DNA of 64,000 nucleotides. Origin: Chiloscyllium plagiosum. Lineage: Eukaryota. The translations under genes and the position numbers were made by a program. The number at the start of each line of letters is the position of its first letter. Position 1 is the first letter of the stretch. A model generated the notes under the pieces. It was not told where the DNA came from. It ran no database searches and was given only the letters and a program-made list of their open reading frames with translations. The stretch is taken from assembly GCF_004010195.1 (NCBI RefSeq), contig NC_057718.1, forward strand, positions 40,358,712-40,422,711, read 5' to 3'. Of this stretch, positions 1 to 64,000 are shown one piece after another.

Positions 1-330
1 TGTATAAGTCCTACTAAGATTTGCTTTCCCAAAATGCAGCACCTCGCATTAATCTGAATTAAACTACATCTGCCACTTCTCAGCCCATTGGCCCATCTGG
101 TCCAGATCCTGTTGTAATCTGAGGTAACCTCCTTCACTGTCCACTACACCTCCTTTTTTGGTGTCAACTGCAAACTTACTAACTATACCTCTTATGATCG
201 CATCCAAATCATCTATGTAAATGACTAAAAGTAGAGGACCCAGCACCGATCCTTGTGGCACTCCACTTGTCACAGGCCTCCAGTCTGAAAAACAACCCTC
301 CACCATTGCCCTCTGTCTTCTACCTTTTAG
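1..330 (-). mobile_element. CR1 LINE RT fragment, same subfamily as 20075-20400
   Basis: ORF 64-336 has GVPQGSVLGP and LRLQQDLD, and is nearly identical by eye to 20075-20400. Confidence 0.92.
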
Positions 331-456
331 GTGCAAGAGATGTGTTTCTTTTTTATAAAGAGAAGTTGGGCATTTATTCAGTTTCTAGGAACAGAATTAT
401 TTCCATATCCTCTGCAGCAGAGTTTGGAAATTTTGAAACTGGTCTCTCTGATGATA

Positions 457-512
457 GGAGAAAGTGAGGACTGCAGATGCTGGAGATCAGAGCTTAAAAA
501 TGTGTTGCTGGA
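457..512 (-). mobile_element. Family A terminal fragment
   Basis: Reverse complement of the family A 3' end (GGAGAAAGTGAGGACTGCAGATGCTGGAGATCAGAGC). Confidence 0.65.
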
Positions 513-1528
513 ATTTATGATGTTAGCTTGGTTTTCCATACCTGTATTTTATAGAGCCTCTTTTTACTTGTAATTGGAAGAAATTGAATCACACAAATAG
601 TTCTTGTAGTCATTTTGGACTCCATGTTAACTATTTTTCCTGTATCCACAGATGTCGCCAGACTTGCTGAGTTTATCCAGTACTTTGTTTTTATTCCAGA
701 TCTCCAGCATCAACAGTATTTTTGCATTTGCCTACTTGTTGCTTGATAGTGTAAAACTTGAGTATTGCCGAATGTAAGCATTTTATCTTGTACTTATCAG
801 GACAGATGCAAGGATGTCAAATTTCAAAAAGAGATACAATTTATGATGTATTGGAATATACAGGAATCTGCATTGTACGCCAAAGCAATTTGCCTAGGTA
901 TTGCATCTTTTTTTAATTAAACAAAAGTATGAGGGACAATGGCATTCTATTGCCTCAGCTAGTCAGACCAGACTTGCCAACCAAGTAGTATACTCCATGT
1001 GGTATAATTTGTTGCTTCCTTTGAAATTTGGCATTCTTGTGTTTGTCCTGACAAACTGAATTGAGTTATTTAATATGATTACATGTCCTCTACTTCATAC
1101 TGCATATGAACCTCTAAAGTAGATTTAATTCTGAACTGCTTTAACTCTTCTGTTTTGTAAGTTTAAATTATTTTTAAAAATTTGCTCCATTAATATAGCC
1201 ATCAATTCATCTGGCTTAATATTACTCTGATATTCTTCTTTAAGGACAGTCTGCCAGAATTAGAATTTTATCACCCAACACAGTAAATATAATGATATTT
1301 ATAGCTAAGAGAACATTTCTTTGAGTGTTGATTTAACAGATTCTACTCTGACGTTTTATGAATATCCTTCAGTTATCACTCTCTGAACCTTCCAACTTTA
1401 TTAAAAATTTGTTAACAGCTATTGCAGCATTTGATCCAACTTTAATGTAGTGTCTCACAATTAGGATTATTCTTGTTTATTTTTGATTAATTGGAACTAA
1501 GATTTTTTAAAATTTATTCCAATCTTAG

Positions 1529-1689
1529 GGTGTACCAATCAGGCTAGAAGTTGGACCACGGGACTTGAAAAATAATCAGTTTGTGGCTGTCAGACGAGAT
1601 ACTGTCAGCAAATTTACAATACCAGAGGCTGATGCTGAGACGAAGTTGAAGAATTTATTGGAGGAAATCCAAAACAATCTTTATAACCG
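1529..1689 (+). CDS. EPRS1: EPRS1 internal coding exon (ProRS anticodon-binding domain): [53 protein letters not shown](R)
   Basis: Manual translation matches the vertebrate EPRS motif [12 protein letters not shown]...FVAVRRDT. Acceptor ttag at 1525-1528 and donor GT at 1690. 161 nt, ending in phase 2, which fits the next exon. Confidence 0.96.
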
Positions 1690-3079
1690 GTATTATATAT
1701 TCTCAGAACATATTCCACTTTAAGGATTCACAGTCAATGTCTGTTTGAACAATTCTATGTACAGTTAGTCATTGGTTCGTATTGAACTTGAGTATCACTG
1801 AATAAAGATATAGACTTTGTCTTGCATTCAGCAGGATGTGTTCAAGAAAGGCGATGTAAAAAAAATACAATATTTTATACCGTATGAGAAGAGAATGCTG
1901 ATAGTTGACAAGTGGACTCTGATTGCTAATGTGTTACCTCGGAAAATGCATTGTGTGCCACCTTCAGAATACTTCTATAAGCATGAGTGTGTTTCAGATT
2001 TGCACCACTTTCTTTGGAGGCTCCCACCTGAGAAATTGGTAGAACCCCTCTGGAGAGGAGCTTCTTTTGGACATGGTCCTTTGACAAAAGGCGATCATAG
2101 TATTTAATCAATTCTCCGCTCTGTAAAGGAATCCATGACTTAGCAAAATTTAAGCGTCAACCTTCCAAACCCCCAAGGGTTTATTTTCAGTACAGGAATA
2201 AGCCATGCAGCATGTAAAACTGCACTAATCTGAGCATTCATCTTTTTAATTCCAGTTCCCAGTCTGCATCTTAGCATCGTCTTCATGGCTCACTTTCCTA
2301 CAAAGCTTTGTGTCTTCTGCAAACTTGGAGATATTTCATTTAATTTGTTTATCTAAATTAATTTATGTTGTGAATAGTTGGTATCCTCGTTTCGATTCCA
2401 GCAATATCTGGTGATATTTTGTCATTGATTGCACTACTTTGCACTAAGAACAGCAAATGCACAACACAAAGAATAGGAGTAGGCAAACACAATATTGCCA
2501 TTCAAACCTACTCTGCCATTGATTCAATCATGTCTGAAATTAGAATTCAAAATTATATTCCTGCTGCTGCTAATATCCATTTTATTCCCTCAGAGATCAA
2601 TAATCTCTCGGTTCTGGCTGCCAACATATTCAATGATGGAGCATTCACGACCCTTTTGGGGTCCAGAATTGCAAAGATTAACAGCTTTGTGCATGAAATA
2701 ATTAACTTGTATCATACCTAAATGTTGAACCACTTTGTCTGAAACCATGCCGTATGCTTTTTTTTGTTTCCACTAGTAGGGAATTCCCCCTGTCAGCGTT
2801 TACCATGTTAGTCTGTTCATATTTGCATTGTTTCAATGAGATCACCTGTAGTCTTCTGAACTCTTGAAAATATAGGCCCAATTTCCGCAGCCTCTCCTCA
2901 TCCAACTCTCTCTTTGCAGGAAGTCTGAAGTGCAAGACCCTTCCCTAAAACACTGCACTAGACTAACCAACTACGGAATCAGTCCAATAGGGAGAGTAAT
3001 CTTTGTATAATCTATATGTTCTGCAGTAGACATCATACTATTTTCTAATCATTTATTATTTTTCTTCCTCTGTAATAAG

Positions 3080-3158
3080 AGCTGCTCAGGATCTAAAGGA
3101 GCATATGGTTTTGGCTGACACAATGGAACAATTTCAGCAAGAGTTGGATTCAGGCAAG
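3080..3158 (+). CDS. EPRS1: EPRS1 coding exon: (R)AAQDLKEHMVLADTMEQFQQELDSGK
   Basis: Polypyrimidine tract with aag acceptor and GTATGA donor. 79 nt. Matches human ...[26 protein letters not shown] as recalled, and phases join both neighbours. Confidence 0.94.
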
Positions 3159-3610
3159 GTATGATCTCAGTTAGTTGTCTTCTACTGTTGTTACTTTTAA
3201 GCCATTCATGTCCAATACGTGGCACACTTGGATAGCACCTATGGACTTAGATGTGAATATAGATAAAATTAATGGTATGGTATTCTCTCTGTCTGGACAT
3301 TCCCTCAGATACAAGGGCTTTGCATTATATGTTAATGGAGTTTCAGTGCAGTCTTCAGACATGTTAAACAAAGTTCCTACCAATTAGCTTTAAATATATG
3401 CATGGTATGGGAAATGGTTGGAGTAGTTGGTGGGGAGGGGAGAAGAGAGAAGTCCACGTGTCATAGTGATTAGGAGCATTATGTGCAGGGCAAATCTTGT
3501 GCTGTGCTGGTAAGCGGCACATGATTCTGTCCTTCAGCACTGCATTTCTCAGAAATATAACTACCGATTCTAGCTTTTACAATTTTATATTGCTGTCTCA
3601 CTTATTTCAG

Positions 3611-3675
3611 ATTGTGCAGATTCCTTTTTGTGGTAAGATAGAATGTGAAGATTGGATTAAGAAAACAACAACAAG
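3611..3675 (+). CDS. EPRS1: EPRS1 penultimate exon: [21 protein letters not shown](R)
   Basis: tttcag acceptor and GTAATA donor. 65 nt. Contains the conserved [17 protein letters not shown] motif. Confidence 0.96.
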
Positions 3676-4320
3676 GTAATAATGCCAGCATTATAACCTT
3701 AATTCTGTATTCATTGCTGCTCTCCCATGTATTTGAATCATGTCTGAGCAGTGCAGAGGAAAAATCACCTTGAATTAATTTTTGAGCATGTCTTTTAAAT
3801 CACAGGCTTGTGTTTTAGCTTCAATTTAACTATTAGCTGAAATGTAAGGTAACTTGAGTAGAATGCTGTTCAAACAATATTCAAAACATTTACATGTTAT
3901 TGCACTGTCTGCCCTCTTTGGTTGAGTAACAGATTTCAATATTTGAAAAGAGCATGTGATTTCTCCCAGTGACCTCATCAGTATGATTAACCATTATGAC
4001 CGTAAAACAGACTATCTGATCGTTATTGCATTGCTGTTTGTGAACATTGCTGTGTTCGAATTGCTTGCCTTATTTCTCTGTCTTAAGTTAGTAAATACAC
4101 TTCAGCAATGACTTCATTGGCTGCAGAGTACTTTAGAACATCCTCAGGAGATGCTGTCTAAATTCCTTCTCTTTTTGGTTTAGCTTTTTGAATCTGTAAG
4201 GTCCATTTATGCAATTTTTGTACAAATATTTAGTCATCTATTTAGAATAATGAAGGTGTGGCATGGGGCTGATGGTTTGATGTAGTGTTTTATTTGTTTT
4301 TGTATTTTCTTGTGCTGCAG

Positions 4321-4471
4321 GGATCAGGATACTGAGCCTGGTGCGCCATCTATGGGAGCTAAGAGTCTCTGCATTCCTTTCAAACCTCTTCGTGAATTAC
4401 AACCTGGAGCCATATGCATCAGTGGCAAGGAACCTGCCCAATACTATGTACTTTTTGGCCGCAGCTACTAA
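4321..4471 (+). CDS. EPRS1: EPRS1 terminal coding exon: [49 protein letters not shown]
   Basis: ctgcag acceptor. Has the eukaryotic ProRS C-terminal signature GAKSLCIPF...FGRSY-stop, with TAA at 4469-4471. Confidence 0.97.
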
Positions 4472-4579
4472 TTAGGAAACAAAGTGTGAAACAATCATGT
4501 CTTTGACTTCAAATGTTTTTATAAGATGAAAAATTATAGTTACTTTCACCTTTTTTGTGTATTTTTATCCAGTAATGAA

Positions 4580-4700
4580 AATAAACTGTATCGTCAACTA
4601 AAACAAAACTCCTAGAGCTATGGCTATTACAAATAAAGGTTCCAGCTATCCTACTCAATAGAAATAAACCTTTAATGAATATTTTCTGTGTTTTGTTTAC
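4580..4700 (+). terminator. EPRS1 polyadenylation signal cluster
   Basis: AATAAA at 4580, 4632 and 4663, followed by a GT/T-rich tract at about 4681-4698. Confidence 0.7.
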
Positions 4701-5939
4701 CCAGTGTAATGACTAATTCTAATATTACCTCTACCAACCCACTTCCCTATGAATTGAAATAATAACAGTGAAGACTGGAAAAACTCAGCAGGTTCTGAAG
4801 GACAGCTATACTGACTCAAAACATTAACTGTTCTATCAGACACTGCCAGACCTGTTAAGTTTCTCCAGCTTATTGTTTCAATTTCCAATGTCAGCAGTAT
4901 TTTGCTTGTATTTCTATAAATTGATTTCTCACACTAAAGTGATCATCACAAATGCAAAAATGCTTGTGGTGACATCAATTACTGGCAACGGATGTCTCTA
5001 AGCCACAGTACATTTGCTCATGCATGACTGATCACAAATGCCCAATGATACTGATATCCCACATGTCTGGGAGAGCCTGTGACTGAAAATCCAGAAACTG
5101 AGAGAAGAGGCCATGTGGTAGGTGGGTGAGAGTCACAGCTTTGGACTGAAGTTAGATGGGGAGGGGAAGACTCCTCAATATTAAGATTCTCCCCTCTTTC
5201 TCTATTCTTTATTGAGTGCCTGAGATTTGTCTCAACCAACTATGCTTTTGTACGGAAGGTTGTAACCTTTAAATGGTTTCATAAGTCGTGGGTATTGCTG
5301 GCTGGTATCCGTCCCTAGGTGCCCTTCAGAAAGTGGTAGTGAGCTGCTGCCTCGAACTGTTGAAGTCCATTTAGTACAAATAGACCCACAATGCCATTAG
5401 GGAGAGTGTTCTGAGATATTGACCCAATTATACTGAGGGAATGGCAATATATTTCTAAGTCAGGACAGTATGTGGTTTGGAGGCAGAGTTTGCACATGGT
5501 GATATTCCCATTTTATTTGCTGTCCTTTTCCTTCTAGATGGTGATGAAGAGCTACCAGCTAGAGCTTATGTGCCTGTGTGCTTCTTGTGCCACTTAGATG
5601 TTATGTTCCTACAAACACAGCCTTGACACTCATTTGCAGAAAATGATCATTACTTTTAGAAATTTTGCAATGAATTCACATATTTGGCTACTAACCACTT
5701 AGTCTGGATTCAATTTGTTTATTTTATTAAAGAATTAATTTAAATAAAATTTCAACATTTTAAAGGAACAATCCAACTGGTATCTGTGCTAACTCAATTC
5801 TATGTAACTTGCCCTGAAAAGCAAGCCAAAACAGAGGCAACATGAATTGGAAATTGACTGGGAGGTAGACAGATGAATAGATACATATTCTGATTGTAAA
5901 GCACCACTGGAAAAAAATGACCAGAGAGCTATGCAATAA

Positions 5940-8710
5940 AGTCAGAGTTGTACAGCATGGAAAAAGACCCTTTGGTGTAATTCGTCCATGCCCACCACAT
6001 ATCGTAAATTAATCTAGTCCCATTTGCCAGCATTAGGTTCATGTTCCTCTTAAAACCTTTCTATTCATGTACCCATCAAGATGCCTTTTAAATATTGTAG
6101 TTTTACCAACCTCCATCACTTTCTCTAGCAACTCATTCCATACTTATGTCACCTATGTGTGAGAAACTTGCCTTGTATGTCCCTTTTATATCTTTCTACA
6201 CTCACCTTAAACCTATAGTGGGTGGCACAGTGGTTAGCACTGCTGCCTCACAGCGCCAGAGACCCAGGTTCAATTCCCGCCTCAGGCGACTGACTGTGTG
6301 GAGTTTGCACGTTCTCCCCGTGTCTGCATGGGTTTCCTCCGGGTGCTCCGGTTTCCTCCCACAGTCCAAAGATGTGCAGGTCAGGTGAACTGGCCATGCT
6401 AAATTGCCCGTAGTTTTAGGTAAGGGGTACATGTAGGGGTATGGGTGGGTTGCGCTTCGGCGGAGCGGTGTGGACTTGTTGGGCCGAAGGGCCTGTTTCC
6501 ACACTATAAGTAATCTAACCTAATCTACTCCTTTTAGTTTTGGATTCCTGTACCCTGGTGAAAATTGTTGGTTATTCACTTTATCCATTCTCCTCATGAT
6601 TTTATAAATCTCTATATAAGGTCACCCCTCAACCTTTGACACTCCAGAAAAGATAGCCCCAGGCTATTTAGCCTCTCCCTATAACTCAAATCCTCCAACC
6701 CTGGCAACATCCTCATAAATCTTTTCTGAACTCTTTCAAGTTTTACAACAGCCTTCCTCTAGCAGGGAGACCAGAATTGAACACCGTATTCCAATAGTAG
6801 CCTAATCAATGTCTGGTACAGCTGCAACATGACTTCCCAACTCTTATCCTCAATGCACTGACCAACAAAGGCAAGCATACCAAATGCCTTCTTCACTATC
6901 CTATCTACCTGTGACTCCACTTTCAAGGAACTATGAACCTGCACTCCAAGGTCTCTTTGTTCAGCAACACTCCCCAGGACCTTACCATTAAGTGTATAAG
7001 TCCTGCCCTGATTTGCCTTTCCAAAATGCAGGACCTCCTATTTATCTAAATTAAACTCCCATCTGCCACTCCTTGGCCCATTGGTCCATCTGATCAAGAT
7101 CTTGTTATACTCTGAGGTAATCTCCTTCACTGTCCACTACACCTATTTTGGTGTCATCTGCAAGCTTACTAACCATCTCTTCAATGTTCACTTCCAAAGC
7201 ATTTATATAAATGATGAAAAGCAATGGACCCAGCACCGATCCTTGATGCATGCTGCTGGTCACAGGCCTCCAGTCTGAAAAGCAACCCTCCACCACCACC
7301 ACCCTCTGTCTTCTAGCTTTGACCCAGTTCTGTATTCAAATAGCTGGTTCTCCCTCTATTCTGTGTAATCTAACATAGACTGGTTGGCAATCATGAGGAA
7401 CCTTGTCAGAAGTCTTATTGCCCTCATCAGTCCTCTTTGTTACTCAATCAAATTAGTGAGACATAATTTCCCAAGCACAAAGCCATGTTGACTATCCCTA
7501 ATCAGTCCTTGCCTTTCCAAATAAATGTAAATCCTGTACCTCAGGATTCCTTCCAACAACTTGCCCACCACTGATGTCAGGTTCACCGGTGTATAGTTCC
7601 CTGGCTTTTCCTTAGCCCCATCTTTAAATAGTTGCACCGTGTTTGCCAACCTCTAGTCTTCTGGCACCTCATCTGTGGTTATCAATTATGCAAATATCTC
7701 AGCAAGGGGCCCAGCAATCACTTCCCTTGCTTCCCATAGAGTTCTAGGATACACCTGATCAGGTCCCAGGGATGTATCCACCTTTATTCATATTAAGATG
7801 TCCAGAACCTTCTCCTCTGTAATATGGACATTTTTCAAGATGTCGCTATTGACTTCCCCATGTTTTCTATCTTCCATATCCTTCTCCACAGTAAATACTG
7901 ATGCAAAATACTCATTTAGTATCTTCCTCCATCTCCTGTGGTTTCACTCGTAGGTGCTCTGCTGATCTTTTAATGGCCTTATTCTCTATTTACCCTTTTG
8001 TCCTTAATGTGTTTGTAGAATCCCTTTGGATTCCCCCAACCCTATTTGCCAAAGCTATCTCATGTCCCCTTTTTGCCGCCTTGACCTCCCTTTTAAGTAT
8101 ACTCCTCCTGCCTTTTTTAGGGATTCATGTGATATCTGCTGTCTCTACCTGATATTTGCTTGCTTCGTATTCTTAACCAAAACATCAATTTCTATCGTCA
8201 TCTAGCATTCCCTACACCTAACAGCCTTGCCCTTCAAATTAGCAGGAATATACTGTCTGTTATCTCATTTTTGAAGGCCTACCATTTTCCAATTGTCTCT
8301 TTACCTGCGAACATCTGCTCCCAATCAGCTTTTGAAAGTTCTTGCCTAATGTCGTCAAAATTGACCTTCATCCATTTCAGAACTTCAACTTTTAGATCCG
8401 GTCTACCCTTTTCCATGATCATTGGCCCCAAAGTGCTTCTCTACTGACACTTAAGCAATTTGCCCTCCCTTATTTCCTAAGAGTGGGTCAAGTTTTGCCA
8501 ATTTACTAGTAGGTACAACCACGAACTGCATTAGAAAATTTTCTTATACTCATTTAACAAATTCTTCTCCATCCAAGCCCTTAACACTATGGCATTTCTA
8601 GTCTACATTTGGAAAATGAAATTCCCCTACCATAATCACCCTGTTCTTGCAGATAGCTTAGATCTCCTTAAAAATTTGTTTCTTAATTTTCCACTGACTA
8701 TTGGAGGGGG
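5940..8710 (-). mobile_element. Decayed CR1 LINE ORF2 and 3' end, interrupted by a SINE
   Basis: RT-like ORF pieces at 6759-6944, 7105-7302 and 7440-7649, collinear with the 19323-22390 copy. Confidence 0.92.
6218..6527 (+). mobile_element. tRNA-derived V-SINE (HE1-like shark SINE) nested in a CR1
   Basis: A box TGGCACAGTGG (6223), B box GGTTCAATTCCC (6267), V-domain GTGTGGAGTTTGCACGTTCTCCCCGTGTCTGC...CCTCCCACAGTCCAAAGATGTGCAGG and a TAATCT tail. The CR1 sequence resumes on both sides. Confidence 0.9.
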
Positions 8711-9149
8711 TCAATAGCCGGTCCTTCAGTCCCTTGAGCCTGCTCTGCCATTTGATGAGATTGTGGCTAATCTGATTGTAGTCTTTATGTTCCTGTGTGC
8801 CCTCATACTCTTTGACTCCCTTGTCAATAAAGAATATATTTTATTTGGCCTTAAACATATTCAATGACCCAACTTCCATTGCTCTTCGGAGAAGAGTTTT
8901 CTATAAACTAATGACTCTTTGAGAGGAAACATTTATTTTATTTTCCATCTTAAATGGAAGGCCCTTGAAACGAACAGAGAATGTGGGAAAGACTCAGCAG
9001 ATTTGTGTAGAGAGAAAAACAGTGTTTCAAGTCTGGTATGACTCTTGTTTAAAACTTTCTCTGAACCAGTTCTGACTCCAATATCCATGTGCCCTCTGAG
9101 GCCAACACCCCCAGTTTCAAGACAAGTGGTTGTGGTCACTCAGCTATAT

Positions 9150-9520
9150 TGGGTGGGCCACATACTCTTACTTGATATAAGACTATTGTGAGCTTTGTCA
9201 TAGTAAACAGTTTTTAGGAGGGCAGAGGAAGCATTTCAAAGGTATCTCAAAGCCTCTGTGAAAAATAAACCATCTCTTGGTAATCTCTAGCCCAAGACTA
9301 CCAACCTGGAAAAGAAGCATCCGTAGAGTTGTCAAATGTTTTGAGTATCACCGACAAGCCCAGCTGGAAGCCAAATACAAACAGTGGAAGGGGTATGTGA
9401 AAAGCCAAGCATCTCACCCACTGGCTTCAGCAAACACTATCTGACCCATCAATGGCAAGTGTGGGCATCTGATATTGAATTATTTAGTAACCTGAGAACC
9501 CACAACATCAGAGTGGAAAA
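9150..9520 (+). mobile_element. Old RTE-clade LINE 3' fragment
   Basis: Degenerate GGQRKHFK..LKAS and ..SDIELFSNLRTH, resembling the RTE C-terminal GGQRKRFKD and IGLFSHLRTH motifs. Confidence 0.45.
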
Positions 9521-10595
9521 AAAAATTATCCCCCGTCACGAGGGAGTGCCAACGAGAGAGATCTCTTTGAGACTGCCTGTGTTCCATTCCAGTTGATTAT
9601 TGCACCCATAAATTGAGCCATGTGACCTTTTTCTAAGCATATAATAGATTCTGGCTCAGCCAAGAAACTTTGTTCTTTGTAATTGCATTGTTCTTCCCTG
9701 TTGGAACTCGTGTCCTTTGTCAAGCATTCTTTCAAAAAGATCAAGTCAATTATATTCAAAATTAATAACTCATAACACATTGTCCTGACACTACACTTTA
9801 GAAAGTACCTCCTCAGCTGTAATGTGTTTTAATAACACATCAGTTAGGAGCATTTGAGCCTGGTCTGCCATTCTTGATAATAGCTGATCATCCATCTCAA
9901 TGTCATATTCCTGTACTATTCCCATACCCCTTGGTGCCATTTGTAAAAGAAATCTGTCAGTCTTTGAAATTAATATCTGTGTTTCTGTAGTACTCTTGGA
10001 GCAAGCATTCCAAAGACTTGCCACCTTCTGACTCTGATGATGATCAGAACCTCAAAGTTCTTTGTACATTTTTAACTTTTAAGTCCAGAAGAATGCATGT
10101 TTTCTTTAAGAGGGCACTGTAATAAAAAAACTGCAGATTGAATTTCAGTGATGTCTGACAAAGTCCTGTGAGGGGCCAATGGAATCTCACACCTGTTAAC
10201 TGTTAGGGAAGCTTCAAAGAGAGAGAGATGTAATGGGGGGATAACAAAAGGGCTGACTATCTTGCCCCTCTCAGAAAATTACCACTTGTGGACATTTTTG
10301 TATTCTTTTATAGCTTTCCCCTCTCACCCTAAACCCATGTCCCTCATGATTTTATAAACCTCTATAAGGTCACCACTCAGCCTCCAGTGCTCCAGGGAAA
10401 AACAGCCCCAGCCTATTCAGCCTCTCCCTACAGCTCAAACCCTCAACCTTGGAAACATCCTTGTAAATCACAAATCAGTAACTGCTGACAATTAGAAAAA
10501 TTTTGAGTCAGCACAAAGTTCCTTCCAGGAATATATAGAAAAAGACTGTTTGCCCTGGTGTGTGTGTGTTAGTGTACTGACATCCATGTGGAGTA

Positions 10596-10801
10596 CAGGA
10601 AGTCCCTGAGTTACAAACGCTCGACTTACAAACGTCCCATACTTACGAACCAACCTCTGAGTTAAAAATCTGAGATACTTACAATGTTTTGTCCTAACGA
10701 ATGGGTGGACTAATGAAACTGAATGTGTTCCGACTTATGCACAAATTCTGCTTACAAACAGCGGAAAAAATATAACTCGTTCATAACCTGGGAACTTCCC
10801 G
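10596..10801. mobile_element. Tc1/mariner (Tigger/pogo-like) MITE
   Basis: Imperfect TIRs of about 24 bp (CAGGAAGTCCCTGAGTTACAAACG / CGTTCATAACCTGGGAACTTCCCG), flanked by TA on both sides. Confidence 0.7.
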
Positions 10802-11884
10802 TACTCTGGATTCAAACACTAGTGTGCTGTGAAGGTCACTGTTGAAGAACCACCCACTAGTCATCCCTGCACTGCAGGTAAAAAGGAATTCTTTCTCTGG
10901 TGGAAGCCTGCTGGCTGGTGAGCTGGTTCAGAAGAAAACAGAACAAGAAGAATTCTCTGAGTTTGTGTGCTGCCAGCTAGCCATTGTAAAGAGCAAACTG
11001 GACAAAAGGGTTTCAAGTAACTCCAAAATTGACAGTTCAAGTACAACATTCCATTATCACCTCTTCATCCACGTCCATATCAATAACCATAGTACAGCAA
11101 ATCAATTTATCCACTGTGCATGTCACTTATTCAAAGAACTCCAATAAATTAGTTCAACATTTTATGCCTTTCACAATTTGATGTTGACTCTGCCTGATTA
11201 CCTGAATGTTTTTAAAATATTGTCTACAATTAAAATTATTGTCCATAATAATAGATTCTAACATCTTCCCCATGATAGATGTTAAGCACCACTGGCTTCT
11301 GGTTTCCTGCTTTCTGTTTCTCCCTTTTTAAATAAATGAATTACTTTTGTTTTTCTTTTAATTTAATGATACCATTCCCCCAAATCAAGAGAATTTTGGA
11401 AATTTAATACCATGCATCAACCATGGTTGTCACTTCTCTGAAGATTGAAGGATGAAATTCAGTCCACAGTTCCAGAATACCACTTCCAATGTTGTCTTGA
11501 GATTCTATCTCCATTTCCATTTCTTGATTTATTGCTATTTTTGGGGATGTTACTTGTGTCCTCTATAGTGAAGATCAATTATGTATTATTAATACAGGTA
11601 TTTGATTTAACTTATCTCCCTTCGTGCAAGTTTTTTTTATGGTTGACACTATATTTTAAAGATTTTTACTTAACCGCAGATCTCTTGGAATTTTTTTCCT
11701 TGTTGGAATGTGTCTACTCCTTGTATTATGAAATATTCCCTTAAATGTGTGCCACTATATATCTGTTGATTTATTCCTTAACCTAATTGCCAGTTCACTG
11801 AGCTAGGCTTCTTACCCACATAACTGCTCTCATTGTATTTAGGTTTAAAATACTAGTTTTGGACGACTTCTCTCTCCCTCAAAG

Positions 11885-12386
11885 ATGTACCCAGGTACAA
11901 TATTCACCCAGGTAAATAGTGCGGTGAGGAAGGCATATGGCGTACTGGCTTTTATTGGTAGAGGAATTGAGTTCCGGAGTCCTGAGGTCATGATGCAGTT
12001 GTATAAGACTCTGGTGCGGCCGCATCTGGAATATTGTGTGCAGTTTTGGTCGCCATACTATAGGAAGGACGTGGAGGCACTGGAAAGGGTGCAGAGGAGG
12101 TTTACCAGGATGTTGCCTGGTATGAAAGGAAAATCGTATGAGGAAAGACTGAGGCACTTGGGGCTGTTTTCACTAGAGAAAAGAAGGTTTAGGGGTGACT
12201 TAGTTCATGGAATGCCCTGCCAGTAGCAGTGGTGGACTCTCCCTCTTTATGGGCATTTAAGCAGGCATTGGATAGGTATATGGAGGATAGTGGGTTAGTA
12301 TAGGTTAGGTGGGCTTGGATCGGCGCAACATCGAGGGCCAAAGGGCCTGTACTGCGCTGTATTCTTCTATGTTCTATGTTCTATGT
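11885..12386 (+). mobile_element. 5'-truncated CR1 LINE 3' end
   Basis: ORF with LYKTLVRPHLEYCVQFWSP and LERVQRRFTRM, followed by a (TTCTATG)n tail. Confidence 0.92.
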
Positions 12387-13169
12387 CTGATGAAAAGCGT
12401 TATATATTTTTTAATCAATCTGCTCAGAGGAGTTACTACACACCTCTAGCGTAGGTGAGACTTGAACCCGCCTCTGCTAGTTGAAAAGCGCTAGACAAAT
12501 GAGGCTTCTTGTCCCGTTCCTGCCTTCACCAAGCAGTCTGCTGACATTAACAGCAGTCTGCTCCTGTGAAAGCGCTCTCTCAGAGATAGGAACAAGTCAC
12601 CACTGGCTTGATGGTTTTCTCTGTCTTGTTGGTCGCCTGGCCTCTGGATCCGCCTCCAACTGTGGAAAAATAACCCCGCCTGCATGAATTCCGTTTCTTT
12701 TTCCAAGGATGCTATCGGACCTGCTACGGCGTTTACTGCGCGTACTTTTCACCATTGGATTAACGCCTCGTTGTATTATTTAATTTAAACATCAACGTTA
12801 GCTCTAGCAGTGAGCACATTATACCGACTGTTTTGCAAAGTAAAAGAACGACGTTATTGCATTGACGACATCTGCAACAGCACGGGATATAAAGATTGGG
12901 TGAAGTTACTGCAGATGCTGGAATCTATTGAAAACGAAAAAAATACTGGATATTACATCGGGTCAGGCAGCATCCACGGAGAGAAAGCAAGCTAACGTTA
13001 TGAGTCTAGATTGAGATTTCTTACAGCAATTGAAAGTTTAGGGATAAAATACAGCTATAACCGTCGAATATTAAAACAAAAATAAATCCAAAGGATTTGT
13101 TTGAAATCCGGTGTCGAGGAGTGGCGCTTGAAATAAGATTTGCACCTGCTTTGAACCGTTTTAAGGAAC

Positions 13170-13870
13170 TGAGACATTGGCTGATCTATTGGGATGAGGG
13201 GGTAGGGTGCAGGTTGAAAGCAAGAAAAAAAAACCCTCCTACAGACAAAATCAATAACCGGTAACACTTGACTTGCCGTACGTGAGTGATGTTTGTTTTG
13301 GAGAGACGCCACATCTGTGCTATAGCAGCCCACCTTGCAGTCCCCGGCAATGGGTAGATCCCGGTGCAGGAACTGCCGCCTGCTCTTCATGTTGGTGATC
13401 ACTGCCGGCTTCTTCGTGGTCGAGCTGGTGGTCGGGCACATGGGCAACTCCCTGGCGCTGGTGTCCGACTCCTTCAACATGCTGTCCGACCTGATCTCGC
13501 TGGTGATCGGCCTGCTGGCGGCCACCCTCGGCAAGATCACGAGGCACCCCCGCAACACGTACGGCTTCGCCCGGGCCGAGGTGGTGGGCGCGCTGGCCAA
13601 CGCCGTCTTCCTCACCGCTCTAACCTTCACCATCCTGGTCGAGGCCATCATCCGCCTCATCCGGCCCCAGAGGATCGACGACGTGGAGCTGGTGCTGATG
13701 GTGGGCGCCCTCGGGCTGGCGGTGAACATCATCGGGCTCATCCTCTTCCAGGACTGTTGCTTCAAGAGACAAGTGTCCGGCAGCCCCACAGGTGCCTGAC
13801 GGTTTCTAGTTCAGAAACTAAAACGTGAAGGTCGCCTGGGGCCAAGTGCCTCCCCATTGACCAGGTTGGC
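13170..13870 (+). promoter_or_regulatory. CpG-island-like promoter and first exon of SLC30A10, with inverted CCAAT boxes and an RCGTG element
   Basis: Sharp rise in GC and CpG. ATTGG at 13176 and 13188, TACGTG at 13279-13284. Confidence 0.6.
13350..13791 (+). CDS. SLC30A10: SLC30A10 (ZnT10, Mn exporter of the CDF family) coding exon 1
   Basis: ATG in good Kozak context (gcaATGg). Protein MGR...CRLLFML...DSFNMLSD...TYGFARAEVVGAL...LFQDC has Asn43, which is diagnostic of ZnT10 (ZnT1 has His). Donor ACAG|GTGCCT is phase 1, with an in-frame stop just after it. Lies next to EPRS1 as in human. Confidence 0.95.
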
Positions 13871-14139
13871 CGGTTATACTGGGCTTGGTCAGTTACCCCT
13901 GCTTCGTTTTAACTCATTAAAACAAGCTTCCAGTCCAAATTACAGGCGATTGGGAACAACGTGGACTACTCAACGCGCAAACATTTATCACATTTTCTTG
14001 TCTGTCATTTTGCAGCAATTTATTTTGTGTAATATTCAGTGCGGTGTATTAGTGTCTTGAGAGCTCGTCAACTTTCACCTAGTTTCCTAAGAAGGTGGCC
14101 GATGATCGAATTTTTCTTGTGTGTGTTTTTTTTCTCCAG

Positions 14140-14214
14140 GTTACTTGGCAACCGACGCCGGAGAACAAAGAGAAAACAAAGCACCAGCAACTGCATCAGC
14201 TTTAAATATTCGAG
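14140..14214 (+). CDS. SLC30A10: SLC30A10 exon 2: (G)YLATDAGEQRENKAPATASALNIR(G)
   Basis: Strong acceptor ttttttctccag and donor GTAACA. 75 nt, phase 1-1. Ends in the conserved ALNIRG motif before TM5. Confidence 0.92.
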
Positions 14215-14544
14215 GTAACACAATAGGCAGGAATGTTAGAGTCGCCCTGAGGTTGTGACTCGATTGTTTAACTCAACGAATTGAAAACGCAGCTTCGGAG
14301 GATTAGGAATTAACAGCAATTATATGATTTTTTTCCACATGACCCCCATCCTCTTTTCGGATCCCTGATTTAATATAGATATTCAGATACTGTACCCTGC
14401 AAAGATCTTACTGAAATAAAACAAAATCAGCAGGTCTGGCAGCATCTGTGGAGAGAAAGCAGAGTTAACGTTTTGGATCCAGTCACCCTTCTTCAGAACT
14501 CAGATTCTTACTGCATTATAAATTGCCTTAGCATTGCAAACATT

Positions 14545-14990
14545 AAGTCATAGAGTCATACAGCATGGAGTCCACACAGACCATGTTCCCAGACTAAACT
14601 AGTCCCACTTGCCTGCACTTGGCCCATATCCTGCCAAGTTGAAAAATGTGATGCTGGAAAAACACAGCAGACCAGGCAGCATCCGAGGAGCAGGAGAATC
14701 GACGTTTCGGGCATAAGCCCTTCTTCAGGAATGACTTTCTCCATATCCTGCCAAACCTTTTCTATTCATGAACTGATCCAAATGTCTTTTAAACATTGTG
14801 ACTGTAACCGCATCCACCACTTTTTCTGCCAGTTCATTCCACACACGGGCCACTGTCTGTATAAAAAAAGTTGCCCATCATGTCCTTCTAAAATTCTTCT
14901 CCTTTCACCCTAAAAAAATGCCTCCTAGTTTTGAACTCCCCACCCTAGGGAAAAGACCCCTGCCATTTACATTATCAATATCCTTCATCT
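14545..14990 (-). mobile_element. CR1 3' end fragment containing a nested Penelope-like insert
   Basis: Similar to 19323-19700, with a (GAGTCATA) tail. Confidence 0.8.
14638..14740 (-). mobile_element. Family A Penelope-like short element with hammerhead core and 14-bp TSD
   Basis: CCATATCCTGCCAA at 14624-14637 and 14741-14754. The minus strand reads CTGAAGA-A-GGGC-TTAT-GCCC-GAA-ACGT-C. Confidence 0.8.
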
Positions 14991-16155
14991 TTTCTAGTAG
15001 TTTTAAATGTCCAGTATTAAAAACAAAAGCCTCTCATTCAGCACCATTTTGTATAAGGTTGTCATAGTCTTGCCAAACCATATGGCTGCACCCTCATTGC
15101 AGAGCGATGATTGATGGTGGTTTGACCTGAGAATCACCACACTTCAGGTGAGGGGGGAGGTTGAGAAGGAGAGCCCTTCGTGGTGACCTCAGCTGGTATA
15201 AGAAATGAACCCACCCTGTTGGCATCACTCTCCATTGTAAGCCAACAGTCCAGCTAACTGACCCCACATTTTACACAGCATTTAAAAAGATGCTCATGAA
15301 TCTCTGTGGCATTGCTCCCAGTAATTGAGTGAATACATTGTTTCATTACAATAGGAGCAATAGAGCTCTGCTGCTTAGCTGCAGTTTTAGTTGGCCACAA
15401 AGTTTAATTGTTGCAAATTCTGAGAGCCTAAAGCTTAATTGTCTAACAAACTACTACTATCACCAGCATGGAAAATCTGAAATTAGTTTTCCCACAAAAT
15501 TCTGCCATGACATGTTATAACATATGCCTAATTTTCATATGTTTTCTCCAGTGCTGTATCTGGTAACGCTGATGCAATCCTCTCAGAAGAATGAAAGCTG
15601 ATCTTTTGAAACATAAAAGATTCTGAGGGGGCTTGACAGAATAGATGCTGAGAGGATATTTCCTCTTATGGGGGGATCCAGAACTGGAGGAGTTCCAAAA
15701 AAAGAGATGAGAAATTTCTTTTTTCAGAAGATTGTAAGTGTTTGGAATTCACTTTCTTGGTGAGCACAGAAGGCAAGGCTGTTGAATATAGTCATGGCTG
15801 AATCAGACAGATTTTGATTGAAAGAGAGTTGAGGTTTAGAAACAGAGAATGCTGGAAAACTCAGAAGGTGGAGTTTTCTCTCTGTGGAGAGAAGAATAAT
15901 GTTAAAGTTTTGAGTCCAAAATTCTTCTTCAGAGTTATTGGAAAAAGAGTCAATCGACCCAAAATGTTAAATGTGTTTCATTTTCTAAAAATGCTGATAA
16001 ACCTGCTGAGTTTCTCCACCATTCTGTGTTTTTATCTCATACCTCCAGTGTCTGCATAATTTAGCTTTTATTATGAGGAGTAGACAGAACAGCGGACTTA
16101 AGGCTGAAGTCAAATCAACCATGATCTTATTGAATGGCAAGGCAGGCTTGCAGGA

Positions 16156-17625
16156 CATAAGAACATAAGAAATAGGAGCAGGAGTAGGCCATTGTGCCTG
16201 CTCTGCCATTTCAGTCAGATCATTGCTGATCTTTCTGTGGATTCAACTCCACTTACCCGCCTGCTCACCATAACCTTAAATTACTTCACTGCTCAAAAAT
16301 CTATCTTACCTTTGCCTTAAAAACATTCAGCGCGGTAGCCTGAACTGCCTCGCTGGGCAGGGAATTCCACAGATTCACAACCCTTTGGGTGAAGAAGTTC
16401 CTCCTCAACTCAGTCCTGAATCTGCTCCCCCTTAATTTGAGGCTATGCCCCTCGTTCTAGTTTCACCCACTGGTGGAAACAGTATCCCTACTTCTATCTT
16501 ATATATTTCCTTCATAATTTCTATGTTTCTATAAGATCCCCCATTGTTCTTTTAAATTCCAATGAATTTAGCCCCAATGTACTCAGTTTCCCCTCATATG
16601 CCAATCTTCTCCATTCTGGAATCAACCTATTGAATCTACTAGGCACCTCTGCAGTACCAGTACATCCTTTCTCAAGTAAGTAGACCAAAACTGTACTCAG
16701 CACTCCAGGCATGGCCTCACCAGCACCCTATACAGCAGCAGCATAACCTCCCTATTTTTAAACTCCATCCCTGTAGTAATGAAGGACAATATTCCATTTG
16801 CCTTCTTAATTACCTGCTGCCCCACAACCATTTTTCTGTGATTCATGCCCAAGGACACCAAATCCCTCTGCATAGCAGCATGTTGCAAATTTTCACCGTT
16901 GAAATAATAGTCCATTTTGTTGTTATTTCTATCATAATAGATGACCTCACATTTACCAACATTGCACTCCATCTGCCAGACCCTTGCCCACTCACTTAAC
17001 CTATCTATATCCCTCTGCAGATTTTGAATGTCCTTTGCACACTTTGCTGTACCACACATTTTAATGTCATCTGTAAACTTTGGCATACTACATTTGATCA
17101 AAGTGAGGACTGCTGGAGATCAGAGTCAGGAGTGTGGTGCTGGAAAAGCACAGCTGGTCAGGCAGCATCCGCAGAGTAGGAGAATCGACATTTCAAGCAT
17201 AAGCCCTTCAGGCTTCCTCATGAAGGGCTTATGTCTGAAATATCGATCCTTCTGCTTCTTGGATGCTGTCTGACCTGCTGTGCTTTTCCAGCACCACACT
17301 CTCCACATTAAACTTGGTCCCCAACTCTAAATCATCTATGTCAATTGTAAACAATTGTAGTCCCAATACTGATCCCTGAGGCACACTGCTATCCAACCAG
17401 AAAAACACCCATTTATCTCCGCACTTTGCTTTCTGTTAATTGACCAATCCTTTATCCATGCTAATACATTACCCAAAATGCCTAGCACCTTTATGTTATA
17501 CAGCAGCCTTTTGTGTGGCACCTTGTTGAAAGCCTTCTGGAAATCCAGATACACTACTTCCACTGGTTCCCTGTTGTCTACCATGCTCATACTGTTGTCA
17601 AAGAATTCCAGTAAATTTGCTAAAT
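16156..17625 (-). mobile_element. CR1 LINE of a second subfamily, RT and 3' end
   Basis: ORFs with YLDFQKAFNKVPH, KFTDD and LYRVLVRPCLE, plus an (ACATAAGA) tail. Confidence 0.88.
17099..17305. mobile_element. Family A palindromic element (older), nested in a CR1
   Basis: Two inverted copies of the family A unit with degenerate hammerhead cores. Confidence 0.75.
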
Positions 17626-18246
17626 TAGACTCAGTGGCCTACTCTTGCTCTCTTTTTTTAACGGTCTTATGGCTGTTTAGTTTGAGAATTAAATGTTAAC
17701 AAGTTCAGTGAGGAAAACTCTGGTAAATGTTTAGAGGCCAGAAAACTATGTCAACCTAAGGTATTTACAATCCACAGGCTTATTGGATAAATTCAAAGTT
17801 TAAAGGTGAGAGTTATGCAATGGAAGTGGGATTACTTAGCTAAAGACTGGATAAGTAATGTCTGCAGTTATTCCAATAAAGGATATAAGTTACTTATGTG
17901 GCTTTTTGGAATTAAGGAAAGCTTTGGAACTGAAAGATAGTTTATTTGCATTTTTTTTCTTTATTCATTCACAGTTTGGGGGCACTGCCAGCCAGGCAGC
18001 ATTTATTGCCCATCCATAATTTACCCAGGGGGCAATTAAGAGTCAACCGCATTGCTGTGAGTCTGGAGTCACATATAGACCAGACCAAGTACGGATGGCA
18101 GTTGCCTTCCCTAAAGGACATTTCTACCTGGGAACAGGCCATGTATGTCACATTGCCATAAAGATGGCTGTTGTGCAACAGAATTGTATTTGAATTTACC
18201 TTTGCAAGTTAATGTAGTGCACAGCCAGCAGGACAACACTAGTTGA

Positions 18247-18353
18247 TCAGAAACAAAACCAGAAATTGCTGGAAAAACTCAGTAGATCTAGCAGTATCTC
18301 CAGAGAGAAATCAGAACTAATGTTTCGGGTCCAGTGACCCTTCCTCAGAACTG
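18247..18353 (-). mobile_element. Family B Penelope-like short element with hammerhead core
   Basis: The minus strand reads AGTT-CTGAGGA-A-GGGTC-ACTG-GACCC-GAA-ACAT-T-AGTT. Related older copies lie at about 600-730, 4770-4910, 8970-9070, 12905-13010, 14410-14502, 15840-16060, 32810-32905, 37250-37365, 37530-37625, 56512-56650 and 58720-58925. Confidence 0.7.
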
Positions 18354-18450
18354 AGGACTGGATTGATGTTTGGAAAGTAATTAAAAGGCTGAGCCAGCTA
18401 TGGGACTTAGTAGTTTGAAGTGCATTAGCAGTTGGGAGATAAAGCCAGAC

Positions 18451-18656
18451 ATGGAAATGTGTTGCTGGAAAAGCGCAGCAGGTCAGGCAGCATCTAGGGA
18501 ACAGGAGAATCGACGTTTCGGGCATTAGCCCTTCTTCAGGAATGCCCGAAACGTCGATTCTCCTGTTCCCTAGATGCTGCCTGACCTGCTGCGCTTTTCC
18601 AGCAACACATTTCCATCTCTGATCTCCAGCATCTGCAGACCTCACTTTCTCCTCAA
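18451..18656. mobile_element. Family A palindromic element with 14-bp TSD
   Basis: AGATAAAGCCAGAC at 18437-18450 and 18657-18670. Inverted arms meet at about 18543. Confidence 0.85.
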
Positions 18657-19322
18657 AGATAAAGCCAGACCTACACTTAAAGTAGAGTAAATGCAGATCT
18701 ACCGTCATGATGTAGCCTGTGATAGGTAGCGGCAATTCAGTTTAAGACAAAATTAACTGGAAGATTTATTTTATTGGGGAAGAAATTGAAATAATCCTTT
18801 ATGAAAGGCAGTTAACTTTGTTGTAGTTGGAGTTCTGGAGATAATCAACTTTGTCGCAATCGCTATTGGAAGCCATGATTTAAGCCACTGCGAAGGAGTC
18901 ACAAGTATGCCCAGGTTTGAACTGTGGGATGCAGAGTTGTGAAGTTTTAAAGGAATGTTGGAATGTCACTGAGCCCAAGTGAATGGAAGGACTTCCTCAA
19001 AATCCTGTACCTTGCCGATTGGTAGAAAATTGAAGAGAAATCAAAGTAAATTCTAGAAAACTGTGATCTCCATTTCGGGCTGTACCCAGGAAAAGTAAAT
19101 GAGAGTGTGGTGAAGGCAAATTCAATTGAGGCATTCAAGAGAGAATTGGATTATTATCTGAAAAGAAAGAATGTACAGAGCTATGGTGAGAAGTCAGGGG
19201 AGTGGCACCAAGTAAAATTGCTCCAATGTGGAGTGGGCTCAGGTATGACAGGCCATTGGTGTGTTTTATATTCTAACGATTTTGTGATTCAGTTTTATAA
19301 TTTTATTGTGCAGCCAACAAAA

Positions 19323-22300
19323 GAGTCATAGAGTCACAGAGATGTACAGCATGGAAACAGACCCTTCGGTCCAACCTGTCCATGCTGACCAGATATCCCA
19401 AACCAATCTAGTCCCACCTGCCAGCACCCGGCCCATATCCGTCCAAACCCTTCATATTCATATACCCATTCAAATGCCTCTTAAATGTTGCAATTGTACC
19501 AGCCTCCACCACATCCTCTGGCAGCTCATTCCACACATGTACCACCATCTGCGTGAAAAAGTTGCCCCTTAGGTTTTTTTTATATCTTTCCCCTTTCACC
19601 CTAAACCTATGCTCTCTTGTTCTGGACTCCCCGACCCCAGGGAAAAGACTTTGTCTATTTATCCTATCCATGCCCCTAATGATTTTGTAAACCTCTATGA
19701 GGTCACCCCTCAGCCTCCGACGCTCCAAAGAAAACAGCCTCAACCTGTTCAGCCTCTCCCTGTAGCTCAGATCCTCCAACCCTGGCAACATCCTTATAAA
19801 TCTTTTCTGAACCCTTTCAAGTTTCACAACATCTTTCTGATAGGAAGGAGACCAGAATTGCATGCAATATTCAAACAAGTGGCCTAACCAATGTCCTGTA
19901 CAGCTGCAACATGACCTCCCAACTTCTGTACTCAACACTCTGACCAACAAACGAAAGCATACCAAATGCCTTCTTCACTATCCTATCTACCTGCGACTCC
20001 ACTTTCGAGAAGCTATGAACTTGCACTCCAAGGTATCTTGTTCAGCAACACTCCCTCGGACCTTACTATTAAGTGTATAAGTCCTGCTAAGATTTGCTTT
20101 CCCAAAATGTAGCACCTTGCATTTATCTGAATTAAACTCCATTTGCCACCTCAGCCCATTGGCCCATCTGGTCCAGATCTTGTTGTAATCTGAGGTAACC
20201 CTCTTCGCTGTCCACTACACCTCCAATTTTGGTGTCATCTGCAAACTTACTAACTGTACCTCTTATGCTCGCATCCAAATCATTTATGTAAATGACAAAA
20301 AGTAGAGGGCCCAGCACCGATCCTTGTGGCACTCCACTGGTCACAGCCCTCCAGTCTGAAAAACAACCCCCTACCACCACCCTCTGTCTTCTACCTTTGA
20401 GCAAATTCTGTATCCAAATGGCTAGTTCTCCCTGTATTCCCCCATGATATCTAAGCTTGCTAATCAGTCTCCCATGGGGAACCTTGTCGAATGCCTTACT
20501 GAAATCCATATAGATCACATCTACCACTCTGCCCTCATCAATCTTCTTTGTTACTTCTTTAAAAACCTCAATCAAGTTTGTGAGACATGATTTCCTCAGT
20601 CAGTCCTTGCCTTTCCAAATACGTGTACATCCTGTCCCTCAGGATTCCCTCCAACAACTTGCCCACCACTGAGGTCGGGCTCACCGGTCTATAGTTCCCT
20701 GGCTTGTCTTCATTGCTCTTCTTAAACAGTGGCACCACGTTTGCCAACCTCCAGTCTTCCGGCACCTCACCTGTGACTATCGATGATACAAATATCTCAG
20801 CAAGAGTCCCAGCAATCACTTCTCTAGCTTCCCACAGAGTTCTCGGGTACACTTGATCAGGTCCTGGGGATTTATCCACTTTTAACCATTTCAAGACATC
20901 CAGCACTTCCTCCTCTGTAATCTGGGTCCTTAATATATTTGTAAAAACCCTTTGGATTCTCCTTAATTCTATTTGCCAAAGCTATCTCATATCCCCGTTT
21001 TGCCCTCCTGATTTCCCTCTTAAGTATACTCCTACTTTCTTTGTACTCTTCTAAGGATTCACTCGATCTAGCCTGTCTATACCTGACATATTCTTCCTTC
21101 TTTTTCTTAACCAAACCCTCAATTTCTTTAGTCATGCAGCATTCCCTATACCTACCAGCTTTCCCTTACACCCTGACAGTAAGGGTTCTTGTTATCTCAT
21201 TTCTGAAGGCTTCCCATTTTCCAGCCATCCCTTTACCTGCGAATATCTGTTTCCAATCAGCTTTCGAAAGGTTTTGCCTAATATCATCAAAATTGGCCTT
21301 TCTCCAATTTAGAACTTCAACTTTTAGATATGGTCTATCCTTTTCCATCACTATTTTAAAACGAATAGAATTATGGTCGCTGGCCCCAAAGTGCTCCCCC
21401 ACTGACACCTCAGTCACCTGCCCTGCCTTATTTCCCAAGAGTAGGTCAAGTTTTTCACCTTCTCTAGTAGGTACATCCACATACTGAATCAGATAATTGT
21501 CTTGTACACACTTAAGAAATTCTTCTCCATCTAAACCTTTAACACAATGGCAGTCCCAGTCGATGTTTGGAAAGTTAAAATCCCATACTATAACTACCCT
21601 ATTATTCTTACAGATAGCTGAGTTCTCCTTACAAGTTTGTTTCTCAATTTCCCTCTGACTATTGGGGGGTCTATAATACAATCCCAATAAGATGAACATC
21701 TCTTTCTTATTTCTCCGTTCCACCCAAATTACTTCCCTGGATGTATTTCCGGGAATATCCTCCCTCAGCACAGCTGTAATGCTATCCCTTATCAAAAATG
21801 CTACTCCCCCTCTTCTTTTGCCTCCCTTTCTATCCTTCCTGTAGCATTTGTATCCCGGAGCATTAACTGCCAGTGCTGCCCATCCCTGAGCCATGTTTCC
21901 GTAATTGCTATGATATCTCAATCCCATGTTCCTAACCATGCACTGAGTTCATCTGCCTTCCCTGTTAGGCCCCTTGCATTGTAATAAATGCAGTTTGATT
22001 TATTAGTCCTACCTTGTCCCTGCCTGCCCTGACTGTTTGATTCACTTCTGTTCTCAGCTGTACCCGTCTCAGATCGATCTCTTTCCTCACTATCTCCCTG
22101 GGTCCCACCCTCCCACCTTACTAGTTTAAATCCTCCCAAGCAGTTCTAGCAAATTTCCCTGCCAGTTTATTAGTCCCCTTCCAATTTAGGTGCAATCCGT
22201 CCTTCTTGTACAGGTCACTTCTACCCCAAAAGAGCTTCCAATGATCCAAAAATGTGAATCCTTCTCCCATACACCAGCTCCTCAGCCATGCATTCATCTG

Positions 22301-22390
22301 CTCTATCCTCCTATTCCTGCCCTCACTAGCTCGTAGCACTGGGAGTAATCCAGATATTACTACCCTTGAGGACCTCCTTTTTAAATTTCT
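19323..22390 (-). mobile_element. Long, young CR1-clade LINE: ORF1 SGNH-esterase C-terminus (22121-22390), ORF2 APE endonuclease (21166-21939), frameshifted RT (19408-20906) and 3' tail
   Basis: ORF1-like ...FLDHWKLFWGRSDLYKKDGLHLN. Endonuclease motifs YYRPPN, DFNFPNIDW and SDHN. RT motifs PGPD, NYRPVS, DFSKAFD, GVPQGSVLGP and FADD. Has frameshifts and an internal deletion near 20925, and is cut by the gap. Confidence 0.95.
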
Positions 22391-23024
22391 NNNNNNNNNN
22401 NNNNNNNNNNNNNNNNNNNNNNNNNNNNNNNNNNNNNNNNNNNNNNNNNNNNNNNNNNNNNNNNNNNNNNNNNNNNNNNNNNNNNNNNNNNNNNNNNNNN
22501 NNNNNNNNNNNNNNNNNNNNNNNNNNNNNNNNNNNNNNNNNNNNNNNNNNNNNNNNNNNNNNNNNNNNNNNNNNNNNNNNNNNNNNNNNNNNNNNNNNNN
22601 NNNNNNNNNNNNNNNNNNNNNNNNNNNNNNNNNNNNNNNNNNNNNNNNNNNNNNNNNNNNNNNNNNNNNNNNNNNNNNNNNNNNNNNNNNNNNNNNNNNN
22701 NNNNNNNNNNNNNNNNNNNNNNNNNNNNNNNNNNNNNNNNNNNNNNNNNNNNNNNNNNNNNNNNNNNNNNNNNNNNNNNNNNNNNNNNNNNNNNNNNNNN
22801 NNNNNNNNNNNNNNNNNNNNNNNNNNNNNNNNNNNNNNNNNNNNNNNNNNNNNNNNNNNNNNNNNNNNNNNNNNNNNNNNNNNNNNNNNNNNNNNNNNNN
22901 NNNNNNNNNNNNNNNNNNNNNNNNNNNNNNNNNNNNNNNNNNNNNNNNNNNNNNNNNNNNNNNNNNNNNNNNNNNNNNNNNNNNNNNNNNNNNNNNNNNN
23001 NNNNNNNNNNNNNNNNNNNNNNNN
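22391..23024. other. Assembly gap (634 N)
   Basis: Run of n characters. Confidence 1.
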
Positions 23025-23669
23025 AACAAGTGGCTTCCTCCATTCAAGTGTACTGAACTCATGTGTTAGAATTGTAGTTAGACTAAACCTAGCATAAAAA
23101 CACTTGAATTAACAAATCCTAAGTATTTTTTTAAATGACATTTAAAATTATAGGGAAACAACTCTCTGGCATGGGAAGAAACCTTAACTTGTGCAAGTAG
23201 GAAGTCTCGTTTCTTCAGCTTTTAATGATGATTGACATTTTTTAGAAGACATTAATTATTTGTATCTTATCCCATGACTCTTACCTTTCTCTTTAAGTGA
23301 AATTTTTTTTTCTCTCTCTCTCTACTTCACTTCTTGTACCTGACATGATGTGGAATTTACTATTCTGCCATTAGTGATTCTTCGTGAAGGAGCTACACAG
23401 TTAGTTATCTTCCTTATTCACACCAATCCCCTACATCTGGCACTGCGAATTTCAGTCGTGGTACTCACTGCAGCGTACTGTGCAAAAATAAAACCCCAAG
23501 TGGGGCTGGGGCTGGTGGGGGAAGGCTCTGTGCAACTGGCGGGTCTTAGTGAACGGCGAGTGGCTCAGCTGGCCCATGGCACTGTCCTGGGGGTGGGGGC
23601 GTGGTTCGTTAACGCTGACATTTAAACACTGGAGCGAACCGTTCGCCATCCTAAAGACGTTTCACTCAC

Positions 23670-23766
23670 TTATCAGGGCGGCGTTCGTGGTTTCTTTGCG
23701 AAAGCGGAATTTCTTAAGCTTTTCCAACAGCTGTTCGTCGACGCCACACAAACTCACTGGACAGCT
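23670..23766 (-). pseudogene. Orphan glia maturation factor (GMF, ADF-H family) exon 2: [32 protein letters not shown]
   Basis: Manual translation of the minus strand aligns without gaps to the GMF N-terminus ([32 protein letters not shown], recalled). Acceptor CCCCCAG and donor A|GTGAGT are intact. 97 nt, phase 0 to 1. GMFB versus GMFG cannot be resolved, and no downstream exons were found. Confidence 0.85.
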
Positions 23767-24045
23767 CTGGGGGTGGGGGTACACACAAGACAGCCCGTTT
23801 CAAACAAAAAAATAACGACAAGAGCAAAGATAGACATTGCGCAAAAACCCACCCCTCGGCCAATCTTACTTCAAATCTGATTTTGAAAAATCACGGCGTG
23901 TCTGGTTTTAATGCGGATTTCCACACCACCCTCCGGAAAACAGAACAACAACCGACTGAGGAAAACAACTTGAGTGTTTTATTTTTAGGCCGTGCCGCCG
24001 CCGCCACCTCCCTCCAGGCCGGCCGTCTCCCCGGTGACGGGGCCC

Positions 24046-24136
24046 TCTCTTCTCTCTTCTCTCCTCTCTCCTCTCTCCTCTCTCCTCTCTCTTCTCTCCT
24101 CTCTCCTCTCTCCTCTCTCCTCTCTCCTCTCTCTCT
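24046..24136 (+). repeat. (CTCTCCT)n polypyrimidine micro/minisatellite
   Basis: About 12 copies of a 7-bp unit. Confidence 0.95.
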
Positions 24137-24154
24137 GTCCTGCATTGTCCTCAC

Positions 24155-24370
24155 CATGTGCGTCCTTTGTCTGCTCTTCTCCCTTTTAAACTGCTGTTGT
24201 TTTGACTTTTTTTACCAAAGTTCCAAAACAATGCAACAACATATAAAACAGTAATTGCTGCTCCTGGAATTCAAGGAAATCACCTCCAACACTTAAAAAA
24301 CCTCAAAAAAAGGAGCAGCTCTTACAGCCAGAAATTTTTCCCGTTCTCCATTTTGGATTACCCAGAATCC
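24155..24370 (-). other. Candidate first exon ending in ATG|GTGAGG, or the 5' UTR of a LINE
   Basis: The minus strand begins GGATTCTGGGTAATCCAAAATGGAG (YY1-like) and has CACATG|GTGAGG at 24157-24149, in phase with the GMF exon 388 nt downstream. Confidence 0.4.
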
Positions 24371-27147
24371 TATTGATAGTATTAACGAATACATTTTATT
24401 CATTTTGTAATCAATGAGACTCCATAGATGGTGAATGAATTGAACAGGTATTTGCATCAGACTTATCCCAGTAATTGTGGTAAATCAGCAAATGGAAGGG
24501 AGCACTTCAAGAAAATCACAATCACTAGATTGTGTGAATTTACTCGGTAATTGTTAGAGCTACAGGCTGACAAGTCGTTGGTCCTGATGAACTTCACCTT
24601 TGGGTTAATGAGATAGATAGTACCTTAGTATAATTTTCTAAAATTCCCTAGATTTGGGAAAAGCTCCTTTAGATTAGAAAATAGCAACTATAACTCTTTT
24701 TAATAAAAATGGAAGGCGATAGGAAACAGAAAAATATAGGCCAATTAGCTGAGCATCTTCATAAGAAGATGCTGGATATTATTATGAAAGATGTTATATC
24801 AGGGTACTTAGAAAAAAATTAAGGTAATCAGGCGGAGTCAACATAGTTTCCAAAGGGATATCATATTTAATGAACTTATTGGAGTTGTTTGAAGAAATAT
24901 CATGTGCAGTAGATGAAGGGAAACTGGAAACAGAAAGTGTGCCATAGCGATTCGGTTGTGATTTATATTAGATTAGATTCCCTACAGTATGTAAAGAAAA
25001 TAATTTTAAAAACTTTTCATAGTTTATATGTTCCATTTTGAGCTATTGAATGTAAATAATGATCAAGCATTTTTTTTTTCTTTGTACTCTGTAAGAATCA
25101 AAGAGCTGTTGAGTTAGATGTTGTACAGAAGTCTGTCTGTCAAATTGGAAGTGAACCCCTTACCAAGGAACAACTGTATTTCCATTTCTTACACAAATAT
25201 TAGCGTATAACTTTGCTTTCACCTGGATTTTGCCTGACGTTTCTGTTTTTGTAAGCATTAAACCTATTGATTGCAAATTTCTGCCCTCTAACCTTACCTG
25301 AAGTCATTAGCATCTCACTGAAAAATATTTCTGGAAGCGCTGTTGGGTGTTGAAAACCTCATGCAAGAGACCTGTATTCACATTCAAACGTTGACTGTTA
25401 TTTGGTTAGTTTAACAGAGGGACATCACAACTAAACTTGATTTTGACTGGACCAGATATCCTTGTTCTCCCTCAGGTATCAATAGGTAACAATCAGGAGT
25501 TAGAATCCTGGCTAGTTTCTCAGGAGGGCAAGATTAATTATAGCTTCCATACCAACATATCAAATGAAATCAGCTAATTCAGTACAGACCAAGGATTATA
25601 ACCTTGTTCTTTATTCTTTGTATGCATCAACTACTCACTCGATTTTTAACAATGAATTTTTAAAAATTTAGTGTCAACGAGAAGAATGTTTTAAATTTCA
25701 GAGAACAGGAAAGGCCAAAACAATATTGTCTGTTTATCATGATGATCATTATTATTCATTTGTTGCATGACTTTTTCCAATACATCTCACATTATTGTGC
25801 TAAGTAAAGGAGAAAATGAAGACTTTTAAAAATTCCCTTCAAAAGTGTTCCAATACTTTAAGATTAAAGTAACATGGTATTCTAATATGTTTGACTTGGG
25901 GCAGTCTGAACTGTTAAACAACCCAGCGACACTGTAATCTGTCACTTTTAAAGTGAGCTGTGAACCGCTATGGGGAATGTTCATTTGGCTTCCTTGGTGC
26001 ACTATCAATTTATTATTGCAGATCAGATAAAAGTGCTTACAATATCCTCAAGTGCCTTCTTCCATGACACTCGTGAGAAAAACAAGTTAGAAGAAAAGCA
26101 TTTTGATGTCAATGGTAAAAATGAAACAGAAATTATTTGCTGATAATATGGTGAAATGAGGGCAGTTTTTCCCTCAGATGAAAATGTTTGAAAGTTTTTA
26201 TGAGACTATTATAGATATACTCCCTAACTTTTGCCATGACAGAGAACCTCCGCTCTGTGACAAAAGTGGTTGACAATGTCAGAAATTTTACTTCACCTTC
26301 CCCACTCTTGAGGGTAGGTTTGGGCCTGTGACATTTGCTGAGGCAGCTGGTCCTTTAAGTATTCACCCACCTCCACTCAGATTATTTGATTTTGGAATCG
26401 CTGGTGTCTGAAAACCAGAGTGTGGAGATCAATTAAGAACAAATCTGTTTTTAGTGCATTTGTTTTGGGTAGCTGTGTATTACTTTGGAGTGGAGAGGTT
26501 CCCAGGATATCTTGGGAGTGCTGAACTGTTAGCAATAGTTTACAATTCATAGGTTTTCATTTGTCTTACATAGGTAAGTCTAAGAGTCCTTCAGTACTAC
26601 ATAATAATAACAGGAGTGTTGTCTGTGTTTCTTGGCCACTATTTATCCCTTAACCAACATGACTAAAACAAATTGCTTACTAATTATTCTCATAGTACTT
26701 TGTGGAACTGCGTTCTAGAAGCAGTACAGTAAGGGACATTTTAATTTCTTTAATTTATCAAAGGAATTGCTAATTGCTTTTAAGAATATGTGAAAAAGAC
26801 TCAAGAGTTAGCATGAAGCATAAAGGGATGATTTGTAGTTTTCTTGGATCATAAGAAATGCTGGTCCATGTCCCCGAGCAATACTTGACCTGGCAACAGT
26901 ACCAACAAGAAGGAAGTGAAGATGCAAAGACCACATGGCCAAACACAGAAGCCAGACAAAGAAGCTACTGCTGTGAAGGCAGAAGGTGACAGGTACACCA
27001 ATACAGAAACAAAGAGAAAGCAGACAGAGACCAAAAGAGGAGCATATTGAATTATTGTAAAGAGAATAAGTGAATGTTTCTCAGGAAGCAGTTAGTTTTT
27101 CTGAATGGTAGACAGGGAGATGGGAGTTACTGGGGACACTCTCTGAG

Positions 27148-27238
27148 CTGGTTAAACACATAGATCCAACCTTTTTAAATAACTGTCCCAAGAACCTGGA
27201 CAGTTGTTTACAAAAGTTGGATCTATGTGTTTTACCAG
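27148..27238. repeat. Near-perfect 41-bp inverted repeat with a 9-nt loop
   Basis: Arms 27148-27188 and 27198-27238 differ at 4 positions. Confidence 0.9.
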
Positions 27239-27447
27239 AAGTGGCCAAACTGTAAACTATTATGTTATCGGTTTATTGGTTGAAAATAAATTTTGGAAAG
27301 TAATCTCATTAAAGTTCTTGTGACCTGAGAGAGAGAAAAATTAATAGAAATGTGCTTTGTATCAGACAATTATGAACTGCAAAGGTGAAATCTGTTGTTG
27401 GATAGGAGTCCTAGCATACCCTGCGTGATCCAAGAATAACAAATATG

Positions 27448-27810
27448 GGAAGCAATGGCTTTATGGTATTTATCACTAGATTATTAATTCAGAGACCCAG
27501 GTAATGTTCTGAGGACCTGGGTTTGAATTGTGCCATGGCAGATAGTAGGATTTTAATTCAAGAAAAACAAACAATCTGGAATTAAGTGTCTAGTGATGAC
27601 CGTGATGATTGTCAGGGAAAGACCTGTCTAATTCACTAATGTCCTTTCGGGAAGGAAACTTCTGTCCTTACCTAGTCTGGCCTACACGTGACTCCAGACC
27701 CAAAGCGATGTGGTTGGCTCTTAACTAGCCTTGTGGACAAATAGGGATGAACAATGAATGCTGGCATAGCGATCGATGTCCACATTTCATGAATGAAATG
27801 AATTTTAAAA
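27448..27810 (+). mobile_element. Older tRNA-derived SINE with a LINE-like 3' tail
   Basis: Degenerate B box GGGTTTGAAT and an ATGAATGAA tail. Partial copies at about 17950-18125 (-) and 45750-45920 (+), and the tail is shared with about 59690-59825. Confidence 0.6.
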
Positions 27811-28869
27811 AAGCCAATTCTGTGTGGGAGAGTGAGACAGGTCATTATGGCTGTGTAAGATTTAACTTTATTGTATCCATTATTCAAAGTCTTTTTATTT
27901 GAAGCATGTTTTTTCTTTAATTCATGTTTAACTTGCTTTGTTCTGATTTGTGCAAAAGTTGCAAAAAGTGAAAGCAGGTCTTGTCAGTTATTTCATAATT
28001 TTGTGGGTCCTTTGTAGCTTTGGTTATTTAGTTTTCCCAAGGGGATGTAACTAGGATTTCCGGTGTGCAAATTATTAGCAATAACTACACATCAAAATTA
28101 CTTAGTGGGCTATAAAACAGTTTTTGATTTCTTCAACTTATGAAGGAATTAAATAAATACAAATTATTTCTTTTAATAGAATAATAATGTCTCCCATTGC
28201 AATATTTCCATTTCATGATGTTTTATTGCATTAGTGATACTAATATTAAAAGAGTTCTACAAGTTGGAAACAGAAAAACAATGATGATGCCAGGTATAAA
28301 AGAGCAAGAGACTGTTGAACTTTTTAAACTGTATTGTCAGGGAAAAGTGGTTGAAGAAAAGTTCTCAGTGAGGTATATAAAATATTTAATATCATTGTAA
28401 AATAGGTCTGTAATATTATTTCAGGGCAATAGGATCAGAGAATATGATTATAAATCAAAGAAAGATAACTTTTAAAACTTACTTTTAAGGAACTTTACTC
28501 AAAAGATGAATAATCCAGCAAATGTAATATTGGATAGATTGGAAATTCAGGGTATGCTGGATTGCAAGAGGAAATTTGCAGGGATGGAGTGAATCATTGA
28601 ATAACTCATAGGAGACTTAAGTCTTTGCAGTGCATCTATCAATGATTTTAACCCAGCCAATGCATTAGCAAATAATTTCCTCATTTCCCGATCAGTTAGA
28701 TTCAACAAGCAAGGTGATTGTCTGCATGATGTGGTATCACCTGTAGATATTGAAATATCAAACATATGAGTTGAAGGAATTGGGAACAAATTGGAAGGAA
28801 ATGGGAGATCAGAATCCAGTCCAAATCTGATGATAACAATGGCCTTGATTCAGTGATACCTCTCTGGAT

Positions 28870-29600
28870 GTGCCATTGGGAGCTGCGAGAACCTGGAAGG
28901 AAATATTATTCCCAAGTGATGAGGTAAAGCTGACTGCAATACCAAGTAGATGGGGTTAAAGGCAGCAGGAAATGATGCCACTGTCATGGATACAATGCAG
29001 GAAGGCATTCAATGATAGCCATTTGGCCGTGGAACTTAACTATTGTTTCTATGAAGTGTCATCAACTACACTTGAAATGGGTATCCCTTGTCTCTAATTA
29101 GCCGGCAGTTACTCTGCTGGTGGGGACATTGCTGCAGGTCAGGATTATCACAACAGCTGCCTGGAAGTCCAACACCCATCTGCATTAAGATTCTTTTGTG
29201 GTTGCACACCAGCTACAACTGATGGAATGGAAACCCTTGTGTTTGATGAACACTCCTAGGCAATATATGGGTGCTCCCATCGCTAATTGTGTATATGCTA
29301 ATATCTCGCATTTGTGGGGAGCCATTCAGATCTCAAACAGCAATAGTGTCATCACTGGCAAACAAGCCTGAAGCTAGCTGTCTTGAGTAATTGTACTCTG
29401 CTGACTGTGAGATCCTGTATATCTCTCCATTTGAGCCCTGGAAGGATCTAAAGGTAAACAAAGGTTGAGGGATGTGTTGATTTTGACAGCCAGTGGGTGG
29501 CCACCTGATCCACTGGACAACACAGGCTCCATTGTTTACCATCACCTGACAGGGTACCCTCAGCCTCCTCAAAGATTATAGCATTATTTCAACATGAAAA
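28870..29600 (-). mobile_element. Decayed PIF/Harbinger (HARBI1-like) DDE transposase
   Basis: Broken minus-strand frames read FRSFQGSNGEIYRISQSAE...RQLASGLFA, VFIKHKGFHSI, LVCNHKRILMQ...PGSCCD and LIRDKGYPF. These correspond to the Harbinger motifs GSFQ..GD..GISQS, NRKG.HS.N.Q.VCD, PGS.HD and LLGD.GYP. Confidence 0.75.
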
Positions 29601-30547
29601 GAAAGCTTATTCTCTCCTCTCAGTCTGTTTGGAAATAGTCTGCTCTCCAGAGAGCTGCACCTGTCTACTAGTCCACTCTGACTTGTGGGCCTGTAGGTCG
29701 GGGAGCAGCAGTTGTTTTTGGTGCAGCTCCTGCTGCTCATGATGTTTCTGCTGGTGCTCATCTTGGTCTTCATTTGCATTCTATACAATGCGGCTTCAGC
29801 AGAAAGCTTTTGAATATTCTCGATTGGAGTTCCAAAATGCAGATCAGACCTCCAAGTGTAAATGGTACCTGCAAAATGCTGTCTCAGCACAAATACTGTA
29901 TACAAACCTCTTCCATGCAAGCAGTAGAAGAACCCTGAGTGTTAAGTATGTATTGGCATATTTTCCTAACACGGCTTCAGCCCCTTCAATTACTGCTCTC
30001 GTGCTGCTTTCTCTAGCAAGTTCTAAAAAAGCCCACATACCTGAGTTAAAGTCCAGCATCCACATAAATATTGTTGCAACTGAGAAGTTAACGTAATGAA
30101 ATTAACATCCCGTCTCCCTGAAGGAACCTGTTTGGACACTGCCCAGAACTGCAGTAAACTGTGAAAGACAAAGGTTTGGAGCAGGCATCTAAGGTTGGCT
30201 CCTGCTTTGAATGAAATATCTGCTTCCCCCTGACCCTGTACCTGAACCCAAAGCTATATGCTCACCCGCATTAAAATTCCATTTTCTGTCTGAATTAAAC
30301 ATGGGATTGGATGGTAGATCGGCTGATGCAGTGTACTGGAGGAACATGCTTCACTGAGTTCAGCAAGTCTTTCCTAACCTGTTACATTTTCAGTGCAGCA
30401 CTAGAGTGAATCCATGCCAGATCACAATTACATTACATATAAAAGGGTGGAATCAGTTTAGACGATCATCGATCAATGGCTAATGTTATACACTGATTTT
30501 CTTGTATATTATAATAATTAAATCTCTCATAAATACCTCTGTCCTAG

Positions 30548-30787
30548 GTGTTTTTCTACATGTCATGGGCGATGCATTAGGATCTGTGGTGGTGGTCGTC
30601 GCTGCTACTATATTCTATATACTTCCACTTAATGAAGATGAATTCTGTAACTGGAAATGCTATGTAGATCCAAGTATGACAATCATTATGGTTATAATAG
30701 TTCTATTATCTGCTTTCCCACTCATAAAAGAAACAGCAGTTATCCTGCTCCAGATGTTACCCAGAGGGATCAAACTGCATGAATTTG
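30548..30787 (+). CDS. SLC30A10: SLC30A10 exon 3: VFLHVMGDALGSVVVVVAATIFYILP...CNWKCYVDPSMT...LLQMLPRGIKLHEF
   Basis: cctag acceptor and GTAAGT donor. 240 nt. Contains the TM5 HxxxD motif (LHVMGD). Confidence 0.96.
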
Positions 30788-32670
30788 GTAAGTGAATCTA
30801 TTTACTGTGTAAGCTTAATTAACGTTTGTTATGGCTTGGAGGTTTTGTTAAGATCGGCAAAGCATATCCCAAGCATAAGGAAAAATTACTCTTTTTGTGC
30901 CCCGGGTTTAATACTTCATGCCATATTTAGTCAGCTTCAAGTTGCCTGACGTTAAACTAACTGAAAAAAACATTGAAGAAATATTCTGAGTAACATTCAG
31001 TTGACTGTTTGATACCTGTCTCACCAGAGATGACGAAGTGAACAGGAACATAAAGTAATATGTTTAATACAGTCTTATTTTCTGAATTAAATATCTACAT
31101 TACAGTAATCACCTCAAATTCCACAGTAACTTTGTTTCAAAATTGCAAGGATACATCCTTAGCTGTATTTATAATTTTACATCTTCCAGTTCAGCAGTTG
31201 CTTTAATGGACTACATTATATCTCATGTTTTGTGGCATACGTAACAACATAATTAATTAGAGTTATGCTGTCTCAATTTAAGTCCAAATGCTTAATGCAC
31301 CGATAAGGTGAATTTGTTTGGACTCAATGCAAAGAAAAGTGGTCATTTGTTCATTTTCGTACAAAAACAAGATTTCACCTTTGTTCAAGAGTTCAATAAT
31401 CTTTTAATTATCACACTGCTTGAGAAGAGTTGGAAAAGCATGGGCCTGAAAAGCCACAGGGACGTTTATACATAATTCCAATGGGGATTAAAAATTCTGT
31501 CAAGAGTGCATTTAGCAGCAGTCTATTGGAAAGAGAATAAACAGGGGAATTCACCATTAGTTTACTGTAAGAAATATCTGAGAATTACTAGTTTTCCTTT
31601 CTTCCCAATTTTCTAGTGTCCACATGAAATCATTGTTGAAATTTCAAAAGCCTGTCGCTTAACACACATTCCAGGAGTTAAACATGTAAATGTGTGTGGC
31701 ACTTTAGTGCCAGACTCAAGGAATGCTTCAGTCTAAAAAGTGCTGTTTTTTTGGATGAGACATTAAGTGGAGGCCTTGCTTGCATGTCAGCTACAGCAGC
31801 AACTGAAACTTACATTTGTGTAGTGTCTTTAAGGTGAGGAAATACCCCACGGGCATTCTCCAGGAACATGTTAAAACCAAGTATGAAACCGAGCCACATA
31901 AGGAGATATTAGATCAGGTGATTGAGTCAGCTTGGTCAATAAAGTAGATTTTAGGTAGTACCTTAAAGGAGGAAAGCAAGGTAAGTATAAAGTTAGCATT
32001 CCAGAGCTTGGAGTGTTGGTGTGGCTAGCAGTGGAGTTGTAGGCAACAGCAACTGAATGTGGAGTGATTAAAATTATGGATAGAGGCCAGAATTAAATGA
32101 ACCCAGGGTTGTGCAGCTGCAGAAGATTGCAGCGATATCAAGGAGTGAGTCCAAGGAGCGACTTGAGAGTAAGATAACAATTTAAATTATTATTCCATAT
32201 GCATGTATATTATACAGACACTCGTGTGCCAGCCTCTGAGAACCCTCATGGCACATCTCTGATTCACTTACAAGACACTTCTGCACTTCAATGCTGCTCT
32301 CGGGCTGCACTTGCAATTATTATTGTAGCAAGGGCACACTGTGCTCGGACACACCCAGTTCAGGGACTGGACCAGGCTGCATCTGTGGCCTGTTCACTTG
32401 CTGTCATAACACTCGCTCACTCTGAGCCTGCCTGGATGTTCACAGCATTCTTGCCTTGCATTGGATCTTTTGCGCTTTGCCCCTTCAGCCAGTGATACCA
32501 AATTCATATCACTGCTGTTTTGCCTTGCCGTTTTGTATAGATATAAGTTAGGAATTGTCATCATTGTCAGCAGATTTCAAGGGAAATAGCCTTTGCCTTT
32601 GGAGGAGAGAATGTTTCTCTTGGCTCCCATATCAATTACTCTGAGATCAACTACTTTATGTGTCCACCTG

Positions 32671-32801
32671 AACATTAGATTGACAATTGTTCAGTATTAG
32701 ATTGACAATTGTTCAACATTAGATTGATAATTATTCAAATTAGTTTCACGATTGTTTAACATTAGATTGATGATTATTCAACATTAGATTCACAATTATT
32801 C
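32671..32801 (+). repeat. 22-bp minisatellite (AACATTAGATTGACAATTGTTC) x ~6
   Basis: Six diverged tandem units read directly. Confidence 0.85.
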
Positions 32802-33277
32802 CAACCCAAGCAGAATCCCAGGAAACCTCAGCAAGTCTGGCAGCAACTGTGGAGTAAGAAATTGTTAATGTTTTGAGTCAAATGATTTTTCTTTGGAACT
32901 GAATTATTCTGAAGCTCTCTGTTACAATGTTGTCTCTTTTTGAGTCATTGCCATCTATCATTCTACTGCCGTATCTGACTGAGTAAAATTGTTGTGCCAA
33001 GGAAGGACCACTTTTGTACTTTTCCCGCTACTGTTTTCAGTAGAGACAGGATTGAGCTTTCCCAAATGAAATGATTTAGAGTTTTATATTGGGGAAATAT
33101 GAGGTGTTCCTCTCAGCAGCCTCGGTAATTAGATTGTGACATTATAGAAGTGAAAGAATATTGTGCTTAATCCATAGCTAGCTCCTTTAGAACTAGAGTT
33201 AATTCAGTGGTGGATTTTCTTGGATTAATTTTATTTGATGAAATATAATGGTAATTAGATTTCAGGCAGTTCAGCTA

Positions 33278-33965
33278 TTTGCCATTTTTTGGTCAAGATG
33301 GCAGTGGAATAGTAGTGCAGTCCTTTGGGCCCTGGTGCTTGTCCGCTCTGTCTGGTTTTCCATTTTATTTTCTACTTTCTCTACATTTTTTTAAAACTTT
33401 CCCCTTACTTACCTTTTTGTGGAAAGCTCAGATGGCATTGAGGTTGGAGGCAGGGGTTTGTTACCGGTACCGATGGTGGGAATCGTGTTTGTGCTTGTGG
33501 TGGTGCCAGCAGAGGGAGGTGAGACTGTATTCCCCACGATGGTGGGAAGAAGTGAGTTTGGACCTAGCTCCCATGTGGGACCTGACAGCTTTAGCGGTGG
33601 CTGCGTTTCCAAGATCAGCTCGGTATAAACTCGATGGCAGCATCGGCAGTACAAGATGGCGCCGAAGAAAGGTGACACGGTTCCGCGGTGGTGGCATGGC
33701 AAAGGGACTCATGGCTGCTGACTGCTTCGTGCTGGTGATGGTCTCACCATCGGGGTTGATGAGCTCCTATCCAGGCCCATGGCTAAGCACGTAAGGACTG
33801 TAATGTTCAACTTTTAACTTAATTTCCTTATTTTTCTACCTTTATACTCTACGTTTGGTTTACTTCTGTGTTTGAAGATGGTGCCAGAGAACAGTGACAT
33901 TATATAACACTTTTAACTGTATTTGCAATGAACACGCATGACAATAAATACATCAATCAATATCC
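33278..33965 (+). mobile_element. Unclassified ~690-bp retroposon-like insert
   Basis: GC- and CpG-richer block that starts near CAAGATGGC (motif repeated inside) and ends in AATAAATACATCAATCAAT. Confidence 0.4.
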
Positions 33966-34523
33966 AAGTCAGCAGGTTACATATTCAACATGTCCTCAAC
34001 CCTGGTGATAGTGGGAATGTTGCAGCTGACACACCAGTTCCAGCTTCACTTTATTGTCCTACAATAAACACTAAAATCTTTGCTCAAGGACATACATGCT
34101 TTTGCATCGTGTGCTTCATGACTTAAATTGACTCCTGCCTTCTGTGCCAATTTATTTGTCATAAGAAGCTCATTTGATCCAGGTAAAAAATTGCCTGTAA
34201 TTTTGTCACAGCAGCCTGTGCCCTCAAAACAATAGAAATGCACAAATATTGATGTGTTCTTGTTAAGAATATGTGAAATTTTTTAACAGTAATTTCTTCT
34301 TACTTGAAATTGCTCCTGCTATTGTTACTGATGTGTTTCACTCTGACTGAGTTAATTGCATGTTGCTACCATAGAGTATTAGTAAAATCTAGGAGGCTGC
34401 TGTTTCTCGGATGCTGTCAATACAGATATGAGTAAAGAATGCTGGGAGAAAGATGAACCCGATGATCATTGATTTGAATAATCTCACTACTCAAAAATGG
34501 GTAGCAGAAAAGCTTGCAAAATA

Positions 34524-34742
34524 GAGGTTGTTCTGCCATAATGCATGTTTCGTTAACATGGACTGGCTATAATGCAATTGATGAATTGGGGACACTGCTT
34601 AGAAAGGGTGAACTTTAAAAATGCATGTTGTCTGTAACGTGATTACATTGCTAACACTGTAAGCCCTGTTTCTAAAGTGTAATTTTTGTGTAATACAGGG
34701 TTGCACAAGAACGCAACCATCGCGTTATAGAAGAACAACTTG
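34524..34742. mobile_element. Tc1/mariner-type MITE
   Basis: Imperfect TIRs of about 21 bp (GAGGTTGTTCTGCCATAATGC / GCGTTATAGAAGAACAACTTG), flanked by TA. Confidence 0.65.
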
Positions 34743-35161
34743 TATAGTAGTTGGAAAAGTAGACGGTTGAACAAGGGACCTTATTAATTCATGCCGAACT
34801 GTATTTGTAGCAATGAAGGCTCATGCAAGTTAAGTGTGGACCTGTTTAGAATCATAATAGAAGGACACTGGGTAGCATCAGCTTCCTTTCTAAATATGGC
34901 TGTAATTCCCAGTGCTTGATGTACTGAATGAGGAAGAGATGGAGGTATAGCAACTCAAAGGGCATTAAGAGACTCATGCAGAAACATCTGCCACATTGCT
35001 GAAATGACAGAGAAGTCGTGCCAATGATATTCAGACTTAATAGTGAGGTGTACTACCTGACCCCTCAGACATCTGTAGTGATAGTGGAAGCATATGGAAT
35101 TTGCAGATTGATTGATAATACTGATTTGACATTGGCACTGCCAGTTTGGATCTGTTAAACA

Positions 35162-35390
35162 TGATGTGGAGATGCCGATGTTGCACTGGTGAGAACAAAG
35201 TTAAAAATCACACAACACCAGGTTATAGTCCAACAGGTTTATTTGGAAGCACTAGCTTTTGGAGTGCTGCCTCTTCATCAGGTGGTTCATCATCATCATT
35301 AACCACCTGGTGAAGAGGCAGTGCCTTGAAAGCTAGTGCTTCTAAATAAAGCTGTTGGACTACAAGCTGGTGTTGAGTGATTTTTAAATT
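35162..35390. mobile_element. Family C palindromic Penelope-like element with degenerate hammerhead cores
   Basis: Inverted arms of about 90 bp around a CATCAT spacer. Core CAC-CTGATGA-A...GAA-AGCT-A-GTG, with one core mutation in each arm. TGTTAAACA is duplicated at 35153-35161 and 35391-35399. Confidence 0.75.
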
Positions 35391-35479
35391 TGTTAAACAG
35401 GCAGATTAGTTAATTGTTGCCTCCTGCATGTGTTGAACATTGGATTACTGTTACTTTCTGCTTTTTGGAAAAAGAATGG

Positions 35480-36005
35480 CAGATTGAAACTACGTTCTTG
35501 TGATAAATGGATCTTTCTCAGGTTGGCAAGCTGTTACTGATACAATACCAAGGGATTGGAGTTGTAGCCTCAATTATTTACAATAGTGTATGATTGCTAA
35601 ATTTTCCAATAACATCAAGGCCAGTTTAAAAGTAAGCATTTTGAGAGGAGGTAGTGAGTCTGCCAAGGGATATAAATAACTTAAATGAATGGCCAAAAGT
35701 TTAGCAGAAGGAGTATAATATGGGAAAGTGTGAACATGTTCACTTTGGCAGGAAGAATAGAAAAGCAGTGCACTATTCGGGTGGAGAGAGATTGTAGAAC
35801 TCATTGACACTGAGGGATCTGAGTGTTCTGGTGCAAGAGTTACACAGAATTAGTAAGTAGGTGCAGCGAGTGATTAGCAAGGCAAATAAAATATTGTTGC
35901 TTATTGCAATAGAAATGGAATCTAAGAATAGGGAAGATTCAATGCAACTGTGCAGGTTCTTGGTGAGACAACATCTGGAGTGCTTTGTCCAGTTTTGGTC
36001 TCTAT
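35480..36005 (+). mobile_element. Old CR1 RT fragment
   Basis: Nucleotide similarity to the reverse complement of the CR1 copies (…CATCTGGAGTGCTTTGTCCAGTTTTGGTCTC). Similar relics at about 2440-2930, 8720-8970, 15600-15830, 24540-24950, 46920-47100 and 48705-48840. Confidence 0.6.
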
Positions 36006-36869
36006 GGCAATGTGAGCTATAGTCCGATTTGTGGTGGAGTTGTGTGAGAAGTCAGGTTGGAACCATCTTGATGTCGGGCACATCTGACTCTGTCTTTTAT
36101 ATGTTAGACAAGCTGCAAGGCAAGTTTCTCAGTAGGCAGTGGGGGTTGCCAGTTAAGGGGGGATTTTTGCTTGTTAAACACCTTGTTAATAGCTAACTTG
36201 CCTCATTAATATTCAGCTTCTTGGCCTACCAGATGTGCCAAACAAGCTGTGTTGGATCACATAGTATCCAATTATTTGTTTGATTTTCTTGATCACATTG
36301 CACAATTCAGAGAGGAACAGGCTGTTCACCCATTAAGTTGACCAAGATCACTTCCTTGAACAGTGATGAACTATTGCTGTTTGTGAGATGCCAAGGTAAA
36401 TGATTGTTATGCTTGTCTGTATAATACATTCCCATAATTCCAAGTTTATTCATTGTATTGGGCTTTGAGCACTTCAATATGATAAGGTGCTATGTAAACC
36501 TAAGTATCAGTCAAGTAATTTTAAGTTGCTTGTGATGGACATATTTAACATATTTTGTTCTGCATTCTCTCCTTGTTTGTCATCATCTTCTCCACGATCT
36601 TCACAATGTAAGAAAGGCTACAAAGCCTCTCAGAGCTGTAGCAGATTCTTAAAACATTCTGTCAATACTCATGTGTTGTGTGTTGAAGGACACAGGAATT
36701 TTAAATTTCACTATGAGCATGAAATAGTTGATATCGAATCTGATGCCTTCTACACATCCAATATTCCATTCCACTTCTTTGGCCTTTCCACTACTTAATT
36801 CTCAAAAAAAGTCCAACATCACTGACTGTAATCTTTAGAGAATTAGGAAGCAACCTTTACAAAGAGACA

Positions 36870-36995
36870 TTGAAGGGCTTATACCTGAAACATCGATTCT
36901 CCGGCTCCTCGGATGCCGCCTGACCTGCTGTGCTTTTTCCAGTGACACACTTTTTGATTCTGACTCTCCAGCATCTGCAGTCCTCACTTTCTCAT
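36870..36995 (+). mobile_element. Family A element, 5'-truncated
   Basis: Similar to 47240-47354 and ends in CTCACTTTCTC. Confidence 0.7.
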
Positions 36996-37910
36996 AAGAA
37001 TTACTCAGGAAATTATGGGCCAATTAGCCTAATATTTATTTAGGTAAAGTATTAGAAAACAGTCTGAATGAAGGGATAGTGAACTACCCGAGTTAAGAGT
37101 TGACATTCAACCCTTTTCTATCCCTAGCACATTCTGAGCAAGAACGAAACATCTTGCAGTATAATATATGGAATGATTTTATAAGCATAATATGGGAAAG
37201 TGTGAATATGTTCACTTTGGCAGGAAGAACAGAAAAGCAAAAATTCTGAATGCTGCAGATGCTTGAGATCCAAAATAAAACCAGAATGTACTAGTTAAGC
37301 TGCATCTGTGGAGAGTGAATTAGAATTAGCGCTTCAAGCCCAGTATGACACTTCTTCAGAACTGGAGACTTCATTGCTATCTTGGATGACGGAACAACTT
37401 GACGTGGATTAGAGACTCTTTTGCTTCATACTTTTCTTACATCAGAGATTTCATGTCACAGAAAAAGACTTTATGATTCATTCCACAGTTATTTGAAGAC
37501 ATTCTATTCACTTAAACAGGGATAAATACTCAGGGTCATTTGACCCAAAACATTAACTCTGATTTCTCTTCACAGATGCTGTCAATCCTGCTGAGCTTTT
37601 GCAGCAACTTCTATTTTTGTCTCTGATGTAAACAGTTGGCCTTGCTTTCTCCAAAGCTACTTCCCTTGACGAAGACTTCTGGCTTAATTTCTCCTAATAT
37701 CTTTGAAAAACAAGCTTTATCAGCCATTGTCTTTCTGTACTTTAGTAACTGTATACCTCTATATTTATTACTTAGACCTTAAGTTACATCTTAATTAGTT
37801 GTGGATAACATCAGTACTGTGAAGTGCACACATTTCCATACACAAGCATTGTTCCATTGGAAGATAAGCCAAGGATTGTCCTTATTATACTTCAAAATTA
37901 TTGGGTGGAA

Positions 37911-38904
37911 CCTTTTAGAGCACTGAGTGACATGAGCTATGACATGCGAGTCACCTGGCGAGACCTATCTCAATATCGAGAGCATCTCATTTCATCTTCT
38001 ATGTTTTTGACTCATTGTTACTCATAATGCATACTTGTTAACTCATCTCATTGATGTCCAGCTTTCTGTCTGACCAAACTCATCAAACAAGACTAGATGT
38101 CGAGAAACCTTGACATGGAAGTCAGAATGGGCAACTAGCAACTTCAGCTCAGTGCTTACTTCAAATGATCTCCATGTTACTTAGGACCAAAGATCATCTC
38201 AGGGCATGATCAATGGGCATCAGCCACATGCACCCCTTATCCATGGACATTGGTATCTGGCATTTATCAACTGCTTCCCACCATAATAACTGGTGTGGGG
38301 GCACTGGAAACACAGACCTGCATTGAAGGGTGCACAAAGGCTGCAGCAGGGAGACTGTGGACATGGACAGGCACCAAGCTCACGTATTGGACCAGGCCGT
38401 ATCTTAGCCGACTTGCTTTCTCTCTTGCACTGTTTGCACATACTCACCTACCTGCTTGCCTGCACTATCCACGCCATGCCTTGTCATGCTGTGCCAGTTA
38501 CTACAGTCACATGACTAGGCTGTTTAGCTGTCCATCTTGCTGTACTGCATGGATTCCCAAGGCTTCCAGTAACAGAGGCTGTTTATTAGACATTGATCAA
38601 CGTTTATGAAACTTCCTAGCAGAGGGAGCGTCAGGGTTCTGGGCACTTCTGCTCCAGTCTGTGTGGTCAGGTTGCTCAAATGGTGGATGCAGGGGAGTCA
38701 GCTCACAGAAACTATGGGAGTTGGATTGGCAGGGTAGAAAGGGGCTAATGCAGCAGCTAGGAGACTTGGCAAATTAATTTTTCAGGATCAGCTCTGCAGG
38801 CTGGAGGGGATGGGGAGTTGATGGTATAGAATCCCTAAATTCTGGCCATCCTAATGTTGTTCTTTGGACCCCTTTTAGGGCACTGAGTGACATGAGCTAT
38901 GACA
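37911..38904 (+). repeat. 34-bp direct repeat pair, 960 bp apart
   Basis: CCTTTTAG(A/G)GCACTGAGTGACATGAGCTATGACA at 37911-37944 and 38871-38904. Confidence 0.85.
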
Positions 38905-39556
38905 CCTCCCTGTCCCAGACAATTGAAAACACAATCTCATCATTGGTTCTGAATAAACCAGGACTAATGCCGCTTAATATTTCAATCATTGGTCTAGGAT
39001 AATCAGAAATCATTTCACAAAATAGTCCAGTTTTGTTTTTAGTTCAAGCTTGTGATGACAAGGTTTTTGTAGCCTCACTGAATGTGTGAATGTCGCAAAG
39101 CTAATATGCTTATTATAACTGATCTTTTTGAAATACAGGATTCCATGAGCCAGTTTCTGCATATTTGTATCAGGTTCTCCTTTTAACTTGTACATGCTTT
39201 TACCATCAGGAGGGTGCAATAGTGCAAGCTTTTCCATAGCTGTTAATGATGGGCCTTGAGCTCAAGATATCCAACCAGTGATGCACTTCTCTAAGCAGCT
39301 CGGATTTTCTTTTGAGCCAGTCAGTACCATGAATATTAAAACTGAAGATTGCTTCATTCTCTGTTGGATATACAGGATTCTAGTACTATAGCTACCAGGC
39401 CAATTACAATTCAGGTCTTGTGAAATTGGGAGACAATAAATTTACATCAAAATATTACATTCAGAGTGTAAAGCTAGAAAAATCTTAATTTAAAATATCT
39501 GCTTTTCATTTTATTAATTAAACAAATTCTAAAGTCACAATTTCCATGTTTTGCAG

Positions 39557-40047
39557 ATGAAAAATTGTGTGCAGTTGATGGAGTGCATGGGATTCATGAA
39601 CTCCATATATGGGAATTGGCTGGAGGTAGGCATATTGCAACTCTTCATGTGAAATGCCTGGATCTTTCCTCCTACGAAACAGCAGCATTACAAATACGTG
39701 AAATCTTCCATAATGCAGGAATTCACTCTGTTACCATTCAGGCAGAGTTTGTTGATACAGTGCCTGGTTCAACTCTAAAGTGCAATTTTCCCTGTGTCCG
39801 AAAGGAATGTGAAAATAAAATGTGCTGCATTTCTCAAAATGACTGCAACCTTGATGCAGAAGGTTCCATAGAGATGCGTAACAATTCTCCAGGGCCATCG
39901 AGAAATGGCTTCATGGGTAACAATGCAGCAGAAGATAATGTAGAAGAACTTTCTATTCTTCCATCCTATGACCTGACAACAACTAAACAGAAAGAAGGAA
40001 AGGAAGCCACAAATGGGCTGTCGCATTTGCACAGTACATCACTATAA
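39557..40047 (+). CDS. SLC30A10: SLC30A10 terminal exon 4 (cytosolic CDF dimerisation domain and Cys-rich tail)
   Basis: ttgcag acceptor. Encodes HELHIWEL...ATLHVKC...IREIFHNAGIHSVTIQ...CNFPC...C..KMCC, stop TAA at 40045-40047. The four exons total 1248 nt, giving 415 aa. Confidence 0.95.
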
Positions 40048-42295
40048 TTTGATTTTATAGGCAAGAAAGATTTTGCATTGAAGTTGAATTTAGGACTGGT
40101 AAACCTACAGATTATACTCATTATTAAAAGCAAGACTGCTACAGCAGAGTTTGATGTAACTATTAACGAGCAGCTTCTTCATTATAACCTGTCTGAAATG
40201 AGTTTGATGAACTAAATACAGATCACAACAGCTATCTTATTTGTGCTGCTATAAAAAGTGAAACAAAGTGGCAAATTACAATTTTAATGTTTTACTTCTT
40301 GTGTACATTAAATCTGAGTGAATTCCTCAGTTCTATTTAATTTCTGTTGCATGAAATCTTTAACTTTGACATTGCTGTCAGATGTCCGGTACTGACCATT
40401 TTTTTCAGAGCATTAAAAGACCATTTAAATTGTTCAAATCTCATTAAACCACAGCCATTGAATTTTGTTTTGCATGACTGTATCATGAAATTATCAGGTA
40501 TCAGGGAATTGTTTTTTTTACACAACTGTTCAGCAGGGTTGTTTCCAGACAAGCTGCTCTTTCTAATGAGTTTTGTCTGGAAAGCATCAGTCTGATTGCT
40601 AATCTGTGTTCTTCATTAAAAAACAGTGTGATGTTCTTTGTTGCCACCTGAGTTTTATTAATTACAATTACAAACACTGGGGTAATTGAATGGGAGACAT
40701 GTCTTTATTCTAAACAGTGATTTGGATCCAGTGAATTCCTGAGATTGAGATAATATGGATTCAGTACTGAGTAAGAATCAAAACATGTGGATTGGGAGAG
40801 GGCACAAAAATAAACTTTCATCTGGATTTGGTGGGGGAGCCATAGGTTTCTTGTATTCTAACCAAATTACTGCTTTAACTTTCAGTGATGTTGGTGGGTA
40901 TGGGTGGGGTGGAGGGAAGAGTGGAATAGGATTTGGATGATGACAGGAAGAGAGCAAATTTGCCATTCATCCCGATCGCAAGGGGACATGCTTTGGGAAT
41001 AGTCTAAGCCACTTTGAGAATTTGGGTCTTTGTGTTGTTATGAAATCTGTGGGTGAACTTATTCAGTAATTTTTGGTTAATTTGTAATTGTAATTACTAA
41101 CAAGCTTCTGAAAACCACATGTACTGCTGTGGTTGTGAATCCTTTTTAGATGTTTGGATGGTATAGTTTTGTTACTAGATGCATTTGTCACAAAATCACA
41201 TCTCTGATTTATTGATATGTACTCCTATTCCTGCCCGGAGGTGTGATTAGAATGTTGTTCTTACAAGAGCCATAAATTTAATTCTTGTGGTAATTTTTCA
41301 TGAGATATTAAAAAACTGATAAAGTGAACAAGCCTAACGTTGGTCTAGAGATTGACGTGTTTTCTTCTGAAAGCTTGTGTATTTACAACAGATTTCAGGC
41401 AAAGCATTTAATGATAAACAAACCTCCTCAAAAGAGATTGAGTTGTAAGTTTAAATAAGTATGCCGAGGTTTTGCCTCATTAATTTTTGGAAGGAAATGG
41501 AAAGAGGTATTTCACAATTTTCACTCAATTGGTTACATATGTCAGGAATTGTTTGTATTCAGGTAGATGGTATGTGAAAGAAACAAGTTTGATGGGCTGA
41601 ATTTTGTTCTAATCTCACCCTGTGGTTTTGTTTTATACTCTAGCTTCACTTCAATGTGCAGTATGCCTTAAAATGATTTGTTTCTGTCAACAGTATTTGG
41701 CATCACACTGCCAAGAAACCATTTATTGCCAAAGCGTAAAGTCCAAAAAGATTAGAAAAGCAGAAACTATTAGGGCGATCAGGAAGGATTCTTTCACTTC
41801 CCCAGAATGAATCTGGATACTTAAATTGTACTTTAAACATGAAAGAATGTGGTAGAAATATATCCTTATTTTAGCCTACGTGTGCATATATCATACAGCA
41901 GTATCCAATCAGATTATCAACAATGCCATTTGCTGGGGGTTTACACATTCTCATAAGAAACAGTTCATTTTAATGAGCAAAATCATTATCAAATGTTAAA
42001 TTACTGCTTTGAACTGCCTTTCAAAAATGTTGTGATTTGTAGTTGTTTTCAAGATTACAGTTAATTCTGATTGAAAATTCTTGCGGAAATGTATTTCTTT
42101 TGTTCTGTTACTTCTGTTTGTAGTTATTGTGCTGCAATTAAAAGTGGGCACTGTATACTCTGAAAATAATCATCCTGCACAAGTGTTAATGGTAATAGTA
42201 TGCATGTATTGTTTGATATGCTTTTCAAGAGTGAATGATCTTCGAGAATGTGTAGACAGGTTGAGACAATATAAACGTGATACTTGAAATTTACA

Positions 42296-42393
42296 AATAA
42301 ATATACTTATTTTGAAATGTTATTCTCAATGGGAGAGTAAAGCTACTTGTTGTAAGATATGAGTGTTTACCTATGCAATAAAAATAAAATAAA
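42296..42393 (+). terminator. Probable SLC30A10 polyadenylation signals (3' UTR about 2.3 kb)
   Basis: AATAAA at 42296 and a run of AATAAA at 42377, 42383 and 42388, ending an AT-rich stretch with no recognised repeats that starts at the stop codon. Confidence 0.55.
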
Positions 42394-43559
42394 TCTTTGT
42401 GAAGGTAATGTTATTTTTGAAAGAATTCAATCATATATGTGTGGGTAAGAGAGAGAAACTTTGTACTGAGTATTTCAATGATCACAGTCTAATAATTGTG
42501 CATCCTCCTTGACAATCTTTGTCTCTAACTTATGTTTTATAGTTACAAGGCATTTTTTCGACCCTGTCTAGCTGTGTTTAACGTGTTTAAATGGGTATGC
42601 TCATGCTTTTGTCTGTCGTTTTTGCTCCTCTATCCATTTCTTCCAGTCTGTGTACAGTTTTGTCCTAGTTTGCCCCGGTACTGTTTCTCAGTGTCTAATT
42701 CTGTGTCATGATTTCTGCCTTCCTCCTTGTCAGTTTGATTAACATGCATATTGATAATGTTTTCTGCTTGAATCCAGACATCAATATTTTAATATATGTA
42801 TATCTCTCTGCCGTTTGAGACCTCATTGTCATTGTTTGTTTGAAACTAGGAAGTAGTTTTTTTAAAGTAAAATGTACTCATTGATTCTTAATTCCACTGA
42901 AGTCAAAAGATAGCAAACTTGTTAGAATCTGCATGTCACTTTGATGAAGAGCCTGCTGGTGGCTACATTTAGAATAGTGATACTCTTCACATTTTCTCAG
43001 CCAGACCTCACATGTTGAGAAAAGCTAGTCATGAACATATCACAGTACGAAGTAACTGTTGAGGTCTTGTGGCTCACAAGGTAGCATCATCAGGCAGATT
43101 TTCCACTTTCTAGAGTTCATGGGCAGTGGAGAGAAAGTTGTGAGTGTACATCGAAAGCAGAAGAGCAGATTCTTGATATCAAGAAAAATACTATCGTTTT
43201 TTTTCCCTTTGGGTTCAAGTGGCAAGTTCTGAATTTCACTAATGTGCCACGCCTACCTTATTTCCATGCTTCTATATCTCATCATTAACTAAACTTGCCT
43301 CATTTCTACGTAGCTTCCCATTCTCCTGTCCTTCACTGGTAAAGTCAATGGCATCAACTGCCAACATGAAAATCAGAGCAGTTCGCTGGCATTGGCAGCT
43401 TGATGCTTGTTTGTCTGGGTCTTCATCCAAAGCTATCTTCACTATGAGGACGCTGTGTACTCCATGAGCATTGACCTCTTCTAGCTTTCATCCAAGCATG
43501 TTGGCAACAGCAGACCATCAGCCCTACCACACTAGCATGAGCCAGCTTTTGAGCTAAAT

Positions 43560-43990
43560 CTCACACAGGTTCGATTCCTGCCTTTGGTCGCTGTCTAGAG
43601 TTTGCACATTCTCCCTTTTGTCTGTGTGGATTTCCAGTGGATGCTGTCATGGCCCAAAGATGTGCAGGTTAGGAAGTTTGGCTGTGATAAATCTTTGATG
43701 ACAGCGAGTCTAGAACCAGGGGTCACAGTCCAAGGGTACAGGGTAAGCCATTTCAGACTGAGATGAGGAGAAATCTTTTCACTCAAACTGTCATGATCCT
43801 GTGAAATTCTCTGCCAATAAAGCAGTTGAGGCCAAAACATTGAATGTTTCCGACAAGGAGTTACATATAGTTTTTAGTCTAAAAAAGGGGACAGAGTGCT
43901 GAGTTGGATGATCAACCATGATCATGTTGAATGGCAGAGTGAGCTTTAAGGGCTGAATAGCCTACCCCTGCTTCTATTTTCTATGTTTAA
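43560..43990 (+). mobile_element. Degenerate V-SINE piece followed by a CR1 3' end
   Basis: GGTTCGATTCC...GAGTTTGCACATTCTCC...CCAAAGATGTGCAGGTTAGG, then CR1-like 3' sequence ending TTCTATGTT. Confidence 0.65.
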
Positions 43991-46900
43991 AAGTCTCACT
44001 CCAGGATTTCCTGGCAATAATGGGAGCATTCCAGATGGGACCAGGCCTGCTGATAATTTCCTTGTCTTTTTGATACACCGATGTCATCTGCTAAGAGCAG
44101 GAGAGATTCCTGATTAAACATTACACAGATTACAGCTTCAGTCACAGCAGAAATCGTACAGGAAAAGAGTAATGAGGAGGTCTACGTCCAAGACTGATGA
44201 ACACGGCTGAAGCAGGAGAAGTGACCATGGACAGTAACAGATCGGGAGCCAGTAGCCAGATGTTTCTGAACCAGCGCAAGGGGAATTTAAAGATAGAAAG
44301 TGAAACTAACCTCAGTATCCATTGGATAAATTATGGACTTGTGTGGTCTTTCACATAATTAAAACCTGCCGAAGAGTTTTTTTTTCTGTTTGACTGAATG
44401 TTTGCGTGAAATGTGCTCGACAGTGAAAGTTACCAGAGCCCCAAAGGCTATGTCTGTGCAGTGCATGAATCTGTGGATAGTGTTCTTTTCCTTTAGGGAA
44501 TCTCACATTGTTGGGTGCTGCAGCCCCCTCCCTCACAGGTCCATCTACCCTCTGTGTGGCTGCAGCCATTTTCTTTCCCATTGCACACTTAGTATTTCCA
44601 CATATTGGAAGATGACAGTGAGTGCTCCTCTGTCTGGGGTTTGCAGCCTCTGTGTCCACATATCAGTCAACCCCCAAATATCCATATCCCTTTCCTTGTA
44701 ACCCTGACCATAAACCCTTGACATCTCTCCAGCTCCCAACCCAATATGAGTCTTCACCTGTCCAGCTTTTTCCCCCAAGCTGCTGATTTCTGATGTGACA
44801 ATGTTTTGTCATACACTACCCTCTCCTTGAAACCAGGGTGCACCTGATTGGATTTAAGCATTCCTGCAAAAGCCCCTTCCTCTCCAGGTTTTATCTTCCC
44901 CTTTGCAGATACCGTCACCCCCCAGCACCACCCCAGCTCGCCTGAAGAATAACTTGCCATAGCATCTTCCCAGGGCAGCAACCCCCCTCCCCCCCAACGC
45001 TCCTTTTCAGTTTCTGAGAATGGACTTTGCAGACTGTGGCCCATCCCCTTCAGTAATGTAATCTGAGAGCCCTGGACCAGAAGTGCAAGACCTCTGTCTG
45101 GTTCACGTCCCCAACTGCATTAGCCTTATCCCTTGGACTAACTACTATGGAGCTGCAGGACTGACTGTGACCCGTTCACTGGACTGTAGAGGCACAGCCC
45201 CCCTGACCATGTCAATTCTGGAGACTAGCACTGGAGACTATCCATTGCTTACACTGCCAAGATCCCCAGACTGATGGATTCCCTCCATGGCCTTTGATGA
45301 GGACTACTCCCCTAAGAGTTGAAACATGGCTATGCACTTGCTCCACATGCAGTGTGTTTGTCACATACGCTGTTGGCACATGGTGAATATGTGAGATTGA
45401 CATAGCACCCTGCCGTACAGCAAGATGTCTATCCCCAAGACTGAGGGATTGCTGAGTCAGCAAGGCAGGATGCCTGATGATGTGTCTTTACTAAGAGGCA
45501 CAGCAAGGCATGAATGGTAAAAGCTAAGTGAGTGCTAAGAGAGAGACAGCATGCAGACCTGAGATGCAGCCTGGTCCAAACCGTGAACTGGGGGCCTACC
45601 CCATGTGTAAATAATGTCCCTACTGCAGCTTTTCAATGGTAGTTACTCATGTGCTGTGCAGTACAAGTCTGTGAATCTAATGTGCCCTGCCAGTTTATGG
45701 GAGAGATGCCATGATGGTCAGGATGGATTGTAAATGCTACATGCCCTGACTCAGTAATGCCCTTTAAATGGGAGGGTCACTGCCATCCAGTCTTGCCTAC
45801 ACGTGACTCCAGATCCACAGCAATCTGTTTAAGTCTTAACTGCCTTCTGGGAAATTAGGGACAGGTAATAAATCCTGTCCTAGCCAGTGACACCCTCATA
45901 CCATGAATGAACAAAAAAAATGTCAATATCTGGATGAGGGATGTGTGTGTGACAGGAGCCCATAGATCTTGCCCTGAAACACTGTTTTGAGGTATGTAAC
46001 ATGGAGGTCCTTTAGAACAAGCAGCGAGCTGAATCCACCCCCTCTGGTTGACATGTTGAGTTTTTTCCTAAAGCTGAATGTTACTGAGGTGAGTCGTGCT
46101 GTTAGCAAGCTGGTTAAGAGTATTAAATCTCCATTAATTGGTAACTCACTACTGTCCAGGGGTGTCAAATGACTTATAGTTACTGCACATTGAATGCATA
46201 TATGCTGGTTTCTTGCATTCTAAGCTATACCAAATGCAGCAAAAGGATTTAAACAGGAATTCAGTTATTTAAGTAATGTGCATAAACTACATTAAATCAG
46301 TCTTAAAAATTTGGACTCAAGTTAATCTTATTGAGAGAACGGAACTCGTACAGAATTAACTTTAAGAACTGTCACCTGACAACTTCAGCACCAACAAGTA
46401 TAAAGATGAAAAGCTGGTTATTCATGTGCTAAGGATAGGGAGCTGAAAATCAGTGTGCACGCAAAGTGTGAGGCACTATAGCTGATAGGTATTGTGTACA
46501 TCCCACAGATCTTAGTGTATAATTTTTGGTATTCCTGGGTGTGAGTATGCAGATATTTAATGTAAAATGCCAAATTCAGGTTCTGGGGAAAAATGGTTAA
46601 AAATGTGTTTTTCTTTCAGCGAATTGTCTGACTGAACCAAAAATTTAAAGTTTGCGTAACACATCCCCCAGAAATGGCAACCTTGTCCATTTTCTTCCAA
46701 ATGTATAAAATTAATATTGAATATTTATATTTAATAACTAATAAAAGTTTACACATTTTAAACTGATCTGCATTTGCGACTGGTGTTACAAGTGGAAGCG
46801 AGCACTATTCTTTTTGAAAAGCACTACTTCTCAGTACACTTACCTCTGTTACCACTGCTGCTTACTTCGCATTTAGTGATATGTGAACATTTGTTGTGCA

Positions 46901-47126
46901 GCAATTGTTTAGCACTGTAACTTATAGATTTCTGGGTGTCTTCGTGCATGATTCTCAAAAAGTTAGTTTGCAGGTAAAGAAATAATTAGAAAAGTTAATA
47001 GAATGTTATTAGTTATTGCAAAGGGAATGGAATAAAATGTAGGAAGTGACCCTGGCGAAATACATACTATTTGTCACCTTATTGAAGGAATGATGTAAAT
47101 GTGTTAGTCTGACCTTTCCAAAACTG

Positions 47127-47354
47127 AGCTGAAAATGTGTTGCTGGAACAGCGCAGCAGGTCAGGCAGCATCCAGGGAACAGAAGAATCGACGTTTCGGA
47201 CATAAGCCCTTCTTCAGGAAGAAGTGCTTTCCTGAAGAAGGGCTTATGTCCGAAACGTCGATTCTCCTGTTCCCTGGATGCTGCCTGACCTGCTGCGCTG
47301 TTCCAGCAACACATTTTCAGCTCTGATCTCCAGCATCTGCAGACCTCACTTTCT
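47127..47354. mobile_element. Family A palindromic element with 14-bp TSD and a hammerhead core on each strand
   Basis: CCTTTCCAAAACTG at 47113-47126 and 47355-47368. Inverted arms of 95 bp (47126-47220 and 47229-47323) with one mismatch. Confidence 0.88.
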
Positions 47355-50300
47355 CCTTTCCAAAACTGCACAATCTGAAATTGAATTGAAACCAAAAGCT
47401 GAGTGATTGACTTGGGCATGATTGAACTGATTTTGCCAAAATTTGATTACAATAGAAAAGAAAAGAGGTTGTATTTTTATAATGCTTTTTATGACTACTG
47501 GATATCTCAAAGCACATTGTCGTCAATGTAGGAAAGACAACAGACAATTTCTGCGTAACTGACTCCCAGAACAACCAAATGATGATAACCCGATAATAAA
47601 TGATAAAACATCTGTTTGTTGTAATGTTGACTGAAAGATAAACATGACTGGTTCATGAGGGGGAATTAATCCACAACCCCCCCCCCCCCCCCCCCCCCCA
47701 CTGTTTAAAATAATATGATGGGCATTGTATTATAGCTTGTAGCAGATATGAAATATATCTTTAAGGGACATGCTTATGTTATCATCACCAAATCATGGCA
47801 TGTTGACTTCATGGTATAAAGCCCTCAGTTTTCATCTTACTGAGCTTGGACCTCTTGGAACATTGCACCCTGAGGGAAATATGAATCACTTGAGACAGAC
47901 ATGCAAATGCCTGTGATTGTAATGTACATATATAAATATCAGGAGCTGCATCAAAAATTCATTGAATTGTTCAGTTTCATGTAATCCGTGTCTCATTTCA
48001 TGTTGCAAGAGATAATAAAGTACCATAGCATAATAGTTGCAGATCATCAGCTATCAATGCCTTACCACATCAGGATGGCAGCAAAGTAGTAAGCACCAGT
48101 AACTGATTATTAAAAATCCTCACTGAAGATTAGAGTGCCCTGGACTATTTGAGCAACCAAGCACGATTTGTTTTTGCGAATACAGATCTTTAACTTATAA
48201 AGCCAGTAGGCAGACTTTGATACTTTTCACTCAAATGTTCAAGACCAATCAAGCTAGAAGCCCACTGTCTCTTTAACAAAAATAAAATACAAAGTTTCAA
48301 CCTACTTCCCAACAGAACATTTAAGATACAGCCATTAAAATACTTGTAACATGTTTAAAGGCAAAGTCAGCAGCTAAATGCTTCTGACAGATTTAAAGCT
48401 AACATCCAACAGTCAGAGAATACTATCAATTTAATGGAAGTACCATCATGTTTGGCAAAACAGTGTTTTAAAAACTGAAAAGTGACTTTTTAAACTAGCG
48501 AAGCTTAACTGTACGCAATAGTTGGTTGGTTATGCCCTTTTACTTCAGTTGTTGCCAAAACTAACATATCATTCACTCTTCCCACTAGTGGCTTAAACCT
48601 GCTACTACAGGCCTTTATTTATTAAAGATACTGACTTTACTCAGCATAACTTTATAAAAAGCAAACAACCATAGAAAATAAAGTAAAATAGAAAAAAAAG
48701 GAATAGAGTCATAGAAATGTACAAAATGGAAATAGACCCTTCAATCCAACTCATACATGCCGGCCAGATATCCTAAACTAATTGAGTCCCATTTGTCAGC
48801 ACTAGACCTCTCGACCCTTCATATTCATATACCCATCCAGATTACAGTACAGTGAACTAAGTTAAAGAAAGGAACAAACAAGCCCTGCATTCTACTCAAT
48901 AAAACAAAAAGTCACAGATCTTTAATAATTAATTATAATGGATTAGGCAGCAACTGACAACATCACTAAATTAAAACTATTTAAGTAACATCAAGCTTTA
49001 AGTAATCCTGACAGGAGACTTTTAAAAATATTATTTGCTAGTAGCAAGGGGGCACTTTGCATCATATACGCATCAAATCTTCTTGACGACGGTAAGAAAG
49101 TTCCTGAGTAAATCTGGAATGTACTTGAAGACAAGCTGAAGACTACCTGAACAACTTTCAGATTAACAGAGTCCAACTCTTGTCTAATAGACAAATGCTC
49201 CGGAATCTGTTAATGAATTTGTTGTTTGATGCTGCATGTGATTTCTCTGAAGAAGAACTCCAAGAGGCTAATTGAATTTGTTCTCTATTCTGATCAAAGC
49301 CTTTTGGAAATATCTAGGGAAGATAAAAGACCATGTCACTGAAGGTTTATTAAAGGTTGGACACTAACATGAAGCCACAGAGACAGGGAAACTTCAACTG
49401 CATACTTTGGAAGCAGACAAGCTATTGCACCAGTCAGCAAATTGCACCAAACCAGTTTATCACATTTATTCAGAAGATGTATGGCCTTTCCTCACATCTG
49501 TAAAACATATGGCACCAAAGGACACTGGCCACATATGGAGAAGATCTGGCTTTAAAAGCCAAGCCAGACCCTGATGACCAAAAAGGTGGTGCAATGCTGG
49601 CAATGTGGAAAGCTGCCTGAATGTATGCAAACATATCAATAAAGTAAAAAGTCAAAAAACTGAAAAGCAACCATTAAAAGATGATCAAGGCCCTGATATT
49701 GACAACATCGTGCCCCATGTTGACAGTATATGCAGCAGATTTAATAACCATCAATATCATATGTTCTCAAAATGCCAGTCAACAAAACCTGAAAGGCAAA
49801 TTTGATACAGAAGCTGTTGCCAACATATTACCACTATACATCCGAAAAGACATGTTCCTCAACTAGTGCACTCCATGGTATAAGTTACAAAGATCATCTC
49901 ACAACATACAACAGCTCCTCAATTTCATGTGGTGCATAATGACATTCTAATGCCAACGTGCAAGTTCAGCTTGGATTCCTGAAATGTTCTACCTGGGTTA
50001 GGGACTACTTCTTTGTACAAATCTCAGCATCATAACCATTTATGAGTTTATGGTGACAAGAATACCCTCTTCAAAGACAAGGAGAACGAAAGAGATGCAC
50101 CATCAACAGATGCAGGTAAAAACTACCACAACTACACACTGGGTAGAGAGTGGGTCAGAAATCCAGTGGCAAATACCTGGAAACCAGCAAAGGTTTCTAG
50201 GCAACACTACTGGGCTGGCTTGTCTGAAGTCATTACTGATCATGACATTCCAAAGAAAGAGAAGCCAGTTCAGACCAGTGCATTATTTACCAATCATGCA

Positions 50301-51486
50301 CATAGAAATTGAGGAAGAAAACTTCAGCGCTGATGATTGTGTGATGACCCTGATGGATAAAACTTGCAGCAAGACAACCAGGTTTTCAGCCAATAGCAAC
50401 TGGGAATAATATGTACCTCACAATATGGGTATACAACAACCAGATAAAGACAAATTCTCAAGCCTCCAGAACATTATATCAAAGTTTGAATTATTAATCT
50501 TGTCACTCTGTCTGTATAATTGGTGGATTGCCATTGAATTACCTTTGGGATTTATTTTATTTGGAAAAAGGGAGGTGTTGTGTTATGTCTTGCAGCAGAT
50601 GTGTGAGACACCTTTAAGGGACATATCACGATATGTGCCGTAATGTTATAAAGCTCTCAGTATCCATCTGACTGAATTCTGTCTTCTTGCAGCATGGCCT
50701 GCTGAGGGAGATGTACTCCACTACATCTGAATTACTTATCTTGAGCCCAAACCACATGCCTCTAATTGTAATGTACATTTCTAATAAATTGTAATGGAAG
50801 TCCACCGAATTCTTTATTACTGTGTGACCCATATCTCATTTGTATGTTATGGAAACTAACGTAAGTATTGCAGTGTGAATATTGCAGATCATCTGTATAT
50901 CTCTCACACACCACATCAGTGAGATCTTCTACATTTACCCAAGCAGCAGATTAGGCCTTGGTTATATACCTCATTTGAAAGATGGCGCCTCCAGCTGAAC
51001 TTGCACTGTCTCAGTACTGTATTGTAATGTTAACCTTATTTTGGGCTCACACTCTGGAGTTGGACTTTAACGCCAGAATTTTGTTATTGAGAAGTGAGAA
51101 TGCTACCAACAGAGCCACAACTGACAATCACATGCCTGTAAGAAAAAAATCTTCACATATTAAACCTGGTCATACAAGATGCAGACTGGCACATTGGTGG
51201 ATGCAATGGGCTTCATAATTACAGAAGAAATGGCACTCTTGTTACTTGTCATTAAAATTGTAGAAGGGATGATAGATTAAGAAGTTGGGATGCCTCAACT
51301 CACCACAATGTACTGACGAGCACTATTTTCGTCAACCCCTTTAGTCTTAATGCAGCTCTTATTCACTCCAATTAATGCATGTAGTCAAGCAGAAGAAGTG
51401 TGCTAAATTCTGATCAAAGGAATTATTCAAGTGATTCAAGCTTATAATATATCACCCTTCCCTTGCCTAAGAACCCTTGTTAATTA

Positions 51487-52324
51487 CTGTATATACTCGT
51501 GTATAGGTCAATATCATGTATAAGTTGACCCCATATTTTGGCCAAAAAATCTTGTATTTTCCATATATCTCGTGTAGAAATCAACCCTACTTTATCGCAT
51601 TAAATAGCATTCATTGATACCGGTAACTCTATTCATCATTCTTTGTTTACTATATCGCAGCTCTATTCATTCATTCATAACTCTACTGCTGCACTTGATT
51701 TACTACAGCATATTTTCATTCATTCATTCATTCAGACCGGTACTAAGTCTATCGGTTCTTAACGCACTTTTTTCACTATACATCCAAAAGTTAATATCGT
51801 TAAAAGGTTAATCATTTTAATTGTACCATTATATCTGAACAAAAGTGAGATATATTAGCTACATATTGGTATATCTTTAATTCTTTGAAAAATGTTTTAA
51901 TGTTGCTGAGGTTCATAACATATGAGAGTAAATGGGAGGGAAATGGAAGAATTTGGTGGGAAAGTTCAAGATGCTAACACATTCAGAATTTCCTAAATGT
52001 TTCATTTTAAGTGTGCCATTACACCAGGCCATGACAATGTTGAACAGTGTGATTTTGCAGGATTTCAATGAATCTTTGACATGTTAAATTTTCATACCAG
52101 TCTCTTGCTTTTATCCGGTAATTACCTTTACCGCAATTCATTGTGTTTTTCTTCTTTACTCGGGATTAGTTGTGCGATCAAATTGACTTTTGCTAATAAT
52201 ATAGTATTTTGAACTGCAGCATGAACTTCAGCCCTTCAAAATTTGTGCCCATGCATTAGTCGACCCCCTAATTTCAGCTTAAAACATTATCTTCAAAATC
52301 CGACCGATACACGTGTATGTACAG
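51487..52324. mobile_element. Non-autonomous Tc1/mariner (Tc2/pogo-like) DNA transposon
   Basis: TIRs CTGTATATACTCGTGTAT / ATACACGTGTATGTACAG, TA flanks, and subterminal (A/G)GT(C/T)GACCCC repeats. Confidence 0.72.
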
Positions 52325-55300
52325 TAGCAAGACTCTCTACCAAATTTCTCAAGCACTCCAGCATGTCCCATCATTATCCATAAAAACACCATCTCAGATC
52401 CATCAACGCCAGGGATTTCTTTAATGATACCAACAAGAATGCCCACACTTATTCATAAAACACAAGTTGAACACAAAGGAGATGTTGAAATCAAAGAACC
52501 CACTGTCTGAAGGGTCAGATTGGGCATGATGTTCAGCTGAAGAGTTGTGGGATGCAGACATTATATTCAGTGCATTCAAAGAATCATTTGTAAGTACAGA
52601 AATGTGATAATCCTATTAGCATCCAGTTGTAAAGGTGTACAGGAATGATGGTCACATTCCTTGTATTGTAGCCCATTCTGGAGCATATAGTAACTCCACT
52701 AAAATTCTCAGCAAAGGCTTTGGCCTTCATTACACACCTGCCTTCACCTCTGGTTTCTGAGTGTGTGCAGATTAGATTGATCTCACATCAGATTTAACTA
52801 ACTTCTGGTGCTGTCAGAACTGCCATGGGTCAGCTGGACTGTTGAACCAGGCTCCAGCAACAAAGGTAGAGTAGGAGCTGGCATACATACAAGTTCTATC
52901 ATCGAGACAATCCACACTTGATTATATTTGTCAGCTCTGCTTCCTGACTGCGTGAATACAAGAAGTCACACAGGATTATAAAGGATCTTGTTGCTAGAAA
53001 AGAAACTAGTAGTCGGGCATTAAGAAGGTACTGCTCCAGAAATTAGAGAAATCCTGTCTCAAAGGACATGCAGCAGGCTAGCATTTCCCTGGGAGAGCCA
53101 ACAGATGGGTAGCAAATGAGGTTATATTGTACATAAATCATATAATTACAATAAAGGGAAGCCTAGCATTTCCCAACATTAAGATTAATCAGCCAGAACA
53201 CTGCAATGTACAGAATAAATATCAGCAACAACATAAAGCTTTGGGGGTCACAAAAACCACAGGGAACAACAAAACTAGTGGATAGTTGGCAGAACTGGGC
53301 AGAAATACATCCTTATAGGTAGATGCTAGCAGAATTTGTCAGTGCCTCAATGTCCTTAATGCGTTCAAGGGTATTAACGGTCCATAGCAACATATGGTAA
53401 AAAATTCCAATCGGCAGAGTTCACATATGAATGCATTACACACTCACAATACATTCCTCTGTGTGCTATTATTCTGCAGGTGTTAACATGTTTATAGCAC
53501 ACACAGGAAGGTAGAATGAGCATGCTGAGCATTCATGCGTGACCTTTATTGACTGGAAATTCTTTTCTCATTACCACACATTTATTGAGAAATAATCTGC
53601 ACTTGATTGCTAATATATTTACAGTGCCATATTAGAGTTTCAATTTTTACCTATTACTTTCTCAACATGAGCAAGGGACCTGTACAGAGATGAATGCTAA
53701 TACAAGCGTGTAACTGGTCACAATAGTGGCTCAAAGTGCTTAATCCTCTGATTTTTCTTTCCTCCCTGTGGGAACATAGTTGACCAGCACTTGACACTTA
53801 CCTATTGTAGAGCTAATTGGCTAAATAGGTTATTTCCAGTGCCGGTGAACAGTTAGACTTGTGCCTTTCTGGAGTAAGACTCCATTCATTTAAAAAGTAT
53901 TTGCAGTGGTATTAGAACCATCTTTGAGTTGGGTTAATATTGCTCCTTCTTACTTGCCATCAGAGAATAAAAAGTTTTGTCCTCAAAAAATGCAGCTGTG
54001 GTGTGGCTTATATTTCAGTGACTCAAATCTACATGAGCTAAAGCAAATAATATTAACACCAAAAAAAATGAAAAGAAAGATGTGCACTTATGTCATGTTT
54101 TTCATGTCCTCAGGTTGTCACAAAGCTCTTCACAGCTAAGTGCTTCCTTAAGTGTTGTCACTGAAGCCTTAATTATTGCCCAAAAGTGAAGAGCTTTTTT
54201 TCTGTTTGACCTCATTGAATGTTGTCAATTGCCTCTGATGGGTAACTGGAATCTGCCAGTGCTGGAACTTCAAAGCTGTTACACATTCTGCCATTAGTTT
54301 TTGATTTATTATTGTTCTGTTTAATTTTGCTGATAACACAAAGACTCTTTCATCTGAAAGCCTGGCATATACAATGATTTATCTGTTATAGTTTTCCATC
54401 TCATTGTCACGTTGTATTTACCAGGGGTGGTCTTGAGCTGCCTTGCTCTCTGCTGAAACTGTTTATTTTCCAAGGTTCAGCAACGATGTGTCTTGGGATC
54501 CAAAATGGCACAGCATTTGGTCATTTAATTATAGCCATATTCTTTACTTCCCAGTTGCAGTATTCAACATCACCAGGATACTTCAGATCACTGGTCTTAT
54601 TCATCAAGAGGCCTTGGGCAAGGTGCTGGCCTCATGACAACCTATGGCTGCCAAGTCAGATTTGGCTGGTTGCCTTTGTGCAATGAATGATTGGGCCAAA
54701 ACACACAGCTACAGGAAGGATACTGCTCACATCAAAGGCTGAGGGTCATTTCTTGTTTGACTGCCAACTGGGAGGACTTGAAGTGGATGACATGACCAAT
54801 AACATCCCCCATGCTGTAGCTGAAGCCATAAGCTAACTGAAAGAGCTGGTTTACTGCTTGTTCGCTCAGAAGTGTCCTGTTGGATAACTGCAAAGGAATG
54901 GAGAGAGCTGTCAGGTAGATGCACATGGATGTTAATTGAAACCTCTTTAAATAATCAAGAGCAACACTTGTGAATTCTGATGGACCATTAAGGATTTGGA
55001 ACAGGTCAATGAATTGAGCTTACTTATGAAAGGACTGTACAGTTTTCTACTTATATTTGATATATTTTTCTCAGTTTTGGTCTCAGTGTACACCGAGCAT
55101 GCAAAGGCATATAGTACCATGACCCCTTACTCGACGACTAGTCAAATAATTTGCTGTGTATCCAGGGAATAAACTGAAACAATAAATGAATCATTAAACA
55201 GAAGTAATAATACGCTATAGATTTTCTGTATAAAATATGAAAATATAAACAAAGTATAAAAATGATCACATCTGCAGTGTAAAACTATAATGTAAAATGG

Positions 55301-58300
55301 ATCAGGCACAGTGTCCCTGATTAGTAACTTGCATTATTAACTTTTGTCCACACTAAGAAGTCCTGCAAATCATATATACATATATATATATTTAAATAAA
55401 ATAGTTTATTGCTTCTCTCAAATACCAGAGAAGTCATAGTGGTCAGAGACTTTTGCTATTACAGCATTATAGCACATCTTTGGTGGGGCAGGAAATATGC
55501 CATCCACGAGGATATGCTCCTAACACAGCTTGTTTTGTGGCTGTTTTCCAGAAATAAAGGGGCTTCATTACCTCTTTCAGATGACTCTCCTGTGGCAGAC
55601 AATGTCAATGGTAAGCCACAGGCTTTGCGGTCTACTTGAAGTTTAAATTCTATACTAGCCACTCATGGCTACCCCCCCCCCCCCACCATTGTAATTATCA
55701 GAAGAAATGTTAGAAGTGGTAAAGATGAGCAAGAAGTCAGCAGAGTGTCTCCTAAGCACTTGTCTATGAAAGTTGGTTCCAGTTTCCCAGAAAAATTGCT
55801 GTTAATGGAACAGAACATCTTGCTTAATGTGTGAGTTATGATACTTTCTATATTTTGATGAAATTTATTTTAATCCTAATGATTTGTACTGTGAGCATGT
55901 AATTAAACAGAATGAAAGCTAATTTTTGTGTTGTTATTTTCCCAGAAGATTATAAACAAAAATAATTTGTCGGAGTTAAAATGCTGGATTTTCATCTTCT
56001 TAATGGGTACTAGGAGTTGGGCAATTTTTCAACTACGTCTCTCCTACTTCAACACGGAAGAAAGATCCAACACTTCCCACTCCAGGGTGGGGGAGACGAG
56101 GTAGGTGATAATAGGTGTTGGCCCTATCACCCCAAAAAGAGTGAGGAGATAGCTACACAATGTGTTGGGTGCTCAGGCAGGCTGGTTAAGAGGTTCTTCC
56201 TTTAGGCGTTGGGTGCTGAGGTAGTGGCGGGGGAGGAAGGCCAGGACCTTTGAGCTCATTACAGCTCTGAGATGCCACAAACCACGAATTCTCAAAAGTT
56301 GGATTCATTTCCATGAAAATTGCAAAGTTCCAGCCTCATCGGAAATGCAATGTACATCCTTGTGACCCAAGCTGTCACACCTCAAACCCATGCTGGTGAG
56401 AATTGGAAACTTGGGAATGGAGTTGGATATCTAGAATCAGGTCCTAGCTGCCATTTTCACACCTCTGCAGTATTCCTCCAGTCCATGCAAATCCAGCCCA
56501 ACATTTCCATTCAGTTCTGATGACAGGTCACAGACAGGAAACATTAACTCAGTTTCTCTCCCTCAACAGGTGCTACCCTACCTGCTGAATATTTCCAGGA
56601 TTTTTTTTTGATTTCGGGTTTCCAGCATCTGCAGTCTCTGCTTTTTGAAATAACTTGTTAGTCTCCTTTGGTAATTGTCAATCTCTTCTTACCAATTGTG
56701 TTAGGAGGCCTCTGATCACAAGCAGCAAGCATGAATGATCAGGTAGGCCTTCTGTAGTGTCTGTGAATACATGAAGGTTTCAAAATGGAGTCAGACTCAT
56801 TCATTGACAGGAGATTCTGTGGACTAATGTAAGTGGGCTCTAACTAAATATGAAGACTATTAACTTTATATTGGACAGGCAGGTGTTGTATGTTGTGGCT
56901 CTAACCATTGACAGCTTGTGGTTGTGATGGGTGCTGCCACCAATCCTTCTTTTTATGTTAAATCAAAGGGCTTATCTAATTAGCAGCAGTAGAGAATAAA
57001 CCATTATTGCATCTTAACAAGAAGAGGCACTTATTCTACGCAACTTGCATGACAACAATATGTATCAATTACATCAACCAGTTAGGCATTACCAGAAAGG
57101 CTTATTAGCAGCCAGAGCTGACACATCTGTCTCCATCAGGACCTTGTGTTAGATGTCTTCTTATCTGCCTGATGATTTTGTGACAGCATCAGATTAGGTG
57201 GAGCTTAATGCTGTTTCCACATGAAGTCTTTCAGGACCAATTCCTAATACAGCACATGTGAATTTCTCTGTGACTTTTTCCATTAATTCTTAAAAATGAT
57301 ATTGTTAGATAATCTAGCTGAACAAAAGAGTGGTACCACATTTAATACCATAGAACTGCAACCCTATAAAAGCTAATCGCCTTGGGGAAATGAGTAACAC
57401 TGGCAAAAAAAACCAAGTTGCAAACAATAGTCTGTGGAATTGTTCTATGTAGCAGAACAATTTCAACAGTGTCTGTGTAATATTTCACTCAATGGGAAAT
57501 AGTTTTCATAAATAAATCTGTACTGGGCATTATTATGCTCAGCTGCATTTTTCTCTGTAAATTAATAACAGATGTTAAGCATTAAGAAAAAAAATAGCAA
57601 TTAATCTAATTTAATGGACAGGATAAATGAAATTAAGTTCAACTAATGATTGTGCATTACCTCTTGGAAATGTATTTTTGTGGGCCATTAAGTCCCATTT
57701 GAACTAGGGTCTATTATTTGCCCTCTGTAAGAGAACTCTTTACTTAACGAATCAGTCATTTTTTCTACGGCTGATGAAATCACTGTGATTTATGGAACTA
57801 TTGGAGATCATTAGCAATGATTATCCTGCAATCATAAAACATTTATAATATAGATTATGCATAAGGTCCAGGGTCCTCAACTGGTCCAACATGAATCAGT
57901 GATCGTAAAATTGAAGCACTAATCTACAATTTGGTTTTATAGCAGAACATCTAGTGACTCCATGGAGGTGTGTTGCAATATTTTGTGGTTGCTGCCTTGG
58001 TATCTTCACTTTTTCCCTTGTTCTAAGCATTGATAAAAACCTGCCTTGGATTATCAAAGACAGGGAGTTCTGGCATGACCATTTTCTATGTCCCAACTTT
58101 AAAAAGATAGAAAAAAATTTTGTAAATTTGCCAGCAAGTCCAACATGTCGTGCATATTTAAAATAAAGCTTGGCACTAACCAGAGTTAAAACAAAATGCA
58201 AACTGTGCAATCTCCAACTGGCGTGAGAGTCTTTGCTCGAGGAGGTCTCACATTTCCCTTTATTGCACTTGGAAGCCAAATCGCTGACCTGGTGTTTGAA

Positions 58301-61300
58301 CAAAATGGCAACTTGTGCATCAGTGCACATGTAAAATTGTTTTGCACTGACCTGAAGTGTAGCATAACCGTACTCTAATAAAAATATGAATTTCATTGAG
58401 AAGGAAATTATAGATTGTGGTTATAAGTAATGCAAAAAAGAATTATTGGAAGATGTTGAATGAGGCTACACTCCCACTGCACAGATCAATGCCAACAATG
58501 ACCATAGTTCGGCAGTTAGACTATTACGATTACTGACTCCCCATCCCATACTCACAAATTGTAAGACTTTTGAGAGTACTGCTTCACTGGACATGTCCCA
58601 TTATGTAGAGATGATGAATTTTATAAATTACAGATGAGAACAAGCAGAATTTTTTGGTAGATTGAATTGTCTCAGAATTCTGCCATGTCATCGAAAATCA
58701 GCTCAGATTTGGACTGACAAAAACCCAAAGAACTGCGGGTGTTGGAAGTCAGAAACAAGAACAGAATTGGTGGGAAAGCTCAGCTGGTCTGGCAGCATCT
58801 GTGAACAGAAAGCAGAGTTAACATTTCAGTCTAGTGATTCTTCAGAGACCTGAAATGTTAACTCTGCTTTCTCTGCTGCCAGGCTTGCAGAATTGTTTTT
58901 CAGCAATTTCTGTTTTTGTTTGTGATTTTGACTTGCCTGTTAGGAGACCTTCTTTTAGGAAAGACATTAAACTGAAATTCTGTCTCTTCTGGGTAGTCAT
59001 ATCAGATCCCATGGTATTGTTCCAGGGAGAGCAAAAGTTCTCCTGGCCAATGTTCATCCATCAATCAATAATATACAAAGGAAATGATCTCATTGCTGCT
59101 TGTGGGGACTTGCTGGAGAAGGGGCAAGTTGGGGGTAGTGGATTTTATGGAGCACGTGAGAATGGGAAAAGTTGCAGGTAGTGTGTACTAATTAGGCAGA
59201 AACTGAAATCGCACTTTCCAAATGGCAGGTTCCAAACTTAGGTATTAATCAGTGGTATGTTCATACCGGGTTAGACCTCATGCTATCCTGTGACAGATTC
59301 CCAATGTGATGTATTTGCATGTCATGAGTACTCATATCAAACCTTTTGTAATAATGTTCTACCTTCATGATGTCATTGGTGTATGGGTATCTCATGGCAT
59401 ATGGTTGCCTTTGCATAAAGGTGGTGTGCACCACTTATTTTGACTCTACGGCACAAGGGAGGGGAGCAATAAGTTTCTTGGAAGCTTGGGACTTGTGAAG
59501 TTGAGTAGTGAGAGGAGTGTATGGAAGGGTACTAGGCGTATGGATAAGAGGAAGTGGGATGCAACAGAGGACAGAAGGAGAGGTCAGGGACATGGAAGTG
59601 TTTGTGGTTATGATAATGAGAGGTGTGGATGTCACTACTGTCCCTTTGTGGGTCTATCTCAGAGTGTTGAGGGGCAGAGACCTTATGTGGGCTTATCTGC
59701 ATCATGGATATACCAAAAGGATTGCAGCAGTTCAAGAGGCAGCTTATCACCACCTCAAGGGAAACTAGGGATGGACAATAAATGTTGGCCTGGTCAGTGT
59801 TGCTCACGTCCCATGAGTGAACAACATTCCAATCATGTTTACTGAGTGTGATCTCGGGCAATGTCCTTCATAATGTAAAGAAGAGGACCCAACTGTGTCT
59901 GCAAGTTCAGCCATGTCCCACAGAATGCTGGATACAACACTGGTCATAAACATGGATAGTCAGTAAAGAGTGAATGTAAAAACGCAATGTAGTTTCTTTC
60001 ACAACAAAAAATCTTCTAAAGTCCCCTGTTAGCATCAATGTGTGCCAACCATGACACTAAACAGCATATTTAGCTCTCTGACTAATCTAATCTTAACATA
60101 TAATGATGGCGCATAGTGAATAAAGTGAAACCAATGTAATGTTTGAAATTGAAAATTGAAAACACTTGTGCCACTATAGTGTTCACTTTTGTTAAAGCAA
60201 ATCACTTGAACAAGAATGTTATAGTTGTGATGCAAAGCCACCCTACCTGTATAGCTCGCCTGTGCCTGCTACATTGTCAACTGGGTTATTTCACCGTAGG
60301 AAATTCATATACGATCTGATCATGTGTGTCATTTATCAATTAAATTTTAATTTTAATCAAGCGAAAGCAGCCAATAGGCAAGAAAATGAACATTGCCTTC
60401 ACTTCCTCCATCAGGAACAGGACACCACAGTTAAAATTCCGCCCGCTGTATGTGAATTGGCTGCTGTATTTCCCCACATTTTAAAATAACTTAATTGATA
60501 GTAATGTACACTGGGATGCTATGACATCATGAAAATTGCTGTATGAATATACATTCTTCCTTTTTTTTATTTAGTTGACTGCTTCATTATAGCAATGTTG
60601 GAAATTGTATGGAGAAATAAACTTTTGATTAGATGTTTCAAAAAAGATGTGAAAATGTTGCAGTTGAATTTCTGTGTTTAGGTAACACTGAATTCTACTG
60701 CCTGGTCTCACTTTGGCTTTATATACAACGCTTCCACGTGCTCTGAAGTGATCGGAAACAAATGTTAAGCTTTCAGATACTGTATTGGAGAGTCACCTTC
60801 CCAAATTAAGAAGCTTCTATAGACTGTAATGAAATACATTTTTAATATCCACAAGTCATGATAAGAAAAGCAAAGAAGACAGTGATAACCATAAAATAAT
60901 GAGTTGGTAATAAAATGTTAAATTACAGGAGAGGTTATGGAAGGGAAAGGACCATGTTGCAACCTCGTAATGAGATGAGAAGAAACAGCTATAAGGGCAA
61001 AGTTTCTCCAGGGGTGTCTCATCTGCTGGTAATGTATACAGAAATTCATATACACACCGCTCAGAATATCCCACTGAAATGAACAGGCCTATTAGGATGG
61101 TAAGTGGCTTGAAGAGGAATTTACAGGTAATGGTATTCCCATGTGTTTGCCACCCTGTTCTCCAAATGATGAGGGTTGTGGTTTAGAAGTTGCAGTCTGA
61201 CGAACTTTGGTAAATTTTGCACCTTGTAGATGGTACATACTGCTACGATTGAACATTGGTGTGGTGGGAATGAATGTTTGTTATGTCATGCCAATCAAGA

Positions 61301-62995
61301 GATTTCTTTGTTATGGATCAGTATCTAAAAGAATAGTAGCCAATAATTCATAGTTGATAAATGTTAAGAATGCCATAAAGTTTCTTAGTTGTGTGTGGTA
61401 TGATTTTGCAAGGTATTTGAATTGCACTAGGATCATTTTTGACACCTTGAGTCCTGAATGTTATCTAATGGTCATCTCCACAGGTAACTTCCAACTAACG
61501 TTACCTCTTCTACCTTTTGCTGTCAGGTCAAATTTATTTTCCATTGACTTTAAGTAGCATGTTGGCAATATAATGCATGGAAAAACTACTGGGCTTTGGT
61601 TATGTGGTCATGCTTTGGCCTGTAGCCAGTTTAACAATGTTGGGATGGAGATGATGGAATCTGTAAAATAAGAAGCAGTTTCTCAGAAACCTTTTCTTGC
61701 TTCCTTTCTGCTTTAGGTGATCACTGAGAACTTAGCCATGTTAAAATTAATTTGCTAAAGAGGTCTAACAGGTCTAAAGAAGCCTTACTTCAATTTAAAA
61801 AGTAACTGCTACCCATGAGCCAGAAATTGGAAAACAGTTCCAGTTCTTCATGATAATTGTCACTACCTGTGTCGAGACTTATAACTTTCAAAATGAAATG
61901 CAAATTTCAAGTTAATTAACTGAAAGGATGACACAAGATTTCAAATTTTAAGACTTTTACTGTAACAAAAGACTGATTAAACGTCATATTTGTGGGCAAT
62001 TTATACCTCAAACCATGTAACAAAAAACCCTCCCCTTTCTTATCTGTAAAATAACCTAAAATATTACACTTCATAGGTATATGTGAATTGCTTTCTCTAT
62101 AGACAATCAAACCTTTCAGAAACAATCGAAAATGCTAGTTCAAGAAGATTTACATCTGTTGTTTGCCCTTCTTAGCCTCGTAACTTATGACTCTACAACT
62201 CTTCTTCATGGCAGGAGTAATATTGGAGATTCCCCCTCTAGTGTTAGCTGAGTGATTCTTTCAGCCTCAAGACACTTATCATCAGTTGTATATTTTCAAC
62301 CTGAGCAAGCTTCCGTCCACAGTCCAGTACTGTGAATCATTGAAGGTCTTAGCCTATACATACTCTGTTGCTCCAGGATCCTGGCAGACTAAGCTCCCTG
62401 TGATATGCAGTGATATTTTAGCAAAATCTACAACCTAATATCACATTGGTTATCTCTGTGCTGTGTCCATCTCAAAGTCCATCAGTGTGACAACATAAAT
62501 CACCTGGGACATGTATCCAGGTAGGGATGTTAATTGACAATCATTGAAAGCTCATTTCAGAACTAAATGGACAATTTAAAGTTCAATCATTTACAATCCA
62601 TCATTTATAATACTTCTCTGAGAGTTTGGAAACTCATTCTGTCTATTGTTGGCACACAGGCTGTTGCAATCATCTTCAAGTGTAAACTTTCTTCTCAGTA
62701 AAACAATTTGGGTCTCTTATAGTCTCTAACAGCCATATCACCCAGGCAGAGAGATTTTAGAGCAGGCCAGATGTCATTTTATCTTCTGTTAAATACTGTT
62801 TTGGTAAACATAACAGTTTTATGAAGCTCATAATTCGAGTACAACTTGCAACCATTGAATTATAAATAGTCCAAAAGGGAATGTGTGTTGGATGACATTG
62901 CAGTAGGCATGCATTGAATCCATTCCCCACAGTCAAATGATGAAGGAATAGTATATAATAGAAAAAGAAGTAGTTGGCTTATGTAGATAATATCG

Positions 62996-63168
62996 CTGCT
63001 GAAAATGTGTTGCTGGAAAAGCACAGCAGGTCAGGCAGCATCCAGGGAACAGGAGAATTGACGTTTCGGGTATAAGAGATGGAAATGTGTTGCTGGAGAA
63101 GCGCAGCAGGTCAGGCAGCATCTAGGGAACAGGAGAATCGACGTTTCGGGTATAAGCCCTTCTTCAGG
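62996..63168 (-). mobile_element. Family A element, partial tandem dimer
   Basis: Two same-orientation units. Degenerate flanking repeat GGCTTATGTAGATAA / GGCTTAGTTAGATAA. Confidence 0.75.
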
Positions 63169-64000
63169 GCTTAGTTAGATAAAATGTCAATGAGGAAGCC
63201 TGAGCCAGCTTACAACATGATTTGGACAAAATCTAACTTTGTGCTGAAATGCCATAATTTTGTTTTGAATCACATGAATGTCAGGTAATAACTATCCAAA
63301 ACACAAAAAGTTGCAACTATGTCGCATAAACCTCAACATTGTCCAATTGTTTTAGCCTTCCACGATTAACATCTTATGGTCACCACTGACAATGTGCCTA
63401 ACTGGATTGGACACAAAAGCAATGCAGCTGTTAGGCAAGGCAGCGAGTGGGTACTCTGCAGTGGGTGAGCAACCTTGTGACACCACCATCTAGAGACTGA
63501 AATCTACAGTACAGAAGAATACTCACCACTTACAGCACTACAAGACAGAAGAATATGCCTGATTAGGACCTGTGCCACCCAAGCTAATCTCCACCCCTGT
63601 ACCACTGACAAACTGGCTGCAGTAGGCATCCTTGACAGGATGCATTGTAACAATACTGTGACTGATGCACCAAGCTATCATCAATGTTTCACCAAAAAGA
63701 ATGAGCATTACAATGATGAGTCATAATCCTGCTGATTTCCCTCTAAATCATGCACCACCTTCACTTGGTCAGGAACTCCTTGTTTGACTTTGAATCAAAA
63801 TCCTAGAATTATCTGCCTACCACCACTATGGGAGCACATTGCTGAGACAGCCAGTCCATTTCAGCTTATGGTCAATCATCATCCCCATGATATTGACAAT
63901 AGGATTTCAGGAAATGCTGCTTGCGTTGAAGATCAGGGCATAGCAGTTGTGTATTTTGCTGAACAAACACTGTACTGCCTCAGGAAGATTGCAACCATCA

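Follow-up and report, generated by a model that had tools for sequence, protein, structure and literature searches.

Our results support a reading in which the fragment of a glia maturation factor (GMF) gene in the 64,000-nt stretch analysed here (the window) is very probably an assembly artefact, either a chimeric contig end or a misplaced piece of the alternate haplotype. Several features that lead to this verdict were observed directly: the near-identity of the fragment to part of the GMFB gene on C10, its boundaries at a gap and a microsatellite, the two halves of one LINE on its outer sides, the intact gene on C10, and contigs from other samples that pass unbranched through the C10 breakpoints. 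The absence of the other GMF exons from the window and an allelic single-nucleotide difference lead to the same verdict. The join itself would have been made by the assembler or a gap-closing step and not in the animal. In the course of events that we favour, an SLC30A10-like gene has in one of its introns a young full-length minus-strand LINE, whose 5' interior of about 1 kb would have defeated the assembler and been left as a gap. To the right of it, the next contig would then open with about 1.04 kb from GMFB on C10 (the last part of intron 1, then exon 2 and the beginning of intron 2), most likely from the other haplotype of that gene, and low-complexity CT/GA stretches present at both loci would have served to link the piece to the LINE. 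Nothing would be expressed or captured at the window locus, and the organism would have one GMFB gene, on C10, and one GMFG-like gene, on C41.

The exon itself is as the preliminary description had it, a 97-nt exon on the minus strand at 23766-23670 with an acceptor and a GTGAGT donor. Read from the sequence, its AG and GT sites are intact and its frame is open. Written on the minus strand with a slash at each splice junction, it runs ...acccccacccccag/AGCTGTCC...CTGATAA/gtgagt; a second excerpt of the same stretch reads acccccacccccag/AGCTGTCCAG...GCCCTGATAA/gtgagt. It translates into 32 residues (codons 2-33, with one base left over) and is identical to C10:47323210-47323306. The claim that it encodes a GMF N-terminus was borne out by comparison with proteins of known structure, in which the peptide matched GMFG and GMFB entries in PDB with E values of 3.4e-7 to 2.2e-6, including GMF-gamma (3l50; E 3.4e-7) and GMF-beta (1v6f; E 4.4e-7). 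When a 40-codon segment of the window was used as the query against a large protein collection, 8 of the 14 candidate proteins reached E<=0.01, every one of them carrying PF00241. The top named matches were a catshark 'Glia maturation factor' (97%) and ray GMF-beta (88-91%), and shark GMF-gamma matched at 72%. Judged by sequence similarity, the assignment of the peptide to the N-terminus of GMF is far beyond chance. Since the homologues start MSCPVSLC, the window exon is coding exon 2, following an exon that ends in ATG. A whole-genome search with the Pfam Cofilin_ADF profile returned four places, neither the window nor GMFB on C10 among them, GMF exons being too short for the profile.

No other GMF exon lies in the window. 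A tblastn search of the window with five GMF proteins found exon 2 alone, its other matches having E>=0.1 and being scattered over both strands with none colinear, in agreement with the earlier report that further exons were not to be found. Sequence from intron 1 and intron 2 flanks the exon on its two sides, with no exons fused, which rules out a processed pseudogene, as had already been argued. A start-codon exon upstream of exon 2 is likewise absent from the window; on C10 the ATG exon lies 42-48 nt past the end of the shared piece. Because the homologues start MSCPVSLC, the motif cacATG/gtgagg at window position 24157 was at first taken for GMF exon 1. We rejected this candidate: the string 'GCACATGGTGAGGACA', which resembles an ATG exon and donor in the window, is the consensus of the LINE 5' end in all five copies inspected, and exon 1 proper, on C10, is flanked by sequence unlike that around the window motif. 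Within the LINE 5' end, beside the misjoined piece, window 24149-24157 reads ATGGTGAGG, a 9-mer that is also the sequence of the true GMFB exon 1 end and donor on C10 (L008 647-655), a coincidence that could lead gene prediction to a complete-looking first intron.

The exon had been called an orphan, a description that no longer holds, as a near-identical parent locus exists on C10. When window positions 23430-24050 were compared with the same genome, both of the two scored places were identical over all 621 bases, one being the window itself on C9 and the other C10:47322970-47323590. In blastn and pairwise alignments, window 23025-24056 agrees with C10:47322565-47323596 at all but 2 of 1032 positions, the exceptions being 23187 (A in the window, T on C10) and 24051 (T and C, respectively). 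The whole match extends over window 23025-24066 and G000:C10:47322565-47323604, and it fades inside a low-complexity run by window 24066-24073. Other sequence common to the window and 40 kb of C10 is interspersed repeat, at 65-92%. In the copied part (23025..24044, minus strand), exon 2 stands between the 3' stretch of intron 1 and the opening 645 nt of intron 2. It begins at 23025, the first base past a run of Ns, and its far end lies inside a CT/GA microsatellite at 24045-24141. The outcome that the preliminary description had set beforehand as its own refutation, that 23025-24045 is part of the true GMF locus elsewhere, with the wrong join lying between gap and GA microsatellite, is essentially what we found.

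The parent gene is complete. A whole-genome protein search together with tblastn of five GMF proteins placed residues 2-142 of GMF colinearly on the minus strand of C10, the same strand as the window piece, and the gene (G000:C10:47311939-47323654) has seven coding exons with a CDS of 429 nt, encoding 142 amino acids and containing no internal stop. Its exons lie at 47323654-652, 47323306-210, 47321229-180, 47320822-773, 47319394-312, 47316845-772 and 47312010-47311939, with boundaries set by eye from the sequence and with intron 4, an AT-AC intron, outside the GT-AG rule. The protein is identical to a ray GMFB at 129 of 142 positions and to shark GMFG at 90-92 of 142. The window exon and the intron sequence around it are the same as at exon 2 of this gene. 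Unlike the gene, however, the window piece holds one of the seven coding exons, has no start codon, promoter exon or downstream exon, and lacks a complete ADF-H domain, containing nothing of it past the first 32 residues.

The host of the piece is a gene on the opposite strand. Pfam identified Cation_efflux exons on the plus strand at window 13383-13745 and 30490-30750. The corresponding SLC30A10-like exons, at 13326..13796 (residues 1-138) and 30484..30792 (residues 237-319), have SLC30A10 as their best PDB match (E 2.8e-52 and 4.8e-35), with SLC30A1 well behind for the same two exons (1.3e-31 and 2.5e-17). As the host exons are on the plus strand and the piece is on the minus strand, the piece lies antisense in an SLC30A10-like intron, which upholds the original placement as far as gene and orientation go.

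Within this intron, the immediate surroundings of the piece are those of a repeat. The only run of Ns in the window is an assembly gap of 634 N at 22391..23024. To its left, reaching the gap edge, lies a LINE body (20135..22390, minus strand) with an endonuclease at 21948-21169 and a reverse transcriptase at 20599-20135, matched on the minus strand by the Pfam profiles Exo_endo_phos (AP-type endonuclease; 4.3e-9) and RVT_1 (6.8e-17). With these two domains the repeat is a minus-strand LINE, and the high-copy repeat at 24142..24372 (minus strand), to the right of the microsatellite, is its 5' end. Both parts are abundant in the genome. About 212 bases to the right of the microsatellite gave at least 3740 first-look candidates, with 40 scored copies elsewhere at 94-96%, and the 691 bases to the left of the gap gave at least 6486, with 39 other scored copies at 94-95% over their full length. 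Read along the minus strand, the window therefore has the LINE 5' end first, followed by the microsatellite, the GMFB piece, the gap and finally the LINE endonuclease and reverse transcriptase.

The two LINE parts occur in the same order and orientation in five of ten fetched copies, separated by 644 bp (L024), 755 bp (L023), 994 bp (L030), 997 bp (L025) and 1007 bp (L027). The GMFB piece and the Ns thus occupy the place of about 1 kb of LINE interior, and nothing resembling the GMFB piece occurs in any of the ten fetched copies. Exactly where the array lies in the window, LINE copies carry a (TC)n, (TCAC)n or (TTTC)n microsatellite. The LINE is young and apparently full-length, and the assembly breaks within it both at the window and at a further copy, L021, in which a run of Ns abuts the same internal microsatellite.

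The CpG-rich block that had been described at 23430-24370 is real but shorter than claimed. Window 23430-24045 has a GC content of 0.53 and a CpG observed/expected ratio of 0.87, against 0.18-0.32 in adjoining DNA, and the rest of the block is the microsatellite at 24045-24141 followed by the LINE end at 24142-24372. The microsatellite, in which the identity to C10 ends, has the unit CTCTCCT (period 7, 14 copies) and is the counterpart of the internal microsatellite, variable among copies, in the 5' region of the LINE. The retained CpGs had been offered as a hint of a recent or unmethylated origin. They need no recent capture to explain them, the piece being, letter for letter, the promoter-proximal CpG-rich part of GMFB on C10.

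Independent sequence data bear on the C10 side of the comparison. We aligned four public runs with the same organism label, three of contig type and one of raw reads, to the C10 locus (L005:600-2700), on which the breakpoints of the shared piece lie at 1096 and 2127-2141. One of these runs may be the assembled sample itself. Both breakpoints are crossed in the C10 arrangement by Logan contigs in all three contig-type runs, which represent three samples from two studies. In run X3 a single 5803-nt contig (record 17) covers the whole stretch; in run X15 contigs cover 879-1770 and 1809-2212 (records 11 and 14); and in run X1 (records 1 and 3) the span 600-2125 lies in a 4938-nt contig and 2096-2194 in one of 99 nt and depth 2.2, which bridges the right breakpoint with only 31 letters on one side. 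No loose ends occur at either breakpoint among the 14 listed (two further ones lie beyond the list). Contigs of this kind stop wherever the word graph branches, and passage without a branch therefore speaks against a second junction in the animals sampled, although rare variants are dropped from contigs. With about 4 in 100 sampled from the raw-read run, X19, only four reads were placed, and contig word depths were flat within each contig.

The same runs account for the only clean difference between the window and C10. At L005 1258, which corresponds to window 23187, X1 and X15 have A, the window letter, and X3 has T, the C10 letter. As both letters are read at the C10 locus, the difference is a segregating allele of GMFB, and the simplest reading is that the window piece is the other haplotype of that gene. 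The GA run at the right breakpoint is also length-polymorphic between samples. At three positions (L005 1040, 1087 and 1845, or C10:47322509, 47322556 and 47323314) the contigs of each of the three samples disagree with the C10 reference; these are private alleles or else errors in the assembly consensus. Just beyond the left breakpoint, outside the shared piece, lie position 1087 and a difference at 1095 confined to X1.

Misassembly had been listed beside capture and a nested gene as possible origins, and it is the only one of these that our results favour. The main competitor is a real and very recent duplication at the DNA level, in which at least 1 kb of the GMFB locus entered a LINE in the SLC30A10-like intron, either fixed or private to the sequenced animal and with its left junction hidden in the gap. 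The bases across the right junction are contiguous in the assembly, and 2 differences in 1032 mean that the piece is no literal copy-paste of the C10 contig. If the duplication were true, it would offer a snapshot of exon shuffling by LINE-associated capture of DNA or pre-mRNA in a cartilaginous fish, with GMFB exon 2 and its CpG-rich flanks, at about 0.2% divergence, landed in the orientation of the LINE. Like an exon-carrying segmental micro-duplication or gene-fragment capture, the window has an unspliced gene fragment at an unlinked locus; unlike one, it has no supported junctions, its boundaries coincide with assembly features, and contigs of other samples give no sign of a second copy. 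We consider a duplication improbable, as one end of the piece is exactly at the gap edge and the other is in a microsatellite, the piece takes the place of about 1 kb of absent LINE interior, no branch occurs at either breakpoint in contigs of three samples, and the distinguishing letter at 23187 is an allele that segregates at the C10 locus.

A variant in which template switching during retrotransposition copied GMFB pre-mRNA into a chimeric element would fit the shared minus orientation of piece and LINE and the unspliced state of the piece, as expected of pre-mRNA. The position of the piece between the LINE 5' end and the endonuclease region would nonetheless demand two switches, none of the ten other LINE copies examined contains it, the sole other place in the genome that has it is the GMFB gene itself, and its divergence of 0.2% is far below the 4-6% among LINE copies, so that we regard this route as very improbable indeed. 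A functional third GMF gene, nested in the intron, whose other exons would fall inside the gap or at another place in that intron, could draw on the intact splice sites and open frame, but it is effectively ruled out: exons 3-7 are absent from the window in every frame, the ATG exon 1 lies outside the copied piece, which stops short of it on C10, the ATG/GTGAGG at 24157 is LINE consensus, and the introns are identical to GMFB introns. An artefact of assembly, the reading we prefer, shares most of its features with known chimeric contig ends and misplaced haplotigs of scaffolded draft assemblies, namely near-identity to a single-copy locus elsewhere, boundaries at an N gap and low-complexity sequence, a setting within a repeat of high copy number too hard for the assembler to resolve, the other allele of a SNP that segregates, and outer flanks that belong to one LINE, which runs on without the piece in five of the ten fetched copies. 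It differs at the join, where no long exact word is common to both loci, and the mechanism is a presumed one. This lack counts against it, as do the following: C10 has a short GA run of period 5 and the window a 97-bp array of period 7; the gap and the piece together make 1676 bp, more than the roughly 1 kb of LINE interior that they replace; and in X1 the right breakpoint is bridged by a contig of 99 nt and depth 2.2.

For biology little is at stake, with no third GMF gene and no exon capture to propose. The practical consequences concern annotation and read mapping. The position should be flagged as a local misassembly, lest gene predictors call a spurious antisense GMF fragment in SLC30A10, and reads from GMFB exon 2 would otherwise split between two places, halving the apparent coverage or expression of that exon. 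The case is also a worked example of how gap edges in young LINEs of this assembly can hold foreign single-copy sequence.

Further observations concern the GMF genes themselves. A 5.3-kb run of Ns at L008 4451-9716 (C10:47327450-47332715) lies about 3.8 kb upstream of GMFB exon 1, so the promoter neighbourhood of GMFB on C10 is itself incompletely assembled. A second GMF paralogue is found at G000:C41:1745122-1758900 (L014, L015 and L019), with exons 58-60% identical to a GMFB-like query, and is presumably GMFG. Finally, intron 4 of GMFB on C10 (C10:47319395-47320772; L007 about 6396-7773) is an AT-AC minor intron, atatcctt...aaccac, its ends reading atatcctt...ttttttaactctaaccac, of U12 type. 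In human GMFB, intron 4 has been given as a minor intron with the 5' site ...atatcc (PMC7244321). The shark and human genes have a minor intron 4 at the same position, which would be conservation from cartilaginous fish to human.
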